Shown: piece by piece, positions 1-36,580 of the stretch
Numbering within the stretch: position 1 is the stretch's first letter
Layout: each line of letters starts with the position of its first letter
Assembly: GCA_043821745.1 (NCBI GenBank)
Contig: JBDRCL010000061.1
Location: 1 to 36,580, forward strand
Source of the DNA: Methanobacteriota archaeon
GTDB taxonomy: Archaea; Hadarchaeota; Hadarchaeia; Hadarchaeales; Hadarchaeaceae
Direction: 5' to 3'
DNA length: 36,580 bases
Translations under genes and position numbers: made by a program
The notes under the pieces: model-generated
What the model saw: the letters and a program-made list of their open reading frames with translations, nothing else
Told to the model about the DNA's origin: nothing
Database searches by the model: none

Positions 1-513
1 GACCATATCCTGCTTCCGCCTCATCCCAGGGATAACGGCGTCAGCATAATCGAACTCCATGAGAATCTCAAAGATCTTCTCCATAAGCTTAAGGGCCGCC
101 TCCGCCTGCCCCACCTCGTTTGCGCGAATCTTATCCAGGATGTGGCGCCTGAGCTCGCCAGCTGCATCCGCCATGGTGGCCAGATACGCCTTGTAAGTTA
201 TCCCTATTTCCTCCACGTCCAGCAGTTTTCCATCGATTATCGCCGCCCTCACCAACTCCGCCTCGCCGTACTCCTGCTGAGCGGAAAGAACGATACCCGA
301 ATCCGCCATCGACGGTCCATTCTTAACCACCATCGTAAGGGCGTTTAGCCCGTCCTTTGCCTCCGCCAGAAAGGCTGCCGCCTCGTCGTGATCGCCCCTG
401 TGGATGGCCGATATGGACCTAGCTGACGCTCTTATTGTGGCCCGAGAAGCATCTAGTGCCTGTTCCCTCAATTTGGCCTGGGAATCGAAATACTCCCTCA
501 TTCGTTCCAACAT
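1..513 (-). CDS. translin-family nucleic-acid-binding protein (C-terminal end runs off the window edge)
   Basis: Own translation of the minus strand from ATG 513..511, with GGAGG a few nt upstream: MLERMREYFDSQAKLREQALDASRATIRASARSISAIHRGDHDEAAAFLAEAKDG...FDYADAVIPGMRRKQDMV. The frame stays open to position 1. It is absent from the ORF track because it is edge-truncated. The pattern fits archaeal translin-like (COG2178) proteins. Confidence 0.7.
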   Translation of the reverse strand, partial: MLERMREYFDSQAKLREQALDASRATIRASARSISAIHRGDHDEAAAFLAEAKDGLNALTMVVKNGPSMADSGIVLSAQQEYGEAELVRAAIIDGKLLDVEEIGITYKAYLATMADAAGELRRHILDKIRANEVGQAEAALKLMEKIFEILMEFDYADAVIPGMRRKQDMV

Positions 514-605
514 GTTTGCGCCTCCTTCAATAACTAAAAGATTGAACTATTCAAGGCTTGTGGGGGTTGCTACTTGGTGCTTCTTTAACGTAATCTATCC
601 CATAC

Positions 606-1535
606 TTATTTTTTACCTTTCAACAAAACCACGCGGCTCAACTCGGACTCCTCCACTACCTCGTAGCCGGTTTCCTGCGCCAAATCCCTGGCGAACGACC
701 TGATCTCGTCGTGGGAAGGCATATTGTCCACGTCGAGCCTGCTGCGCGAAAATCCCACGCACATGTAAGCCTTCACCTCGACGAAATCTGCTCCAGCCTT
801 TTCAATAATCCTCGCGTAGCCCGCCGGGTCTTTGAAGTTAAGGCCCTTGACTAACGTCAGCCGAATGACTCTGCGACAACTGAAGGAAGGCAATATTTCC
901 AAGCTTCTGTTCAACCTCTCCCAACCGTCCTTTGCTGTAGGCTGGCAAACGCCCCTGTAGGTCTCCTGGTCTGGGGCGACCAACGAGATGTAGAGTTGGG
1001 TTGGCTCCGCCATGTGCTCTAGGACTTCCGGGTGCAATCCGTTCGTGACTAGAAAGCTGGTCAGCCCACGTTTGCGGCACTCTTCAATCAAGGCGTCGAT
1101 CTTCGGATAGAGCGTCGGCTCGCCGGCTAGTGAAATCGCGCAGTGCTTTGGCTTCTGAGCTTCCTTGAACTTTATTTTGTCAACTTCAGGATTTCCCCCA
1201 AACCCGCTAATCAGGAGCCTCTGCGCCGAAACGGCCTCACCCAAGATATCGGCTGGCTCATCCGCTTCACCGGCCCATTTCGGGCTGGTCAATTTCGTGT
1301 TCCGCCAGCAGAACACGCAGCGGTGGTCGCAGAACGACAGGCCCGGTGCAAGTTGCAAGCAGCGGTGGCTCTGTATGCCGTAAAACTTCTGTTTGTAGCA
1401 GGAGCCGCGATTCAGCAGGCTCTTCCTGGCCCAGTGGCAAACCTTGACCGCACTGTGGCGGTGCTCCCCCACGAAACGATAGCCTGCGCTCTCAAGCTCC
1501 GCTAGCTCGCCTTCAGAAATCGACATCCACATCAT
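606..1535 (-). CDS. taw1: tRNA 4-demethylwyosine synthase Taw1/TYW1 (radical SAM)
   Basis: ORF 606..1694. Radical-SAM CxxxCxxC (CDHRCVFCW) plus an upstream KVCHW cysteine cluster, as in Taw1. Start set at ATG 1535 (MMWMSISEGE...), which overlaps the TGA of the upstream gene (ATGA). The longer Arg-rich N-extension lies inside the DHH gene. Confidence 0.8.
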   Translation of the reverse strand: MMWMSISEGELAELESAGYRFVGEHRHSAVKVCHWARKSLLNRGSCYKQKFYGIQSHRCLQLAPGLSFCDHRCVFCWRNTKLTSPKWAGEADEPADILGEAVSAQRLLISGFGGNPEVDKIKFKEAQKPKHCAISLAGEPTLYPKIDALIEECRKRGLTSFLVTNGLHPEVLEHMAEPTQLYISLVAPDQETYRGVCQPTAKDGWERLNRSLEILPSFSCRRVIRLTLVKGLNFKDPAGYARIIEKAGADFVEVKAYMCVGFSRSRLDVDNMPSHDEIRSFARDLAQETGYEVVEESELSRVVLLKGKK

Positions 1536-2524
1536 GCCTTCGTGACCAGTTTTTGCTGCAGTATTTTGAAAATTTGTTTCTTGACGTCCTCGAAGCTCCC
1601 CTTGCCGCTTGCGCTTGCGGCTCCGGCATGTCCTCCGCCGGTACCGTTGTACTGCTTGCCGAGGCCTTCCATAATCTCGCCCAAGTGGAGCCACGTCTCC
1701 TTGACGATGTTCTGCCTAGCGCGACCGCTGACCCTGAACTCCCCCTTCTCATCCGAACCGACGAAAGCGACGTCCGCCCCTATTCTGACCAACAAGCTTG
1801 CGGCATCGCCTTCAAACGAACCCAACTCCGAAAACGACACCAAGCGCCCGTTAATCCTCTGCAGCTCCGAGCGTCCTGCGGCCTTCAGCATCGCCACTCT
1901 CCGCGAGATGTCCTCAGGTGGCTTTAGGACCTCAAGCACTCGATTGTAATCCGCGCCTGCTTTCAAAAGGGCATCCACGACCTCGAATGTCTCCTGTTTC
2001 GCCAGCCTGAAGTGACCGGTGTCGCTCACGATTCCGGTGAGCAACAGCGAGGCCTGCTCGGGCTTCAGCCCCACCTCGAGTCGCTCGATGATTCTATAGA
2101 TGAGCTCGGACTCGGAGGCCATGTCCTCGCGAACGTAATAGAAGCTGGCCATCTGCTTGGTCTCCTCGACTGGCTTGTGGTGGTCGATGACCGCGACCTT
2201 GACGGTGGTGTCCCTGAGCTTCTCACCGTACTTGCCCATGTGCCCCAGACTGGAGGTGTCGACAAGGATGGCAAGTTCAAAGTCCAGCTTGGGGTCGACC
2301 TCGATCTCCCGGCCAAAGCTCTTGAGGAGCGCCTCGGAGACCGCCGCAACGTCCATGGCTGCCCCCGCCCTGGCCTGTGCCCCCAGCTCGGTCATAACTT
2401 CTGCCAAAACGACGGAGCTGGCGACAGCGTCCGGGTCGGCGTTTCGATGGCAGAGAACTACGATTCTCTGACCGCCTCTGGCAGCTTGAGACAAAAAGTC
2501 TGCCGCCTCTTTCATGGGGTCCAA
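1532..2524 (-). CDS. DHH/DHHA1-family phosphoesterase (NrnA-like)
   Basis: Motifs HRNADPDAVAS, LVDTSS, VIDHH and C-terminal GGGHAGAASA. The TTG at 2524 or the ATG at 2515 (MKEAADF) could be the start. Confidence 0.8.
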   Translation of the reverse strand: MDPMKEAADFLSQAARGGQRIVVLCHRNADPDAVASSVVLAEVMTELGAQARAGAAMDVAAVSEALLKSFGREIEVDPKLDFELAILVDTSSLGHMGKYGEKLRDTTVKVAVIDHHKPVEETKQMASFYYVREDMASESELIYRIIERLEVGLKPEQASLLLTGIVSDTGHFRLAKQETFEVVDALLKAGADYNRVLEVLKPPEDISRRVAMLKAAGRSELQRINGRLVSFSELGSFEGDAASLLVRIGADVAFVGSDEKGEFRVSGRARQNIVKETWLHLGEIMEGLGKQYNGTGGGHAGAASASGKGSFEDVKKQIFKILQQKLVTKA

Positions 2525-2525
2525 C

Positions 2526-2891
2526 CTAGCTAGCCATCCCTTCCGGACTTTGGCCCTTTAGTGCCTCATCAATTTTGCCTTGCATTTCCTTCAGGCGCTG
2601 GATGGCCCGTTCCCCTTGGCGTTCCAGTGTCTTGACGCGCAAATCCAGAGTTTCCTTCTGCTCGGCGAGGTTTTTCTGAAGGTCAGCCTTGTTGGACTTC
2701 ACCAGAATCGTGCCTAGGCTCTTGTAAACCACAACGTCATCCTGGAGCTTTGTGAGCTCCTCGTGGGCCTTCTCCGTCTCGCGCAGCAGCATCTCCAGTT
2801 GTTGCCGCTGATTCACCAACATCTGCGCCTGTTGTTGTGCTTGCTGGTACTGCGCCAGCTGATGCCGCATTTGGGGCGATAGTTTATCCAT
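2526..2891 (-). CDS. pfdB: prefoldin beta subunit
   Basis: Coiled-coil protein MDKLSPQMRHQLAQYQQAQQQAQMLVNQRQQLE...VVVYKSLGTILVKS... ATG 2891 is preceded by AAGGAGGA. It occupies the conserved position next to pcc1/brix. Confidence 0.85.
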   Translation of the reverse strand: MDKLSPQMRHQLAQYQQAQQQAQMLVNQRQQLEMLLRETEKAHEELTKLQDDVVVYKSLGTILVKSNKADLQKNLAEQKETLDLRVKTLERQGERAIQRLKEMQGKIDEALKGQSPEGMAS

Positions 2892-3159
2892 TATTTTTCC
2901 TCCTTGGCTCCAACATGTCACGCGCGACAATCGCCCACCTTATGAACGAATTGAGCGCTGCACGCAGGGCCGCTGTGTCCTCTGCATCTACCTGTAAAAA
3001 TAAAGCGTTTTCCCTCCTCCTCACGCTGGCTTTGCTACGCGTCGAAGCCGGAAGAACTTCCTCCGGCGCAAGGGCCTGCCTCACGGCTTCGGCCTCGCGC
3101 GCGCTTCGAAACTCCAGCCTTATTGTCGCGCTGGCCTTTTCAGCTTTAACCATGTTCAT
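2884..3159 (-). CDS. pcc1: KEOPS subunit Pcc1
   Basis: 91 aa, ATIRLEFRSAREAEAVRQALAPE...LFLQVDAEDTAALRAALNSFIRWAIVARDML. This is the typical Pcc1 pattern, and the gene sits in the conserved position between Brix and prefoldin beta. Confidence 0.75.
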   Translation of the reverse strand: MNMVKAEKASATIRLEFRSAREAEAVRQALAPEEVLPASTRSKASVRRRENALFLQVDAEDTAALRAALNSFIRWAIVARDMLEPRRKNNG

Positions 3160-3697
3160 CTGCCTCCATTTTGCCTACACCGCCTTTGAACAAGCTTCCG
3201 AATGCCGTCACTTGAAGCACCGGCCCGATCGCCTTCGAGCTCGGCATGGCTCTGAACTGAACCTTGAGGCCATTGTCCGTCGTTATCAGGGCGACACCGC
3301 CCGACTCTGGTAACTTGTCCGAAAGACTGATGCCCAAAAGTTTCCCGACGAATTCCGCAAACTCCTGCGCCCTGGGGCCGTCGGCATGTATCCTCAGGTC
3401 CTCAAGTTTACTGCTCCGACTAGCTTCCCGTTGAATTTTTACCTCCCCTAGCTCGACCATGGCGTCCACCCATCGCCAATCCCGGCCGACCTCGATAAAT
3501 CTAATTTCCTTGGGCTTTCCCGAGACGCTGTTTACGAAAATGACTCGATCGTGCCCGAGTTCTCGGGAAACTGAACCCACTTTTCCGACTGTCTTTGTCC
3601 CACGCGGAACGTACCGCGATCCTGGGATGACCCGGACAAGCCCCCTGCAGAGAATCCTCGCGAGTTGGCCCGGCCGCCTTGACGTCGTTATCAACAT
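3146..3697 (-). CDS. Brix-domain (Imp4-like) ribosome biogenesis protein
   Basis: N-terminus MLITTSRRPGQLARILCRGL...YVPRGTKTV is characteristic of archaeal Brix proteins. Superoperon context. Confidence 0.75.
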   Translation of the reverse strand: MLITTSRRPGQLARILCRGLVRVIPGSRYVPRGTKTVGKVGSVSRELGHDRVIFVNSVSGKPKEIRFIEVGRDWRWVDAMVELGEVKIQREASRSSKLEDLRIHADGPRAQEFAEFVGKLLGISLSDKLPESGGVALITTDNGLKVQFRAMPSSKAIGPVLQVTAFGSLFKGGVGKMEADEHG

Positions 3698-3739
3698 GGC
3701 CTTCCCCGTTTTACAGGCCGGAGCCGAAATAGCGGTGCC

Positions 3740-3871
3740 TCATCTCGCTTTTATCTTGCGGACCGTCTCTTGGCGTGGTTTGTACAGTATGCGCGAGCCG
3801 CAGTGGGGGCAACGCGCGCGATTTTCTGGAAGCTTTTCGATCGTTCCCCCGCACTCACTACACTTGAACAT
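3740..3871 (-). CDS. rpoP: DNA-directed RNA polymerase subunit P (Rpo12)
   Basis: 43-aa zinc ribbon MFKCSECGGTIEKLPENRARCPHCGSRILYKPR inside ORF 3740..4021. ATG 3871 overlaps the L37Ae stop (TAATG). Confidence 0.85.
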   Translation of the reverse strand: MFKCSECGGTIEKLPENRARCPHCGSRILYKPRQETVRKIKAR

Positions 3872-4131
3872 TACGCTCCCTCCTTGGCTGGTGTCTTTTC
3901 CACGGTGGCTATGAGAGCAGACGGAGTATAAGCCGCGCCGGCGAACTTGGCACCACAACGCCTGCATTCCCATATTGAAGCGCCCGTTCTTTTCACCTTG
4001 GGCGCCCCACATCTCGGGCACTTGTGGTCCTGCCTGAGCTTCCGTTCAACCTCAACCACGAGCTTCCGTATCTTTGTCCCGTAGCGCGGACCGAGCCTGC
4101 CTGCAGAACCTATCTTTTTTTTACGCGGCAC
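3871..4131 (-). CDS. rpl37ae: 50S ribosomal protein L37Ae (eL43)
   Basis: MPRKKKIGSAGRLGPRYGTKIRK...CPRCGAPKVKRTGASIWECRRCGAKFAGAAYTP (C4 zinc ribbon). Confidence 0.95.
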   Translation of the reverse strand: MPRKKKIGSAGRLGPRYGTKIRKLVVEVERKLRQDHKCPRCGAPKVKRTGASIWECRRCGAKFAGAAYTPSALIATVEKTPAKEGA

Positions 4132-4135
4132 GACC

Positions 4136-4900
4136 TCACCCCAGTTTGGCCCTCAGCTCGACGGCTTTTGCGCTGGCCAAATCATACACCTGTTCCAGTT
4201 CCTCGCGCGTGAAATAGCCGACGCCGCCCTTTTGCATGGCGCAGATGCTGCCATCGTCCACGGTCGTTATCGTCAGCCTGGCGTCCATCATCCGTTCCTC
4301 GTCCAGGCACGGGTCGACAACCAGCTTATCGTCTATCTTGGCAACCGTCACCGCCACCGGGCGCTTGCTGAGCGGGAACGCTGGAAGTTTCCAATCCTCA
4401 TCCTCCGGCGGCTTCACGTTGATAAGCGCGGCAATCGCGGCGAGCGCCGAAGCGTTTATCAGGCCTCCGTCGTGGTCCAAAACATCTATGTCTATGAAAA
4501 CTGCCCAGACGTCCTCTCCCGACTTTATGTTCAGCTTATCCAGGTCTATCGCCTCCGACTCCCTGACGCCTCGGTCAACTACGCGCGCGACCTCGATGGC
4601 CTCCACGCGCGGCGGCCCGGGCTCGAACGTAGGCGACGCCATAGGCAGGAGCTCCGCATTCACGATGAGAACGCCGCTGTTAGGCTTGTCGGGGAAAGGC
4701 TGGGCATGCATCAGCTTGACTCCCGCCAGCACCTGGGTCTTCCCGAACATCACCTTGGCCGAGCCGTTCGCCGTCTTGATTATGCCCGTCTCGATGGTAA
4801 CGTCCCTCAACTGGTCGATCGCGCGACCGTCGACGCGCTTTCCCTGCCGAACAAGGTCAATTATATAGTCCCGTTTGACGCTTGAAATTATCTCGTACAT
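4136..4900 (-). CDS. rrp42: exosome complex protein Rrp42 (RNase PH-like, inactive subunit)
   Basis: RVDGRAIDQLRDVTIETGIIKTANGSAKVMFGKTQVLAGVK. Lies immediately downstream of rrp41. Confidence 0.9.
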   Translation of the reverse strand: MYEIISSVKRDYIIDLVRQGKRVDGRAIDQLRDVTIETGIIKTANGSAKVMFGKTQVLAGVKLMHAQPFPDKPNSGVLIVNAELLPMASPTFEPGPPRVEAIEVARVVDRGVRESEAIDLDKLNIKSGEDVWAVFIDIDVLDHDGGLINASALAAIAALINVKPPEDEDWKLPAFPLSKRPVAVTVAKIDDKLVVDPCLDEERMMDARLTITTVDDGSICAMQKGGVGYFTREELEQVYDLASAKAVELRAKLG

Positions 4901-5623
4901 TTACTCTCCCTCCTTAATGGCATACTTCTCCTTTAGTGCCTGCCGCTGCACCTCGTAAATCTTCTCGCAGCCCTGGAAGGCCAAGTCCACAGCTTGTTTG
5001 AACTCCTCCTTGGTGAAGTGGCCGTCCATCTGCAGCAGTGTTATCACTTTCCTGCGCGGCACTATCGCTATCGGCATGTCGGTTTGCCCAAACTGGTCCT
5101 CTTCCTTCATCAGGTCGAGGATTATTGTGTCGTCCACCTTGCCAGCCGCTACAGAGGTAACCAAGTCCCTCATCGGCACCCCGGCGTCCGCCAGAGCTAC
5201 CGCCGCGGCGTTTATTCCCGCGGTGCGCGTCCCGGCATCTGCCTGCAGAACTTCGATGAAGACGTCGATCACGGACCTCGGGTAAAGCTCGAGGAAAAGC
5301 ACAGGCTCAAGTGCCTCCTTCGTGACCTTCGATATCTCCATCGAGCGCCTGTCCGGTCCTGGTCGCTTGCGATCGTCAACCGAGAACGGGGCCATGCCGT
5401 ATCTGCAACGCAGCACTGCCGAGTCAGGTTGTTGATTGTGCCTGGGGTGCATCTCCCTCGGACCATAAACAGCCGCGAACACTTTGTTGTTTCCGAGCTC
5501 CACGTAAGCGGAACCATCCGCTCGCTCGAGAACTCCGGCTTTTATCTTCAGCGGCCTGAGCTCGTCTGGAGCCCGACCGTCGAGCCTCTTTCCATCTACT
5601 ATCAATTTCTCAGGTTTATCCAT
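4901..5623 (-). CDS. rrp41: exosome complex exonuclease Rrp41 (RNase PH-like)
   Basis: [43 protein letters not shown]...[20 protein letters not shown]. Confidence 0.92.
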
Positions 5624-6319
5624 TCAAATTCCTCCCGATTTTTCCTTTTCAAGCATGAGGGCCACCCGGTCTGTCAACCCGGAAGTATGCGCCTCGCGCT
5701 CGATCATGAGTACGGCCTCAACGGCCAAGTTAACCATCTTGGGGTCATCACCCCATATTATTATCCTTCCGTTCTGTCCCACCGCAAGCGTGCAGCCCGT
5801 GTTCTTCTCTATGACCTTGAGCATCGACCCCTTGCGCCCCAAGACCCGCGGCACTTTGGCCGGCGAGATCTCCACCATCTTCCCCCCTCTGATCTGGCCC
5901 ATGCCCCGTTCCATCGTCTCGAGCAGCACCCGCATGTACTCGTCAACGTCCTTGATTGAGGCAAGCACGACGTCGCCCATGCCGAGGTACTGACTTATGT
6001 CCTCTTGGTCCAAGTCTACCTTTCGATGGACCAGTTCGGAGACAAAGAGGTTCCCGTTATACGGCGAGTTCAGGTCCAGTATCCAACCGGACTTGTGAGC
6101 GTCGATGACAACCCCGACGACCAAGTCGCCGACATGCGGTATGTAACGACCCTGCAGGGGAATCACCCTAATCTGCTCCCCCTTGACATCAGCAAGGCCC
6201 ACCACCGCGGAGTATATCTTGTCGCCCTCACGGAACGAGCCCTCCATGTACTTGTAATCGCCCTCCGCAATCAACTGCCCCGGGATTACTATCTCCCTGT
6301 TTTGAACGTGTATCATCAT
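5624..6319 (-). CDS. rrp4: exosome RNA-binding subunit Rrp4 (S1 + KH)
   Basis: S1 region VGDLVVGVVIDAHKSGWILDL and KH region VPRVLGRKGSMLKVIEKNTGCTLAVGQNGRIIIWG. Confidence 0.9.
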   Translation of the reverse strand: MMIHVQNREIVIPGQLIAEGDYKYMEGSFREGDKIYSAVVGLADVKGEQIRVIPLQGRYIPHVGDLVVGVVIDAHKSGWILDLNSPYNGNLFVSELVHRKVDLDQEDISQYLGMGDVVLASIKDVDEYMRVLLETMERGMGQIRGGKMVEISPAKVPRVLGRKGSMLKVIEKNTGCTLAVGQNGRIIIWGDDPKMVNLAVEAVLMIEREAHTSGLTDRVALMLEKEKSGGI

Positions 6320-7008
6320 ACCACCTTCGTCTCCGCCTCTCCCCTAGTCAGGTCGTTCAGCTTGTCGAAGAACTCCCCCTGGATTCCGGCCGAGATCTCC
6401 ACGACCGCGGCCCAGGAGCCGTCGCTGAGCCACTGTTCTTGCTTCAGCGTCCCGAACTCCCTAACCGTGCGCTGCACCCTGCCCGCGTGGCTCGCCGAGA
6501 TCTTTATCGCTATCCTCTTCGTCTCGAACTTTAACGGTATGGTCGGCAACAACGCCTTCACAATCTTGGGCAACTGCTCCTCGGCGCTCTTGTACTCGTC
6601 TATCTGTATCTTGGACTCGTTTATTGCGGACTCTATCCTAGCGGGAGGGTGAGGAAATCCCGTCTGCGGGTTTATCGCACGCCTGGAAATCGTGGCCACT
6701 ACCTGCTTCATCCTCTGCTCGCGCATCCTCCGCCTTTGCTCGGTCGTCACCTGGACATCGCCGCTTTTGATAATCTGCTCCGCGATCTTCAGGACGTCAG
6801 AAGTTCCGAATGCCTTTCTGACCATCTCCTCCGAGGCCTCGTCACCCTTCTTGGAGTCCTTGAAGATCTTGTCCGTCGCCAATAAGCTGCGCATGTCCAC
6901 ATTCCCACCTGTCCTCAGATTCAAAGCTAGCTCGGGGTCAACAAGCACCTCAAAGGTCGTACCATGGCTCGACAATCTGGCTATAACTGCCTCATCTAAT
7001 TTTACCAT
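6316..7008 (-). CDS. SBDS-family ribosome maturation protein (Sdo1)
   Basis: MVKLDEAVIARLSSHGTTFEVLVDPELALNLRTG... The start of rrp4 overlaps its stop. Conserved superoperon position. Confidence 0.88.
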   Translation of the reverse strand: MVKLDEAVIARLSSHGTTFEVLVDPELALNLRTGGNVDMRSLLATDKIFKDSKKGDEASEEMVRKAFGTSDVLKIAEQIIKSGDVQVTTEQRRRMREQRMKQVVATISRRAINPQTGFPHPPARIESAINESKIQIDEYKSAEEQLPKIVKALLPTIPLKFETKRIAIKISASHAGRVQRTVREFGTLKQEQWLSDGSWAAVVEISAGIQGEFFDKLNDLTRGEAETKVV

Positions 7009-7014
7009 GGCCCG

Positions 7015-7767
7015 CTACTCCTTTGCGGGCTTAGCCTGCGGCTTTGGGCTTAAGCGCTTTAGGTATTTAGCTAAATCCACGTCGTTGAGCTTCTTAAATC
7101 GCTTTGTCTTTAAGGGTATGACGGCTATCTCCACGTTTTCCTCGCCGAACTCTCCCTCGATGATCATTCGCAACGCCTCCAGCGCCAGAAGAATGGCATC
7201 GTCAAGCGAAAGCGCCTCGTCGTACTTTCGCTCGAGGAAATCGGTTACCGTTGGAGCTCCGCCGCCTATCGCTTGACACTTGTACGCTGCCACGACCCCG
7301 CTCGGATCCGTTTCGAAGAGGTGAGGCTTCCTGTCGTCGACGCCGGCAATCAGGAGCCTGGCGCCGAACGGCCTGACCCCGCCGTGCTGAGTGTAGAGCT
7401 GCTTCGTGTCCCCGATGCGCTTGGCGAGGGCTTCCACGCTTATCATCTCGTCGTAGCGCAAACGGTTGACCTGAGCCTCGATGCGCGCGTGATCGATGAG
7501 CACGCGGGCATCCGCTATCAACCCGGAAGCTGCAGCTCCGATGTGCTCGTCCACTTGGAAAATCTTCTCGATTGACGTCTCTTCCACTAGTTTGCTCCTA
7601 ATTCTTTTCTCCGCAGCCAGAACCACGCCTTCATTTACCTTGACGCCCAACGCCGTAAGCCCGCGCTTGACGGCCTCTTGGGCATATTGAACCTGGAAAA
7701 GCTTACCGTCAGGACTGAAGACGGTTATCGCTCTATCGTAACCTGCACCAGGTGGAACAAATGCCAT
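7015..7767 (-). CDS. psmA: proteasome subunit alpha
   Basis: [34 protein letters not shown]. An A/T-rich TATA-like stretch (TTTAAAAAA on the coding strand) lies about 15-20 nt upstream of the ATG. Confidence 0.95.
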
Positions 7768-7885
7768 GCATATCTACCTTTTTTAAACCTATGACAGTGA
7801 TTCAATAACTGTAAGATATGAGCGTATTTAACATTAGCGGCAACGGTCCCCATCTTTCATGACGGTGCATTCCGTCCCTTTGACG

Positions 7886-8164
7886 CTACGATAAAAATTT
7901 TCTTTTCGCGGCCCTGATGGTGCCTGAAACCCCCAGGACTTTGAGGGGAGACTCGCCGTGAGCCATGACCCCCTTGAGCTCACCCACCAGGTCGTGACTG
8001 CAGCGAAGTAGGCCCTTTCTGGAGTCTGCGTCGTGCGTGATCACCCTGACCTCCGCACGGTCGACCCCAATCATTTTGCACATGGAGGCCGCGACACGAT
8101 AAACGTCCTGTTTATCGGCGCCCGAGACCGCCTCGAAAGCCATGTACCTGCGCCTATGCCTCAT
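7886..8164 (-). CDS. rnp2: RNase P protein component 2 (Pop5/Rnp2)
   Basis: RRRYMAFEAV...GLLRCSHDLV...LKVLGVSGTIRAAKRKFLS matches archaeal Pop5 hallmarks. At 92 aa it is short for the family. Confidence 0.75.
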   Translation of the reverse strand: MRHRRRYMAFEAVSGADKQDVYRVAASMCKMIGVDRAEVRVITHDADSRKGLLRCSHDLVGELKGVMAHGESPLKVLGVSGTIRAAKRKFLS

Positions 8165-8609
8165 GCTTTGCCCGGGCCTCCAAAAAATTCAACACTTTTT
8201 TTATCGCGACTTCGCGTTCCGCTGGGAAAGCAATTATCTTAAACCGCATATGAATGGCGTCGCCGACATCAGTGGGGACAAGTTCGCCGCCATATGCGGC
8301 CTGCTTGTCGAACCTGATGTAGAAGAAACACGAGTCGTCAACCCTATCCTGAACGACCATCCTCAGTTTGGCGAACGCGCCTTCGTACATTCCGGACATC
8401 AAGTGCTGCCAGAACTCCCTGAGTGCCTTCCTTTGATTCACTCTGGCCTCAAAGGAGACGATCGGGTTTCCGTGATGGCCCTTCATGCTGGACCTCCGAA
8501 CCTCCACGGACTCCGGCAGGAGCTTCTTCACTGGGTCAAGAACGCGCTGCTCGTCCTCGGTCGCGTGCGCGTGGACGCTTACCACCGCGCTGCTAAAGGG
8601 GAATTCCAT
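8154..8609 (-). CDS. DUF54/COG1325 RNA-binding protein ('predicted exosome subunit')
   Basis: 151 aa, VSVHAHATEDEQRVLDPVKKLLP...FFYIRFDKQAAYGGELVP. Conserved position between rpl15e and pop5. Confidence 0.65.
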   Translation of the reverse strand: MEFPFSSAVVSVHAHATEDEQRVLDPVKKLLPESVEVRRSSMKGHHGNPIVSFEARVNQRKALREFWQHLMSGMYEGAFAKLRMVVQDRVDDSCFFYIRFDKQAAYGGELVPTDVGDAIHMRFKIIAFPAEREVAIKKVLNFLEARAKHEA

Positions 8610-8613
8610 CCGC

Positions 8614-9153
8614 TCACTTTATTCTGCCACGAGCTCTGACGCTGGGCCTGATGCGTTCGGCACCCTTGCCCTTTGTTGCCATTCCCCTCGACTTTTTGCC
8701 CGCACGGGTCAAGCCCCTGTGGACGCGCCCTTTCTGGCTCTTGTTCGCGATCCAACCGAGCTGCGGGTCGCTGAGAATGGCCGGGTGACTGGGGTCCAGC
8801 ATTATGACCTCAAAATACTTGCGGGTCCCGTCGGCTGCGACCAAGTAAGAATTCAGCACCTCGAGGTTGGGGTACTTTCTGGCCGCTCTCTCCTCCGCGA
8901 TGAGTTGGATGTTCTTCTTCGGCACTATCTTCAAAACGCCCATGCGCTTTGGCCTTCTGCCGTGAGCCGGCCGGACCTTGCGCCGGCCACCCTTTCTCAC
9001 GCGCGCCCTCACGACGACCACGCCCTGCTTCGCCTTGTAGCCGAGCGATCTCGCCCTCTCCAGGTCGGTCGGCTTGTCGATGCGCTGAGCAGCTGAGACC
9101 TTGCGCCATTCGGCCATGCGACCTCGCATCAATTCGTTTTGTCCTACCGTCAA
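8614..9153 (-). CDS. rpl15e: 50S ribosomal protein L15e (N-terminally short, TTG start)
   Basis: ...[58 protein letters not shown]...NSYLVAADG. The frame is closed by TAG at 9177..9175. The TTG at 9153 has GGTGG 7 nt upstream. Confidence 0.9.
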
Positions 9154-9169
9154 TTGAACGCCACCAAGA

Positions 9170-10078
9170 TTATGCTATTGCTTTCTTTATTTTCTCCGAT
9201 ATAAGGATGGCTGCTTCGCGCTGAGTTTCGCGCGTGGAGGCCCCAATGTGCGGGGCGAGCACCAGGTTCGGCAGCTTCAGAAGTGGGCTGTCAACGGGGG
9301 GCTCACGCTCGTAAACGTCGAGACAGGCCCCAGCGATCTTGCCGCTTTTGAGGGCCTCGACCAGGGCATCCTCATCCACTATCTTGCCCCTCGAGGCGTT
9401 GACCAAGACGGCGTTGGGTTTCATCAGGCTGAGTTGGTCCTTGCCGATCATGTGCTTGGTTTCAGCTGTCAGGGGGAGATGGATGGTCAAATAGTCTGAC
9501 TCTTTGAGGACCTTGCCAAGGTCGGCATATTCACAGCTAGTCCTCTCCACGAATTCCGGGTAACTCACGCAATCCTGGGCGATAATCCTCATCCCGAACG
9601 CTTTTGCCATGACGCCGACGGTCTGCCCGATCCTGCCCGTGCCGATTATCCCGAGCGTCTTGCCCTTCAGCTCCGTGCCCATGAGCTCCGACTTCAGCCA
9701 TTTGCCCTGCTTCATACTCGAATCGGCCTGGGGTAGATGCCTAGCCCATGAAAGCATGAATCCTATCACCAACTCCGCCACGGCCTCGGTCGGCGCCTCG
9801 GGCGTGTTCAGGATTTTTATCCCTCTGGCCTTCGCGGCGACGACATCGACGTTATCGAGTCCGGCCCCGGCCCTAGCTATAATCTTAAGCTTCTTCCCCG
9901 CCTCGATGACTTCCTTGGTCACCTTGGTCGCGCTGCGGACGACGAGCACCTCATAGTCCTTGATGTGCTCGAGCAGCTCGGGAGGCTTCAGTTCGGTCGC
10001 GACTTCAACCTGGGCGACCTTCCTGAGGCGCCTGATGCCCTCCTCGTCTATCTTGTCCGTAATGAGTATGTTGACCAT
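9170..10078 (-). CDS. D-isomer-specific 2-hydroxyacid dehydrogenase (phosphoglycerate dehydrogenase/glyoxylate reductase-like, no ACT domain)
   Basis: Rossmann motif [16 protein letters not shown], plus NASRG and APHIGAST catalytic-region motifs. 302 aa. Confidence 0.8.
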
Positions 10079-10168
10079 TCCATCACATTCCTATGATTAA
10101 CCATCAGCGAATTTATAGTCGTTGGAATGGCTGCGCGAGTTCTCAAAAATTAAAAAGTGCAACGACCA

Positions 10169-11377
10169 TCATCGGCCCCGGCTCGAGACCACCTTTATGA
10201 CGTCGCCGTCCTTCAGCTCGTAGTCCTCGCCGAGCCTGCGCTTGGTCCTCGCATCGATCGCGTGGAGGAAGGACTCGCCGAGCTCGCTGTGTATGGTGTA
10301 GGCGAACTCCCTGGCCGTGGTTCCCTTCGGGACGAGGAAAGCATCGGGCAGGACGTTGCCGTTTTTATCAGTGAGCTTGGTTTCGTCATCCACTGGGTAC
10401 ACGACTATCAAATTCAGCAAGTCATATATCGCCTTGTCGACCGCCTGCTGCACTCCCGTGGAGCCGAACTTTTTCAGCAGCTCGGAAATTTTATCGAGGG
10501 CATTTTTTTGCTGCTCGTTCAGTGATTCCGGCTTGAGAATCTTGAACTCGGCGGCGCCCGGGTTGTAGCTCAGAATTCCCTTCTCAGCCGCACGCCTCAG
10601 TATCAGCTCCGCCTCCGAGCAGGTCGGGACGACGATGTAGCCGCGCTGCCTCAGGCGCTCGATGTTGGGCTCGGCCGTCGCGACGTCCGACTTGTTGGCC
10701 GCGATCATTATCGGCTTGCTGACCTTCCGGAGCTCAGCCACGAACCTGAGCAGGTCGTCGTCGGACCATTTCTCCGGGTCCGACTGATCCACGGCCGCTC
10801 GCTTGAACGCCTCGGCGATATGGCCGTGCTTCACGCCCAGTCCGCTCAGACGGTCGGATACCTCCTTCACCAAGTCCAGCTTCTCGTACTTGGCCCTGCG
10901 CGCGAACCTCGACCAGTCCTTGGCGATGATCCCGCGGAGCCACATGGCGATCTCGACCTCGAGGAAGTCGATGTCATTCAGGGGGTCGTGGGAGCTGGGA
11001 GGGCAAGGCTTTCCCTCCGCGTCCGTCACCCCAGCCGCGTCGATTATGTGGACCAGCGCCGATGCCATGCGAAGGTTGTCCAGGAACCTGTTCCCGAGGC
11101 CGCGTCCCATGTGGGCGCCCTCGACCAGGCCGGCGATGTCGATGATTCTCACCGGCACGTGGCGGATTCCATTCATACATTTGGAGTTCTTCGGGTCGCA
11201 GGTCAACTTGAAATCAACGCACGGACACTTGCTGCGGACGTAGGTCACGCCGATGTTCGCGTCTATCGTGGTGAACGGGTAACCAGCACACGGAGCGTTG
11301 GCCAAGGTGACCGCGTTGTAGAATGTGGTCTTGCCCGTGTTGGGCTTGCCGACGAGTCCTAGCTCGAGCACCTTCAA
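10169..11377 (-). CDS. ychF: YchF/OLA1-family P-loop GTPase/ATPase with C-terminal TGS domain
   Basis: G1 GLVGKPNTGKTTFYNAVT, G2 YPFTTIDANIG, IDIAGLVEGAH, NKSD, and a C-terminal KDGDVIKVVS (TGS). Confidence 0.85.
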   Translation of the reverse strand: MKVLELGLVGKPNTGKTTFYNAVTLANAPCAGYPFTTIDANIGVTYVRSKCPCVDFKLTCDPKNSKCMNGIRHVPVRIIDIAGLVEGAHMGRGLGNRFLDNLRMASALVHIIDAAGVTDAEGKPCPPSSHDPLNDIDFLEVEIAMWLRGIIAKDWSRFARRAKYEKLDLVKEVSDRLSGLGVKHGHIAEAFKRAAVDQSDPEKWSDDDLLRFVAELRKVSKPIMIAANKSDVATAEPNIERLRQRGYIVVPTCSEAELILRRAAEKGILSYNPGAAEFKILKPESLNEQQKNALDKISELLKKFGSTGVQQAVDKAIYDLLNLIVVYPVDDETKLTDKNGNVLPDAFLVPKGTTAREFAYTIHSELGESFLHAIDARTKRRLGEDYELKDGDVIKVVSSRGR

Positions 11378-11715
11378 CCCTTCGCCGCGCTTTCGTAATC
11401 TCCGGGTTCCCTGTGCCTGCCGAAGCTGCCGAGCCCACGCTTCGCGAGCTGTCTGCGGAGCCGCTTGGCGTAATCGTTCTCAATCTCGCCCTTGTCCTCA
11501 AGGTAGTCTATAATCCCCAGGGCTTGCTCGTCCGTTGCACACCTTCTGATGTAATCCACCACCGTGGGCTCGTATCCGTGCTCAGAATGGGCCGCCTTTT
11601 CCGCCTCCATTCGCGAGCTCCGCACGGCGTTTATCTTGAAGGTGCCCTTGCTGCCGAACTCCTTGGAAATGTGCGGGTTTTTTTCCTTGAATTCGTCCTT
11701 GGATCTTTCAGTCAT
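11374..11715 (-). CDS. small conserved archaeal hypothetical protein
   Basis: 113-aa charged ORF. Its stop overlaps the ychF start by 4 nt, and its codon usage resembles its neighbours. I do not recognise the family with certainty. Confidence 0.5.
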   Translation of the reverse strand: MTERSKDEFKEKNPHISKEFGSKGTFKINAVRSSRMEAEKAAHSEHGYEPTVVDYIRRCATDEQALGIIDYLEDKGEIENDYAKRLRRQLAKRGLGSFGRHREPGDYESAAKG

Positions 11716-11719
11716 GCTC

Positions 11720-13021
11720 TCACTCCACGTGCCCGGTCCACTTGTGCTTCATGATGACCGGCTTTGTTATCACCAGCGTGTTCGGCGAGACGTCTTCGTA
11801 GACGACCGCTCCCGGGCCGACCGCCGCGTTCGGGCCTATCTTCACGCCGGGATTGATCATCGAGTTGACGCCGGTCTTGACGTCGTCGCCTATCACCGTG
11901 CCGAGCTTCTTCCTGCCCGTGTTCACGATCCTGCCGCTCACCTTCATCTTCACCGCGCCCTCGTCCAGGCGCAGATTGGCGATGGTCGTCCCAGCCCCGA
12001 GGTTGCATCTGCTGCCGATGATGCTGTCGCCGACATAGGAAAGGTGGGCCACGTTGGTGTGGTCCATGATAATGCTGTTCTTGATCTCGACGCCGTTGCC
12101 CACCCTGACGTGGTCGCCGACGCTCGTCGCCGGGCGGATGAAGCAGTTAGGGCCGATGTCGCAGTTCTTGCCCACGTAGGTCGGGCCCTCGATGTAGGAG
12201 CCGGAGCGGATCCTGGTGCCCTCGCCGATGTAGACGTTCGACTCGATGTAGGCGCCGTGCTCGATCTTGCCGTGGATCTCGCCCTTTAGCTTCCTGAGGA
12301 AGTACTCGTTGGCGATCAGGAGGTCCCAGGGCCGGCCTATATCGGCCCAGAGATCGAGCGGTGAGGTGAAGACCTCGCCGCCCTTGTCGATCGTTATCTG
12401 GATGGAGGAGGTGATTTCATACTCGCCGCGCTTGGATTTCTTCGTCCTCCTTACGGCGTCGAAGATTTTTGAATCGAAAAGATAAATCCCGGCGTTCGCC
12501 AGCCGGCTCTTCACGTGCTTCGGCTTCTCGACTATCTCGGTCACCTTGTCGCCCTTTATGAAGACTATGCCGAACTGCTCGGGGTTCTCCACCTCTATCG
12601 TCCCCATCAGGCAGGAGAAGTTCTTCCTCTTGCCCAGCTTTTTGTAGCGGGCCATGAAGGCGTTCAGCGACTCCTGGTCCACCAGCGTGTCACCGTTCAC
12701 CACCACGAAGCGCTCGCCGCCCACAAATTTCTCCGCCAGCGAGACGGCGTTGGCCGTGCCCAGCAGCTCCTTCTGCTGCAGGTATTCCACCCTGACGCCC
12801 AGGTTCGAGCCATTGCTGTAGCGCTCCATGATCTGCTCCTTCCCGAAGCCGACGACCATGGCGATCTTGTCGATGCCCGCGTTCCGGAGCAGCGATATCA
12901 CGTGGTCGAGCGCCGGCTTTCCTCCGACCGGGAGCAGGAACTTTGGCTTCGTGAACGTCAGTGGCCTCATCCTCGTGCCCAGGCCCGCCGCCAGGATGAC
13001 TGCCTTCATGTCCATCACCAT
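11720..13021 (-). CDS. bifunctional sugar-1-phosphate nucleotidylyltransferase / left-handed beta-helix acetyltransferase (archaeal GlmU-like)
   Basis: N-terminus MKAVILAAGLGTRMRPLTFTKPKFLLPVGGKP (nucleotidyltransferase). The C-terminal half is rich in hexapeptide repeats (IGEGTRIRSGSYIEGPTYVGKNCDIGPNCFIRP...). Confidence 0.85.
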   Translation of the reverse strand: MVMDMKAVILAAGLGTRMRPLTFTKPKFLLPVGGKPALDHVISLLRNAGIDKIAMVVGFGKEQIMERYSNGSNLGVRVEYLQQKELLGTANAVSLAEKFVGGERFVVVNGDTLVDQESLNAFMARYKKLGKRKNFSCLMGTIEVENPEQFGIVFIKGDKVTEIVEKPKHVKSRLANAGIYLFDSKIFDAVRRTKKSKRGEYEITSSIQITIDKGGEVFTSPLDLWADIGRPWDLLIANEYFLRKLKGEIHGKIEHGAYIESNVYIGEGTRIRSGSYIEGPTYVGKNCDIGPNCFIRPATSVGDHVRVGNGVEIKNSIIMDHTNVAHLSYVGDSIIGSRCNLGAGTTIANLRLDEGAVKMKVSGRIVNTGRKKLGTVIGDDVKTGVNSMINPGVKIGPNAAVGPGAVVYEDVSPNTLVITKPVIMKHKWTGHVE

Positions 13022-13078
13022 TATTCTTGTGGCGGGGGCTAATAAAATGTTGAGAGCTCAAGTTTTGGAAAATTTTTC

Positions 13079-13154
13079 CCTTATAAATAACGCCCCTTCA
13101 AAAGCTCGGTGTGACACACGTATATCATCCCCCTGAATTTTCTTCTTTATAAAC
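13079..13154. promoter_or_regulatory. divergent promoter region with two TATA-like boxes (TTATAAATA about 13081-13089; TTTATAAA 13146-13153)
   Basis: A/T boxes in an otherwise GC-rich spacer between divergent genes. The second box is about 35 nt upstream of the TTG at 13185. Confidence 0.3.
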
Positions 13155-13184
13155 AACCGCGCCGCAAATGCTGGACGGGGATAT

Positions 13185-13508
13185 TTGAAGCTGGTCCACT
13201 ATCAGACCCTCGAGGCCGTCGAGCCCGAGGAGCTGCGGCAACTGGTCAGGATCAAGGCTAGGTTCAACGGGGAGCGCGGTTTCTGGGAGCGCATCAAGCT
13301 TTGGCGCAAGTCCGACATTCTGGAGAAGCTGGAGCCGAGCGGCGCCAGGTGGGGTTTCACCCGGACGCGGGACGACGAGGACAGACTGCGGCTGGTGCTG
13401 ACCCTAAGGGAGATGTCGCAGGCCACGCCGAGGCTGACCTGGGTCCTCTGCGACGAGTGCAACGGGGGCAAGGAGGTCGTGCTGAAGGGCGGCACGGCTG
13501 TGACATAA
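13185..13508 (+). CDS. hypothetical protein (C-terminal CxxC)
   Basis: 107-aa ORF with host-like GC-rich codon usage and a TTG start. No recognisable family. Confidence 0.45.
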   Translation: MKLVHYQTLEAVEPEELRQLVRIKARFNGERGFWERIKLWRKSDILEKLEPSGARWGFTRTRDDEDRLRLVLTLREMSQATPRLTWVLCDECNGGKEVVLKGGTAVT

Positions 13509-13550
13509 CAACCCGAATACAATAGGGCCGTGTCGTTATGCCTCAATTGT

Positions 13551-13786
13551 TCAATTTGCACGCCTTTTTTCTATCATTCTACCTATGACGGCTGAGGCCA
13601 TTATAAGCCCAATCCAGAAAATCAAGACAAGTTGAAGCCCTACTATATCCACTTCCCAAGGTTTGGCTGGGGTCCAGTTATTGTGTTCAGGGTATGCGTT
13701 CCCCATTTTAGAGGAAAGCCGTACTCCACATGCACAAAATCGGGCCAATCGTATCTGAACCCATAAGTCAGACCGATAAATGCCAT
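13551..13786 (-). pseudogene. possible frameshifted small membrane-protein gene
   Basis: Two overlapping minus-strand frames. 13786..13643 reads MAFIGLTYGFRYDWPDFVHVEYGFPLKWGTHTLNTITGPQPNLGKWI*. 13748..13551 ends in a clear TM helix, WEVDIVGLQLVLIFWIGLIMASAVIGRMIEKRRAN*. A 1-nt shift near 13650-13665 would fuse them. Confidence 0.25.
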
Positions 13787-13905
13787 GACGAGAAAAGCAT
13801 TATAACGCCTGATTTCACTAAAAGGAGCTTCATGCTTGCGTATCGATGTTTCGAAGTGGAGGAAACATCAAAAAATTAAAATTTATATTTTTTTCTGGCT
13901 AAAGA

Positions 13906-13914
13906 TTATAAATA
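13906..13914 (+). promoter_or_regulatory. TATA-like box (TTATAAATA) for the rubrerythrin-like gene
   Basis: About 40 nt upstream of the GTG at 13953. AGGAGGG lies at 13941-13947, 5 nt before the start. Confidence 0.4.
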
Positions 13915-13952
13915 TGTAGAAAATGCAATAATCACTGAAAAGGAGGGATAAT

Positions 13953-14471
13953 GTGGCGAAATTGTGGAGATGCGAAATCTGTGGAGATCCTTATATCGGA
14001 GAAAACCCGCCAGATAACTGCCCCTTTTGCGGAGCGCATAGAAATTACATAAAAGGGGCAAAAGAAGCCCAAGTTAATTTTAATGTTGAACTAAATGAAA
14101 AGGATAAAGCGAATGCCGAGCGCGCTCTACAGGTAGAAGTAAGTAACGCCGTATTTTACTTCTGCGCCGCCGAAAAAACAGACGACGATGAAGGAAAATT
14201 ATTGTTTAAGGCTTTGGGAAAAGTGGAAGCAGAACATGCCAGTGTTTGGAAGAAAATATTAAAGCTTGAAAAGGTGCCTAAAGGGGAAGCGTCATGTCAC
14301 CTAGGCAATAAAAAAAATTTAGAAGAATCTCATGCAAGAGAGACAAGAGCCATTGAATTTTATAAAAAGGCAGGCGCAGAATCCGGAAATGGGCGAGTAA
14401 AACAGATATTTGAAGCGTTCGTCGAAGTAGAAATGGATCATTTAGAACTTTCGCGAAAGAGATTAAAATAA
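13953..14471 (+). CDS. rubrerythrin-family protein with N-terminal rubredoxin-like Zn/Fe ribbon ('reverse' domain order)
   Basis: N-terminus WRCEICGDPY...CPFCGA. The ferritin-like four-helix part has E...EAEH...E...EVEMDH di-iron ligand spacing. GTG start with a strong SD. Markedly AT-rich codon usage. Confidence 0.75.
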   Translation: MAKLWRCEICGDPYIGENPPDNCPFCGAHRNYIKGAKEAQVNFNVELNEKDKANAERALQVEVSNAVFYFCAAEKTDDDEGKLLFKALGKVEAEHASVWKKILKLEKVPKGEASCHLGNKKNLEESHARETRAIEFYKKAGAESGNGRVKQIFEAFVEVEMDHLELSRKRLK

Positions 14472-14720
14472 CGCAAATGTATGAAATCTAAAAATGCTAA
14501 ATTTGTGGAAAATTAAATATCACTTCCACCCACCCTTTCCACCCTCTTAGGAAAAGAAGCATTTTAATGGCGTTTACCGTTGTTCGCCGTTAAAGTCGTG
14601 CTCTGATTGGCTGGAAGGGATGCTCAACGTGCCCAGATGGCATTTGACCAAGGTGAAAATTAGGAACACATTAAAAAAGTTAAAATTTAACCCAAGTTTC
14701 ACCAATAGTATCCGGTAAAG

Positions 14721-16298
14721 ATGACAAAAATTTACGTCCCAGATACCAGCGCACTGATAGACGCTCACTTGAGCTGTCTGCTAATCAGCGGAGAACTTCA
14801 AGATTGCGAGGTGCTGTTGCCTAACCTGGTCTTCGCCGAAATCGAACATCAGGCAAAATTAGGCAAGGACTCAGGATACAGCGGCCTCGCGGAGTTGAGA
14901 AGGCTAAAGGAGCTAGCGGACCAGAACAAGGTTAAGCTCAAGCTACTTGGGAGAAGGCCCACCCCTGCGGAAATCTCAGCTGTCGAGTTTGGGACCATAG
15001 ACGCCGCGGTCCGCGAATTCGCAAGCGAGCACGGAGGGGTGCTCGTGACCGGAGATGAAGTGATGGCCGAGATGGGGCGGTTGGAAGGGTTGGAAGTCCT
15101 GTTCCTGAAACCGGTGCTGACCGGAAGGAGTCCCAAACTGCTCGAATACTTCAAGCCTGACACATTGTCCGTGCACCTCAAAGAAAAGGTGAGGCCCATG
15201 GCAAAAGTCGGGAGCCCAGAGAACTTCAAGCTTGAAGTTCTTGACGAAACCCCACTCACCGGGGAGCAACTTAGGGAGCTAGCGCACGAAGTCATTGAGC
15301 TAGCTCGGCAGGACCCCGACAGTATGGTGGAAATCGAGCGCTCGGGAGCGACAGTGGTACAGTACCGCGAGTATCGCATAGTCATCGCTCGTCCCCCGTT
15401 CAGCGATGGGTTTGAGATTACCGCCGTTCATCCGATAGTCAATGTCGGTTTGGACGACTACCGGTTGTCAGAGAAGCTCAAGGAGCGGTTGCGGGAGAGA
15501 GCCGAAGGGATACTGATCGCCGGCCCGCCTGGAGCCGGTAAGACCACTTTCGCCCAAGCGCTTGTTGAGTTCTATCGTTCGCAGGGGAAAATAGTCAAGA
15601 CCATGGAGTCCCCCCGCGACCTCCAAGTGAGCGACGAAATAACACAATATTCGGCTCTAGAAGGTGAAATGGCAAATACGGCCGATATTCTGCTCCTGGT
15701 TCGCCCAGACTACACCATCTACGACGAGCTTCGGAAGACCAGCGATTTTCAGATATTTTCCGATATGCGCCTGTCGGGCGTGGGTATGGTCGGAGTGGTG
15801 CATTCAACCAGGGCAATCGACGCCGTGCAAAGATTAATAGGACGGGTTGAGCTCGGGATGATTCCCATGATTGCCGACACTGTAATCTTCATAAAGGGGG
15901 GCCATATCAAGAGCGTCTATTCCCTTAAAACCGCCGTTAAAGTGCCCCACGGGATGACCGAAGCCGATTTGGCACGCCCGATGGTAGTGGTAACCGACTT
16001 TGAAACGGATAGCTCGGCCTACGAAATATATTCCTTCGGTGAGGAAGTAGTGGTCATGCCAGTGAAGGAAAAGGAAACCACGAAAGAGGAGCTTTGGAAA
16101 GCCCAGCTGATCAAGCAGGAAATTAGACGGCTGGTAGGGGAAGACGTCGAAGTCAAGATGCTTTCCGACACCAGCGCAATCATCGGAGCAGATGACTTTA
16201 TAATACCAAAAATCATCGGCCGAGGCGGACGCACTGTAGAGCGCTTGCAGAGAAAATTGGGAATCAGGATAGATGTACGCGGCAGGGAAATGGACTAG
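14721..16298 (+). CDS. PIN-domain / PilT-like ATPase / KH-domain protein (COG1855 family)
   Basis: N-terminal PIN (MTKIYVPDTSALID...GDEVM), Walker A LIAGPPGAGKTTFAQAL, and C-terminal KH IIGRGGRTVERLQRKLGIRIDVR. Confidence 0.85.
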   Translation: MTKIYVPDTSALIDAHLSCLLISGELQDCEVLLPNLVFAEIEHQAKLGKDSGYSGLAELRRLKELADQNKVKLKLLGRRPTPAEISAVEFGTIDAAVREFASEHGGVLVTGDEVMAEMGRLEGLEVLFLKPVLTGRSPKLLEYFKPDTLSVHLKEKVRPMAKVGSPENFKLEVLDETPLTGEQLRELAHEVIELARQDPDSMVEIERSGATVVQYREYRIVIARPPFSDGFEITAVHPIVNVGLDDYRLSEKLKERLRERAEGILIAGPPGAGKTTFAQALVEFYRSQGKIVKTMESPRDLQVSDEITQYSALEGEMANTADILLLVRPDYTIYDELRKTSDFQIFSDMRLSGVGMVGVVHSTRAIDAVQRLIGRVELGMIPMIADTVIFIKGGHIKSVYSLKTAVKVPHGMTEADLARPMVVVTDFETDSSAYEIYSFGEEVVVMPVKEKETTKEELWKAQLIKQEIRRLVGEDVEVKMLSDTSAIIGADDFIIPKIIGRGGRTVERLQRKLGIRIDVRGREMD

Positions 16299-16312
16299 CT
16301 CAAGCCCCGAAC

Positions 16313-17095
16313 ATGAAAGCCATTTTAATCGCGGAAAATATATCAAAAGCGGGTAGTTACATGCGTTTGATAGACGGCCACGCTCACCTCGAAGATGCCC
16401 CAAACCTTGACTCAGAAATCAGTCACGCCAAAACTAATGGCTTGGTCGCTGTCATCGCGGTGGGCTCTGACGAGAAGTCAAATGACGCCGTGCTGAAGAT
16501 CTCAACGCGGTATGCCGATTTCGTTCTTCCCGCCATGGGGTTACATCCCTGGAACATTCGCGACAACGTCGATGACATGATCAAGTCAATCGAAACTAAC
16601 ATCAAGAAGTGCGTCGCCATAGGCGAGGTCGGCTTGGATTTCAAATACCAAACGCCGAGAGAACTGCAGATCGAAGCCTTCAAGCGTGTGCTTGGTCTCG
16701 CGACTCGCTATGACAAGCCGGTGATAATTCATTCACGCTGGGCATGGAAAGAGGCCTTCGAAATGGTCAGGGACGCCAGCGCGAAGCGTACAGTATTTCA
16801 CTGGTACAGCGGGCCAATAGATATTCTGCGAGAAATATTGACTCTCGGCTGCTACGTCTCGGCGACGCCGGCCGCGGAGTACAGCGAACCTCATAAGCTG
16901 GCGCTCAAGGAGGTTCCGCTCGACAGACTCTTGCTCGAGACTGACTCGCCCGTAAAATATCGCGGGACAGCGTCAACGCCAAGCGACGTGTTAAAAACGC
17001 TGAAGGCCGTCGCACAGCTCAAGGGGATTGACGAGCGAGAAGTCGCCGAAACGACGACCAAAAACGCGATTGAACTGTTCAACCTGAAATTATAG
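16313..17095 (+). CDS. tatD: TatD-family metal-dependent hydrolase/DNase
   Basis: MRLIDGHAHLED..., GEVGLDF, IIHSR, LLLETDSP. The real start is more likely ATG 16361 (MRLIDGHAHL) than 16313. Confidence 0.85.
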   Translation: MKAILIAENISKAGSYMRLIDGHAHLEDAPNLDSEISHAKTNGLVAVIAVGSDEKSNDAVLKISTRYADFVLPAMGLHPWNIRDNVDDMIKSIETNIKKCVAIGEVGLDFKYQTPRELQIEAFKRVLGLATRYDKPVIIHSRWAWKEAFEMVRDASAKRTVFHWYSGPIDILREILTLGCYVSATPAAEYSEPHKLALKEVPLDRLLLETDSPVKYRGTASTPSDVLKTLKAVAQLKGIDEREVAETTTKNAIELFNLKL

Positions 17096-17114
17096 TAAAT
17101 AAAAATCTCAAAAA

Positions 17115-18476
17115 CTATCTGCTACTCTTTATCGCCCTTTTTAAGACCTTCGCGGCTTTCTTCACTATCTCATCCGCCCGGCCCGGAGTCCTGGCCTCGG
17201 CCGTCACCCGTATGTACGGCTCGGTCCCAGAAGCCCTGACCAGCGCCCAGCCGTCCTCGAGGTTTACCCTTACCCCGTCAACCTTCAGAGCCCCTATGGA
17301 CTCTTTGAACTCGCCCTCAAGTTTTTTCAGGATCGTTTTCATCGCCTTGTCCTTTCGCTCGTCCGGGCAGGCGACCTTCTCCCGGACCATGTAGTAATCG
17401 GGCAGGGGGGCGAGCAACTTGGAAATCGCCTCGCCGGAGGAGCTCATCAACTCCAGGACTTTCAGTGCCCCCAGCAAGCCGTCCGGAGCCATGCTGAAGC
17501 CAGGGAATATCCACGCCCCGCAGGGCTCGCCGCCGAAGACTGCCTTCCTCCGCTTGATCTCGGCCGCGACGCTGACGTCGCCGACCCGAGTCCTAACCAC
17601 TTTCGCGCCGCGTTCGCCGACGACCTCGTCCACGACCTTGGAGGCATCGACTGTAGTGACCACAGTACCGCGGCTCCCCATCACCTGGCGTGCGGCTATG
17701 AGTGCCAGAATTTCGTCGCCGGGCACGACCAGACCAGTATTATCCACGATGACGACCCGGTCGGCGTCACCGTCGTGAGCAATCCCGAGATCAGCCCCAG
17801 TCGACTTCACCACCTTGCACAGCTCGACCAAGTTCTCCGGACTGGGCTCGAGCGGACGGCCCGGGAAGAAGCCGTCGGGCTGCGAGTTCAGCGAGGTTAC
17901 CCTGCATCCGACTTCCCCGAGAAGAAGCGGCGCCACGACAGAGGCAGCGCCATTCCCGCAATCGACCACGACCTTGTAATCGCGTGATATCTGAACTGTG
18001 CCGGCAAGTGCTTCAACATAGCTTTGCAGGACATCCAGTTCCTCAACATTCCCGATCTTATCCCAGGCGGCCTTCTTCCATTTCTTACCAAAATAAATCC
18101 TCTCAATCTTTCCCTCCATAATTGGAGTGTAAGCCATCCCGCTAGAGTCGAAGAACTTGATCCCATTGTACTCCGGTGGGTTGTGAGAAGCAGTTATCAT
18201 GATGCCGGCCTTGGCCTTCAGCTTGCGCGCAGCAAAACTAACAGCTGGCGTGGGCACGATTCCCAAGCGCTTGACGTCGCATCCCCCTGAAAGAATTCCT
18301 GAAATCAAACAGCTCTCGAGCATGTCGCTTGACGTCCGGGGGTCCTTCCCGACGACGACCGCGCCTGAGTTTTTCAAGTGTGTGGCCAAAGTCAATCCGA
18401 GGCCTATCGCGAGCTGAGGTGTGATCTGCTCCCCGACGACTCCGCGCACGCCGGAGGTCCCGAAAAGACCGCCCAT
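17115..18476 (-). CDS. glmM: phosphoglucosamine mutase / phosphohexomutase
   Basis: MGGLFGTSGVRG, active-site TASHNPPEYNGIKF, and GIAHDGDADR metal loop. ATG 18476 is preceded by GGAGGT. Confidence 0.88.
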   Translation of the reverse strand: MGGLFGTSGVRGVVGEQITPQLAIGLGLTLATHLKNSGAVVVGKDPRTSSDMLESCLISGILSGGCDVKRLGIVPTPAVSFAARKLKAKAGIMITASHNPPEYNGIKFFDSSGMAYTPIMEGKIERIYFGKKWKKAAWDKIGNVEELDVLQSYVEALAGTVQISRDYKVVVDCGNGAASVVAPLLLGEVGCRVTSLNSQPDGFFPGRPLEPSPENLVELCKVVKSTGADLGIAHDGDADRVVIVDNTGLVVPGDEILALIAARQVMGSRGTVVTTVDASKVVDEVVGERGAKVVRTRVGDVSVAAEIKRRKAVFGGEPCGAWIFPGFSMAPDGLLGALKVLELMSSSGEAISKLLAPLPDYYMVREKVACPDERKDKAMKTILKKLEGEFKESIGALKVDGVRVNLEDGWALVRASGTEPYIRVTAEARTPGRADEIVKKAAKVLKRAIKSSR

Positions 18477-18501
18477 GAAAACCTCCAACTTAAAAATGGG
18501 A

Positions 18502-19116
18502 TTACTCGCTTTTAACTTCGCCCTGAGGTTGGACCGCGCTGCCGATGACCTTGCTCTTGTAGACCTCTACCCTTCTGATCGGGCAGTATTTCCTGGCCTC
18601 CTTGTAGATGTCCGCGGAGAGCTTCCCGAGCACCGCCTCCTGAACGAACTGGTCCATGGTGCGATCGGCCGCCCTCGACTCGACGACCTTGCGCATGTCC
18701 TTGTGAATCAGGTCCAGCTTGGTGCTCTGTACCCGCCTCAGCGTGGTCACCATGGAGCTGACCCGCAGCTTGTAGCCGTCCTTGGTGGTCACTGTCGCGA
18801 TGTCGTCGATCTTTCCGGCCCGCCGCTTAATCTGGCTGCGGACATAGTCCCGGGCCATCTCGTGGCCGATGAAGCCGGTCACTGCCTGCTTGTCCTTGAC
18901 CTCCTTGACCTGGAAGTAAAGCTTGATGTGCGACTTTGAAAAGTCCTCGATGAGGTCGCCCAGAGTAGTCTCGAAGACCCGCCCCTGAACCTGGGCCGGG
19001 TTGGTAGTAAACGTCTCACCTATCTTCTGGCTGCCAAACATCTGTGGAGCCACTACCTCGAACCACTCCTTATCACGCCAGGATTTCTTCAGCACGCGCT
19101 TTTTTTCTTCGGACAT
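18502..19116 (-). CDS. rps3ae: 30S ribosomal protein S3Ae (eS1)
   Basis: MSEEKKRVLKKSWRDKEWFEVVAPQMFGSQKIGETFT... ATG 19116 overlaps the serS stop (TAATG). The longer ORF to 19257 lies inside serS. Confidence 0.92.
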   Translation of the reverse strand: MSEEKKRVLKKSWRDKEWFEVVAPQMFGSQKIGETFTTNPAQVQGRVFETTLGDLIEDFSKSHIKLYFQVKEVKDKQAVTGFIGHEMARDYVRSQIKRRAGKIDDIATVTTKDGYKLRVSSMVTTLRRVQSTKLDLIHKDMRKVVESRAADRTMDQFVQEAVLGKLSADIYKEARKYCPIRRVEVYKSKVIGSAVQPQGEVKSE

Positions 19117-20621
19117 TATTCCACCACCTTTGGAACGGACGGCAGCGAACCGAACCGCTTTTTCACCGGATATGGCCACTTCGACGGGTCGAGGCCGTGC
19201 TGGGCGAGGAATCCCACCACCCAGCGGCTCGTCCCGAAGCCGCAGCAGCCCGTCCAAACCTGCCGACCTTTGACCTCCTTGATTTTAAAGGTTTCCACGA
19301 ACTTGGTTTTGTGGACATTGTAGGAGCCTATCTCCAGCCAGCTGTCGTTGTAGGGCAGCGGCACTTCGATATCGTAGGTCGCCACCTTGCTGCTGTCCGT
19401 GCCGTCGCCGATGGCACCCTCCTTCATGTAGAATGGCGTCGCGACCAGCAGCCTCCACTCCATCCCCAGCTCGTCCGCGACCTTCATACCCCTTTCGACG
19501 ACCAAGTCTCTGATCGAGACCACGTCGTCCGGAGACCCGATGAACACTAACTCGGTACGTCTGAACTCCTGCGTTCGGACCAGGCCCTCCACGCCGCCGC
19601 CCTCCCACCGATAAGTCCAGCCGCTGCGGTCGAACTGCTTCACGGGAAGATCCTCGAGCCTGACGTTCTTGGAAGCGAACTGTTCGTAGAAGGGCTCGCA
19701 CTGCGCCGGGGCCAGGACGTAGGCCGGCTCCTTGATCGTCTCCCTGAGCTCCTTCACCGGAATGCGCTTGGTCAGCTTGAGCTTCTGCTTAAAGTCCTGG
19801 AACGCCTCGGGTTCGCGTGGCGGCGGCGAGACGTAATACATGCCCTCGGGCACGCCATCAAGATAACCTGGCATCCTTTGCATGACCTCAAGCGGTATGA
19901 GCTTGGGCAGCATGACCTCCTCGAACTTCAGCGGTCGCGCCACCTCTTCAATTATTATATCCTCAATAGCCCGCATCAACTTCGCGTACGGCTCCTCGTA
20001 TATCCACTGGCCGCGGCCGGGGAAGTCCCGAATCCAGCCCAATTTCTTGGCGACGTCGAACGGGTTCTCCTTGAATGCGTGTGCCCTCTTGGGCCCCTGC
20101 TTGACGACTTTCGGCTCGGCGGCCTTGGCGGAAGCGTGAGATATAATCTCCTCGACCATCGAGACCAGCCTGTCGACGACCCTGCCCCTCAGGTCGCCCT
20201 CCGTGAGTCCCTTCATGTTAATCTCGACCAGTGACTCTCCGACCGTCACCTCGTAGGGCAGCCTCTTCAGCTCGGCTGTCGCCTCTTCGGACACCTCGGC
20301 GGTCTGCAGGACAACCTTGTACTCGCTGGCAGTTATCCCACGTATGCCGACCTTGTGCTTTTTGCCAATCTCTGTGGCCAGAAGATTCGCAAGCCTAAGA
20401 AGAGCATCGTGGGCCCTGACGTAACGACCCGACTCAAGATCAATGCAAAGTTCCTTGCCAGCAGACTTCCAACTGACAATTCTGGCCGCGTCAGCTTCCT
20501 TGCCCTGGGGCGCACCCTTCTTGAGTGTGGGCTCGGCCTTCTGCATGATCGCGGCTATGTCCGCATCCGCTTTCTTGATTTCACCGCTGAACGTGAGTTT
20601 CGCCTTTAGTTCAAACCTCAT
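19116..20621 (-). CDS. serS: seryl-tRNA synthetase, atypical methanogen-type
   Basis: MRFELKAKLTF...SGRYVRAHDALLRLANLLATEIGKKHKVGIRGI...FDRSGWTYRWEGGGVEGLVRTQEFRRTELVFIG...GCCGFGTSRWVVGFLAQHGLDPSKWP. As I recall, this closely parallels the Methanosarcina barkeri-type SerRS, not the bacterial type. Confidence 0.85.
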   Translation of the reverse strand: MRFELKAKLTFSGEIKKADADIAAIMQKAEPTLKKGAPQGKEADAARIVSWKSAGKELCIDLESGRYVRAHDALLRLANLLATEIGKKHKVGIRGITASEYKVVLQTAEVSEEATAELKRLPYEVTVGESLVEINMKGLTEGDLRGRVVDRLVSMVEEIISHASAKAAEPKVVKQGPKRAHAFKENPFDVAKKLGWIRDFPGRGQWIYEEPYAKLMRAIEDIIIEEVARPLKFEEVMLPKLIPLEVMQRMPGYLDGVPEGMYYVSPPPREPEAFQDFKQKLKLTKRIPVKELRETIKEPAYVLAPAQCEPFYEQFASKNVRLEDLPVKQFDRSGWTYRWEGGGVEGLVRTQEFRRTELVFIGSPDDVVSIRDLVVERGMKVADELGMEWRLLVATPFYMKEGAIGDGTDSSKVATYDIEVPLPYNDSWLEIGSYNVHKTKFVETFKIKEVKGRQVWTGCCGFGTSRWVVGFLAQHGLDPSKWPYPVKKRFGSLPSVPKVVE

Positions 20622-20749
20622 CCAATCGCCAAAGACCAAATTAATCGCAAGCTATGAAAAGCTTGCCCTCGTCGAATAACGTCTGCTCATTTGGTCTTAA
20701 CTCATCCCGCTCCAATTTTTGACCGCGTGCCCGCGATGCTCTCTAAACT

Positions 20750-22147
20750 TTAGAGGAAATCCTTGAGGAAGAACTTGCCCTCGCCCATCGGCACGGCCCT
20801 CTCGAACATATCTCTCTGTTCCTTCCGTAGCGTCGACGGCTTGGTCGCGTCAATGCCAATCCTGTTGCCGACCCGATAATGGGCACCGGCCGGCGCCTCG
20901 GCAAGGACCGGCTGCTCGATGTCCAAGTTCTCGGAGACGCCCGCCCCAGGAATCACGATGACATCCTTCGCCGGGTCCACCCTCGTCCCTATCGACCAGA
21001 TGACATCCCTGGCATCGTAGATGTTGACGTCCTCGTCCACCACAATTATCACCTTGGGGTAGTGGTAGGAGGTCGACAGGGCGCCCAGTATGACGCTCCT
21101 CGCCTCGGTGTCGAAACGGGGGACCATTTGGATTATAGTCACGTAAAGGCCCCCCCAGGGTGGCACGTAGATGTCCCTTATGTCCGCAAAGCCACCGATG
21201 CTTTTCGTGCGGGTGTACATGTGCGCCTCCAGCGGCAGGGCGCAAAGGGCCTGGTGGTCGGTGAACCTGATGGTCTGAATGTGGCGGTAGATGGCGTCCT
21301 TCCTCATTGTAATCGCCTTGACCTTGAACATCGGCAGCATGTTCTTGCCCAGCACCTCCCTCGAATAACCCGTGTACTCGGCGAATGGACCCTCTTCCAC
21401 CCTCACCTTCGGCGGTATCTCCCCTTCGAGCACTATCTCGGCGGAGGCTGGCACCTCCATGTCGATGGTCTCGCACTTCACCAGCTCCACGGGCTCACCG
21501 GTGATCGGCTCAACGAAACCCAATTCATCGCAGGGATACTCGGTGCTGTAGCTGGTCACAACCTCGTAGGCCGGGTGCATCCCGATCGCCACTGCCATGG
21601 GCATGGGTTTATCTTCCTTCTCATATTTTTGATAATTCATCAACGAGTGCATCGGCGACATTTGGCATCCGGTATGATTTTTGCTCAGGACCTGCATGCG
21701 GAGACAGGCGAGGTTCCTGATCCCGGTGTCGGGGTCTTTTGTGATGCAAGTGCCGGCGCCTATGTAGGGGCCGCCGCACGTCGTGGAGTGGGTGATGACC
21801 GGGAGCTTGGTCAAGTCGACTTCGTCCCCGACCACTATCTTATCCTTCACCGGACCGCTGGACACCATCTTGCATTCCTTTGGACCCTCCGCGAAGCGCT
21901 TTGCAAGCTCCGGGACGACCTTGTCCTTTGGCGTTCCCAATAGTAAGGCGTGTTGTTCGCGGGACTGGATGATGTCGGCGCAGACCTTCCAGCCCGGGTA
22001 ACCCTTCACGTTTTCAAAAAGCAATGCTTTCTCGGACTCTGAACACAGGGTCCCCATCTGGGTCTTGGGATCGGCCTCTTTCTTAATTTTATATATCAAA
22101 TTATTTTCTTCAAGCTGTTTGAGCCAACTTCTCAAGTCCTTAGGCAT
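20750..22147 (-). CDS. UbiD-family (prenyl-FMN-dependent) decarboxylase
   Basis: MPKDLRSWLKQLEENNLIYKIKKEADPKTQMG...FENVKGYPGW... About 465 aa, typical UbiD length and N-terminus. No ubiX in the window. Confidence 0.8.
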   Translation of the reverse strand: MPKDLRSWLKQLEENNLIYKIKKEADPKTQMGTLCSESEKALLFENVKGYPGWKVCADIIQSREQHALLLGTPKDKVVPELAKRFAEGPKECKMVSSGPVKDKIVVGDEVDLTKLPVITHSTTCGGPYIGAGTCITKDPDTGIRNLACLRMQVLSKNHTGCQMSPMHSLMNYQKYEKEDKPMPMAVAIGMHPAYEVVTSYSTEYPCDELGFVEPITGEPVELVKCETIDMEVPASAEIVLEGEIPPKVRVEEGPFAEYTGYSREVLGKNMLPMFKVKAITMRKDAIYRHIQTIRFTDHQALCALPLEAHMYTRTKSIGGFADIRDIYVPPWGGLYVTIIQMVPRFDTEARSVILGALSTSYHYPKVIIVVDEDVNIYDARDVIWSIGTRVDPAKDVIVIPGAGVSENLDIEQPVLAEAPAGAHYRVGNRIGIDATKPSTLRKEQRDMFERAVPMGEGKFFLKDFL

Positions 22148-22226
22148 GGTTCTTCCTTTTCCCACAGCAATAAATGTTTTTGGGTGTGATTTTTATAGAC
22201 GCACCATATTATCAATCCCTGTAGCT

Positions 22227-22466
22227 TCAGAGCAAAGTCTCGGCGGTCAAGGTGCACGCTAGCAGGTCGTCCAGCGTGGCTAGAATGGTCTCCATCCTTC
22301 CGTCCAGCTCAACTGTGCTGGCTACCCTCTTGCCCTTAGCCCTCGTGGACACGACCAAGCCCTCTGGAAGCTTCAGATTGTCCGGCTCAAGAGCTTTGGC
22401 CACTGTTTTTGACACTCGCAAACTTTCGTAACGACACACAACTTCTGCTTTCATTTTCATACGCAT
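22227..22466 (-). CDS. Pcc1-like small protein (second KEOPS Pcc1 paralogue, 'Pcc2'-like)
   Basis: 79 aa, KAEVVCRYESLRVSKTVAKALEPDN...VASTVELDGRMETILATLDDLLACTLTAE follows the Pcc1 beta-alpha-beta-beta-alpha pattern. Its ATG overlaps the TGA of the upstream RecJ-like gene. Confidence 0.5.
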   Translation of the reverse strand: MRMKMKAEVVCRYESLRVSKTVAKALEPDNLKLPEGLVVSTRAKGKRVASTVELDGRMETILATLDDLLACTLTAETLL

Positions 22467-23848
22467 CAATTCCCAGATTTAGAATTTCCTATATAAAAAT
22501 TAAGCTTTTCAAGGTCGTCCTTTCCAAGTTCGGTAAGCTCCTTGATCATCGAAATGAGCTCCTGCATGACTGAGTACATGGGCACCGGCTTGTCTGCAAA
22601 GCACTCGGCAGCTGAAGCGTGGCCTCCACCCTCTATCCCGTCGTGGCCCGGATAAAGACGCCTTAAGCGCTCGGCCAGCTGGAAACATATTGCGCCGCAG
22701 TCTATATATTCGCCTCCTCCGCGCATCGAGATCTGGATGCCTCTCTCCTTCGGGCAGAACAAGACAATCATCGTTTCTTTGTGACCGAAAGCCCTCTTCA
22801 GCGGCTCAAGCTGCGTAGACGCGACAAACGGCAATATCGCTGAGAAGGGCGCGACCTGCATGGGCAAAACCTCCCTTGCGAAAAACAAGTAAACTCCAAC
22901 GCCTTGGAGCTCGCCCAGAAAGGTGGTGCTTTGCACCCTCCCGTTCAGCACATCCCAATCAGATCGGTAACGCTTCAAAACGGATGCTAGGATATTCCCT
23001 TTTGGCACGTTGCCCAACAAATCATCAATGTTTCTAAAATCCGCCGGCCGCACATCCCTCTCTGCAAGATGCATGAGGTAATTATATACTAATTCTGGTC
23101 CGCTGGAGACCCTTATGTCCAGGTCCTTTTCGTAAAAGTGGGCCAGAGAACCTGCGTGCACCACCTCCACAATTTGATTGACTAACGCCGTTCGCCTCCT
23201 GTCCACAGTGTCATACATCGTCGGGCGACCGAGCCTCACCTTAAAAAAGTGTGGAAACTTTTTCATCGAACGCTCGATGAACGGGCGGGCAAACTCGGCG
23301 CAGGTTTTCTCGACTGGGTCGAGGGCAAAATCCCCTCGGCAACCCATTAGCGCGACGAAATCGTCATGATCGCTCGTCGAACCAAATTTGGTGGCAATCA
23401 TGTGACACAGCAGGGAAGCGGCAGTTGGAACTGAACGCTCCGACGAGGGGTTGAACACCGTGCACTTCTGAGGTCGGCCGTCCAGCATGTGGTGATCTAT
23501 TATCAGAACGTTTCCGACTTTACCGAAAAAATCGTCGTAGTAAGAAAATGTCCCCTTGTCCGTGAGCAAAAGCAGGTCAAAATCGACCTTGCCCTTCAAA
23601 GCTTCAACCAGGTCCCCTTCAGATAGCCTGAATTGTATGGGCATTTTCACGACGACCTCAGCTCCAAAACGATGCCTGAGCAGCCGTTGCATTATGAAGG
23701 CGCTGGCGATGCCGTCGGTGTCGTGGTGCGAGAAGTGCAAAATTCTCAGTCGCTTACGCTGGCCCAGCTTTTCCAAAAGTTTGACGGCACTCGCGAACCC
23801 TGAATCGGCCTCAAAAAGAAATCGAACCTGTTCATCGTAATACATCAC
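22466..23848 (-). CDS. RecJ/GAN-like DHH-family nuclease, paralogue B
   Basis: FSHHDTDGIASA, LLLTDKG, LIIDHH, GCRGD, GGGHASAAEC (DHHA1). 460 aa. Confidence 0.75.
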   Translation of the reverse strand: MMYYDEQVRFLFEADSGFASAVKLLEKLGQRKRLRILHFSHHDTDGIASAFIMQRLLRHRFGAEVVVKMPIQFRLSEGDLVEALKGKVDFDLLLLTDKGTFSYYDDFFGKVGNVLIIDHHMLDGRPQKCTVFNPSSERSVPTAASLLCHMIATKFGSTSDHDDFVALMGCRGDFALDPVEKTCAEFARPFIERSMKKFPHFFKVRLGRPTMYDTVDRRRTALVNQIVEVVHAGSLAHFYEKDLDIRVSSGPELVYNYLMHLAERDVRPADFRNIDDLLGNVPKGNILASVLKRYRSDWDVLNGRVQSTTFLGELQGVGVYLFFAREVLPMQVAPFSAILPFVASTQLEPLKRAFGHKETMIVLFCPKERGIQISMRGGGEYIDCGAICFQLAERLRRLYPGHDGIEGGGHASAAECFADKPVPMYSVMQELISMIKELTELGKDDLEKLNFYIGNSKSGN

Positions 23849-25260
23849 CCAACACCAGACATCGCTTTGTCGAGCTTGATCACGAACTCGTCCATACGAT
23901 CCCTAGGTATGCGCGCTGCGGCTGAAACGTCATGGCCTCCACCGTAACCACCGACTTCCGCGGCAGCCTTTGAAATGGCCTGCCCCAAATTTACTCCTTC
24001 CATCGTCAACTTTGGTGTGCCTCTGGCGGAAACCTTGACATGGCCATCAGACGTGTCAGCCATGCCGATAATTGGCTGCTCCGTCGGGACGAGCGCGGAT
24101 TCGATCGCAAGCGAAATCATCTCGCCGAGGATGGCGGGATTGACCGAGTCACCGGTGTAGATGTACCTGAAGGTTGAAGTCAGCTTGAAGGACGCCAACT
24201 TCGTGACGACCCAACTTATTGCCGCCAACATCTGTTCCTGGTAGCTGCTGAGGAGAGCAAGCGCGTCCATATGAGAACTTCCGTCACCGACAGCTGCCGC
24301 AAACCCTATTTCCGGACTCCTCATGTTTCCACACGCATCCAAAATGGCGGCGTATTCACCAATCTCCTTTGGGCCCACTAGGTCCTCCGTGGAAGCCGCA
24401 TAAACTGTCCCCCAAAGCGTGTGCCGGAACTCTTCTTTTGTGGCAAGTGCACCAACCCTTAAAAATATAGCCTCGCTCAACCTCCTTTCGACGTCCAGGC
24501 CCAAGTCAGAAAGCAAGCTTGAATGCGATATTCCCAGGGTGTCAATCAACGAACGGCAAGCTGCCAAGTTTCCCGACAATCCCAATATATATGGCTTGGT
24601 CGATGTCCTAAGGCATTCAACGATCGGGCTTAGGCTCCTGCGGACAAGTTTCAACCCCTCGCTTTCGTGAACCAGACCTAAATCTATGGCTCGCTTCAGT
24701 AGAGTGTCGTTGACTCCCGTGAACCCTGACAATAGCTCCTGCCTGTCGCCTATCGCGCCGACGATGGCGAGCCCTATGAGCGATCTGAAACGCAGATCTA
24801 CCTGCTCGACCACGGAGAAGGTGGCCCCGCTTGCGCTGACGTCAGAAGCCCCGTTGAGCCCGCACGAGTGTGGATTGAGGCAGAACAGGTTGGGGCTCTC
24901 CATAAATTGACCCGGATGGTGATCTATGATCAGGACATCCTTGCGTTTTGCCAAGAGGTGTTTGTTGATCGCGTCCAATTGGCCGCTCCCCTGATCAAGG
25001 AAGACGAACAAATCGTAGTTATCCTTCGCGAGCTGGGCTATGTCCTCCTCGTTAGGGGCCCTGCCAAACTTGACCGTGAAAGGGACGTTGTAGGAGTAAA
25101 GGCATCTGGCCAAAATGGCTGCGGAAGCTATCCCATCCGCGTCTGTGTGGGAGATTATCTTGATCCTCGTGCCGCCATCCAGCTTTGGCTTGAGGAAAGC
25201 CGTGGCCTCCTCGGCCGCCCTCCGAAACCTCTTTATTTCGGCTCTACCCATGCTGAACAC
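23845..25260 (-). CDS. RecJ/GAN-like DHH-family nuclease, paralogue A
   Basis: ISHTDADGIASA, VFLDQGSG, LIIDHH, GAIGDRQ, GGGHDVSAAA. ATG 25251 (MGRAEIKRF) is the likelier start. Its stop overlaps the start of paralogue B (ATGA). Confidence 0.78.
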   Translation of the reverse strand: MFSMGRAEIKRFRRAAEEATAFLKPKLDGGTRIKIISHTDADGIASAAILARCLYSYNVPFTVKFGRAPNEEDIAQLAKDNYDLFVFLDQGSGQLDAINKHLLAKRKDVLIIDHHPGQFMESPNLFCLNPHSCGLNGASDVSASGATFSVVEQVDLRFRSLIGLAIVGAIGDRQELLSGFTGVNDTLLKRAIDLGLVHESEGLKLVRRSLSPIVECLRTSTKPYILGLSGNLAACRSLIDTLGISHSSLLSDLGLDVERRLSEAIFLRVGALATKEEFRHTLWGTVYAASTEDLVGPKEIGEYAAILDACGNMRSPEIGFAAAVGDGSSHMDALALLSSYQEQMLAAISWVVTKLASFKLTSTFRYIYTGDSVNPAILGEMISLAIESALVPTEQPIIGMADTSDGHVKVSARGTPKLTMEGVNLGQAISKAAAEVGGYGGGHDVSAAARIPRDRMDEFVIKLDKAMSGVG

Positions 25261-25433
25261 CCAGACTAATTTTCAACTCCCCTTTAACTTACGGCAAAAG
25301 AGATAATAACTCTTATCAGAAAACTAAACTGGGCATTAGGAATAAGCAGCGTGTTTTTGGCCGGAGCCTGTCTGTCGATCGCTAATTTAATTTTAATATT
25401 ATTCAGCCGGCACAAAAATTTAAGTGAGTAAAC

Positions 25434-25781
25434 CTATTCTCTCCTCTCTACGACGACAGTACACCTGGCGGTGAACGCGGCTATCGCACCTAGAGCCGCA
25501 AGCCAGGGGACAAGTACCGCACCGATTACGCCAACAGTGACCGGTATCTCAATCAGCGTCTTGCCCTTCTCGTCCTTGACTATGACCCTAGTTATGTTGC
25601 CCTCATGAATCAGCTGCTTAACCTTTTTAACGAGGTCCTCGGAGGACACCGAAAATTCCTCCTTTATTATTTTGCTGGTTGAGGTCCCACAGTTTTGGCA
25701 GAATTTAGCTCCCGATGCCAACTTGGCCCTGCAACTCTGACAGTATACCACTGCAACACCATTCCATCTTTTTGGGCCCAT
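25434..25781 (-). CDS. zinc-ribbon protein with DUF4342-like C-terminal domain
   Basis: CQSCRAKLASGAKFCQNCG, followed by SSEDLVKKVKQLIHEGNITRVIVKDEKGKTLIEIPVTVGVIGAVLVPWLAALGAIAA. Confidence 0.5.
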   Translation of the reverse strand: MGPKRWNGVAVVYCQSCRAKLASGAKFCQNCGTSTSKIIKEEFSVSSEDLVKKVKQLIHEGNITRVIVKDEKGKTLIEIPVTVGVIGAVLVPWLAALGAIAAFTARCTVVVERRE

Positions 25782-25833
25782 TAAAAATAAGTTTGGCTAA
25801 CGAGCAACAAACAACACTGATGTAGCTTTAAAC

Positions 25834-26256
25834 TCAAGCCCGCGCCAAGAGGGCTGCTCTCTCCCTGTTATATCTCCAGTTGGCTGGCAAAATTCCCTCG
25901 CGCTTGTAATAAGCTGCAAGCTTGTTGATCCTGGCCTCGACCCTCTCCAGGGAGCGCTTCGTCCCAAAATCCTTCGGGTTTCGGCTGAGGTGACTGTATA
26001 TCCTGACCGCATTTAGGATGACGCTGGTCAGTTCCTCTGGGAGCTCCGTCTTTACATCATGGGCTTCCAAGATCTTTTTCACACTCTTGCCCGTAGCCTC
26101 CTTGACGCTCGGCACGGCATGCTGGTCGCGCAACGCCAGGCCTATCTTGCTGGTCGGGATCCCTTCCTTGCCAAGCTTGACCACGAGACTCTCCACTTCG
26201 CTGGCCGACATCTCGTTGCCTCTCCTCAATCCCATACTTGCCTTCCTGGAACTCAT
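25834..26256 (-). CDS. rps15: 30S ribosomal protein S15 (uS15 / S13e)
   Basis: EVESLVVKLGKEGIPTSKIGLALRDQHAVPSVK...RVEARINKLAAYYKREGILPANWRY. Confidence 0.92.
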   Translation of the reverse strand: MSSRKASMGLRRGNEMSASEVESLVVKLGKEGIPTSKIGLALRDQHAVPSVKEATGKSVKKILEAHDVKTELPEELTSVILNAVRIYSHLSRNPKDFGTKRSLERVEARINKLAAYYKREGILPANWRYNRERAALLARA

Positions 26257-26260
26257 TTTC

Positions 26261-26824
26261 TCACCCTTTCACTTCTTTAAACCAATTCAAAAAGCTATCG
26301 ACTGCCCTCGCTCGATGCGAAAAATGGTTCTTTTCGGCCGTTGCCATCTCGGCAAAGGTCCGACCGTCGCCCTCATGCGGCACGAATATCGGGTCGAAAC
26401 CAAATCCTGCTTTCCCCCTTGTAGCCTCGGCAAGGTTTCCGACGACCTTGCCAATAAAAATCTTCGGCTCCTTGCCAGGCTCACAATATCCAACGGCTGA
26501 CCTGAACTCGGCTCCGCGATTTTCTTCACCGTTCATCAGCTTGAGCAGGCCACGGTTGCCAATAGTATGAAAGACATATTTCGAGTATGGGCCGGGGAAG
26601 CCGTGAAGAGCCTGCACGAACAGTCCCGCGTCCTCGATAAAACAAGGCTGCCCCAACTCGGCGCTCACATCTATGACGCTCAACCTAGCTACCTCCTCAA
26701 GCTCGTCTGCCTGAACCTCCGTGTAATTGAACTTGTGGTGAACTACCCCTATACCTCGCCTGGCCGCAAGCTCGCTGACCTCCTCGAACTTGTTCAGGTT
26801 GCTGGTCACGAAAGTCAGTGCCAT
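26261..26824 (-). CDS. non-canonical purine NTP pyrophosphatase (HAM1/RdgB, ITPase)
   Basis: FVTSNLNKFEEV...IEDAGLFVQALHGFPGPYS...GFGFDPIFVPEG-like...EKNHFSHRARA. Confidence 0.88.
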   Translation of the reverse strand: MALTFVTSNLNKFEEVSELAARRGIGVVHHKFNYTEVQADELEEVARLSVIDVSAELGQPCFIEDAGLFVQALHGFPGPYSKYVFHTIGNRGLLKLMNGEENRGAEFRSAVGYCEPGKEPKIFIGKVVGNLAEATRGKAGFGFDPIFVPHEGDGRTFAEMATAEKNHFSHRARAVDSFLNWFKEVKG

Positions 26825-27480
26825 GCCCTCTCCTCCTTCGATACATACCGGCCGCGCCTTTCAATATCTTTCGCTCGCTCAATTACCTCATCAGCTTTCT
26901 CCCCGAACTCCTGCCTGTAGCCGGACAACGAGGAGGAGTAAGCCTGCTCCGCAATCCTGAAGTGTGTGCTCTGCAGCGCTCGCTTTAGCAGGTGCAAATC
27001 CACTCCACGCGCCTCGACGGAGGGGTTGTATTCGCCCAAGCCGAAATCCACGAAGTAAACCCTGCCATCGGGCTTGACTATCATGTTGGAAGTCGTGAGG
27101 TCGCCGTGCACCATCCCCGCCCTGTGTAGCCTCGCCACCTGCCTGCCTATCGTGCGGCATAGTTTTTTCCTCTCTGATGGTCCGAGGTTGTCCAGAACCA
27201 GCTTCACCTGCTTCCCATCGACAAACTCCATCACAATTCTCATACCGATCTTATCCACTTCATATACTATTGGAGTTGGGACTCCGGCGCGCTTTGCATC
27301 GGACAGCATTTTGGCCTCAAGCGCTGTTCTGGACTCGCGAAGTTGCTGGTCGAGCTCAGGGACACGATAACGCTTAGGTATGCGGTCTTTCACGATGACC
27401 TTGCCTTCACCAACTGGGTGCAGAACTCGCGCGAAAGGTTCGAGATAAAGGTTCGCCTCGGCGCCTTTCTTGATCAGCAT
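26815..27480 (-). CDS. bud32: KEOPS kinase/ATPase Bud32
   Basis: LIKKGAEANLY..., HRAGMVHGDLTTSNMIV, VYFVDFGLG. It abuts kae1 as a separate ORF. Confidence 0.88.
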   Translation of the reverse strand: MLIKKGAEANLYLEPFARVLHPVGEGKVIVKDRIPKRYRVPELDQQLRESRTALEAKMLSDAKRAGVPTPIVYEVDKIGMRIVMEFVDGKQVKLVLDNLGPSERKKLCRTIGRQVARLHRAGMVHGDLTTSNMIVKPDGRVYFVDFGLGEYNPSVEARGVDLHLLKRALQSTHFRIAEQAYSSSLSGYRQEFGEKADEVIERAKDIERRGRYVSKEERAWH

Positions 27481-28569
<1,089 letters not shown>

Positions 28570-28641
28570 TTAGTTAAACTATAGTGATTAACAAGGTAAT
28601 ACTTATTAATCTATTTTGCTTAATATTGCTGAGGATTTCCA

Positions 28642-29589
28642 ATGAACAATAAAATAAAAATAGCTATCATCATGGCAATTGCGGCAATGACCATTTCCTT
28701 TGCCTACCTCGGCGTTCAGAGGGGGCAAAACATGTTGACCATATCCACGACGACAAGCCTTTATGACACCGGACTTTTGGACGCCGTGGCCGAACGCTAT
28801 CTTGAGCTTTACAACACTAGGCTGGATTTCATAGCAGCCGGCACTGGTCAAGCTCTGGAGCACGCTAGAAATGGCGACGCCGACGTGGTGCTCGTACACT
28901 CCCCATCAACTGAAAACCAATTTCTGACGGAGGGCGTGGTTGGTACAAGGAGGATAATCGCCTACAACTTTTTCATAATCATCGGGCCCCCGGACGACCC
29001 GGCCGGAATCAAGGGGCTAACTCCTATCGATGCGCTCAAGAAAATAGCCTCGACCGAATCTACCTGGGTTTCCCGGGGCGATAACTCTGGAACCCACACT
29101 AAGGAGAAATCACTCTGGAAAAAGGCCGATATAGAACCGTACAACAACGCATGGTATATGGAGTCAGGCGCCGATATGGGGCTGACACTTACTATCGCCA
29201 GCGAGAAAGCGGCCTACACTTTAGCAGACACCGGCACATATCTGAAGTACAAGAGCGACGAGCTGACCGATTCAGAAATCATCGTCGATATCGGGAAAGA
29301 CCTCCTGAACGTCTACAGCGTGATGGCCGTTAACCCTGAAAAGAACCCGAACGTTAAATTCAGCGCTGCGATCAAATTCATAGAATACTTGACATCGGAC
29401 AGCGGTCAAACAATGCTGGGTGAATTTGGCATGAAAGAATACGGCGTTCCTCTTTTCAACCCTGCGGTGCAGCTTCTCGAGACAGGCGAAAACCCAGAAC
29501 TGTCGGGCTGGATACGTAGCTACGCATTCCTGGAGAACAGCGAGTGCCCATCTAGATACAGGCTCGGCCAGGAGCAACTTTACAAATGA
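28642..29589 (+). CDS. tupA: tungstate ABC transporter substrate-binding protein TupA
   Basis: Signal/TM N-terminus, then ISTTTSLYDTGLLD (TupA TTTS anion-binding motif), GTGQALEHARNGDADVVLVH and SRGDNSGTH. Confidence 0.8.
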   Translation: MNNKIKIAIIMAIAAMTISFAYLGVQRGQNMLTISTTTSLYDTGLLDAVAERYLELYNTRLDFIAAGTGQALEHARNGDADVVLVHSPSTENQFLTEGVVGTRRIIAYNFFIIIGPPDDPAGIKGLTPIDALKKIASTESTWVSRGDNSGTHTKEKSLWKKADIEPYNNAWYMESGADMGLTLTIASEKAAYTLADTGTYLKYKSDELTDSEIIVDIGKDLLNVYSVMAVNPEKNPNVKFSAAIKFIEYLTSDSGQTMLGEFGMKEYGVPLFNPAVQLLETGENPELSGWIRSYAFLENSECPSRYRLGQEQLYK

Positions 29590-30221
29590 GCGAACAACTT
29601 TTAGATATCGTGCTTCGTTCGATTTGGATCTCAGTCACGGCTTTGCTGCTTTCTTTATTATGGAGCTTGCCGATTGCGCTTACCATAGGACTTAAAAAGT
29701 TCAGGGGCAGGGAGACTCTCATAACTTTTTTCAACGCCATGCTGGGAATACCAACGGTGGCGCTGGGTCTTTTCCTCTACATGATGCTCTCAAATCGAGG
29801 GGCACTCGGTTTATTCGGCTTGCTCTATACTCCTGCCGCAGTAATGATCGGGCAAGCCGTTCTGATCACCCCAATTCTGGTTAGTCTGCTCACAAGCGCT
29901 ATCGAAACTGTAGACCCAAAAATCAGGGACCTGGCAAGAACTTTAGGCGCATCAGAAAATCAGGCTTCCCTTGCCGTTTTGAAGGAGGCGAGAAAAGGCG
30001 GCATCCTCGCGGGAGTCGCTGCTTTCAACAGGGCTATTGCTGAGCTCGGAATAGCGCTAATGCTGGGTGGTAACATAATGGGACTTACAAGGGTGATGAC
30101 GACCCAGATTGCGCTAGGCGTGAATCGAGGCGAAATCATGCTCTCGATTGAGGTAACTGCCGTGCTCCTGTCCATCGTTTTCGTTTTGACGTTCATCGCC
30201 AACCGTTTCAGGAGGGACTAG
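29586..30221 (+). CDS. tupB: tungstate ABC transporter permease TupB
   Basis: Polytopic membrane protein with an EAA-like loop (RDLARTLGASENQASLAVLKEARKG). Start overlaps the tupA stop. Confidence 0.8.
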   Translation: MSEQLLDIVLRSIWISVTALLLSLLWSLPIALTIGLKKFRGRETLITFFNAMLGIPTVALGLFLYMMLSNRGALGLFGLLYTPAAVMIGQAVLITPILVSLLTSAIETVDPKIRDLARTLGASENQASLAVLKEARKGGILAGVAAFNRAIAELGIALMLGGNIMGLTRVMTTQIALGVNRGEIMLSIEVTAVLLSIVFVLTFIANRFRRD

Positions 30222-30941
30222 ATGGCCAATCATGTAAAATTGAAAAACGTGAATCGCGAATACGACGGCATTTTGACTCTCAGAGGTGTTAATCTGGAAG
30301 TTGAGGAAGGCGAAATTCTGACGATAATCGGTCCAAATGGTGCCGGGAAGACGACCCTGCTGAGGCTGTTGGCGTTGTTGGATGCGCCATCGAAAGGCGA
30401 GGTTATTTACCGAGGCGTAAAAGTAGACGACTCAACAGTACCCAAGCACAGGAAAAAAGTAACTATGGTCTTTCAGCGACCAGTGCTATTCAACACTACT
30501 GTTTTTGAAAACGTCGCATACGGGTTGAGGTTGAGAGATAAAGAGGGGTACAACATCCCCGCAAAAGTTGAAAGCGCACTCAACTCTGTTTTGCTGAAGG
30601 GCTTCGACGCCAGGATGGCGAAAAAATTATCTGGCGGCGAACAGCAACGCGTGATCCTGGCCCGAGCACTTGCTCTGGAACCTGAACTTCTTCTGTTGGA
30701 CGAACCCACCGCAAACCTGGACCCAACCAACTCAGCCATAGTCGAAAAAATCATAAAAAAACTGCGCGGACGGACGACTATAGTGGTGGCCACGCATAAC
30801 ATCTTCCAAGCGAGAAGGATATCCGATAGGGTGGGCTGCTTGCTGGACGGCAAGATCATAGATGTTGACAAACCAAGAAACATCTTCATGAAACCCAAAA
30901 ACAAAATGATTAGAAAGTTCGCCCGCGGAGAGTTCTTCTGA
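30222..30941 (+). CDS. tupC: tungstate ABC transporter ATP-binding protein TupC
   Basis: Walker A GPNGAGKTT, signature LSGGEQQRV, Walker B LLLLDEPT. Confidence 0.85.
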   Translation: MANHVKLKNVNREYDGILTLRGVNLEVEEGEILTIIGPNGAGKTTLLRLLALLDAPSKGEVIYRGVKVDDSTVPKHRKKVTMVFQRPVLFNTTVFENVAYGLRLRDKEGYNIPAKVESALNSVLLKGFDARMAKKLSGGEQQRVILARALALEPELLLLDEPTANLDPTNSAIVEKIIKKLRGRTTIVVATHNIFQARRISDRVGCLLDGKIIDVDKPRNIFMKPKNKMIRKFARGEFF

Positions 30942-30996
30942 AAGGTGAAAATTTTTCCACGCCTTTTTAACCTGCAAAGAGAAAATTACGGTTGGG

Positions 30997-31230
30997 TTGG
31001 ACATGCAGGCGTTAGTGTATATCCGCACAGAGCCGGGTAAGGCCCTTAAACTGCTTGAATCCGTCAAGAAGATGCAGGGAGTTCAGGTGGCTTTCGCGAC
31101 CACGGGCAGGTTTGATATCGTGGCCAGAGTAGAGGCCGCGGATTTGAAAGCCCTAGGGGACGCCATCGTGAGCAAGATGCAGCTCATGCCTGGCGTGAGG
31201 TACACCGAGACATCCTTGATAGTCGCATAG
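30997..31230 (+). CDS. stand-alone Lrp/AsnC ligand-binding (RAM) domain protein
   Basis: 75-77 aa, ALVYIRTEPGKALKLLESVKKMQGVQVAFATTGRFDIVARVEAADLKALGDAIVSKMQLMPGVRYTETSLI. No HTH domain. The ATG at 31003 is the probable start. Confidence 0.7.
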   Translation: MDMQALVYIRTEPGKALKLLESVKKMQGVQVAFATTGRFDIVARVEAADLKALGDAIVSKMQLMPGVRYTETSLIVA

Positions 31231-31252
31231 TCCGTTCGACAGCTGAACGGAC
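31230..31252 (+). terminator. perfect 8-bp hairpin overlapping the last base of the RAM-gene stop codon
   Basis: GTCCGTTC-gacagct-GAACGGAC, read directly from the sequence. No T-tract follows, so its role (terminator or protein/RNA site) is uncertain. Confidence 0.35.
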
Positions 31253-31356
31253 TTGACCTTCAGGTGTGACCGGGCAAAGCTGCCAGAGGACCTGCTTGAC
31301 TGAAAGCGCGGCAAATAACTTAACTATTGATTGCATCAAATAATTATGGCGGTTGA

Positions 31357-32235
31357 ATGGTCGAGCTAGTGTTCCTTGGATCGGGAGGCGGAAGATTCCA
31401 GACGATCAACCAGTACTTCAAAACGGGCGGGTTCAGGATTCATGCGGGAGTCAATGTGCACGTTGACCCGGGACCGGGCGCGCTATTGCTTACGCACAAA
31501 TATGGGTTGGACCCTTCGGATTTGGATGGCATCGTCGTCACGCACTGCCACCCTGACCACTACACGGACGCAGAAGTTTTGATTGAAGCAATAGCACAGC
31601 ACATGGCAGCTGAAGACATAGGGAGATCCTTTGGCAAAAAAAGAGGCACATTTATCGGCAGCAAGAGCGTCATCGAGGGGGTCGGGAATTACGGTCCGGC
31701 AGTCTCCCGATACCACCAAACCAAACTCGAGAAACTAGCAGTCCTTGAGCCCGGGGAGAAATTTCAGCTCGGCAATATTGAAATCGAATCGATGCCGACG
31801 AAACACAGCGATCCAACTTCAATCGGCATAATATTCCGCACTGAAAAAGGAGAGATAGGTTACACCAGCGACACCCAGTATTTTGAGGATATCGAAAAGT
31901 ACTTCAGGGGAGTGCGGGTTCTTATAGCAAACGTCACGCGTCCGCTGTCGATGCGGATACCGTGGCATCTTTGCTCGGATGATTTTATTAAAATTTTGAA
32001 TAAGGTCAAGCCAGAGCTGGCCGTGATGATACACATGGGCATGTTGTTCCTCAAGCATTCGCCTTCGAAGGAGGCTTCCAGAATAAAATCGGAGACGGGC
32101 GTGGAGACCATCCCGGGGCAAGCCGGATTGAGGATTAATCTCGATGGGGAGATCAAAATAGTGCGTCCGCCAAACCAACCCACTCTGGAAGAGTTCGCCA
32201 AATTAAAAACGGAAAAATTCTCTAACGCACAGTAG
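31357..32235 (+). CDS. MBL-fold metallo-hydrolase
   Basis: VVTHCHPDHY (HxHxDH) and a GSGGG N-terminus. 292 aa. Confidence 0.75.
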   Translation: MVELVFLGSGGGRFQTINQYFKTGGFRIHAGVNVHVDPGPGALLLTHKYGLDPSDLDGIVVTHCHPDHYTDAEVLIEAIAQHMAAEDIGRSFGKKRGTFIGSKSVIEGVGNYGPAVSRYHQTKLEKLAVLEPGEKFQLGNIEIESMPTKHSDPTSIGIIFRTEKGEIGYTSDTQYFEDIEKYFRGVRVLIANVTRPLSMRIPWHLCSDDFIKILNKVKPELAVMIHMGMLFLKHSPSKEASRIKSETGVETIPGQAGLRINLDGEIKIVRPPNQPTLEEFAKLKTEKFSNAQ

Positions 32236-32240
32236 CCCTA

Positions 32241-32250
32241 ATTACTTATA
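32241..32250 (+). promoter_or_regulatory. TATA-like box (ATTACTTATA) positioned for a leaderless transcript starting near ATG 32272
   Basis: The box centre is about 26 nt upstream of ATG 32272, in the spacer after the MBL gene. Confidence 0.3.
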
Positions 32251-32271
32251 CCAATCGCCACAATTCTTGAG

Positions 32272-32328
32272 ATGGTCAACATGGCGGCTTCGAATGATTA
32301 TAACCCGCACGAAATCGAGCTGAAGTAA
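32272..32328 (+). other. 18-codon ORF encoding a ValRS-type N-terminus (MVNMAASNDYNPHEIELK*): orphan valS 5' exon or remnant
   Basis: Own translation. YNPHEIELK matches the Y-[DN]-P-x-E-x-E-x-K(W) start of archaeal ValRS. It uses host-like GC3-rich codons and stops (TAA 32326-28) exactly where the conserved Trp should follow. Confidence 0.55.
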
Positions 32329-32483
32329 AATTTTAGGTTTTCCCAAAATCCACTAAAATCTCAAACATCGAAAATGCGCTAACTTTCAAGGGCAAGTTAT
32401 TGAGAATTTACCAAAACTAATACTTTCGCGGCCCCTCCTCCGAAGTTGGTTAAATGTAAATCAAAATAATAACTGAGGCGAAG

Positions 32484-34094
32484 TTGTTGCTCTCCGTAAA
32501 TTTTTGGGATCTGCCACATCGGCGTACCTCCATTATCTTCTCTGAGGATTTTTCGCAGGTTATTCATAATACAGTGGCGAATTTGTTCGACAAAAATCTC
32601 ACCAAAGCGTCAAAAACAATTGGTATACCAAAAAGTCTTTTCTACCGCCTTGAGCAAAAAAGGCGCATTAGAATCGACAATCTTTTCAAGCTGCTAAATT
32701 TTTTAGGTGCTCGCGATTCAACATTTTCTACAAAGGCTGCCCAGAGACACTTAATTTGGATAGGACCAGCACATGGAAGAGGAATATCCAACCCTTGCTT
32801 TCCAATCGAGCTTCAGAACAATGCATTGGTGCGAACAGCCGCCAGAGCTTGTGGAGATGGGATTCTAACTAGAACTTATGGACTTCGCCATGGTTATGGA
32901 ACTATAATCTACTACGCAAAGGAGGATCCAGAACAGCTGCAAAACGCGATTGATGACGCCATCATTGCCTTTGGAGGAAATGTCCAAACATACAGGATTA
33001 ATTTCGGCAAGGACATCTACTTAGTTTACCCCACTGTCGTGCGTGATGTCTTGTTATTCGCAGGAGTGATGACAAGTCCAAAAGCAGAAAGCGAACGCGG
33101 CGTCCCGGAGTTTGTGATGAAAAGCGAAAAAGCGACTACTTGGGTTGCTTGGCTTCAACAAACGGGGGACGATGAAGGGCATGTTGTTTATCACCCGCAA
33201 CATAACCTATATGGCATCTACTGGCGTCGATCCACCGACATTACTGGACTCCTGCCTGGCATTGAGCTTAGGGCCGGGGAGCGGATTTCCATTCATATAT
33301 CATCAGACGACGTTCGGGAACACGTGGTAGGGCGATCACCGAAATTGATAGCCGATGAGCAGGGGCTTCTCAGTAGGCTCCGCATTACCTCCACAGTCAC
33401 TCCTTTGGAGATTTACCGAACTCTTAATGGAAAACTTCGGGTCAAGTGGCAACTCCGCATTAGCGGTCCTGATAACTTGATTCGATATGGTAGAAAAGTA
33501 GGGTTTCGGATTACGAGGAAATCAACCGCGCTAGCTAAAGCAATGGACCAATGCGTAAGTTACGAAAAAATTATCTTACCAATTCTTAACGACCTTCAAC
33601 AGAAACACGGCTACCTCGATGCAAGATCGGTATCAATGAGACTGGGCGGTTGCCTAGTTCCCCATTCAAACAAAACAACCATTTCCGGGTTGGTCGCTTT
33701 ACGAGAAATGTCCAAACGAGGCTATGTCCATAAAATAAGCGAGGGACGGTACATCAAAAAATTGAAGAAGTACATTCCATCAAGATACGTTATAACTAGC
33801 AAGGGAACAAGAAGGCTTAAAGAGATTTGCGACCAATTCCATTATCTGGATGAAAAGGTGGGAGGTGGTTCAGCGAATAAAGTGACAGCAGAAGTTCCGG
33901 CAGCTTACGATCCACTTGAGGCAGAACCAAAATGGCGGAAGAAGTGGAAAGAATTGGGTATTCACAGCTTCCGACGCGACGATTACGAAACGCCGACCTA
34001 TATTATCGATACCCCGCCGCCATATTCCTCGCAAGAGGGTGGAGCCGAGCGGGGAGTTCCACATGGGCACGGCGCTGAATTGGACGTACTTTGA
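32484..34094 (+). CDS. LAGLIDADG-like (double-motif) homing-endonuclease-type protein with N-terminal HTH and C-terminal winged helix; the ORF reads through into valS exon 1
   Basis: TTG 32484 has GAGG 5 nt upstream. HTH is [27 protein letters not shown]-like motifs are [14 protein letters not shown] (about 32830-32867) and [15 protein letters not shown] (about 33141-33185). Between and after them come the expected beta-strand/helix segments (...[18 protein letters not shown]). The wHTH is [18 protein letters not shown]...ITSKGTRRL. The last ~70 residues are the ValRS N-terminus plus out-of-frame read into intron 1 and exon 2. Low GC relative to its neighbours. Confidence 0.6.
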
Positions 34095-36580
34095 TATCGT
34101 CGCTCGCTATAAGCGGATGCGCGGCTTCAACGTGATGTTTCCCCAGGGATCCCCGTGAAGTGCTGTAACGGCATATTCATGGGCCTGAATGGGACTGTCA
34201 CGGGCTGCCCACCGAGGTCCAAGTGGAGAAACGCTACGGGATAAGAAAGGGCGACCTGCCGGCGGAGAAGTTCCGAGAGCTCTGCGTCAAGCTGACCAGC
34301 GAAAACATATCTCACATGCGAGAAGAGATGAACTCCTTCGGGTTTTCAATAGACTGGTCCACTGAGTACCGGACGATGGATCCGAGCTATTACGGCAAGA
34401 CCCAGCTTTCGTTCGTGCAGCTTTACAAGAAAGGGCTCATCTACAGGGGCGAGCACCCGGTCAACTGGTGCCCCCGCTGTGAGACCGCAATCGCGGACGC
34501 CGAGGTGGAGTACGGGGAGAGGAGCACCAAGCTGAACTACGTAAAGTTCAAGCTCGCCGGGGATGACGGGGCGTTGACCATTGCCACCACGCGTCCCGAG
34601 TACCTGCCGGCGTGCGTTGTGGTGGCGGTCCATCCGAACGACGAGAGGTACCGGAGATACGTCGGGGGAAAGCTCGAGGTCCCGCCATTCGGTCACGTCG
34701 TAGAGATTATAAAGGACACGGAGGTCGACCCTGGGTTCGGCACGGGAGTCGTGATGGTGTGCACATTCGGGGACAAGACCGACGTGCGCTGGGTGAAGCG
34801 CTACAAGCTGCCGGTCATCAAGCTGATCGATGAGAAGGGCGCGATGACGGAAGCCGCTGGAAAATATTCAAAGATGACGATGGAGGAGGCGCGACGCGCG
34901 ATAATCGAGGACCTGCGCGCGGCTGGATCGCTCGAAAAGCAGGAAGAGCTGCCGCAGAGCGTCGGTGTCTGCTGGCGCTGCAAGACTGTCGTCGAGATCT
35001 TGACGAAACCGCAGTGGTTCATGCGCGTGCTCGACCTAAACAAAAAAGTGGTCGAGGAGGCCAAACGCGTGAGGTGGGTACCGGACTACATGCGCACCAG
35101 ATTCGTCGACTGGACGAACTCGATGGACTGGGACTGGGTGATCTCGCGGCAGAGGATCTTTGCCACGCCGATCCCGGCCTGGTACTGCTCCAAATGCAGG
35201 GAACCGATAGTGGCTGAAGAGAAGCAGCTGCCGGTCAACCCTGCGAGGGACAAGCCGCCGGTCGAGAAATGCCAGAGCTGTGGCAACCAGAACTTCGATC
35301 CGGAACCGGACGTACTCGACACCTGGATGGACAGCTCGATAACTATCGCAGCTCATGCGGGATGGCCCGACATCGACCAACGTCTCTTCCCAGCCGACCT
35401 TCAGCCGAACGGGACGGACATCATCAGAACCTGGGACTATTACCTGATGGTCCGTCACCTCGCGCTACTGGGCAAGGCACCATACAAGACCGTGTTGGTC
35501 AACGGCATGGTGCTCGGAACCGACGGCAGGGCGATGCACAAATCGCTCGGGAATTACGTTGACAGCACAAAGGCCCGAGAGAAATACGGCGCCGATGCGC
35601 TCCGCCAGTGGGCGGCGATAGGGGCGTCGACCGGCTCGGACATACCGTTCACCTGGAAGGACGTGGAGTTCGGATACCGGTTCATGCGAAAGTTATGGAA
35701 CGCTGCCCGATTCGCCGGCCCGCATCTGAACTCAAAAGTTGCAAAGCTCGAGGTCAAAAAAATAAAGCTGACGCCCGTGGACCGCTGGCTCCTGAGCAGG
35801 CTCAACAGGCTGGTGAAGAACGTCACGGGATGGCTCGAGGACTTCCAGTTCAACCGTGCTCTCGGCGATATTCAAAACTTCGTATGGCACGAGCTCTGCG
35901 ACATGTACATCGAGGAAGTGAAGCACCGGCTTTACGCCGGCGACCGGACCACCGAAGCGGCCGCCTTCACCCTTTACCAGGCCATGCTGACTTCAGTCAA
36001 GCTCCTCGCCCCGTTCATACCTCACTTCGCCGAAGAAGTCTATCAGACGTACTTCGCCGGAGACCAGCAACTGCCGAGCGTTCACAGCTTCGGCTGGCCG
36101 GACGCCGACGAGAGCCTGATAGATGAATCCGCGGAGAAGCTCGGTGAAATTGCCAACCTTGCGATAAGCACTCTGCGGCAGTTCAAGTCCACGAGGAAGA
36201 TGGCCCTCAGCGCCGAGATACCAAAACTTGAGATCTACACGGCGAACAATGACGTCGCCAAACAGCTGAAGGAAATAAAAAATGATATCGCCGGCACCAT
36301 GCGGGTTAAAGAAGTTAAGATAATAACCAACAAGCCGGAGCTGAAAGAGCGCGTGCTCTCGGTGGAACCGAACCTGGCGAGGCTGGGTTCAAGATTGCGC
36401 GGCGACGTAAAGATCGTCACTGAGGCCCTGCGAAACGCCAAGCCGGAAGAAATCTCGAAACTTATGGGCAAGGGCAAAATGACCATAAATGAAGCAGGGA
36501 AAACCATCGAACTTTCAATCGAGGATTTGAAAATAGTCAGTGAACTGGAAAGCGAGGGTCACAAGGTCGAAGTCATCGAT
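33882..36580 (+). CDS. valS: valyl-tRNA synthetase, split by two BHB mini-introns (exons 33882..34025, 34045..34149, 34190..>36580; 3' end beyond window)
   Basis: Own three-frame reading gives (V)[47 protein letters not shown] | [35 protein letters not shown] | [18 protein letters not shown]...[21 protein letters not shown]...[16 protein letters not shown]...[12 protein letters not shown]...WFMRV...[17 protein letters not shown]...[10 protein letters not shown]...[11 protein letters not shown]...[11 protein letters not shown]... Exon 3 is an uninterrupted 797-codon frame to the window end; it is absent from the ORF track because it is edge-truncated. The start codon is uncertain (GTG 33882, or fusion to the upstream ORF). 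Confidence 0.88.
34026..34044 (+). other. 19-nt bulge-helix-bulge (BHB) intron 1 in valS
   Basis: Canonical hBHBh' geometry (see finding). Removal joins CCA UAU|CCG AGC, giving PPPY|PSGEFHMG in frame. Confidence 0.8.
34150..34189 (+). other. 40-nt bulge-helix-bulge (BHB) intron 2 in valS
   Basis: Canonical hBHBh' geometry (see finding). Removal joins CAG GGA|UGG GAC, giving FPQG|WDCHG in frame. Confidence 0.8.

Follow-up and report, generated by a model that had tools for sequence, protein, structure and literature searches.

The low-GC block at the 5' end of valS in the stretch of archaeal DNA analysed here (36,580 nt from a Methanobacteriota archaeon, GCA_043821745.1 JBDRCL010000061.1:1-36580, hereafter the window) is probably, with odds that we put near 0.6, a free-standing LAGLIDADG homing-endonuclease gene, the engine of a selfish cassette. 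As judged from sequence comparison and structure modelling, the cassette in Hadarchaeota would comprise a leader, the endonuclease gene, a replacement valS SD and start codon, valS exons 1 and 2, and two ORF-less BHB mini-introns. A sequence-only reading of the window had proposed a free-standing homing element that invaded valS as one of several options, and this option is favoured by patchy presence among sister species, foreign composition, conserved catalytic residues, a mosaic valS 5' end, and orphan valS fragments.

Layout of the valS locus

The block (window 32329-33881) consists of a 155-nt spacer followed by a 466-codon ORF with a frame open into valS (Table 1). Its GC content is 44.1%, compared with 54.8 +/- 3.7% for equal-length windows elsewhere in the window (z = -2.9). 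The direction of the compositional shift reported in the sequence-only reading is thus correct, while the per-line values given there (32-43% versus 50-63%) exaggerate the contrast. GC3 is 0.44 in the ORF versus 0.76 in valS, and ORF GC is 0.39-0.45 versus 0.47-0.55 in the flanks, being low in all five genomes that carry the ORF. The valS gene itself has a GC content of 57% against a background of ~55%; an interpretation of valS as a foreign, high-GC gene was rejected, as valS is richer in GC than its surroundings in ORF-less relatives too.

All sequence elements described in the earlier reading are present at the positions given there. The orphan ValRS N-terminus lies where it had been placed, at the valS start site of ORF-less relatives, ~40 nt past an MBL-fold gene, and its homology to valS stops at the K/W codon. 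The adjoining spacer has the AT-rich, non-coding character ascribed to it, and its final ~65 nt (about 32420-32483) correspond to a leader conserved 5' of the ORF in other ORF-carrying genomes. The proposed GAGG-N5-TTG start is found, and the N-terminus that it opens, NFWDLP, is kept in homologues. One point needs correcting, in that the ORF lacks a stop codon; its frame crosses the valS GTG at 33882 and terminates at 34092-94 within unspliced valS. The end of the ORF is 144 nt and 268 nt upstream of mini-introns 1 and 2, respectively, and tRNA and Rfam scans of the whole window returned no matches.

Table 1. Features at the valS 5' end, with positions counted from the first nucleotide of the window.
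Feature	Position	Strand	Remarks
Orphan valS 5' fragment (MVNMAASNDYNPHEIELK, stop TAA 32326-28)	32272..32328	+	Resembles Hadarchaeal ValRS N-terminus, e.g. MKVTKDYNPHEVESKW in L009
AT-rich spacer, 155 nt, GC 36%, non-coding, stops in every frame	32329..32483	+	
LAGLIDADG ORF, 466 codons, TTG start 32484, GAGG-N5 SD	32484..33881	+	Family homology to ~33836
N-terminal helix-turn-helix module, aa ~21-75	32544..32708	+	AF2 helices; HTH_3, HipB, C.BclI matches
LAGLIDADG motif 1, AARACGDG, aa 119-126, candidate catalytic D125	32838..32861	+	Profile alignment; AF2
LAGLIDADG motif 2, aa 223-232, candidate catalytic E231	33150..33179	+	Profile alignment; AF2
C-terminal winged-helix module (MarR/PadR-like), aa ~344-458	33513..33857	+	Foldseek; profile matches
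valS RBS GGAGGTGG (33861-68) and GTG start (33882-84)	33861..33884	+	Inside 3' end of ORF frame
valS exon 1 (ends ...IDTPPPY)	33882..34025	+	Putative cassette part; history unlike exon 3
Mini-intron 1, 19 nt, canonical hBHBh' (U CCUC-GCAA-GAGG GUGG AG)	34026..34044	+	Splits PPPY from PSGEFHMG (HIGH region)
valS exon 2	34045..34149	+	Putative cassette part
Mini-intron 2, 40 nt, canonical BHB (H = CAGG/CCUG, h = UCCC/GGGA, bulges GA-U, AA-U)	34150..34189	+	Splits FPQG from WDCHGLP
valS exon 3, continues beyond window end	34190..36580	+	Vertically inherited host sequence; phylogenetic reference

In the window the stop-less ORF is in frame with valS exon 1, and removal of both introns would leave a continuous ORF-ValRS frame, so that the 466 residues could be imagined as a nucleic-acid-binding domain appended to ValRS in one polypeptide. 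Such an N-terminal extension is very unlikely given the state of the locus in relatives. The homologue ends at its own stop 5' of valS in L001 and L009 and lies in another frame than valS in L005 and L021, leaving the window as the only stop-less case, and all 11 close homologues are free-standing proteins, 280-492 aa long. The valS gene has its own strong SD and a GTG at a conserved position (the L005 equivalent being GGAGGTGAT + GTG), and its composition contrasts sharply with that of the ORF. Pfam searches of family members of exceptional length, P0066 and P0101 among them, found no aaRS or nuclease partner domains. Incidental disappearance of a stop codon is the most likely cause of the in-frame read-through, and the suggestion that the ORF is a domesticated domain fused to ValRS is not supported, given its existence as a separate gene in relatives and its absence from fifteen related species.

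Archaeal BHB introns can carry LAGLIDADG genes, as in rRNA, and valS contains two bona fide BHB introns. The orphan fragment could accordingly be an exon 0 separated from valS by a third, ORF-bearing intron of 1.55 kb removed by the tRNA-splicing endonuclease, with the end of the orphan (...EIELK) and valS ...PKW forming a plausible-looking junction. This possibility, also raised in the sequence-only reading, is rejected after a scan of 40,000 boundary pairs, in which 17 loose BHB matches were found, equal to the chance rate of ~4e-4, and none restored an in-frame ValRS N-terminus; the same result was obtained for L001. Furthermore, N-terminal codons are duplicated in the window (DYNPHEIELK in the orphan, with a counterpart in valS), and introns do not duplicate codons. 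L005 and L009 carry the ORF without an orphan exon, the L001 block includes a gene on the opposite strand, and valS has its own SD and GTG start.

The LAGLIDADG protein and its family

Profile alignments and structure prediction indicate that the ORF product is a genuine double-motif LAGLIDADG protein, flanked on its N-terminal side by an HTH and on its C-terminal side by a winged helix. Searched alone, the window protein gave no Pfam match at E <= 1, LAGLIDADG models included, no phmmer match in the PDB, and weak NCBIfam matches to intein-containing DnaB and aIF2 models. At the family level, 29 of 63 members match Pfam LAGLIDADG_3, and the family profile matches intein endonucleases of the PDB (TliVMA, 6.7e-9; PI-PkoII, 4.8e-6; PI-PfuI, 5.6e-4). 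An AF2 model based on a 63-sequence alignment (pLDDT 92, pTM 0.88) consists of two alpha-beta-beta-alpha-beta-beta-alpha halves, in the order H113-123/E/E/H149-163/E/E/H184-192 and H217-231/E/E/H287-298/E/E/H329-339. This model replaced an earlier run with 12 close homologues (pLDDT 66.6), in which half 1 was unmodelled and for which Foldseek found winged-helix matches plus weak matches to PI-SceI and I-CvuI only. The best Foldseek matches of the 63-sequence model are TliVMA, PI-PfuI, PI-PkoII, PI-SceI, I-Tsp061I, E-DreI, and I-OnuI, with E-values to LAGLIDADG endonucleases of 8.5e-7 to 1e-3. The fold suspected from sequence is thus recovered by both profile and structure.

The two LAGLIDADG-like motifs of the earlier reading are the best-conserved regions of the family and align with both LAGLIDADG motifs of intein endonucleases. 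Each ends in an acidic-Gly pair in the window protein (D125-G126 and E231-G232). The first acidic position is D or E in 154 of 155 aligned family members, the second is E or D in all 162, and 147 of 148 family representatives have an acidic residue at both motif ends; K200, Q226, and K346 are conserved across the family as well. The flanking domains named in that reading also have profile, Pfam (by family), and structural counterparts. The HTH module is modelled as four helices (H21-34, H39-46, H51-57, and H64-75), with HTH_3 matched by six family members and HipB and C.BclI profile matches at positions 34-85, while the winged helix resembles MarR, PadR, and LmrR in Foldseek and AdcR, IclR, MntR, and eS25 wHTH domains in profile searches. 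The ORF evolves under purifying selection (dN/dS 0.11-0.19), and the gene therefore appears functional.

The Thermococcales intein endonucleases (TliVMA 7qsu, PI-PfuI 1dq3, PI-PkoII 2cw7) are the closest relatives of the core in sequence and structure, and they too are double-motif monomers with extra DNA-recognition regions. Unlike inteins, the protein has no Hint/splicing domain and does not interrupt a host protein as an in-frame insert; it is encoded by a stand-alone gene and equipped with different accessory DNA-binding domains. The fold is also shared with the LAGLIDADG enzymes of archaeal rRNA introns (I-DmoI, I-PorI, I-Tsp061I; PDB 2dch; Foldseek to I-Tsp061I 3.8e-4), which resemble the present system in their archaeal hosts and in the association of the element with introns of the EndA-spliced BHB type. 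Those enzymes are intron-encoded, whereas the ORF here lies outside any intron according to the BHB boundary test and the introns are minimal and ORF-less; in addition, the host gene is protein-coding, and the protein has an added N-terminal HTH and C-terminal wHTH.

The wider family comprises about 210 clusters at 50% identity. LeuRS or ValRS is encoded within 510 nt of the family gene in 35 of 40 remote loci, the other five having truncated flanks. The neighbours span very different archaea and both LeuRS types, and the orientation relative to the aaRS gene may be convergent, divergent, or tandem. Remote family genes are more AT-rich than their own contig in 27 of 32 loci (p = 3e-6). Some family-wide observations count against homing: 13 remote loci have the gene next to the leuS 3' end, a long way from the conserved 5' motifs, the aaRS genes adjoining remote members have no introns, and no family relatives were found in viral contigs or plasmids. 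A literature search returned no paper linking LAGLIDADG proteins to archaeal leuS or valS, or Hadarchaeota to mRNA introns. It is conceivable, at slightly less than even odds, that these genes form an archaea-wide, undescribed HTH-LAGLIDADG2-wHTH homing-endonuclease family specialised on leuS and valS, of which one Hadarchaeota lineage drives collaborative homing of BHB mini-introns together with valS 5' exons.

Domestication offers an alternative account of the same family. WhiA, a transcription factor of Gram-positive bacteria, is a domesticated, vertically conserved LAGLIDADG + HTH protein, and its bipartite LAGLIDADG scaffold fused to a helix-turn-helix (DUF199; PDB 8dy9 chain I) is similar to the present architecture. 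A WhiA-like protein could serve the host as a non-mobile transcription or recombination factor for class Ia aaRS genes, with its HTH, a degenerate LAGLIDADG saddle, and the winged helix as DNA-binding elements; linkage to introns would then reflect only shared ancestry of one DNA segment. The proximity to leuS or valS in 35 of 40 remote loci from diverse archaea, the strong purifying selection, and the additional HTH and wHTH domains would all fit a purely DNA-binding regulatory role, and Foldseek matches the model to WhiA in an RNAP promoter complex (7.5e-6). Nonetheless we consider this unlikely. The catalytic acidic residues have been lost in WhiA and in maturases, whereas they are kept almost without exception in this family; the ORF is AT-rich relative to its host in nearly all loci, and the variety of gene orientations would be odd for a regulator bound at an operator. 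The gene is also patchy among sister species, unlike the vertically conserved WhiA.

Distribution of the ORF, the mini-introns, and the valS exons

Among 21 Hadarchaeal valS loci, the ORF is found in five (the window, L005, L009, L001, and L022), a remnant is found in L021, and 15 have neither ORF nor introns. A conserved N-terminal ValRS domain is not seen in this syntenic comparison, and the composition of the ORF is unlike that of the host. Carriers and non-carriers may be sisters, as in the pairs L005/L014 (ValRS 96% identical; indel of 1505 nt in L005 versus 72 nt in L014) and L009/L028 (91%). In L021 both introns are kept while the ORF is reduced to ~45 codons, a state that we read as a degeneration stage of the homing cycle. 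A WhiA-like regulator would be consistent with the congruence of the ORF tree with the host (ValRS) tree and with the position of the ORF in L005 and L009, where it immediately follows the TATA-like element found upstream of valS in genomes that lack the ORF. The lack of stable vertical inheritance across the 21 lineages, close sisters included, speaks against it, as do the deletion of the ORF from L021 with persistence of valS and its introns, and the mosaic valS 5' end and orphan fragments described below. Tree congruence could also reflect a single ancient gain with at least six later losses, although every loss would then have had to excise both introns precisely as well. The dN of the ORF is 2-2.5 times that of ValRS in close pairs and 0.8-1.0 times in distant pairs; as the excess is confined to close pairs, the ORF appears younger than the host splits. 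In the L016 clade an aminotransferase gene fills the same intergenic position. Public MAG gene calls of valS are split (83 + 814 aa), truncated (768 aa), or absent.

BHB mini-introns are present in six of six lineages with the ORF or its remnant and in none of the 15 that lack it. Their canonical helix/3-nt bulge/4-bp helix/3-nt bulge/helix sits at the exact frame-restoring boundaries and is conserved in relatives, with helix H formed by 4 of 4 base pairs at both introns in all ORF-carrying loci; such a motif is expected by chance at a rate of 1.3e-4 per site and length. The BHB also emerges independently from RNAalifold, and helix h of intron 1 includes a compensatory pair. On this sequence evidence the mini-introns are predicted to be excised by EndA and ligated by RtcB, because valS is essential and intron 2 of L001 contains an in-frame stop codon. 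Programmed translational bypass of the T4 gene 60 type was rejected for the inserts, as GGA take-off and landing fails to continue into WDCHG and exact BHB excision yields it. A role of the ORF as maturase was likewise dismissed; L021 keeps both introns without it, and remote family members adjoin intron-less aaRS genes. Overlooked in the sequence-only reading were the strict linkage of ORF and mini-introns, the inclusion of valS 5' exons in the cassette, and the archaeal family beside class Ia aaRS genes.

Intron 2 is present in every ORF-carrying locus and marks the right-hand recombination breakpoint. Divergence between L005 and L014 is 22.2% in exons 1 and 2 and 5.5% in exon 3, with 5 differences in the first 225 sites past intron 2 (Fisher p = 4e-15). 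A tree of the 5' segment groups L014, L028, and L018 to the exclusion of L005 and L009 in 299 of 300 bootstraps, while in the exon 3 tree these five form one clade in 60 of 60. Sequence comparison therefore suggests that the valS 5' exons of ORF-carrying alleles have a history separate from the remainder of the gene; two sister pairs independently place the breakpoint at intron 2. Orphan valS 5' fragments upstream of the ORF also occur in L001, as a 106-nt direct repeat that is 75% identical, and in L022/L103.

A different origin for this mosaic would be a recombination hot spot where valS begins, which has received illegitimate insertions repeatedly; the LAGLIDADG gene would then be passive cargo, possibly active elsewhere, and the mosaic would reflect ordinary homologous exchange of alleles between related populations. 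The breakpoints of the orphans in the window, L001, and L022 differ by lineage, the cargo between orphan and ORF varies (L001 has an M48 peptidase there and L022 a different ORF), and the L016 aminotransferase occupies the same site, all as expected of a hot spot. ORF-less alleles also appear to have exchanged 5' segments, L014 and L028 differing by 6.2% there versus 14.4% in exon 3 (p = 3e-4). Even so, a hot spot seems improbable, for it does not account for the nearly exclusive position of the ~210 family clusters next to class Ia aaRS genes, for the conservation of the catalytic centre, or for a breakpoint that falls at intron 2 in both independent sister pairs.

A proposed homing cycle and its relatives

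In the homing reading, the enzyme would cut a valS allele that has neither ORF nor introns and resides in another genome of the same population, most likely at or near the intron-2 insertion site (between FPQG and WDCHG) or, alternatively, at codon ~17, the breakpoint of the orphan fragments. The predicted break would be repaired by homologous recombination, with exon 3 as the right arm and the upstream gene, the promoter, or an orphan valS 5' fragment as the left arm, and repair would copy the entire cassette into the cut allele. The carrier allele may be immune because the mini-introns, diverged exon sequence, or both break up the target, and splicing of the valS mRNA by the tRNA-splicing endonuclease and ligase of the host would render the introns harmless. 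Introns 1 and 2 are 105 nt apart, so that one 20-bp target could not be interrupted by both, and their co-occurrence with the ORF could reflect physical linkage rather than immunity. The loci show presence and absence among close relatives together with co-converted flanks, the signature of homing. The co-conversion tract is almost wholly one-sided, which is unusual for classical homing.

By analogy, the proposed cassette may be an archaeal counterpart of the collaborative and intron-less homing of phages. As in collaborative homing, the endonuclease gene lies outside the intron, adjoins the intron-bearing gene, and co-occurs with the intron. The model for that process comes from cyanophage S-PM2, whose psbA gene contains a group I intron without an ORF and is accompanied by the free-standing F-CphI (Zeng, Bonocora & Shub 2009; summary in PMC6083498). 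In that summary, the endonuclease gene is likewise beside rather than inside an essential gene with an ORF-less intron, and the proposals are that the two move jointly into intron-less alleles and that the intron shields the allele that carries it. As described there, F-CphI is Endo VII-like, the psbA intron is a self-splicing group I intron, and the host is a phage; here the enzyme is of LAGLIDADG type with predicted cleavage, the introns are two, of 19-41 nt and of the protein-spliced BHB class, and the cassette resides on an archaeal chromosome and includes a replacement gene 5' end. The free-standing SegF, SegG, and MobE genes of phage T4 spread by intron-less homing, or marker exclusion (PMC2790892, PMC2988022). 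They too lie between or beside conserved genes and spread with co-conversion of flanks, giving mosaic genes with breakpoints adjoining the endonuclease gene, and their carrier is immune through target sequence differences, as we propose for valS. The T4 enzymes are GIY-YIG or HNH proteins acting in phage co-infection, in contrast to LAGLIDADG proteins in cellular genomes, and unlike them the present family has held its tie to one gene class, the class Ia aaRS genes, over very large evolutionary distances.

To our knowledge protein-coding genes of archaea only very rarely contain BHB introns, cbf5 being the textbook case, and we know of no explanation for their origin or spread. The BHB intron of the crenarchaeal cbf5 pre-mRNA (Watanabe 2002; Yokobori 2009, PMC2738675) is similarly short and lineage-specific in its presence or absence. 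The cbf5 intron has neither an endonuclease gene nor a sign of horizontal movement, whereas the two even smaller valS introns travel with an endonuclease gene and neighbouring exons. If true, collaborative homing driven by such a specialised family would provide the first mechanism for the horizontal spread and upkeep of tRNA-type introns in an archaeal protein-coding gene, and the association of two minimal BHB introns with an endonuclease gene and a breakpoint makes this a concrete, testable route of intron mobility in archaeal mRNAs. Because the cassettes disrupt gene calling of valS, apparent aaRS loss or pseudogenisation is inflated in uncultured archaea. The HTH- and wHTH-bearing, free-standing LAGLIDADG genes would constitute a new family of long-target endonucleases and potential meganuclease scaffolds. 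They occur in archaea that include DPANN-like and Hadarchaeal lineages, almost always beside leuS or valS, and would represent a new example of a gene-drive aimed at the translation apparatus.

Composition and coding content of the block upstream of valS

The block that precedes valS in the window (32329-33881) has a GC content of 44.1%, compared with 54.8 +/- 3.7% in equal-sized windows elsewhere (z = -2.9), and third-position GC is 0.44 in the LAGLIDADG ORF vs 0.76 in valS. A low-GC block with an ORF at this place, proposed by the sequence-only reading, is thus confirmed. A second low-GC patch lies at ~13060-13950 (about 43% over 1.5 kb); it has no long ORF and is flanked by genes for a nucleotidyltransferase-like and a rubrerythrin-like protein.

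Features of the valS upstream region in the window
Feature	Position	Remarks
MBL-fold hydrolase gene	31357-32235	upstream of block
Mini-ORF, 57 nt, MVNMAASNDYNPHEIELK and stop	32272-32328	imitates Hadarchaeal ValRS N-terminus
Non-coding spacer, 155 nt, 36% GC		between mini-ORF and ORF
LAGLIDADG ORF start, TTG with GAGG-N5	32484	
valS ribosome-binding site, GGAGGTGG	33861-68	reached from ORF without any intervening stop
valS start codon, GTG	33882	valS is in three reading frames, broken by the two inserts
Intron 1, 19 nt	34026-34044	between ...TPPPY and PSGEFHMG..., HIGH-motif region
Intron 2, 40 nt	34150-34189	between ...FPQG and WDCHGLP...

The window ORF lacks a stop codon of its own and its frame runs into valS (33836-33884). 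As read from the sequence, unspliced mRNA would give a product of 536 aa ending at 34094, and fully spliced mRNA could potentially encode a LAGLIDADG-ValRS fusion. This read-through is absent from relatives. Among the comparison loci from other Hadarchaeal genomes, the homologue stops at its own codon 20-55 nt upstream of valS in L001 and L009 and overlaps the valS start in another frame in L005 and L021; the uninterrupted frame seen in the window is therefore peculiar to that locus. On the same evidence the ORF is rejected as a ValRS domain, and the suggestion of a domesticated domain fused to ValRS becomes unlikely.

Searched alone, the window protein has no match among Pfam and PDB sequences and only weak matches in NCBIfam, to intein-containing DnaB and aIF2 models. 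Its close homologues (n=11, 63-72% identity) are all Hadarchaeal stand-alone proteins of 280-492 aa, and an exhaustive profile search extends the family to 210 cluster representatives, most of them around 400 aa long. Pfam, which is silent on the window protein, does recognize the family: LAGLIDADG_3 is matched by 29 of 63 sampled members, and some match HTH_3 at the N-terminus and wHTH families at the C-terminus. The family profile matches archaeal intein endonuclease domains (TliVMA, 6.7e-9; PI-PkoII, 4.8e-6; PI-PfuI, 5.6e-4) in alignments that cover both LAGLIDADG motifs. In an AlphaFold2 model built from a 63-sequence alignment (pLDDT 92, pTM 0.88), two alpha-beta-beta-alpha-beta-beta-alpha halves are flanked by a helical HTH module at the N-terminus and a winged helix at the C-terminus. 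Foldseek matches this model to the LAGLIDADG endonucleases TliVMA, PI-PfuI, PI-PkoII, PI-SceI, I-Tsp061I, E-DreI, I-OnuI and I-AniI, and also to WhiA. The architecture first read by eye, an HTH, two LAGLIDADG motifs and a winged helix, is thus borne out by family profile, model and structure search. Of 148 family representatives, 147 keep the acidic residue and glycine closing each LAGLIDADG helix (D125-G126, E231-G232); K200, Q226 and K346 are also conserved across the family, and dN/dS among the Hadarchaeal copies is 0.11-0.19. Judged by these patterns, the gene is predicted to be functional and its catalytic centre to be under selection.

Mini-introns in valS

Precisely where excision would restore the frame, both inserts in valS form the canonical bulge-helix-bulge (BHB) motif (helix, 3-nt bulge, 4-bp helix, 3-nt bulge, helix), as expected of BHB mini-introns, which is what they were first taken for. 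Intron 1 (U CCUC-GCAA-GAGG GUGG AG) has the central helix CCAU/GUGG and an 8-bp outer helix built from exon sequence; intron 2 has the central helix CAGG/CCUG and the outer helix UCCC/GGGA. Given site and length, such a motif would arise by chance with a probability of 1.3e-4, and RNAalifold finds both without prior information. Depending on the lineage, intron 1 measures 19 or 16 nt or is absent, and intron 2 measures 40, 41, 37 or 30 nt, the BHB being preserved through all length variants. A compensatory replacement of C-G by U-A in helix h of intron 1 consists of two synonymous exon substitutions, in the flanking codons ACC/ACT and GGG/GGA (alignment A5, columns 6/46). This co-variation preserves the outer helix, and the coding sequence is therefore constrained by RNA structure. 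Both inserts are predicted to be removed by splicing. Intron 1, 19 nt long and containing a 4-bp hairpin with a GNRA cap, approaches the minimum possible size for a BHB intron.

The ORF block itself was also considered as a third, ORF-bearing intron. A bulge-helix-bulge scan of the surroundings of the orphan valS fragment (the mini-ORF) and of the valS start, covering 40,000 candidate pairs of boundaries, gave 17 loose matches, which is the chance rate, and none restored a ValRS N-terminus; the scan of L001 had the same outcome. The intron reading is rejected.

Distribution and mosaic structure of the cassette

A ValRS scan of GTDB species representatives gave 19 Hadarchaeal valS loci, which were pooled with contigs bearing close homologues. 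The ORF is present in the window and in L005-7, L009, L001 and L022, and as a remnant of ~45 C-terminal codons in L021. All of these loci carry one or both introns, and the 15 loci without the ORF have uninterrupted valS. On the ValRS exon-3 tree ORF-bearing lineages are scattered among ORF-less ones: L005 is sister to ORF-less L014 (96.0% amino acid identity), L009 to L028 (91.0%), L019 to L001/L022, and the L016/L013/L015 clade to the window. The L021 remnant (L021:851-1014; UWMA-0211 contig DTYD01000095.1) lies directly behind an AsnC-family gene and both mini-introns are kept, so the introns do not depend on the ORF; this locus resembles the stage of a homing cycle at which the element degenerates.

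Comparison of sister genomes delimits the cassette. Between L005 and L014, flanks of 91-95% DNA identity enclose a replacement of 1505 nt vs 72 nt, and 22.2% of valS sites differ in exons 1+2 vs 5.5% in exon 3, with just 5/225 differing directly after intron 2 (Fisher p = 4e-15). Local sequence resumes directly past intron 2 in both sister pairs. The left boundary in L005 and L009 falls just past a TATA-like GCTTTATAT common to ORF-less genomes, and a ~75-nt leader 5' of the ORF (in part 32420-32483 in the window) is conserved in ORF-bearing genomes. The 5' segment tree places L014, L028 and L018 together to the exclusion of L005 and L009 (299/300 bootstraps), whereas exon 3 unites all five in one clade (60/60) and pairs L005 with L014 (49/60) and L009 with L028 (60/60). 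The cassette thus takes in the valS 5' exons. Because the ratio of ORF dN to ValRS dN falls from 2-2.5 in close pairs to only 0.8-1.0 in distant ones, the sequences suggest that the ORF postdates the deep host splits.

In some lineages the resident valS 5' end is displaced rather than cleanly replaced. Orphan fragments end at ...ELK in the window, at ...DIYR in L001 and at ...PKW in L022/L103 (L022:~7608-7660), and all three occupy the position of the valS start in ORF-less relatives; L005 and L009 have none. The gap between orphan and ORF gathers variable cargo. In L001 the two are separated by a gene for an M48 peptidase, encoded on the opposite (-) strand, and the orphan belongs to a 106-nt direct repeat (L001:5128-5233 vs 7372-7477); in L022/L103 the orphan is fused with another ORF, in frame in L022 (VILDMMGVIF...). 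In the clade that is sister to the window organism and lacks the ORF, an aminotransferase gene lies between the MBL-fold gene and valS (L016:2893-4245; also L013, L015), and the valS upstream region is therefore variable even without the cassette. A second, unrelated LAGLIDADG_3 gene (Pfam; 257 aa; L001:227-1000, - strand) adjoins an AsnC-family gene about 5 kb upstream of the L001 cassette.

Public gene calls mishandle intron-containing valS (L009:3550-6318, L005:6634-6994, L001:7375-10080): it is not called as any gene in GCA_046761105.1, is a 5'-truncated gene of 768 aa in GCA_012975005.1, and is a pair of 83 aa and 814 aa in one ENA assembly.

The wider family and the homing interpretation

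Remote members (40 metagenomic loci, 23-30% identity) have a class Ia aminoacyl-tRNA synthetase (aaRS) gene <=510 nt away in 35 cases, encoding archaeal-type LeuRS, bacterial-type LeuRS or ValRS; the other five have truncated flanks. Orientation among these is convergent in 13, tandem upstream of the aaRS gene in 15 and divergent in 7, and no interruption is apparent in the aaRS genes. Two remote homologues are convergent with leuS. Across L110-L149, L093 and L099, essentially all members that can be evaluated have a class Ia aaRS neighbour at a distance of up to about 500 nt, mostly leuS, of archaeal and bacterial type. In 27/32 loci the family gene has a lower GC content than its contig (mean -5.2 points, p = 3e-6). 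Many of the contigs are DPANN-like in appearance (28-35% GC, groundwater 0.1-um filtrates). At L143:~1942-1948 the reading frame of the neighbouring leuS shifts (-1 to -3) with hardly any sequence inserted; a sequencing frameshift or pseudogene may be responsible, and a BHB intron is rejected. Two long proteins, P0101 (1046 aa, Njordarchaeota) and P0066 (817 aa), carry N-terminal extensions of unknown fold before the HTH-LAGLIDADG module, in which no aaRS or nuclease domain was detected. Searches found no viral relatives and no literature on such an HTH-LAGLIDADG-wHTH family, whose members are named 'hypothetical' or 'HTH domain protein' in databases.

The main rival explanation, that the protein is a domesticated DNA-binding factor of the WhiA kind serving aaRS genes, would fit the accessory DNA-binding domains, universal aaRS adjacency and strong purifying selection, but is improbable given the conserved catalytic acids, the patchy occurrence and variable orientation of the gene, the valS mosaic and the ORF deletion in L021. 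The sequence-only reading is supported in part: of the possibilities it raised, the free-standing element is the one favoured. The best-supported interpretation is that the ORF is a free-standing LAGLIDADG homing-endonuclease gene mobilising itself and adjacent valS sequence, which it would carry to new alleles. Homing accounts for the conserved catalytic centre, foreign composition, presence and absence among sister species, the sharply bounded mosaic in a neighbouring essential gene, the degenerate L021 copy and the way the whole family keeps to a single class of highly conserved target genes. The mini-introns may have a protective role, or might simply hitch-hike in the co-conversion tract. 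The closest precedents are the 'collaborative homing' of free-standing F-CphI with an ORF-less psbA intron in cyanophage S-PM2 (PMC6083498) and the intron-less or trans homing of the T4 Seg and Mob endonucleases (PMC2790892). The valS cassette differs from both in enzyme class, HTH/wHTH architecture, cellular archaeal setting, predicted aaRS targets and partner introns; the latter are BHB introns of minimal size in an mRNA, presumably protein-spliced. What thereby comes to light is a predicted family of endonucleases, previously unrecognised, that is tied to aaRS genes, and it becomes possible to test how BHB introns spread into the protein genes of Archaea.

Follow-up and report, generated by a model that had tools for sequence, protein, structure and literature searches.

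In a 36,580-nt contig from a Hadarchaeota archaeon, analysed here over its whole length and referred to as the window, an orphan open reading frame of 18 codons precedes a second, complete 5′ end of valS, the gene encoding ValRS. We consider it very probable (roughly 85%) that this orphan is the resident start of valS, stranded when a mobile homing endonuclease cassette entered the locus carrying a replacement start and two BHB introns. This reading draws on the orthology of the orphan, a relic of valS, with the valS start of a relative that has no insertion, on the mosaic composition of valS and the position of its breakpoints, on the recurrence of the same arrangement in other lineages, on the BHB folds of the two introns and on the start codon of the downstream copy. 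The features of the locus are the following:

32240..32250, + strand, TATA-like box, putative resident valS promoter (function suggested by conservation with the insertion-free relative L001)
32272..32328, + strand, stranded resident valS 5′ end of 18 codons (MVNMAASNDYNPHEIELK) and TAA
32327..32415, + strand, AT-rich filler separating the conserved cassette from the relic, with no blastn match in related loci
32416..32483, + strand, conserved leader of the cassette, from the alignment of nine regions upstream of endonuclease genes
32484..33881, + strand, LAGLIDADG-like homing endonuclease gene (homologs, motifs and weak fold matches)
33861..33867, + strand, Shine-Dalgarno sequence GGAGGTG of the replacement start, conserved in all endonuclease-bearing loci
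33882..34025, + strand, replacement valS exon 1 of donor type, with a GTG start and ending in ...IDTPPPY, from the aligned starts of relatives
34026..34044, + strand, micro-intron 2, 19 nt, between PPPY and PSGEFHMG, MFE fold hBHBh′
34045..34149, + strand, valS exon 2 (PSGEFHMGT...MFPQG), donor type
34150..34189, + strand, intron 3, 40 nt, between FPQG and WDCHGLP, canonical BHB, right end of the imported tract
34190..36580, + strand, valS exon 3 (WDCHGLP... to the window end), L001-like backbone with 83-90% nucleotide identity to L001

The orphan corresponds to the valS start of an insertion-free relative

A preliminary description of this DNA had reported a short ORF at 32272-32328 with a TATA-like box about 26 nt before its start codon. 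Both were found in place: the ORF runs from ATG 32272 to TAA 32326-28, and the box, at 32240-50, reads AATTACTTATA. The closest relative available for comparison, L001, carries neither the endonuclease gene nor the introns. The box is conserved with the region upstream of valS in this insertion-free locus (ACTTATACCAATCGCCACAA.TCTTGAGATGGTC), and positions 32240-32326 matched the promoter and the first 18 codons of the uninterrupted L001 gene with 88.5% identity over 87 nt (E=1.4e-26). At the protein level, the orphan product MVNMAASNDYNPHEIELK aligned with the L001 valS start MVNMEASKDYNPLEVEPK, and the N-termini of the proteins P0001, P0002 and P0004 start with MVNM or MVHM...DYNPLEVEPKW. 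The similarity to L001 ended at the junction between orphan and insert and picked up again only from 34050, and upstream of the orphan the ancestral gene order AsnC-MBL-valS was retained. The best ValRS matches of the contig were 83% identical, the named ones among them being Hadarchaeum or Hadarchaeales, and Rfam and tRNA scans of the whole window gave no matches. Public RNA and DNA sequencing runs were searched for the window and for L093, and none contained either sequence.

Because of the 88.5% DNA identity to the insertion-free L001 valS start, the orphan is, by DNA comparison, the resident valS 5′ end, cut off from its gene by an imported tract. The resident valS promoter would now drive the orphan ORF and probably reads through into the endonuclease cassette; the orphan itself probably plays no role in ValRS production. 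The TAA stop codon arises at the insertion junction. It had been pointed out that the ORF stops exactly where ValRS proteins continue with Trp. The position is correct, but it does no more than mark the junction, and the corresponding relics of other lineages break off behind codon 16, 27 or 31.

The second copy of the motif that had been described at 33900-33947 was also present, in the frame of a 536-codon ORF (32484..34094). The codon-usage contrast claimed for the two copies is real: GC3 was 0.72 in the orphan (n=18) versus 0.24 in the downstream copy (n=17), with values of 0.44 for the endonuclease ORF and 0.77 for the bulk of valS, and only 15 of 30 nucleotides were common to both. The match of 9-10 residues between the copies, on which the comparison had originally been built, is not significant alone; what stands is that each copy is independently homologous to the valS 5′ ends of relatives. 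When the suggested comparison with insertion-free relatives was made, the L001 valS start matched the upstream copy and not the downstream one. The earlier idea of a resident 5′ end displaced by an element with its own replacement 5′ segment was thus borne out, the upstream copy being orthologous to L001 and the downstream copy donor-like.

An endonuclease-like gene and a replacement valS start follow the orphan

The ORF between the two copies (32484-33881) can be assigned, with moderate confidence, to the LAGLIDADG-like homing endonucleases. We found 11 homologs with 63-72% identity, all annotated as hypothetical, as well as a paralog in L003 that is 31% identical. The family has two invariant LAGLIDADG-like motifs, one of which is ARACGDGIL, and the protein consists of an HTH-like N-terminus and a C-terminus of the PadR/MarR winged-helix type. 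Pfam LAGLIDADG_3 matched 10 of 12 members, but even the best of these matches (E 4e-4) did not reach the gathering threshold, and a search of Pfam with the window protein alone gave no match. A sequence profile search against the PDB gave no match either, and in NCBIfam the protein weakly matched intein-bearing DnaB and IF2. Its AlphaFold model had a mean pLDDT of 67, with residues 110-215 below 50; Foldseek searches with this model returned weak matches to PI-SceI, I-CvuI and I-DmoI (E 0.02-0.1) and strong PadR/MarR winged-helix (wHTH) matches for the C-terminal domain. The presumed endonuclease activity and its target are read from the breakpoints and the co-occurrence with introns described below.

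In the alignment of nine endonuclease-upstream regions, conservation began only at ~32416. Relatives have a promoter-like TATA box, TTTATAAAT, ~85 nt before the endonuclease start; this box is degenerate in the window (CCAAAACTAAT, 32411-21). The sequence GAGG (32475-78) lies 5 nt upstream of the TTG start codon of the endonuclease gene. The ORF has no stop codon of its own and continues in frame into valS. Since the cassette TATA box is degenerate and the endonuclease stop has been lost, the element may be decaying in the window. An endonuclease-ValRS fusion was considered as the product of this locus and rejected: the two are in frame in the window, but L084 has the endonuclease ORF in a different frame, and a stop codon is present in most relatives.

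The downstream copy is contiguous with valS and aligned with the starts of the endonuclease-bearing loci L084, L104 and L105. In most carriers, the end of the endonuclease gene is followed by GGAGGTG, 7-9 nt and the ATG of valS. The codon aligned to GTG 33882 is ATG in L104 and L105, where the start reads ...GGAGGTG...ATG GTG ACA GAA ATC CC (MVTEIPATYDP), and GTG in L084. In the window the spacing between the Shine-Dalgarno sequence and GTG 33882 is long (14 nt), and the N-terminus of the window subtype is three residues longer than in most carriers. Because the downstream copy comes with a Shine-Dalgarno sequence and a start codon, and because L084 has this start and no relic, GTG 33882 is most likely where ValRS begins, once the two micro-introns have been excised. 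L002 and L011 carry the same 5′-end type without any start codon, which shows that our understanding of how such alleles start is incomplete. A hidden intron that would provide L002 with a start codon was sought, and the one candidate, of 50 nt (3635-3684), was AU-rich, weak and at chance level.

The preliminary description had offered an alternative, namely that the orphan is the true first exon of valS. On this account a 1607-nt intron (32326-33932), holding the endonuclease gene, would be spliced so that Lys18 is joined to Trp19, encoded at 33933; the downstream copy would then be intronic, and detection of the ValRS N-terminal peptide MVNMAASNDYNPHEIELKW would contradict the stranded-start reading. 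The host evidently tolerates BHB introns in valS itself, LAGLIDADG genes are known in archaeal rRNA introns, and the orphan retains an intact ATG, promoter and reading frame. The predicted junction, however, formed only 2 of the 4 central-helix pairs and zero flanking helices (score 2/0/0), and the best of 728 register-compatible in-frame joins was no better than chance. Scanning 32250-32480 against 33700-33990 revealed no BHB above chance that would join the orphan to valS. Comparison with other loci also spoke against a first exon: L084 has the same replacement start without an upstream exon, relic-bearing relatives have a complete, ATG-started valS downstream, and a separate Shine-Dalgarno sequence and start codon (ATG in L104 and L105) serve the downstream copy. 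As no in-frame BHB connects the two copies, the proposed splice to Trp 33933 found no support; the alternative is disfavoured by the sequence, and we regard it as very unlikely.

Two BHB micro-introns interrupt valS

Three-frame translation showed that valS changes frame twice more downstream of the replacement start, after IDTPPPY (19 nt) and after MFPQG (40 nt). Removal of both segments gave ...PPPY/PSGEFHMGT... and ...FPQG/WDCHGLP..., as in every uninterrupted relative. The reconstructed spliced protein, partial at 881 aa, scored 1028 bits on the valS model NF009687 and covered profile positions 4-798 of 801. The MFE structure of both insertions was hBHBh′, with an outer exon-exon helix (8 bp for intron 2, 4 bp for intron 3), a 4-bp central helix that is completely paired at both introns (4/4), one 3-nt bulge on each strand and an inner hairpin. 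In every bulge the boundary that restores the frame comes directly behind the second nucleotide, the position at which a 2025 paper on the archaeal splicing endonuclease places the scissile phosphate (dU14/A15; PMC12397907).

Introns are present at these two valS sites in at least nine other lineages, with lengths of 16 or 19 nt for intron 2 and of 30, 37, 40 or 41 nt for intron 3, and all nine variants of each intron gave a canonical BHB in the MFE structure. The inner hairpins vary in length and sequence while their pairing is kept. Across the nine intron-2 variants, 98.6% of cells pair, versus 43-54% with slid partners, and the outer exon-exon helix shows one compensatory change from C-G to U-A. 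Every allele with an intron has the synonymous sites of the helix-forming exon sequences frozen (TTTCCCCAGGGA/TGGGA and CCGCCGCCATAT/CCGAGCGG), whereas the same sites vary freely in intron-less alleles. A loose BHB motif scan of the whole window gave 140 matches among ~10.2 million position/length pairs and is not diagnostic alone; for this reason the case rests on exact register, recurrence and exon constraint. The chance that a fixed boundary pair meets the strict motif is ~1.4e-5. One of the loose matches (32328/32428) brackets 99 nt of filler, restores nothing and was taken as chance. In view of these patterns both micro-introns look functional, and their excision from the mRNA would fall to the tRNA splicing endonuclease and ligase.

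The same observations bear on the possibility that valS of the window is a dead, frameshifted pseudogene, in which the duplicated start and the 19- and 40-nt insertions represent decay and the functional valS lies elsewhere. A literal reading does place the gene in three frames with in-frame stops, and a window of just 36.6 kb leaves room for a second valS copy outside it. Decay is nevertheless difficult to reconcile with two insertions that are both precise BHB motifs (~1.4e-5 per fixed boundary pair), with introns at the same codons in at least nine lineages that show structure-preserving variation and frozen exon synonymous sites, with a remaining 2.4 kb of uninterrupted ORF, and with a spliced protein that reaches 1028 bits on the valS model. 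We judge a pseudogene to be slightly less probable still than a first exon.

The imported tract ends at intron 3

The imported tract measures ~1.86 kb, from 32327 to ~34189. The displaced distance had been put at ~1.6 kb; the insertion is real, but the imported DNA is longer than that and takes in the 19- and 40-nt insertions of valS as well. Endonuclease-bearing lineages provide the closest matches to the downstream copy and to the ~250 nt of valS that follow it. In the sliding identity analysis, positions 33955-34140 had 81-91% identity to endonuclease-bearing loci versus 63-80% to L001, and from ~34180 the relation was the reverse, with 83-90% identity to L001 versus ~65-80% to the others. 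Informative sites changed in the same manner, with 19 donor-like versus 3 resident-like sites in 33895-34114 and mostly resident-like sites from 34213 to the window end. Because donor-like sites are followed by L001-like sites, the tract can be taken to extend from 32327 to a right breakpoint that, judged from these sites, falls within 34115-34212, where intron 3 lies.

A second, independent pair of alleles provided the same picture. L084, which carries the endonuclease gene, and L005, which does not, shared 70-86% identity in the sequence before intron 3 and 97-100% directly downstream of it. The boundary in this pair is equally sharp and falls right after intron 3, consistent with a co-conversion tract that ends near the presumed cleavage site. 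The intron 3 site is thus the likely target of the endonuclease.

A mosaic of this kind could also be produced during metagenome assembly if an L001-like strain and an endonuclease-bearing strain had been joined into a chimera, and the right breakpoint does lie in conserved coding sequence with k-mers common to strains. The left junction (32326/32327), however, has no shared sequence that could mislead an assembler, and both flanks of the tract belong to the same L001-like backbone. In addition, the architecture of relic, endonuclease gene and valS was found in several independent assemblies and lineages, and the L084/L005 pair shares the breakpoint. An assembly artefact is thus about as improbable as a pseudogene.

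The same footprint recurs in other Hadarchaeota lineages

In every related contig examined, endonuclease homologs were located directly upstream of valS. The endonuclease gene was absent from 8 loci, and both introns were absent there too (0/8), while all endonuclease-bearing lineages had at least one intron; among the loci compared, introns were never found without the endonuclease or a remnant of it. Alleles with and without the endonuclease are interleaved on the valS backbone tree (the window and L001, L084 and L005-L008, L002 and L004). The endonuclease gene is an optional gene of polyphyletic distribution at one fixed position between conserved genes. The diverged L003 paralog occurs with intron 2 only and all members of the main family have intron 3, which hints at two endonuclease/intron pairs. 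Comparison of the loci shows a mobile unit, composed of the endonuclease gene, the valS 5′ end and one or more introns, that spreads between lineages by gene conversion and has its right-hand limit at intron 3.

Analogous orphan valS starts were detected in three other lineages (five contigs). In L093-L096, a 16-codon relic (MEVSKDYDPLEVEPKW) is fused in frame to a HAD-hydrolase gene, which is followed by the endonuclease gene and a full valS. In L087/L098/L099, a 27-codon relic precedes an M48 peptidase gene of opposite orientation, which is followed by the endonuclease gene and valS. In L100/L101, a 31-codon relic runs directly into the cassette TATA box, and the endonuclease gene and a complete valS follow. 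L003, L084 and L090 have no relic, and their clean MBL-endonuclease-valS arrangement matches the ancestral order AsnC-MBL-valS. An integrase-type element that targets the valS 5′ end and supplies a replacement gene end would have a similar outcome, a diverged duplicate gene end flanking the insert with gene function kept, but it can be excluded as the least credible explanation because the insert encodes only the endonuclease-like ORF, with no integrase or recombinase ORF of at least 60 aa on either strand of 32327-33881, and because relic lengths of 16, 18, 27 and 31 codons leave no fixed att core, some carriers (L084, L090 and L003) having no relic at all.

Discussion

The stranded start, the mosaic and the introns can be brought together in the following scheme. 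The composite element of ~1.86 kb would have arrived from another Hadarchaeota lineage. The endonuclease would cut an intron-less valS at or near the FPQG/WDCHG codons, which are the insertion site of intron 3, and the break would be repaired from the element-bearing allele, with copying that proceeds leftwards through intron 3 and the valS 5′ end into the endonuclease gene. Where the left side recombined homologously in the upstream MBL gene, a clean insertion would result. Where it was joined illegitimately, the promoter of the recipient and its first 16-31 codons would generally be left behind as an orphan; in the window, the first 18 codons of the recipient would have survived upstream of the insert in this way. 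A left end-joining step and a later rearrangement would be indistinguishable at this junction. The introns of the carrier would interrupt the conserved target and so protect the carrier, as for F-CphI with the psbA intron (PMC6083498), and the tRNA splicing endonuclease and ligase would remove them to give an intact ValRS from GTG 33882.

Following this scheme, the locus is best read as the footprint of collaborative homing between a free-standing homing endonuclease and BHB introns in an essential archaeal gene. A broader proposal, to which we would give about even odds, is that Hadarchaeota harbour an archaeal form of collaborative homing in an essential protein gene, in which the LAGLIDADG-like endonuclease cuts FPQG/WDCHG, its paralog maybe cuts PPPY/PSGEF, and both spread with target-disrupting BHB micro-introns that the tRNA-splicing machinery removes.

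The locus bears on how BHB introns reach new sites. Here, two canonical BHB introns in an essential gene are tied physically and phylogenetically to a mobile endonuclease gene, and the breakpoints single out the intron site as the place of entry, which makes DNA-level mobility directly testable at the valS locus. If the broader proposal is true, it reveals one DNA-level route by which BHB introns enter protein genes, and mRNA introns would be on record for the first time in an aminoacyl-tRNA synthetase gene and beyond cbf5. Break repair by a selfish element can also duplicate a promoter and a gene start, and a neighbouring gene can capture the duplicate; orphan starts would then be a by-product that may hand a promoter and start codon to neighbours, as in the HAD fusion of L093/L096. 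There is a consequence for annotation too, since gene calling in these genomes routinely truncates valS to fragments of 768-855 aa and an orphan start can be mistaken for the real one.

Our literature search found no earlier description of an archaeal tRNA-ligase gene in which a free-standing LAGLIDADG-like gene travels together with BHB micro-introns and a replacement gene start and leaves orphan starts behind it. The single parts (free-standing homing endonucleases, collaborative homing, BHB introns in cbf5 and LAGLIDADG genes in rRNA introns) are each known; it is for their combination that we found no report.

Several known systems resemble the valS locus in part. Prophages that integrate in icd (e14 and phage 21) or in tRNA genes supply a replacement gene end. 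As in the window, a diverged second copy of the displaced end survives next to the insert, which contains the functional substitute, but the valS insert has neither an integrase nor an att site, and here it is the 5′ end that is replaced, there the 3′ end. The variable length of the relics points to break repair, not to site-specific recombination. Archaeal rRNA and tRNA BHB introns can carry LAGLIDADG endonucleases, such as I-DmoI and I-PorI. A LAGLIDADG or LAGLIDADG-like endonuclease is tied to BHB introns in both settings, and homing into conserved sites is presumed in both. In those introns, however, the ORF is inside the intron of an RNA gene, whereas here the endonuclease gene is outside, upstream of a protein gene, and the valS introns are too small to encode anything.

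In the literature searched, spliced introns in archaeal protein genes were documented only for cbf5, whose pre-mRNA contains BHB introns (Watanabe 2002; Yoshinari 2006; Yokobori 2009, PMC2738675); the available portion of the splicing endonuclease paper (PMC12397907) likewise cites only cbf5 papers for archaeal mRNA introns. The cbf5 and valS introns are alike in being short introns of protein genes with a BHB-like motif at their boundaries and a patchy presence among related lineages. They differ in that the cbf5 case concerns Thermoproteota, while valS has two introns, is found in Hadarchaeota, shows a fully canonical predicted hBHBh′ fold and is linked to an endonuclease gene. This linkage suggests mobility of the valS introns at the DNA level.

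Intronless homing of free-standing endonucleases is represented in T4-like phages by the seg and mob genes (PMC2790892, PMC2988022). There too, an optional endonuclease gene sits between conserved genes, and gene conversion with co-conversion generates mosaic genes with sharp identity breakpoints. The present system is, in contrast, cellular and archaeal, has introns at the far end of the insert and shows orphan 5′ gene ends, presumably left by repeated illegitimate resolution, a footprint atypical of the phage cases.

The collaborative homing of F-CphI and the psbA intron (PMC6083498) shares further traits with the locus. In both systems a free-standing endonuclease gene lies beside a conserved gene whose presumed target is interrupted by an endonuclease-less intron, endonuclease and intron co-occur and seem to move jointly, and flanking exon DNA is co-converted. 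Yet the host is an archaeon here and a phage there, the endonuclease is LAGLIDADG-like here and Endo VII-like there, and the introns are BHB introns of 16-41 nt with predicted splicing by proteins instead of a self-splicing group I intron. In the valS locus, moreover, ~310 nt of coding sequence including the gene start lie between the endonuclease gene and the intron, and because the gene start occupies this position, a replacement gene start travels with the element.

Expression of the endonuclease gene and fate of the displaced valS start

Analysis of the imported tract showed that the endonuclease ORF of the window (32484-34094) lacks the stop codon used by its relatives (in the related valS locus L104, a TGA after ...EICG) and continues in frame into valS. 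On unspliced RNA this ORF would end at 34094, and spliced RNA would yield an endonuclease-ValRS fusion. Because the endonuclease and valS of locus L084 overlap in a different frame from that of the window, the predicted fusion is probably incidental. The TATA box of the cassette (window 32411-32421) is degenerate, reading CCAAAACTAAT as opposed to TTTATAAAT in 7 relatives, and in the window the endonuclease may rely for its expression on read-through from the orphaned promoter of valS.

In loci L093 (4028-4690) and L096 (2265-2321), a gene for a HAD-family hydrolase carries the orphan valS start (MEVSKDYDPLEVEPKW) joined in frame to its N-terminus, and gene callers count this start as part of the hydrolase gene. 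The neighbouring gene appears to have captured the displaced valS promoter and start. In the window, a BHB-like motif (32328-32428; central helix 4 bp, outer helix 4 bp, inner helix 3 bp) encloses 99 nt after the stop codon of the orphan, approximately the non-homologous filler. No reading frame is restored by this motif, which belongs to a set of 140 loose matches in the window and is therefore probably due to chance.

Variation of endonuclease and introns among relatives

In locus L003 (2048-3106), the site upstream of valS that the main-family endonuclease takes up elsewhere is filled by a paralogous endonuclease, which is only 31% identical and has no C-terminal winged helix. The paralog is accompanied by intron 2 only, whereas intron 3 is present with all main-family members. 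There may accordingly be two endonuclease/intron pairs that differ in target.

Locus L087 (6493-6535), like L098 and L099, carries an endonuclease-bearing allele without intron 2. Despite the absence of this intron, the exons of the three loci still carry the signature seen in intron-bearing alleles, CCGCCGCCATAC|CCGAGCGGAGAA, with the Ser codon AGC, which suggests that intron 2 was lost secondarily and precisely.

Loci L002 (3570-3760) and L011 contain a valS with both introns and a window-type 5′ end (KRKVPAVYDPLASEPKW), and their endonuclease gene is reduced to a remnant of ∼50 nt from its 3′ end. No in-frame ATG, GTG or TTG was found upstream of the conserved ValRS N-terminus in either locus, because a 9-nt deletion took out the start codon present in the window, L084, L104 and L105. 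A weak 50-nt BHB-like candidate in L002 (3635-3684) would provide an ATG; its score is at chance level.

ValRS signature and annotation

In the window (34057-34068), ValRS has FHMGT as its class I 'HIGH' signature, with Thr replacing the last His. The Thr is common to all Hadarchaeota relatives whose sequences cover the motif, two of which have FHIGT and the others FHMGT, and it looks like a lineage trait and not damage.

In public protein sets, many Hadarchaeota ValRS entries (P0052, P0054, P0058, P0059, P0072 and others) are gene calls of 768-855 aa with a truncated N-terminus. Entry P0058 begins at the site of intron 3, and P0052 just past that of intron 2; annotation pipelines evidently miss the valS introns.

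Follow-up and report, generated by a model that had tools for sequence, protein, structure and literature searches.

The window, by which we mean the whole 36,580-nt stretch of DNA analysed here, comes from a Hadarchaeota archaeon and contains a gene for valyl-tRNA synthetase (ValRS), valS, whose coding sequence is spread over three reading frames. Its left neighbour across Hadarchaeota is a metallo-beta-lactamase-fold gene, which we used as a synteny anchor and which in intron-less relatives stops 50–90 nt upstream of valS. In the window, a free-standing open reading frame (ORF) resembling LAGLIDADG homing endonucleases lies between the two. The features of the locus are as follows.

31357–32235, + strand: metallo-beta-lactamase-fold gene (Pfam Lactamase_B_2, E = 4e-25)
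32484–33857, + strand: LAGLIDADG homing-endonuclease-like ORF, 458 aa, free-standing (homology, AF2/Foldseek)
33882–34025, + strand: valS exon 1, frame 0 (translation; alignment with the N-terminal sequences of relatives, MEIPKEYNPL...)
34012–34054, + strand: bulge-helix-bulge (BHB) motif 1, comprising outer helix, 3-nt bulge, 4-bp helix, 3-nt bulge and inner hairpin (minimum-free-energy fold)
34026–34044, + strand: intron 1, 19 nt, UCCUCGCAAGAGGGUGGAG (frame break, fold, homology)
34045–34149, + strand: valS exon 2, 35 codons, frame +1, PSGEFHMG...MFPQG (translation, alignment)
34140–34194, + strand: BHB motif 2 (minimum-free-energy fold, RNAalifold, per-sequence folds)
34150–34189, + strand: intron 2, 40 nt (frame break, fold, homology)
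34190–36580, + strand: valS exon 3, frame +2, without a stop as far as the window extends, 3′ incomplete (translation)

The valS start is probably the GTG at 33882, with the GTG at 33858 a possible alternative; a Shine-Dalgarno-like sequence, GGAGGTG, is located at 33861–67. The upstream ORF has no stop codon of its own in the window, but continues in frame into valS exon 1 and ends at 34094. Neither the splicing endonuclease EndA nor the ligase RtcB is encoded within the window, where Pfam searches of 20 other genes revealed ordinary, intact housekeeping genes, and ARAGORN and Rfam returned no match anywhere in the window.

As written, frame 0 encodes ValRS up to 34025 and then nonsense to a stop codon at 34092–94, with ValRS resuming in frame +1 at 34045. 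The preliminary description of this DNA had ascribed this frame break to a 19-nt BHB intron, and its placement of that intron is correct to the nucleotide: the insert falls between codons Y58 and P59, directly ahead of the HIGH motif (FHMG). The description had named a single intron, however, and missed a second insert of 40 nt, which also sits in a BHB motif, between G93 and W94 (FPQG/WDCHGLP), and carries an in-frame UGA at 34156–58. Excision of the first insert does restore ValRS as had been claimed, and the spliced translation aligns gap-free to Thermus ValRS (1GAX) across both junctions, scores 1028 bits against the NCBIfam archaeal valine--tRNA ligase model, and agrees at junction 1 with intron-less Hadarchaeota ValRS, for example that of L001.

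BHB motifs at the two insertion sites

An archaeal BHB has, by definition, a 4-bp central helix whose two strands are each followed on the 3′ side by a 3-nt bulge, with further helices flanking the bulges (PMC7714728). Site 1 conforms exactly in its central helix and bulges. Its central helix (CCAU/GUGG) is flanked by a 5′ bulge, AUU (34024–26), and a 3′ bulge, AGC (34043–45), and continues into an inner helix, CCUC/GAGG, closed by a GCAA loop. The outer helix pairs 34012–19 with 34046–54 and consists of 2 bp, the bulged A34048 and 6 bp. That only 2 bp precede the bulged A counts against the motif. The inner helix has 4 bp, or 3 bp in a 16-nt form of the intron found in relatives. The structure drawn in the preliminary description is identical to the minimum-free-energy structure of 34010–34056 (RNAfold), with an energy of -23.1 kcal/mol and z = -3.0 that 2 of 200 shuffled sequences equalled.

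At site 2, the outer helix (UCCC/GGGA, 4 bp) and the central helix (CAGG/CCUG) are separated from each other and from a long inner hairpin by a 5′ bulge, GAU (34148–50), and a 3′ bulge, AAU (34188–90), the inner stem measuring 8–14 bp. In the minimum-free-energy fold of the window sequence the 5′ bulge has 4 nt; the 3-nt register can also form and is seen in relatives. MAFFT does not align the inner hairpin correctly, so the structure of intron 2 was judged by RNAalifold and per-sequence folds rather than by pair counting over the full alignment. RNAalifold applied to 11 sequences independently yields the succession of helix, 3-nt bulge, 4-bp helix, 3-nt bulge and helix, and the 3-4-3 arrangement is present in this consensus as well as in 10 of 12 individual folds.

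Patterns of this kind are common by chance. A loose BHB pattern matches the window 426 times, compared with 344–445 matches in shuffled sequences, the window is no richer than shuffles in the strict pattern, and a window-wide scan for further ORF-merging BHB introns was not informative, returning hundreds of fortuitous candidates from the GC-rich sequence. The motifs derive their significance from being placed on the exact positions that homology demands, twice in one gene, and from recurring in relatives; for each pre-specified pair, a motif would coincide precisely with the positions demanded by homology with a chance of ~5e-5 to 4e-4.

Cuts placed past the second nucleotide of each bulge at all four sites produce an uninterrupted ValRS. 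This rule could be calibrated within the lineage, since comparison of hadarchaeal tRNA-Ala(CGC) genes with and without a 13-nt intron places the cut past the second bulge nucleotide in the same geometry. The EndA of Hadesarchaea is of the alpha4 type and has an L3 loop, and many of their tRNA genes are disrupted (PMC5829648); the 3-4-3 BHB is recognised by all EndA types (PMC7714728), and archaeal tRNA introns range from 11 to 175 nt (PMC2738675).

Recurrence in Hadarchaeota and selection on valS

The preliminary description had proposed looking for the same insert in related genomes, and this search bore it out. The same two insertion sites are occupied in other Hadarchaeota, with intron 1 present in 19 further contigs (3 genome-derived and 16 from metagenomes), hence in 20 including the window, and intron 2 in 16 of these 20. 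The metagenome pattern search fixed CCGCCATAT, and the invariance of codons P56–Y58 is partly a product of this ascertainment. Intron 1 is either 19 or 16 nt long, the shorter form keeping the bulges and central helix and differing only in a shorter inner hairpin, while intron 2 occurs in lengths of 30, 37, 38, 40, 41 and 42 nt, covering all three residues modulo 3. The valS introns are thus a patchily distributed, lineage-wide polymorphism and not a peculiarity of one genome.

Pairing at site 1 is kept in 99% of cells over 13 distinct sequences, against 42–53% for slid partners, and the outer helix, the central helix and the 3′ bulge form individually in every variant; L085 and L094 have an alternative 5′ bulge in their minimum-free-energy fold. 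In one exonic pair, C-G has been replaced by U-A via synonymous sites, and a U-G intermediate is seen. Covariation at this site is thin, amounting to this single compensatory pair with an observed score reached by 22 of 500 shuffles, and the intron itself is nearly invariant. The inner stems of intron 2 vary among relatives with compensatory changes. Some alleles carry an outer-helix mismatch (C.A in L022, A.C in L088).

All three valS exons are under purifying selection. Each analysed in its own frame, exons 1 and 2 together have a dN/dS of 0.07–0.16 and exon 3 one of 0.04–0.09, with synonymous sites saturated (pS of 0.5–0.76 between intron alleles). Synonymous codons within the motifs behave differently: P59 is CCG, S60 AGC and Q92 CAG in 17 of 17 intron alleles, and F90 (TTT), P91 (CCC) and G93 (GGA) are fixed in 15 of 15 intron 2 alleles, whereas among 36 intron-less relatives every synonymous codon occurs at these six positions. 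This synonymous freezing, confined to intron-bearing alleles, arises because the exonic halves of the motifs consist of codons.

We consider it very likely, from the sequence comparisons above, that the valS coding sequence holds two BHB introns which are excised from the mRNA by EndA, the tRNA splicing endonuclease, and whose flanking exons are joined by an RtcB-type ligase. According to this model, each exon-intron boundary pair in the pre-mRNA would fold into a helix, 3-nt bulge, 4-bp helix, 3-nt bulge and helix, EndA would cut past the second nucleotide of each bulge, and ligation would fuse the three frames into a single ORF encoding a normal ValRS (...MFPQG-WDCHGLP...). We also considered self-splicing group I or group II introns, which have a ribozyme core of hundreds of nucleotides, and rejected them for inserts of just 16–42 nt and with no Rfam match in the window.

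A ribosome might cope with the unspliced message through a programmed +1 frameshift across the 19 nt, or through bypassing of the inserts as in phage T4 gene 60, in which matching take-off and landing codons surround the gap. At site 1 a +1 shift is formally possible, as 19 and 16 nt are both 1 modulo 3 and contain no in-frame stop; it would, however, insert 5–6 extra residues just before the HIGH motif, where intron-less ValRS are all contiguous, and it could not extend to intron 2 with its internal stop codon and lengths in every residue class. The take-off and landing codons that bypassing would use do not match either (UAU and GAG at site 1, GGA and GAA at site 2), and the conserved feature is an RNA structure of the EndA-substrate type, not a peptide or a slippery site. 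We therefore regard ribosomal handling as very unlikely.

The two frame breaks and the premature stops in the gene as written, in a genome of which only 36.6 kb is visible, could also suggest a decaying pseudogene in which the inserts are disabling indels and an intact second valS lies elsewhere. Such a gene would not be expected to keep a dN/dS of 0.04–0.16 in three exons at saturated dS, to remain free of stops over the ~800 codons of exon 3 in any intron allele, or to share its insertion sites with 19 other contigs, and a scan of three intron-bearing metagenome-assembled genomes (MAGs) found one valS locus per genome; a pseudogene is accordingly an extremely unlikely reading. That the inserts are assembly or sequencing artefacts is barely conceivable: the window is probably of metagenome-assembly origin, but numerous projects (NCBI MAGs, JGI and ENA contigs) have independently produced assemblies that contain the inserts, in variants specific to lineages, and inserts of 16–42 nt with conserved secondary structure correspond to no known type of sequencing error. 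Purifying selection on all exons despite saturated synonymous sites in itself argues against both pseudogene and artefact.

The upstream LAGLIDADG-like gene and possible intron mobility

The ORF upstream of valS has a GC content of 0.45, compared with 0.57 in valS, and comprises an N-terminal helix-turn-helix (HTH), two LAGLIDADG domains and a C-terminal winged helix. Direct searches with the window ORF alone gave no Pfam match and no PDB sequence match, and close homologues are rare (just 11 among 5.8e9 proteins). An AF2 model that drew on 12 close homologues was of low quality, with a pLDDT of 60 and no significant fold matches, which made a profile search for distant relatives necessary. 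This search returned ~210 clusters, and the AF2 model including these relatives reached a pLDDT of 92.6 and a pTM of 0.88. Its top Foldseek matches are all LAGLIDADG enzymes (probability 1.0, E = 4e-7 to 7e-4), among them the TliVMA intein homing endonuclease, PI-PkoII, PI-PfuI, PI-SceI and I-Tsp061I; the structural matches also include the I-DmoI-derived E-DreI and WhiA, which is a transcription factor of LAGLIDADG origin that has an HTH at its C-terminus. Additionally, 30 of 60 family members match Pfam LAGLIDADG_3 (best E = 3e-10), and PDB entries for intein homing endonucleases match the family profile (E = 5e-9). By family profile and predicted structure, the ORF is a homologue of LAGLIDADG homing endonucleases. 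The two LAGLIDADG motifs end in ...ACGD125G and ...GDD230E231G, where D125 is nearly invariant and D230 invariant in both alignments, G126 invariant and G232 invariant or nearly so, and the acidic residues at these helix ends are putatively catalytic. The ORF has a pN/pS of 0.27–0.29.

Members of this family adjoin valS in 14 of 19 informative intron-bearing loci and in none of 33 intron-less loci (Fisher p = 7e-9), or in 9 of 14 against 0 of 33 once lineages are collapsed (p = 1.5e-6), with L106 and L102 as additional cases. Loci with a type A endonuclease always have both introns and those with type B have intron 1 alone or both, but no simple rule relating endonuclease type to intron content was found. 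In two near-identical genome pairs, an imported segment containing the ORF, exon 1 and the intron or introns stops at most ~10 nt from an intron 3′ end: between L022 and L011, identity rises from ~65% to 98% roughly 10 nt past intron 1, and between L025 and L008 it rises to 97–100% at the first nucleotide of exon 3. These tract ends are consistent with homing. Furthermore, in an unrelated archaeon with 32% GC, a 24-nt insert in a BHB lies 4 nt away from the position of intron 1, beside a homologous ORF.

We put at about even the chance that collaborative homing, in an archaeal form, makes the two valS mini-introns mobile. The upstream endonuclease would cut intron-less valS at the highly conserved DNA around the intron 1 site, at FPQG/WDCHGLP, or at both. 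Repair from an intron-bearing donor would then transfer exon 1, one or both introns and the gene for the endonuclease to the recipient. With the target site split by the BHB introns, the host allele would be shielded, at no cost because the tRNA-splicing enzymes would remove them from the mRNA. The competing possibility, to which we give a somewhat lower probability, is that the introns are spliced as proposed while the ORF is a linked passenger without a role in their spread or protection, either a homing endonuclease with another target or a WhiA-like DNA-binding regulator without nuclease activity. The structural match to WhiA fits this possibility, as do the five intron-bearing loci from which the ORF is absent and the family members that adjoin leuS or argG with no visible intron there. 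A mere passenger would not be expected to occur exclusively beside intron-bearing valS, to be part of two independent import tracts finishing at an intron 3′ end, to accompany a BHB insert in the 32% GC archaeon, or to conserve acidic residues in both LAGLIDADG motifs. If collaborative homing is confirmed, it would offer a concrete explanation, open to testing, of how BHB introns spliced by proteins get into protein-coding genes and spread among them, and would point to a LAGLIDADG family specialised on class Ia aminoacyl-tRNA synthetase genes (valS, leuS) across distant archaea.

Comparison with known spliced mRNAs and mobile introns

In the searchable literature, EndA-spliced archaeal mRNAs comprise only cbf5 (coding) and HVO_1309 (5′ UTR) and include no aminoacyl-tRNA synthetase gene, so that the earlier remark on the extreme rarity of BHB introns in archaeal coding genes, with no synthetase case, holds there; a 2023 review considered that further EndA-spliced mRNAs probably await discovery (PMC10485636). 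valS appears to be only the second coding sequence in which introns of this type are known. It is essential for translation, has two BHB motifs that are strict or near-strict, belongs to a phylum other than that of cbf5, and offers many natural intron variants for comparison. Gene callers will mis-annotate genes of this kind as fragments or pseudogenes, and what such an mRNA encodes would depend on the enzymes of tRNA splicing. The linkage to a LAGLIDADG gene and the tracts ending at introns make the origin and movement of BHB introns experimentally approachable, and likewise open to experiment their possible role as immunity elements against homing endonucleases.

The closest precedent is the cbf5 intron of Crenarchaeota, also a short BHB intron within a coding sequence (Watanabe 2002; Yoshinari 2006; Yokobori 2009, PMC2738675), which is removed by the tRNA splicing endonuclease and whose patchy distribution has been interpreted as gain and loss. 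valS differs in being an aminoacyl-tRNA synthetase gene of Hadarchaeota rather than of TACK/Thermoproteota, in having two introns in one coding sequence, and in motifs that are strict or near-strict 3-4-3, whereas those of cbf5 are often relaxed and tied to an (alpha-beta)2 EndA; a linked homing-endonuclease gene and recombination tracts such as those at valS are not described in the cbf5 papers examined. The 46-nt mRNA BHB intron of HVO_1309 in Haloferax volcanii is cut by EndA in vitro and has been detected as a circular intron (PMC7714728), but it sits in the 5′ UTR and neither interrupts nor shifts the frame of a coding sequence. Archaeal tRNA introns share the motif and strand geometry of the valS introns and the cut positions predicted for them, and those of hadarchaeal tRNA-Ala and tRNA-Ile are similar in size (13–16 nt) and also polymorphic in presence between close species; in valS, however, the host RNA is an mRNA and the exonic motif halves are made of codons.

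With regard to mobility, archaeal rRNA introns (I-DmoI, I-Tsp061I) likewise combine a BHB intron with a LAGLIDADG endonuclease, but encode it inside a large intron, whereas the valS introns are 16–42 nt long and ORF-less and the endonuclease-like gene is free-standing, 170–290 nt upstream of them. This layout resembles collaborative homing, described for the free-standing F-CphI and a group I intron lacking a homing-endonuclease gene in cyanophage psbA (Zeng, Bonocora and Shub 2009; PMC6083498), with T4 mobE / I-TevIII as a further comparison (PMC2790892). There too, a free-standing endonuclease gene lies beside a gene with an ORF-less intron, and in that model the intron disrupts the endonuclease target and both move by double-strand-break repair, which the co-conversion-like tracts at valS recall. 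Unlike the F-CphI and mobE cases, the valS intron is of the BHB type, predicted to be protein-spliced, and not a self-splicing group I intron, its host is a cellular archaeon and not a phage, and the linked enzyme is, judging by sequence and model, of the LAGLIDADG type rather than Endo VII-like or HNH. Finally, the HAC1/XBP1 mRNAs (IRE1 with RtcB/Trl1) are also spliced independently of the spliceosome, by a protein endonuclease that cuts mRNA stem-loops and a tRNA ligase that joins the exons with a change of reading frame, as proposed here for valS, though their nuclease and recognition motif differ and that system is eukaryotic and stress-regulated.

Frame breaks and predicted BHB folds in valS

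The valyl-tRNA synthetase (ValRS) gene valS is read in three frames in the window. The frame break claimed in the preliminary description is borne out by the 33700–34400 sequence and its three-frame translation, and the 19-nt insert placed there is where it was said to be, but it is not the only one, as a second insert had gone unmentioned.

Segments of valS in the window
up to 34025 (last codon 34023–34025), + strand: exon 1, frame 0, ending ...IIDTPPPY
34026–34044, + strand: intron 1, 19 nt
34045–34149, + strand: exon 2, frame +1
34150–34189, + strand: intron 2, 40 nt, between MFPQG and WDCHGLP
from 34190, + strand: exon 3, frame +2, open up to the window end

The RNAfold minimum free energy (MFE) structure of 34010–34056 is the bulge-helix-bulge (BHB) structure drawn in the preliminary description (–23.1 kcal/mol, z = –3.0).

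Elements of the site 1 fold (RNAfold MFE)
34012–34019/34046–34054, + strand: outer helix, A34048 bulged
inner parts, + strand: 3′ bulge AGC, central helix CCAU/GUGG, 5′ bulge AUU
inner helix, + strand: CCUC/GAGG, GCAA loop

RNAfold gives a fold of the same type for intron 2: UCCC pairs with GGGA in the outer helix and CAGG with CCUG in the central one, the bulges are AAU (3′) and GAU(C) (5′), and the inner hairpin is long. The proposed cut after nucleotide 2 of each bulge excises exactly 34026–34044, and likewise 34150–34189. The spliced product of 890 residues aligns gap-free at both junctions with Thermus thermophilus ValRS (1GAX, E = 1e-123), as expected from homology, and reaches 1028 bits with the model for archaeal valine--tRNA ligase (cut-off 738 bits). 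A minimal BHB pattern (3 + 4 + 3 base pairs, G-U permitted) is not enriched in the window, with 426 matches compared to 344–445 in shuffles; the chance of a BHB at one pre-specified position pair is ~5e-5 (strict) to 4e-4 (relaxed). A BHB at a position pair required by homology is improbable, and it occurs twice in 165 nt and again in relatives. The window contains no tRNA or Rfam matches.

In related loci, genes for tRNA-Ala(CGC) and tRNA-Ile(GAU) occur with or without 13–16 nt introns, differing by species. Comparison of an intron-less tRNA-Ala(CGC) (L010) with an intron-bearing one (L013) places the cuts after nucleotide 2 of each 3-nt bulge, and the strand geometry of this hadarchaeal intron is that of the valS introns. 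The tRNA-Ala(CGC) copies compared were L010 1596–1670 against L013 91–178, L008, L045, L083 and L015, and those of tRNA-Ile(GAU) were L014 1005–1082 against L083 1806–1898; ARAGORN in bacterial mode shows the intron-bearing copies as odd 4-base anticodons. The 4-bp helix between two 3-nt bulges is the recognition target of all archaeal splicing endonucleases (EndA; PMC7714728), the EndA of Hadesarchaea is of the alpha4 type with an additional L3 loop, in genomes where many tRNA genes are disrupted (PMC5829648), and introns in tRNAs are 11 to 175 nt long (PMC2738675). We infer that EndA and the ligase RtcB act on valS mRNA, from which this tRNA-splicing machinery would remove both BHB introns.

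Elsewhere in the window, 13000–14700 has low GC (0.43–0.49 compared to ~0.57 around it) and few long ORFs, and a seryl-tRNA synthetase ORF shares ~140 nt with the upstream end of the ORF for ribosomal protein S3Ae, probably through an over-extended start of the latter.

Other features of the window
13953–14471, strand not given: rubrerythrin-like gene, within the low-GC stretch
19116–20639, – strand: seryl-tRNA synthetase of the rare archaeal type, with tRNA_bind_4 N-terminal domain and class II core

Recurrence in relatives and alternative readings

The closest ValRS genes, in a scan with one genome per species, belong to Hadarchaeota/Hadesarchaea metagenome-assembled genomes (62–80% identity). 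The same insert was sought in relatives using tblastn with the spliced protein, and two valS loci (L022 and L029) switch frame exactly at residue 58|59, while at a third (L025) the alignment reads through both inserts. A metagenome search with a DNA pattern anchored in the exons, leaving the insert free, returned 16 further contigs with an insert at the intron 1 site, along with two unrelated chance matches. Intron 1 reads UCCUCGCAAGAGGGUGGAA; its loop may instead be ACAA, ACAG or GUAA, and in some copies a single C-to-U change gives a G-U pair; a 16-nt form, UCCUAAUAGGGUGGAA, retains both bulges and the central helix with an inner stem of 3 bp. Intron 2 is present in 16 intron-1 contigs, window included, at lengths of 30, 37, 38, 40, 41 and 42 nt, covering all residue classes modulo 3, and its inner stems differ strongly between contigs.

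Run on 11 different intron 2 sequences, RNAalifold independently predicted a 4-bp helix between two 3-nt bulges, with a further helix outside each bulge. Single-sequence folds recovered the motif in all 12 distinct intron 2 sequences and in 11 of 13 intron 1 sequences, the other two (L085 and L094) having an alternative 5′ bulge in the MFE. At site 1, pairing holds in 99% of cells compared to 42–53% with partners slid, and one exonic C-G pair is replaced by U-A via two synonymous sites, with a U-G intermediate; covariation is otherwise thin there because intron 1 is nearly invariant.

Comparison of the window with other intron alleles shows saturation at synonymous sites (pS = 0.5–0.76), yet dN/dS, with each exon in its own frame, is 0.07–0.16 for exons 1 and 2 and 0.04–0.09 for exon 3, in which no intron allele has a stop codon. 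All 17 intron alleles have P59 = CCG, S60 = AGC and Q92 = CAG, and all 15 intron 2 alleles fix F90 TTT, P91 CCC and G93 GGA; 36 intron-less Hadarchaeota use every synonymous codon at these motif positions (P59, S60, F90–G93). The synonymous positions forming the exonic motif halves are frozen in intron alleles, with the invariance of P56–Y58 being partly an ascertainment effect of the search pattern.

Low dN/dS at saturated pS, together with an exon 3 free of stops, rules out a pseudogene, and assembly errors are ruled out because the inserts are found in independent assemblies of many projects. A fixed frameshift fails to account for the intron 2 lengths or for the in-frame stop in intron 2, and translational bypassing of the inserts is unlikely since take-off and landing codons mismatch. 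Removal of two BHB introns from valS mRNA by the tRNA-splicing machinery is the best explanation, and very probably the correct one. Both the observation and the interpretation of the preliminary description stand, extended by the second intron and by clade-wide polymorphism.

The upstream LAGLIDADG-like ORF and joint mobility

Between valS and its left neighbour, a metallo-beta-lactamase-fold (MBL) gene, lies an ORF resembling LAGLIDADG homing endonucleases.

32484–33857, + strand: upstream ORF, 458 aa, GC 0.45 compared to 0.57 in valS

In the window, this ORF lacks its own stop and reads in frame into valS exon 1, stopping at 34092–34094, while most homologues have their own stop codon. In a spliced transcript its frame (32484–34094) would extend into full-length ValRS, and an endonuclease-ValRS fusion product is possible if the two are co-transcribed. 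tblastn detects homologues only at intron-bearing loci, in two classes (type A 64–72% and type B ~31% identical); at intron-less loci, the place upstream of valS is taken by the MBL gene, 50–90 nt away, or by an unrelated gene. The ORF is adjacent at 14 of 19 informative intron-bearing loci versus 0 of 33 intron-less ones (p = 7e-9), or 9/14 versus 0/33 with lineages collapsed (p = 1.5e-6). In one intron-less Hadarchaeum subgroup (L001, L004, L005, L006; ~1300–2800), a class III aminotransferase lies between the MBL gene and valS, and the MBL-valS spacer therefore differs among lineages.

Close members of the ORF family number just 11 among 5.8e9 proteins, and a profile search yields ~210 clusters. 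Pfam LAGLIDADG_3 is matched by 30 of 60 sampled members (best E = 3e-10), and the family profile matches PDB entries of LAGLIDADG endonucleases from inteins (E = 5e-9; PI-PkoII, 4e-5). An AF2 model from a deep alignment (pLDDT 92.6) has only LAGLIDADG enzymes as best structural matches (probability 1.0, E down to 4e-7). Acidic residues are conserved in both LAGLIDADG motifs (GD125G, DD230E231G), and the ORF is under purifying selection (pN/pS 0.27–0.29). The nuclease-dead LAGLIDADG regulator WhiA is also among the structural matches, so the LAGLIDADG-like ORF is a putative nuclease.

In a rough NJ tree, intron alleles are spread over six or more lineages, with intron-less ones interspersed among them. 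L022 (intron 1 only, type B ORF) and intron-less L011 share 97% identity in the MBL gene and 96–98% in valS from ~10 nt beyond intron 1 onwards; the stretch between these points in L022 holds the ORF as an insertion of 1.26 kb, the intron, and an exon 1 with just 70% identity. Identity between L025 (both introns, type A ORF) and intron-less L008 is 71% over exon 1 and 82% over exon 2, jumping to 97–100% at exon 3 nucleotide 1, the exact 3′ end of intron 2. The 5′ regions of intron-less members of this clade agree mutually (0.77–0.94), and those of L022 and L025 form the lowest matrix rows (0.74–0.80), overlapping the low end of the intron-less values; judged by these identities, the L022 and L025 segments therefore look like imports rather than losses in other members. 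Independent assemblies show both arrangements again (L086 and L093; L090), which disfavours chimeric contigs. A further pair, L089 and L002, is 92–93% identical throughout, with differences, including a serine codon switch (TCA-to-AGC), concentrated in ~12 nt beside each intron.

One intron-bearing locus (L095) has a disrupted ORF copy, in two tblastn pieces, and five (L083, L084, L091, L097, L098) lack the ORF, with the MBL gene directly adjacent. Such loci would fit a cycle of decay and loss of the endonuclease gene, with the introns left in place.

Distant family members and comparison with known systems

A type-B-like ORF lies upstream of a hadarchaeal valS with intron 1 and no intron 2 (L106). 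In an unrelated archaeon with 32% GC (L102, region 1842–1930), the valS coding sequence has a 24-nt insert, containing an in-frame UAA, between PPPYP and SGRPWHIG, and its immediate upstream neighbour is an ORF homologous to the family (profile E = 3.5e-47). Its fold is BHB-like, with central helix AUCC/GGAU, 5′ bulge AAA, 3′ bulge AAG and a U.U mismatch closing the outer helix; a cut after bulge nucleotide 2 gives PYPSGRPWHIG, which puts the insert 4 nt away from the site of hadarchaeal intron 1.

Other distant members neighbour leuS in archaeal metagenome contigs (L099–L101, L103–L104, L108), lying tail-to-tail with overlapping 3′ ends in L099–L104 (L099 gene 4001–5272) and directly upstream in L108. 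At L105 (1357–1479), family member P0019 is immediately followed by an argininosuccinate-synthase-like (argG) start with an AYSGGLDTS motif, a highly conserved target region as at other sites. No inserts are visible in the leuS and argG genes beside family members. Judged from these gene neighbourhoods, genes for class Ia aminoacyl-tRNA synthetases may be what the family is specialised on.

The claimed rarity of such introns agrees with the searchable literature (open-access papers and preprints), which yields just two EndA-spliced archaeal mRNAs, and no report of a BHB intron in an aminoacyl-tRNA synthetase or Hadarchaeota mRNA was found there. These are HVO_1309 of Haloferax, with an intron in the 5′ UTR (PMC7714728), and cbf5 of Crenarchaeota, with an intron within the coding sequence and often relaxed motifs (PMC2738675); the valS case differs from cbf5 in concerning an aminoacyl-tRNA synthetase gene, in Hadarchaeota. 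By analogy with F-CphI and the psbA intron in cyanophage (PMC6083498), the valS introns and the adjacent LAGLIDADG gene might form a collaborative-homing unit, a reading to which we give an even chance; in contrast to the phage system, this unit would comprise protein-spliced mini-introns in a cellular archaeon.

Follow-up and report, generated by a model that had tools for sequence, protein, structure and literature searches.

A LAGLIDADG-type endonuclease-like gene and two predicted bulge–helix–bulge mini-introns at the 5′ end of a hadarchaeal valS gene: a probable composite insertion

The valyl-tRNA synthetase gene valS is located at the end of the 36,580-nt stretch of DNA analysed here (GCA_043821745.1 JBDRCL010000061.1:1-36580; the window), whose host lineage belongs to the Hadarchaeota. 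Immediately upstream, on the same (+) strand, is a gene (32484..33863) for a LAGLIDADG-type homing-endonuclease-like protein, recognized through homologues, profile search and AF2/Foldseek modelling and organized as a helix–turn–helix (HTH), a double LAGLIDADG core and a winged helix. The valS coding sequence follows in three + strand segments: exon 1 (33882..34025; GTG start, 48 codons ending ..DTPPPY, aligned to the ValRS N-termini of relatives), exon 2 (34045..34149; 35 codons, PSGEFHMG...FPQG, located by tblastn in frame +1 relative to exon 1) and exon 3 (34190..36580; 797 codons, with 63–79% identity to Hadarchaeota ValRS, running past the window end). They are separated by two predicted mini-introns of 19 nt (34026..34044, +) and 40 nt (34150..34189, +).

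Eleven homologues of the upstream gene product were found (63–72% identity), every one of them encoded upstream of valS, and a search with the family profile returned 211 relatives. Relatives from that profile together with the close homologues make up an aligned family of 88 members, 47 of which match PF14528. The window protein itself gave no match to Pfam at E ≤ 1 and only weak matches (E ~1e-3) to intein-bearing NCBIfam models; its LAGLIDADG homology, as judged from sequence and model, is transitive and structural. The AF2 model (pLDDT 93, pTM 0.90) contains a double alpha-beta-beta-alpha-beta-beta-alpha core, and its top Foldseek matches (probability up to 1.0) are PI-PfuI, PI-TkoII, WhiA, PI-SceI, E-DreI, I-DmoI, I-AniI and I-OnuI, the third-best being WhiA, a non-nuclease LAGLIDADG relative. 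Both LAGLIDADG motifs are invariant in the close family. Motif 1 (residues 117–126; 32832..32861, +) ends in ..ACGD125G, with D125 and G126 at least 90% conserved among the 88 sequences, and motif 2 (residues 222–232; 33147..33179, +) ends in ..DDE231G; its consensus in the same family reads FDDEG, and conservation of D230 and G232 is at least 90%. K200 is also conserved. By analogy with characterized enzymes, D125 and E231 would be the catalytic residues. The ORF is under strong purifying selection (dN/dS ~0.13), a pattern equally compatible with domestication and with an active selfish protein. The initial annotation had described a LAGLIDADG-like ORF with an HTH at the N-terminus and a winged helix at the C-terminus, and both profile and structural evidence bear this out; we regard the product as an intact homing-endonuclease-like protein and a predicted nuclease, for which the label 'mobile-element protein' is plausible. 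An intein was considered and rejected, there being stops in all frames between the valS stub described below and the ORF, and neither a Hint match nor a Hint fold.

The two inserts in valS, identified as mini-introns in the initial annotation, each fold as a bulge–helix–bulge (BHB) structure. Mini-intron 1, just 5′ of the HIGH-motif codons, gives a canonical hBHBh′ MFE fold with a GCAA tetraloop, in which a 4-bp helix (CCAU paired with GUGG) lies between 3-nt bulges (AU/U and AG/C; z -2.7). Mini-intron 2, which carries an in-frame TGA at 34156-58, likewise has a canonical BHB as its MFE fold (z -3.6); RNAfold draws a 4-nt 5′ bulge, and the 3-nt version can form. Consensus BHB folds were obtained for each intron over six lineages. 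Cleavage is predicted between bulge nucleotides 2 and 3, and would join PPPY/PSGEFHMG and FPQG/WDCHGLP (predicted spliced + strand junctions CCGCCATAT/CCGAGCGG and CCCCAGGGA/TGGGACTG); these junctions are set by protein homology, and the spliced protein is identical across them to the uninterrupted ValRS of ten ORF-less genomes. A loose BHB pattern is no rarer than chance, with 1,675 occurrences on the window's + strand versus 1,668 in shuffles, so the motif alone is no evidence; its coincidence with the junctions is, the odds of the eight required pairs at a fixed junction being ~(6/16)^8 = 4e-4 per intron.

Among the relatives compared, intron 1 is 0, 16 or 19 nt long, with the exons conserved: exactly these 19 nt are missing from L001 and from all ORF-less loci, and the 16-nt variant in L036 retains the BHB. 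Intron 2 is 0, 30, 37, 40 or 41 nt long at one and the same junction, with the consensus BHB conserved, and is missing in L020, L043 and all ORF-less loci. Among the few, related sequences available for covariation there is one compensatory change (C-G to U-A) in the outer helix of intron 1, and in intron 2 several one-sided G-U changes and no double changes. The synonymous sites of the exon positions that pair in the BHB are frozen in intron-bearing alleles only. We infer that both inserts, which lie in the most conserved coding motifs of valS, are canonical tRNA-type BHB introns. The tRNA-splicing endonuclease and an RtcB-type ligase would be expected to excise both and so restore the ValRS frame. 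Group I and group II introns were rejected as candidates, since comparison of 32000-34500 with Rfam gave nothing at E ≤ 1.

Upstream of the endonuclease-like gene lies what appears to be the displaced 5′ end of valS. A stub consisting of ATG, 14 further codons (MAASNDYNPHEIELK) and TAA (32281..32328, +) is preceded, ~33 nt upstream of the ATG, by a TATA-like box (TTATA; 32246..32250, +), the putative original valS promoter. The region can be aligned to the ORF-less locus L022 over the 3′ part of its lactamase-like gene, its promoter and codons 1–15 of its valS (tblastn E 3e-4 for the stub), where the TTATA box corresponds to ACTTATATC upstream of valS; boxes of the TTTATATC type are found upstream of valS in all ORF-less loci. 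L043 shows the same stub and junction at ~85–90% nucleotide identity, and stubs of 16–34 codons are present in four further lineages. The ~1.6-kb segment that follows the stub (32329..33881, +) holds the LAGLIDADG-like gene and a replacement valS ribosome-binding site. It is absent from all ten ORF-less Hadarchaeota loci with the valS 5′ end on the contig, its GC content is 0.43–0.49 versus 0.57–0.61 for the valS body, and it has no BHB at its boundaries. The most likely course of events is that a free-standing endonuclease gene, carried in this block, was inserted after valS codon 15, stranding the native promoter and the first 15 codons as a stub and supplying valS with substitute 5′ codons that begin with GTG and are preceded by a new Shine–Dalgarno site.

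The initial annotation drew attention to the reading frame that joins the two genes, and translation confirms its account of the frame. The homology-supported part of the upstream ORF stops near 33850, and the mechanical ORF extends, from a TTG start, over 32484..34094 (+; 536 aa). This ORF and valS exon 1 share one frame with no stop between them. Ribosomes starting at 32484 on unspliced RNA would meet their first stop at codon 537 (TGA, 34092..34094, +), the 536-aa product including 48 ValRS codons (33882-34025) followed by 22 residues read out of frame; with intron 1 alone excised the stop is codon 552 (..FPQGSP*; TGA 34156-58, within intron 2), and with both inserts excised there are 1,346 open codons up to the window end, where more than 1,340 had been claimed. 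The stop that is reached would thus be set by splicing.

The further proposal, that splicing state partitions expression, fares less well. An open in-frame junction is found in the window only, one of eight lineages compared: an ORF stop precedes valS in six others (L001, L009, L036, L039, L040 and L041 types), and the L005-type ORF overlaps valS by 75 nt in a different frame. Tail length and frame of the ORF vary between lineages, the window differing from L005 by indels of 2 nt and 3 nt in this variable tail. By chance the two genes would be in frame in ~1/3 of cases, and the ~17 codons from the usual family C-terminus to the valS start would be stop-free with a probability of ~0.44, so that an open in-frame junction has a joint chance of ~15% and continuity alone is unremarkable. 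A second copy of the window's junction was searched for and none was found; the junction is known from one assembly.

What is kept in all relatives is the GGAGGTG-type Shine–Dalgarno sequence and the valS start codon, and not the position of the ORF stop. In the window the Shine–Dalgarno-like GGAGGTG lies within the upstream ORF (33861..33867, +); GGAGGTG or GGGGGTG is found 9–17 nt upstream of the valS start in the alignment of L001, L005, L007, L009 and L010. GTG 33882 had been put forward as the best candidate start, with a Shine–Dalgarno sequence 13 nt upstream. The codon stands, as it aligns with the GTG start of L005 and L007 and the Shine–Dalgarno sequence is conserved; the spacer is 14 nt, which is long, rather than 13. 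Because the ORFs of sister lineages stop or overlap out of frame while all keep the Shine–Dalgarno sequence and start, translation of ValRS most likely starts independently at GTG 33882, presumably on spliced RNA. Small indels in the window lineage have probably deleted the endonuclease gene's own stop; with that stop lost, ribosomes from TTG 32484 would run into valS and end at 34094 (unspliced) or 34158 (intron 1 out), or make a fusion of >1,346 aa (both out). Such read-through products would be by-products and not a conserved switch. The open frame does exist, yet it has the look of a local accident rather than of a control device, and the point is of minor importance.

It could still be argued that the junction is a functional device in which splicing state sets the ratio of the 536-aa protein to an endonuclease::ValRS fusion, coupling the element to the synthetase. 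The frame logic is mechanically valid, the genes abut or overlap in every lineage, which makes co-transcription likely, and there is a second case of a family member, P0084, that runs in frame into an aminoacyl-tRNA synthetase N-terminus, here that of a LeuRS. P0084 is, however, a truncated remnant and not intact, and the single open junction among eight lineages, the variable tail, the conserved Shine–Dalgarno sequence and start that valS retains, and the ~15% chance of an open in-frame junction make a device of this kind very unlikely. An indel error in sequencing or assembly could also account for the missing stop, the real ORF ending before valS or out of frame, but this seems to us at least as improbable: the window lineage is represented by a single assembly and only small indels separate it from L005, but these lie outside homopolymer runs, the remainder of the ORF and valS is intact, and the tail varies naturally in related lineages.

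The presence of the introns is associated with that of the upstream ORF. At least one intron is found in all ten ORF-bearing lineages, and none in the ten ORF-less loci with a readable 5′ end, lineage counts that are not phylogenetically independent; as ORF and introns lie within 300 nt of one another, physical linkage alone could explain the co-occurrence. Intron type also follows ORF type: window-type ORFs go with intron 2 in eight of eight lineages, and L020-type ORFs with intron 1 only in two of two. The window and L043 share one stub background on which the two ORF types have been swapped. A tree of the ValRS body places the window inside a clade whose other members lack the ORF (bootstrap 96% and 88%) and the ORF-bearing L020 as sister to the ORF-less L019 (98%); internal bootstrap support in the second clade is weak. 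The window agrees with ORF-bearing lineages over the first 300 nt of valS (17:8) and with ORF-less lineages over the valS body (105:55; Fisher p = 0.002). The ORF is patchily distributed on the ValRS tree and the valS 5′ end is mosaic, which together with the insertion stubs is evidence of horizontal mobility. Other family relatives adjoin the ends of other class Ia aminoacyl-tRNA synthetase (aaRS) genes, one of them with a displaced gene-end stub; in L031 a relative lies at the 3′ end of a leuS-like gene.

We hypothesize that the valS 5′ end probably carries a composite selfish insertion, in which endonuclease gene and mini-introns spread by collaborative homing. Our working model is that the enzyme would cut valS alleles that lack the introns, at an intron site or close to it, that the introns would render the carrier allele immune, and that repair would copy the gene, introns and flanking exon DNA together. 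An active homing endonuclease might instead have its target elsewhere, for example near codons 15–34, with the introns giving no immunity and hitch-hiking in the co-conversion tract. The stubs do end upstream of both introns (codons 15, 16, 31 and 34), and the introns, <300 nt from the ORF, lie within a plausible tract; yet ORF type tracks intron type, including in the window and L043 on their one stub background, and the introns interrupt the two most conserved coding motifs, typical of homing sites. We consider this reading unlikely. Less probable again is that the ORF encodes a domesticated LAGLIDADG-derived DNA-binding protein, a WhiA-like regulator or one with another host function, fixed beside valS, the introns being unrelated passengers. 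The rank of WhiA among the structural matches, the additional HTH and winged-helix domains, the low dN/dS and the stable synteny speak for it. Against it are the catalytic acidic residues kept in both motifs with the conserved Lys, the patchy distribution and mosaic 5′ end, the stubs that reveal insertion into valS, the swap of ORF types on one background, and the relatives that adjoin other class Ia aaRS gene ends, in one case with a displaced stub of that end.

The composite-insertion hypothesis can be taken further, if only tentatively. There may be two endonuclease sub-types directed at one valS motif each, the window type at FPQG/WDCHG and the L020 type at PPPY/PSGEFH by the HIGH motif, with the BHB mini-introns there acting as immunity elements. 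If so, this would be archaeal collaborative homing with host-spliced mini-introns, a living intermediate toward endonuclease-bearing archaeal introns, and a general gene-end-replacement route into class Ia aaRS genes (valS, leuS).

Each element of this arrangement has a counterpart in known systems. The cbf5 pre-mRNA of Crenarchaeota carries BHB introns (Watanabe et al., 2002; Yokobori et al., 2009, PMC2738675), and a 2025 paper on archaeal splicing endonucleases cites mRNA introns from the cbf5 work only (PMC12397907). In both genes the tRNA-splicing endonuclease is expected to excise short BHB introns from a protein-coding sequence, and the introns show gain/loss polymorphism; unlike cbf5, valS encodes an essential aaRS, is here hadarchaeal, has two introns in catalytic-motif codons, and has them strictly linked to an adjacent endonuclease-like gene. 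Collaborative homing has been described in phages, for free-standing F-CphI, whose neighbour psbA in cyanophage S-PM2 has a group I intron without an ORF, and for mobE with the I-TevIII intron in T4 (PMC6083498, PMC2790892). The layout is similar here, a free-standing endonuclease gene adjoining a gene with an ORF-less intron (from the end of the ORF it is ~170 nt to intron 1 and ~290 nt to intron 2), as is the proposal that the intron breaks the target and that both spread jointly. Our case differs in that BHB mini-introns of 16–41 nt, predicted to be removed by host enzymes, replace a self-splicing group I ribozyme, and in that the enzyme is of LAGLIDADG type and the host a cellular archaeon; cleavage and immunity are proposed by analogy. 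A LAGLIDADG enzyme and a BHB intron also occur together in archaeal rRNA introns that hold homing endonuclease genes, such as those of I-DmoI, itself among our structural matches, I-PorI and the Thermoproteales 16S introns (PMC2602781, PMC4496867). There the intron itself contains the endonuclease gene and interrupts an rRNA gene, whereas here the endonuclease gene is outside, ~170–290 nt upstream, the valS mini-introns being far too small for an ORF.

Two further parallels concern the insertion and the protein. In fungal mitochondria, free-standing endonuclease genes insert into the end of a gene and carry with them a substitute for it, as in Allomyces atp6. In both situations the original end is left as a displaced stub and a foreign one takes its place, and the mitochondrial endonuclease ORF often shares the reading frame of its host gene; the archaeal case differs in affecting a chromosomal 5′ end (a leuS-like 3′ end in L031) and in involving BHB introns. 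WhiA, a LAGLIDADG-derived transcription factor with a C-terminal HTH, resembles the window protein in combining a LAGLIDADG core with an accessory DNA-binding domain. The catalytic acidic residues are gone from WhiA, which Gram-positive bacteria inherit vertically, whereas the endonuclease-like family keeps D125 and E231 and has a patchy distribution.

The background on archaeal protein-coding introns is essentially that of one gene, cbf5, in Crenarchaeota. To this can be added an essential aaRS gene in another phylum, with two such predicted introns in catalytic-motif codons that come and go with a neighbouring homing-endonuclease-like gene. If that link is causal, it offers a concrete, testable answer to the question of how BHB introns reach new sites, suggests how endonuclease genes and introns first became partners, and illustrates how a selfish gene can enter an essential gene by way of a replacement gene end, without an intron or intein of its own. 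At a practical level, gene callers split or miss valS at these loci, with none called in L009 and fragments in L001 and L005, which can distort completeness estimates and aaRS inventories of Hadarchaeota MAGs.

Directly upstream of valS, the mechanical ORF list places a 536-aa ORF with a TTG start (32484..34094, + strand). Three-frame translation shows that the valyl-tRNA synthetase (ValRS) N-terminus is entered in the frame of this ORF and that ValRS then moves to the second and later to the third frame, the gaps between the pieces measuring 19 nt (intron 1, 34026-34044) and 40 nt (intron 2, 34150-34189). Translation of the unspliced sequence from 32484 stops at codon 537; without the first insert it stops at codon 552 (TGA 34156-58), and without both inserts 1,346 codons are open up to the end of the window. 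The initial annotation had described the ORF as in frame with valS exon 1, its end depending on the inserts, and this is borne out by translation; the SD-like motif that it placed 13 nt upstream of GTG 33882 is present (GGAGGTG, 33861-67), but at a spacing of 14 nt. With the frame, the stops and the positions of GGAGGTG and GTG otherwise as described, that observation is correct.

Both inserts fold (RNAfold) into the archaeal bulge-helix-bulge (BHB) motif. Intron 1 has bulges AU|U and AG|C, a central helix CCAU/GUGG, a 4 bp inner stem with a GCAA cap and an outer helix pairing exon 1 with exon 2 (z = -2.7), and intron 2 (z = -3.6) combines a long inner stem with the central helix CAGG/CCUG and the outer helix UCCC/GGGA. 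In both, the predicted cuts between bulge nucleotides 2 and 3 are the junctions demanded by protein homology, giving the predicted spliced valS sequences CCGCCGCCATATCCGAGCGGGGAG and TTTCCCCAGGGATGGGACTGTCAC. The motif by itself is not evidence, since its loose pattern is equally common in shuffled sequence (1,675 occurrences in the window versus 1,668 in shuffles), and a whole-window scan for further split genes was uninformative for the same reason. The case for putative BHB introns is instead the coincidence of the motif with two fixed junctions, where the chance of the eight required pairs is ~4e-4 per intron, together with comparative data. Every ORF-less Hadarchaeota valS with its 5' end on the contig is uninterrupted at both sites, and the L001 locus lacks exactly the 19 nt of intron 1. 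Lengths vary (19 or 16 nt for intron 1; 40, 41, 37 or 30 nt for intron 2) with exon junctions unchanged, and the BHB is kept in consensus folds of six lineages, with one compensatory change (C-G to U-A) in the exon-exon helix, besides several G-U substitutions. Exon third-codon positions paired in the BHB are fixed among intron-bearing alleles (TTTCCCCAGGGA|TGGGA in 8/8) but variable among intron-less ones. No Rfam family matched in the ORF/intron region, the window holds no tRNA genes, and it has no further copies of intron 1 at up to 3 mismatches, so that intron 1 is not a dispersed repeat. We infer that both inserts are removed by splicing. Introns of this type in mRNA have been described for cbf5 in Crenarchaeota (PMC2738675), and a study of the splicing endonucleases of archaea published in 2025 cites the cbf5 work alone for mRNA introns (PMC12397907). 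Although intron 1 is absent from L001 (L001:7495-7530), that allele still has the Pro codon CCA and CCGAGCGG, both common to all intron-1 alleles and missing from ORF-less ones, suggesting that the intron was once present and was lost precisely.

The ORF protein has no Pfam match, and a PDB sequence profile search with it returned only noise (E of at least 0.2). Its 11 homologues (63-72% identity), which measure 367-492 aa apart from a fragment of 280 aa and include one from a Candidatus Hadarchaeaceae MAG, are encoded directly 5' of valS and on the same strand on every contig, in the order AsnC-like / hypothetical / metallo-beta-lactamase-fold / ORF / valS / DUF2116 / AA_kinase / eRF1. Searching 1.84 billion representatives with a profile yielded 211 relatives; PF14528 (LAGLIDADG_3) is matched by 47 of the 88 aligned family members, and XRE-type HTH and winged-helix models by others. 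A poor AF2 model from 11 close homologues (pLDDT 55) was superseded by AlphaFold with the 88-sequence alignment (pLDDT 93, pTM 0.90), for which Foldseek matched PI-PfuI, PI-TkoII, WhiA, PI-SceI, E-DreI and I-DmoI and, at the C-terminus, PadR/MarR-type winged helices. The close family shows no variation in the motifs ..ACGD125G and ..DDE231G, K200 is conserved, and dN/dS against five relatives is ~0.13. Family profiles, model, Foldseek matches and motifs bear out the HTH-LAGLIDADG-wHTH architecture first read from the sequence, and the ORF product is supported as a predicted LAGLIDADG homing-endonuclease-like protein and putative nuclease. A separate 257-aa PF14528 LAGLIDADG_3 protein is encoded ~5 kb upstream in L001 (L001:227-1000, - strand), adjoining the AsnC-like gene.

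The annotation had also proposed that the splicing state of the inserts partitions expression between the 536-aa product and a giant ORF::ValRS fusion. The window does have the open in-frame junction that such a switch needs, but protein and DNA alignments and a scan across all loci found it in the window only among the lineages compared: in six lineages (L001, L009, L036, L039, L040 and L041) the ORF terminates at a stop of its own ahead of valS, and in the L005 lineage ORF and valS share 75 nt in different frames. GGAGGTG or GGGGGTG is kept in all lineages, 9-17 nt 5' of the ATG or GTG with which a normal ValRS N-terminus begins, and the window GTG 33882 is aligned with the L005 GTG. The proposed switch is thus weakly supported, and the most economical reading of these alignments is that ValRS would be initiated independently of the ORF, read-through products being a side effect in the window lineage. 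As to a possible internal valS promoter in 33700-33880, the only TATA-like word there, TTATAA at 33790, is not conserved among relatives. A rival explanation is that the open junction is an assembly indel; indels of 2 nt and 3 nt in the variable ORF tail separate the window from L005, and an exact look-up of the 536-aa product, seeking a second assembly of the junction, found no match in the protein collection.

A 16-codon mini-ORF at 32281-32328 (MAASNDYNPHEIELK and a stop) is similar to the ValRS N-terminus, and together with the ~110 nt before it (32170-32280) it can be aligned to L022, the nearest genome without the ORF, over the end of the lactamase-fold gene, the TATA box and the first 15 codons of valS. 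This alignment places the ORF in a 1.6-kb insertion after valS codon 15, which would itself have supplied a replacement valS start. Stubs of the valS 5' end also lie upstream of the ORF at L001:5131-5232 (34 codons), L036:2774-2821 (16 codons), L039:1012-1104 (31 codons) and L040:776-868 (31 codons), and none was seen in L005, L009 or L020; in L001 an opposite-strand Peptidase_M48 gene lies between stub and ORF. The block was rejected as one large BHB intron joining stub to valS (13 candidates versus 9.4 expected, with no in-frame joins), as an intein (translation and no Pfam match) and as a group I/II intron (no Rfam match). The TATA-like box from ~32246 is stranded with the 15-codon stub upstream of the ORF, and transcription there would enter the ORF and valS.

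A one-genome-per-species scan gave 14 Hadarchaeota valS loci, and neither ORF nor intron was found in any of the 10 with a readable 5' end. With metagenome loci and locus L043 added, at least one intron accompanies the ORF in 10/10 ORF-bearing lineages. Intron content follows ORF sub-type: intron 2 is present in all eight lineages with a window-type ORF, and both lineages with the other sub-type (L020, whose ORF is 30% identical, and L043) have intron 1 only. A ValRS-body NJ tree puts the window inside an otherwise ORF-less clade (bootstrap 96% and 88%) and ORF-bearing L020 as sister to ORF-less L019 (98%). Over the first ~300 nt of valS the window is closer to ORF-bearing lineages (17:8), whereas over the valS body it is closer to ORF-less ones (105:55; Fisher p = 0.002). 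L043:1-320 and window 32252-32500 have stub and left junction in common at ~85-90% nt identity, yet their ORFs belong to different sub-types (31% protein identity), apparently through exchange of the endonuclease gene on a shared background. As judged from these comparisons, the putative endonuclease gene, introns and flanking exon DNA bear the marks of a mobile unit.

The best-supported model for the ORF and introns is collaborative homing, as described for group I introns of phages (PMC6083498, PMC2790892). The enzyme would cut valS alleles without introns close to or at the position of an intron, predicted to be FPQG|WDCHG for the window-type protein and PPPY|PSGEF for the L020 type. The intron would protect the carrier allele from cutting, and repair would copy the whole unit (endonuclease gene, introns and flanking exon DNA), with stubs left where the break's upstream end was joined without homology. 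Rival explanations are that the ORF is a domesticated WhiA-like regulator, WhiA standing among its Foldseek matches, and that the introns are mere hitch-hikers. A literature search on Hadarchaeota combined with introns or with homing endonucleases gave no relevant paper, its coverage being incomplete and an earlier description possible. The underlying valS system is a new form of known systems, and it merits experimental follow-up.

The nearest relatives outside the valS ORFs are also located at class Ia aaRS genes; P0026 is a family member without an aaRS neighbour. P0012 and P0016 each overlap a leuS-like gene at its 3' end, and in L031 a LeuRS C-terminal stub (1735-1833, - strand; E = 1e-6) is displaced to the far side of the P0016 gene (1914-3140, + strand) from the intact leuS-like gene (3124-5766, - strand), a gene-end-replacement layout like that of the window, at the 3' end; no displaced leuS stub was found in L027. 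In P0084 (204 aa), which has no recorded contig, the frame of a truncated family member continues past its N-terminal 126 residues into the N-terminus of a LeuRS; this is a second example of a family member reading through into an aaRS gene. In L030, where family member P0014 lies directly upstream of a class Ia aaRS gene, that gene is interrupted at PPPYP|SG (L030:1860-1890) by a 24-nt insert that keeps the frame and includes a stop codon, and its removal gives PPPYPSGRPWHIG; only a relaxed BHB lacking the outer helix can be drawn, making it a candidate lead.

Missed or truncated valS calls occur in intron-bearing genomes: valS is present at L009:3550-6318 with no gene called, its N-terminal exons are dropped by gene callers in L005 and L006 (L005:6634-6994), and in L001 it is called as two genes. 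Within the window, low-GC patches (0.39-0.45 versus ~0.57) lie at 13500-14500, 22000-22500 and 28500-29000, the first containing a rubrerythrin-like ORF (13953-14471).

Follow-up and report, generated by a model that had tools for sequence, protein, structure and literature searches.

How can an essential aminoacyl-tRNA synthetase gene whose reading frame is broken twice give rise to a complete protein? The question is posed by valS, the gene for valyl-tRNA synthetase, in the window analysed here (by which we mean the whole stretch of DNA, 36,580 nt in length), from an uncultured Hadarchaeota archaeon, where a GTG start codon, preceded by a Shine-Dalgarno-like GGAGGTG (33861-67), opens a reading frame that is interrupted by two inserts, one of 19 nt at 34026-34044 and one of 40 nt at 34150-34189. 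The inserts, which like all features named below lie on the + strand, separate a first exon ending in ...TPPPY (33882-34025), a mini-exon of 105 nt and 35 aa that includes the HIGH-motif region (34045-34149), and a third exon (34190-36580) that continues past the window end. At the second insert, the GGA codon at 34147-49 is followed by TCC CCG TGA, which places a stop at 34156-58, and the frame is shifted by +1; ValRS resumes at TGG 34190, from which the frame stays open for 797 codons as far as the window end. Excision of 34150-34189 joins CAG GGA|TGG GAC, and with it FPQG|WDCHG, a junction that is contiguous in intron-less orthologs (...CAR GGN|TGG GAY...). These readings agree with a preliminary description of the DNA. 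Once both inserts are removed, a single stop-free ValRS of 880 aa is obtained that reads PPPY|PSGEFHMG and FPQG|WDCHG and is 73-81% identical to its Hadarchaeota orthologs, the predicted spliced junction sequences being ...TTTCCCCAGGGA|TGGGACTG... and ...CCGCCATAT|CCGAGCGG.... As argued in the following, the 40-nt insert is very probably a tRNA-style intron that is removed from the messenger RNA of this essential gene.

The basis for this proposal is the way in which the pre-mRNA would fold around the second insert, with the exon bases UCCC-CAGG pairing with the intron 3' end CCUG and the first exon-3 bases GGGA, to give two 3-nt bulges around a 4-bp helix atop a long intron hairpin. Exon 2 supplies, at 34140-34147, the 5' strands of h, the outer helix (34140-43), and of H, the central helix (34144-47); their partners are at 34191-94 and 34184-87, respectively, and every pair can be read directly from the sequence (omitting the 34-kb prefix, U140-A194, C141-G193, C142-G192 and C143-G191 in the outer helix, and C144-G187, A145-U186, G146-C185 and G147-C184 in the central one). 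The same holds for the 5' bulge, G148 A149 U150 (34148-34150), and the 3' bulge, A188 A189 U190 (34188-90), the latter lying between the 3' strands of H and h in the segment 34184-34194, of which the h strand belongs to exon 3. All of these elements are as the preliminary description had drawn them, including the inner stem of the intron, which is matched by the sequence and by RNAfold. When the segment 34130-34205, which that description had singled out for folding, is submitted to RNAfold, the minimum free energy (MFE) structure, whose energy is -34.4 kcal/mol, recovers the motif (z = -3.64; none of 200 shuffles is as stable). The outer helix of 4 bp is lengthened by additional exon-exon pairs, and the inner part is a long hairpin. 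In the MFE structure of the window allele the 5' bulge is drawn with 4 nt, because four Cs (34151-54) oppose three Gs (34181-83); moving the spare C to 34154 gives the canonical 3-nt register without altering the helix, and since the cut site is defined relative to helix H, it is not moved by the choice between the two drawings.

Given this base pairing and fold, and the rule that bulge-helix-bulge (BHB) motifs are cleaved after the second nucleotide of each bulge (Marck & Grosjean 2003, cited in PMC5829648), the tRNA-splicing endonuclease EndA would be expected to cut after A34149 and after A34189. RtcB would then join the 2',3'-cyclic phosphate and 5'-OH ends to CAG GGA|UGG GAC, restoring FPQG|WDCHG, and would probably circularise the intron as well. 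We consider it highly likely that 34150-34189 is in this way a BHB intron of the valS mRNA, excised by EndA and ligated by RtcB. With the first insert also removed, a three-exon valS with a middle exon of 105 nt would result, and since ValRS cannot be made from the unspliced RNA, splicing would be obligatory.

The 19-nt insert at 34026-34044 can be folded in the same manner, with a central helix CCAU/GUGG that includes one U-G pair, bulges AUU and AGC, and an inner stem CCUC-GCAA-GAGG, and both BHBs are present in the MFE and the centroid structure of a 231-nt context. Its motif has weaknesses, namely the U-G pair within H and the presence of just 2 bp and a bulged A before the outer helix resumes. 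Among 10 distinct variants its length is 19 or 16 nt; it is absent from the alleles L084, L095, L097 and L101, precisely at CCATAC|CCGAGC, and synonymous sites in its exon flanks covary (ACC...GGG versus ACU...GGA). The spliced frame, the length variants and these precise absences thus uphold the earlier claim of a first intron and of a 105-nt mini-exon between two introns.

The preliminary description had further held that bulges so placed are very unlikely to arise by chance. This was overstated as far as motif geometry is concerned, since a loose hBHBh' scan returns 263 motifs in the window and 218-276 in ten Markov-simulated sequences, so that bare BHB motifs occur at chance frequency. Being unable to distinguish the window from simulated sequence, the motif-only scan was dropped as evidence. 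What is rare is the placement: a stricter scan finds 46 motifs on the + strand, and the expectation for a motif on the single start and length pair that restores the protein is ~46/(36580 x 109), or about 1e-5 per specified junction. Because the bare motif is no commoner than chance, support for the intron comes from its protein-restoring placement and, comparatively, from its conservation in orthologs.

The comparison with orthologous valS genes that had been proposed earlier gave both outcomes, an insert at the same site in some Hadarchaeota alleles and its precise absence in close orthologs. An insert at the intron 2 site is present in 15 or more distinct alleles, drawn from independent Hadarchaeota assemblies, with lengths of 30, 37, 38, 40, 41 and 42 nt, and every one of these inserts blocks translation. 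The alleles L012 and L033, with inserts of 30 and 41 nt, were found from the protein; a pattern scan of metagenome DNA added 16 further valS alleles with an insert, and a search from the neighbouring open reading frame (ORF) described below yielded L101, L110/111 and L114-117, all with introns. The distinct variants folded, 14 of 14, give a BHB of the form h4-H4-B3-hairpin-B3, with exact 3-nt bulges in the MFE structure for 12 of them. The invariance of the h and H helices is due in part to the metagenome search pattern, which fixed both, and independent support for them comes only from the alleles found from the protein or the ORF. In the inner hairpin, 99.4% of cells are paired, against 32-51% with slid partners, with double changes at three pairs and one-sided G-U/A-U/G-C changes at eight. 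The many G-U pairs point to a structure in the sense-strand RNA, because the opposite strand would have C-A mismatches at these positions.

These comparisons bear on the ways in which the inserts could be explained without splicing. That the 40-nt segment is a chimeric artefact of sequencing or assembly can be dismissed almost outright, for although the window stems from a metagenome-type assembly, related inserts occur at the same site in independent JGI, ENA, NCBI and Logan assemblies, in six lengths and with many substitutions. It is exceedingly improbable that valS is a decaying pseudogene in which the inserts are disabling indels, as one might suppose from two frame breaks that are each followed by a stop, from gene callers that divide this valS into products of 83 aa and 814 aa, and from the NCBI assembly behind L110, which lists no valS product following the ORF. 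The valS exons of intron-bearing alleles are under strong purifying selection, with dN/dS values between such alleles of 0.02-0.1 in all exons and near-saturated synonymous sites (0.02-0.07 in exon 2, about 0.1 in exons 1 and 2 together, and 0.06-0.08 in exon 3, where the ratio could be computed for 3 of 9 pairs, the rest having saturated synonymous sites). Moreover, exon 3 is open for 797-815 codons in every allele whose contig reaches far enough, more than 15 distinct alleles have inserts at identical sites with a conserved fold, and the genomes of L012 and L033 each have one valS, with no second copy, among the 80 loci retained when genomes were scanned down to 55% identity.

It is likewise very unlikely that the insert is kept in the mRNA and accommodated in translation, either by ribosomal bypassing of the type known from T4 gene 60 or by the synthesis of separate ValRS polypeptides from exons 1-2 and from exon 3. 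As in gene 60, a GGA stands before the insert and is followed by a hairpin and a stop codon; however, the sole downstream GGA in the window allele (34192-94) is out of frame and landing there would remove an invariant Trp, and matched take-off and landing codons are absent at intron 1. As for separate chains, the 30-, 41- and 42-nt alleles ending in GGGGCCTGCA do contain an intron ATG in frame with exon 3 (MGPAWDCHG...), which is used by gene callers, whereas in alleles with inserts of 37, 38 or 40 nt, as well as the 41-nt ones with GGGCCTG (L089, L110), this ATG lies out of frame. The window allele has no ATG, GTG or TTG between the in-frame TAA at 34166-68 and TGG 34190, and a peptide from exon 2 would require a start codon of its own, of which there is none. 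Under either translational model, the conserved 3-nt/4-bp/3-nt geometry would serve no purpose.

Splicing of the valS mRNA thus remains the reading that we favour. A search for the spliced product of the window allele among assembled proteins, with its N-terminal 203 aa as query, did not find it; the best matches were intron-less relatives at 82% identity, which makes the search uninformative. Nor were there matches in the window to Rfam at gathering thresholds or with ARAGORN. We know of no curated family for BHB introns. Among the other ORFs of the window that were examined, no further split ones were found, apparent overlaps being due to ORF extension to the first start codon. The 36,580 nt hold no genes for EndA or RtcB. 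In related contigs, tRNA-Ala contains mini-inserts of 12-15 nt at position 37/38 that are present or absent by lineage, and for Hadesarchaea numerous disrupted tRNA genes have been described, along with an EndA of the alpha4 type that has an L3 loop (PMC5829648).

Directly upstream of valS lies an ORF of 466 aa (32484-33881), in a 2-kb stretch with a GC content of 45% compared with 59% in the next 2 kb, which hold valS. The preliminary description was silent on this gene. Its product has an HTH at the N-terminus, a winged helix at the C-terminus and two LAGLIDADG motifs (around D125 and E231); both motifs are conserved, have the catalytic acidic residue ahead of the last Gly, and align with intein endonuclease motifs in the PDB. 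The ORF by itself has no match in Pfam, and its weak NCBIfam matches are, we assume, to intein-bearing DnaB and aIF2, while 28 of 50 of its relatives match LAGLIDADG_3. Searched against the PDB, a profile of close homologs (A2) gave nothing useful, whereas a 50-member family profile (A3) matched 7qsu (7e-9), PI-PkoII (4e-6) and PI-PfuI (1.6e-4). An AF2 model of the ORF (pLDDT 66.6, poor over residues 110-215) had no significant Foldseek match in the PDB; the weak ones obtained with this low-quality model were I-CvuI, I-CreI derivatives and PI-SceI, at E of about 0.1. Judged by its motifs and family profile, the ORF is probably a member of the LAGLIDADG family, a free-standing homolog of homing endonucleases. 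In the window allele no stop codon separates it from valS, and because the two are in frame an intein was considered; this was rejected, as the ValRS sequence does not start until the ORF has ended, and in other alleles the genes are separated by stop codons and a Shine-Dalgarno sequence. The ORF is inserted within the valS 5' coding region and accompanied by a replacement copy of that region. Upstream of it, a degenerate remnant of the original valS 5' end (MAASNDYNPHEIELK, closed by a stop codon) is left at 32281-32328, and L012, L087, L093 and L097 have longer ones, of 16-31 codons and in each case with a TATA-like box.

The ORF and the introns occur together. A free-standing ORF adjoins an intron-bearing valS in the window and in more than 12 alleles, and of 19 distinct intron-bearing alleles about 16 have the ORF or its 3' stub, as against 0 of 17 intron-less Hadarchaeota alleles checked (of which L013, L018 and L054 have little upstream sequence). 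L083 and L091/L096 have both introns and no traceable ORF. Recombination at the locus can be seen most directly by comparing L089 with the intron-less L003: just 3' of intron 2 they are about 99% identical, and 89-98% across the remaining valS, whereas upstream of intron 2 identity falls to about 70-85% and L089 has a 1.5-kb insertion containing the ORF. On these identities, the L089 lineage is one clear case in which the ORF was imported along with both introns, with a recombination breakpoint exactly at intron 2. Comparison of L012 and L092 reveals a conversion patch that spans exon 1 and intron 1. Apart from this L092 patch and L089 there are no clear recombinants, most alleles being compatible with vertical descent. 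With mean identities of 78.5% and 79.2%, there was no support for a 5' segment that is, as a whole, generally younger than exon 3 across all the alleles with introns.

What, then, connects the ORF with the introns? The connection could be physical linkage and nothing else, a reading to which we give slightly less than an even chance: the introns would be real, the ORF would not target valS, and the introns would protect nothing. A single origin in one Hadarchaeota sub-lineage would suffice, with introns and ORF recombining together because they lie within 400 nt of each other. Consistent with this, intron-bearing alleles form mostly one related group in exon 3 too, where they are closer to each other (79% against 72%), L083 and L091 retain introns without the ORF, and heterology at an insert can by itself halt a conversion tract at intron 2. 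Against it stand the position of the ORF, which is inserted into coding sequence at the valS 5' end along with a replacement copy of that region, the finding that valS genes retrieved via the ORF are intron-bearing every time, and the fact that distant relatives of the ORF also adjoin class I aaRS genes. In addition, the two ValRS motifs that the introns interrupt, the HIGH region and FPQGWDCHG, are highly conserved (as judged from the Hadarchaeota alignment and from general knowledge). Conserved motifs are described as typical homing sites in PMC2814812.

One could also suppose that both introns belong to a recombination-mobile cassette made up of the upstream LAGLIDADG gene and the replacement valS 5' end, and from the allele comparisons it seems close to an even question whether they do. 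The ORF-less introns would then split a conserved stretch of valS and so keep it from being cut by the nuclease, as in the 'collaborative homing' of phages. Somewhat more tentatively, the mini-introns and the LAGLIDADG gene might be parts of a single selfish cassette, in which case archaea would have a counterpart of phage collaborative homing based on BHB introns that the host splices. In naive Hadarchaeota genomes the conserved valS sequence would be cut by the nuclease, the ensuing repair would copy in both the nuclease gene and the replacement valS 5' end, and the targets in the replacement copy would be split by introns of 16-42 nt that are removed by the host tRNA-splicing machinery. The valS locus and the phage systems are alike in having a free-standing endonuclease gene beside a gene whose conserved sequence is split by a small ORF-less intron, and, to judge by the L089 versus L003 breakpoint at the intron, in flanking markers that would travel with the element. 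They differ in that the phage introns are self-splicing group I ribozymes, whereas those of valS are BHB introns that would be spliced by proteins and reside in an archaeal chromosome.

Among known archaeal mRNA introns, the closest comparison is the BHB intron in the pre-mRNA of the pseudouridine synthase cbf5 of Crenarchaeota (Watanabe 2002; Yoshinari 2006; Yokobori 2009, PMC2738675). Like the valS introns, it is a small endonuclease-type intron within a gene that encodes a protein, with a BHB-like fold at the exon-intron boundaries, shows patchy gain and loss among relatives, and is presumably removed by EndA and a ligase. The host differs, being valS in Hadarchaeota and cbf5 in Desulfurococcales and Sulfolobales, and the insertion sites are not homologous, which makes these different intron families within the same class of element. 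The valS motif is a canonical hBHBh', while that of cbf5 has been described as relaxed and tied to the (alpha-beta)2 EndA (PMC10485636). Unlike cbf5, valS has two introns in one gene with a 105-nt exon between them, and a homing-endonuclease gene that is physically associated; splicing has been shown experimentally for cbf5 and is predicted from sequence for valS. The combination of BHB introns with such nucleases is known, since archaeal rRNA BHB introns can encode LAGLIDADG homing endonucleases (I-DmoI, I-PorI). The tRNA and rRNA introns share with those of valS the recognition motif and the presumed enzymes, and the 16-42 nt of the valS introns resemble the tRNA mini-inserts of related contigs in size. 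The valS case departs from them in that the host RNA is an mRNA and the nuclease gene lies outside the intron, free-standing before the start codon, at an upstream distance of about 140 nt from intron 1 and about 270 nt from intron 2. Another archaeal mRNA with a BHB is that of HVO_1309 in Haloferax volcanii, which is cut by EndA (PMC7714728; PMC10485636); gene and organism differ from those of valS. Literature searches brought up no account of a BHB intron, whether in valS or in any Hadarchaeota gene for a protein.

For archaeal mRNAs, cbf5 and HVO_1309 are essentially the only two genes with documented endonuclease-spliced introns, and according to a 2023 review more probably await discovery (PMC10485636). 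The valS case would add an essential aminoacyl-tRNA synthetase as host, in a different phylum, with two canonical BHB introns in one gene, and the natural series of variants from 30 to 42 nt is suited to defining the substrate rules of EndA on mRNA. Since valS is split by gene callers or goes unrecorded in one NCBI assembly, such genes can look broken or missing in these MAGs. With the linked nuclease gene, the duplicated valS 5' ends, the intron 2 breakpoint and available candidate donor and recipient sequences, the gain and movement of BHB introns become a testable question, and a selfish cassette, if it proves true, would reveal how introns of the endonuclease type get into protein-coding genes and pass from lineage to lineage.

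The valS gene lies on a fragment of a Hadarchaeota (Hadesarchaea) chromosome, among archaeal core genes (exosome subunits, proteasome alpha, Kae1, ribosomal proteins and SerRS), and its best matches, 73-81% identical in protein sequence, come from Candidatus Hadarchaeum MAGs. Its start codon on the plus strand is GTG 33882, preceded by a GGAGGTG box, and its frame breaks twice: exon 1 (33882-34025) ends in TPPPY, exon 2 (34045-34149) runs from PSGEFHMG to FPQG and then meets a TGA at 34156-34158, and exon 3 resumes at TGG 34190 with WDCHGLPTE. The second break after FPQG and the 797 open codons from 34190 up to the window end are as the preliminary description had them. When intron 1 (34026-34044, 19 nt) and intron 2 (34150-34189, 40 nt) are both deleted, an 880-aa ValRS frame without a stop results, bearing out the earlier proposal of a first intron and a 105-nt mini-exon.

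Every base pair that had been named within 34130-34205 is present, and RNAfold, applied to this plus-strand segment (-34.4 kcal/mol, z = -3.64), recovered the outer helix (34140-34143/34191-34194), the central helix (34144-34147/34184-34187), the AAU 3' bulge and the long intron hairpin of a bulge-helix-bulge motif (BHB). The 5' bulge is drawn with 4 nt because CCCC opposes GGG; with the spare C placed at 34154 instead, the bulge takes its canonical 3-nt form and the cut site is unchanged. Intron 1 folds into a second BHB (central helix CCAU/GUGG, bulges AUU and AGC, inner stem CCUC/GAGG, GCAA loop), and both BHBs are kept in the MFE and centroid structures of a 231-nt context. The bare hBHBh' motif is no more than chance would provide: a loose scan found 263 motifs in the window and 218-276 in simulated sequence, and a stricter scan still found 46 on the plus strand. 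The earlier statement that the arrangement is very unlikely to arise by chance thus does not stand for the motif as such, but it does stand for a motif at the frame-restoring junction, where a BHB on the sole start/length pair that restores the protein is expected at about 1e-5 per specified junction and is found twice within 165 nt. The insert agrees with a BHB intron in each defining feature that could be examined in sequence and fold, and we consider it very probable that 34150-34189 is spliced.

The proposed comparison with orthologs, among loci of other assemblies and metagenomes (L numbers), showed that most Hadarchaeota orthologs (L001-L011, L013, L014, L034, L054) lack the insert and read contiguously through FPQG|WDCHG with variable synonymous codons. 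A protein search retrieved L012 (16+30 nt) and L033 (19+41 nt), with inserts at both sites, scanning metagenomes for the exon/BHB pattern gave 17 loci (16 valS alleles and one chance match, L090), and the neighbouring ORF led to L101, L110/111 and L114-117, all with intron 2, including one new 41-nt variant. Across alleles intron 2 measures 30, 37, 38, 40, 41 or 42 nt, and each of 14 distinct variants, folded singly, adopts the h4-H4-B3-hairpin-B3 form. The inner hairpin is 99.4% paired on the alignment, compared with 32-51% in slid controls, with one-sided variation at 8 pairs and two-sided variation at 3, and its numerous G-U pairs favour an RNA structure of the sense strand. The outer and central helices are invariant, but they were fixed by the search pattern, so that independent support comes solely from the protein- or ORF-retrieved alleles. 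Intron 1, of 19 or 16 nt, keeps its BHB across 10 variants, in which two synonymous bases covary, one in a Thr codon of exon 1 and the other in a Gly codon of exon 2 (ACC/GGG versus ACU/GGA); L084, L095, L097 and L101 lack this intron, precisely at the predicted junction.

Directly 5' of valS lies a 466-aa LAGLIDADG ORF (32484-33881, plus strand), within the lowest-GC 2-kb stretch of the window (45%, against 59% in the next 2 kb). Searched by itself it has no Pfam match; it carries two LAGLIDADG-like motifs, its relatives in the representative library number 210, and 28 of 50 sampled relatives match Pfam LAGLIDADG_3. The family profile matches PDB intein endonucleases with the LAGLIDADG motifs aligned (V-ATPase intein 7e-9, PI-PkoII 4e-6, PI-PfuI 1.6e-4); the AF2 model was too weak to contribute. 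Two distant relatives, P0012 and P0016 (L098 4001-5272, L106 1914-3140), are convergent to class I aaRS genes, one LeuRS-like (937 aa) and the other ValRS-sized (880 aa), with an overlap of 17-29 nt at the 3' ends of these genes.

The ORF evidently entered at the 5' end of valS. What is left of the original start, MAASNDYNPHEIELK followed by a stop, lies upstream of it at 32281-32328 (plus strand), and longer remnants of 16-31 codons, each preceded by a TATA-like box, lie upstream of the ORF in L012, L087, L093 and L097; the downstream functional copy has a Shine-Dalgarno box in place of the TATA-like box. In L012 (3897-4550), and also in L086, a HAD-like hydrolase gene opens with the first 16 valS codons (MEVSKDYDPLEVEPKW) and is placed behind the old valS promoter, a fusion that we infer to be the product of cassette insertion. 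Between 32484 and 34094 the window has no stop separating the ORF from valS, where other alleles have stops and a Shine-Dalgarno box, so the spliced mRNA could additionally specify an ORF-ValRS fusion of >1,340 aa; without splicing the ORF, shifted in frame by intron 1, terminates at 34094.

The ORF, or a 55-120-nt 3' stub of it, accompanies about 16 of the 19 distinct alleles that carry introns (neither is present in L083 and L091/L096) and is absent from all 17 intron-less Hadarchaeota alleles checked, three of which offer little upstream sequence. The stubs (L094 about 3558-3630, L085 about 580-700, L033 946-1000) indicate that the nuclease gene was probably lost repeatedly after its establishment. 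L089, which has the ORF and both introns, is about 99% identical to the intron-less L003 just 3' of intron 2 and 89-98% over the remaining valS, compared with about 70-85% across exons 1-2, with the ORF as a 1.5-kb insertion; in trees its exon 3 falls among intron-less alleles and its exons 1-2 among intron-bearing ones. L012 and L092 differ solely by a conversion patch of about 200 nt covering exon 1 and intron 1. We read the ORF and introns as a putative recombination-mobile cassette, which may act in the manner of phage collaborative homing (PMC3984707). That introns and endonuclease gene are functionally linked is a tentative proposition, to which we give somewhat less than an even chance. 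The association could equally reflect simple linkage, a reading to which we assign nearly an even chance, since the exon 3 sequences of most intron-bearing alleles are related as well.

Each intron 2 variant that we read through (30, 37, 40 and 42 nt) introduces a stop in the exon 2 frame, and lengths not divisible by three also shift the frame, so unspliced RNA yields no ValRS. Among intron-bearing alleles, with synonymous sites close to saturation, dN/dS is 0.02-0.07 in the mini-exon, about 0.1 in exons 1+2 and 0.06-0.08 in exon 3, where 3 of 9 pairs were computable. A pseudogene or assembly artefact is ruled out by these low values and by the single valS locus in each of the L012 and L033 genomes among the 80 loci that the genome scan retained. 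Translational bypassing is rejected, since the one GGA available for landing lies out of frame, and so is a two-polypeptide enzyme, since neither exon 3 of the window allele nor exon 2 has a start codon.

Such genes can be misannotated. L101 valS is recorded as two products (83 + 814 aa), and in L110 (3551-6050; GCA_046761105.1, JBHIFM010000029.1) no valS protein is recorded downstream of the ORF, although the two introns are there and exon 3 starts intact; the gene was presumably not called or was flagged as a frameshifted pseudogene. In the window, the ribosomal protein L15e ORF (8614-9153, minus strand) matches Pfam from profile position 19, lacks its conserved N-terminal 15 or so residues and lies 16 nt from the upstream gene; a simple regex found no separate exon for the motif elsewhere in the window. 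A 525-aa ORF (14721-16298) shows weak matches to PIN, P-loop ATPase (T2SSE-like) and KH, a combination like the PIN-ATPase-KH arrangement of archaea; it has no connection with the valS introns.

The best-supported mechanism, from the motif and the established pathway, is that EndA would cut at both bulges and RtcB would then ligate the exons, as with tRNA introns and cbf5 pre-mRNA. Hadesarchaea are reported to possess an EndA of the alpha4 type that has an L3 loop, along with many disrupted tRNAs (PMC5829648). In related contigs, tRNA-Ala(CGC) carries inserts of 12-15 nt at position 37/38, after position 37 (L083 4400-4488, L034 4586-4673, L010 3663-3750, L003 3446-3536, L005 4203-4293), and is uninterrupted in L086 (8370-8445), so presence varies between lineages; ARAGORN in bacterial mode labels the interrupted genes 'tRNA-???'. 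Endonuclease-spliced mRNA introns are known from cbf5 of Crenarchaeota (PMC2738675) and HVO_1309 of Haloferax, and a 2023 review anticipates more (PMC10485636); in the literature searched we found no report of BHB introns in valS, any aaRS gene or Hadarchaeota protein genes. The valS insert does not belong to the cbf5 intron family, and valS differs from the known mRNA cases in combining two canonical introns and a mini-exon in one essential gene, accompanied by a free-standing LAGLIDADG gene whose family may be specialised on aaRS loci.
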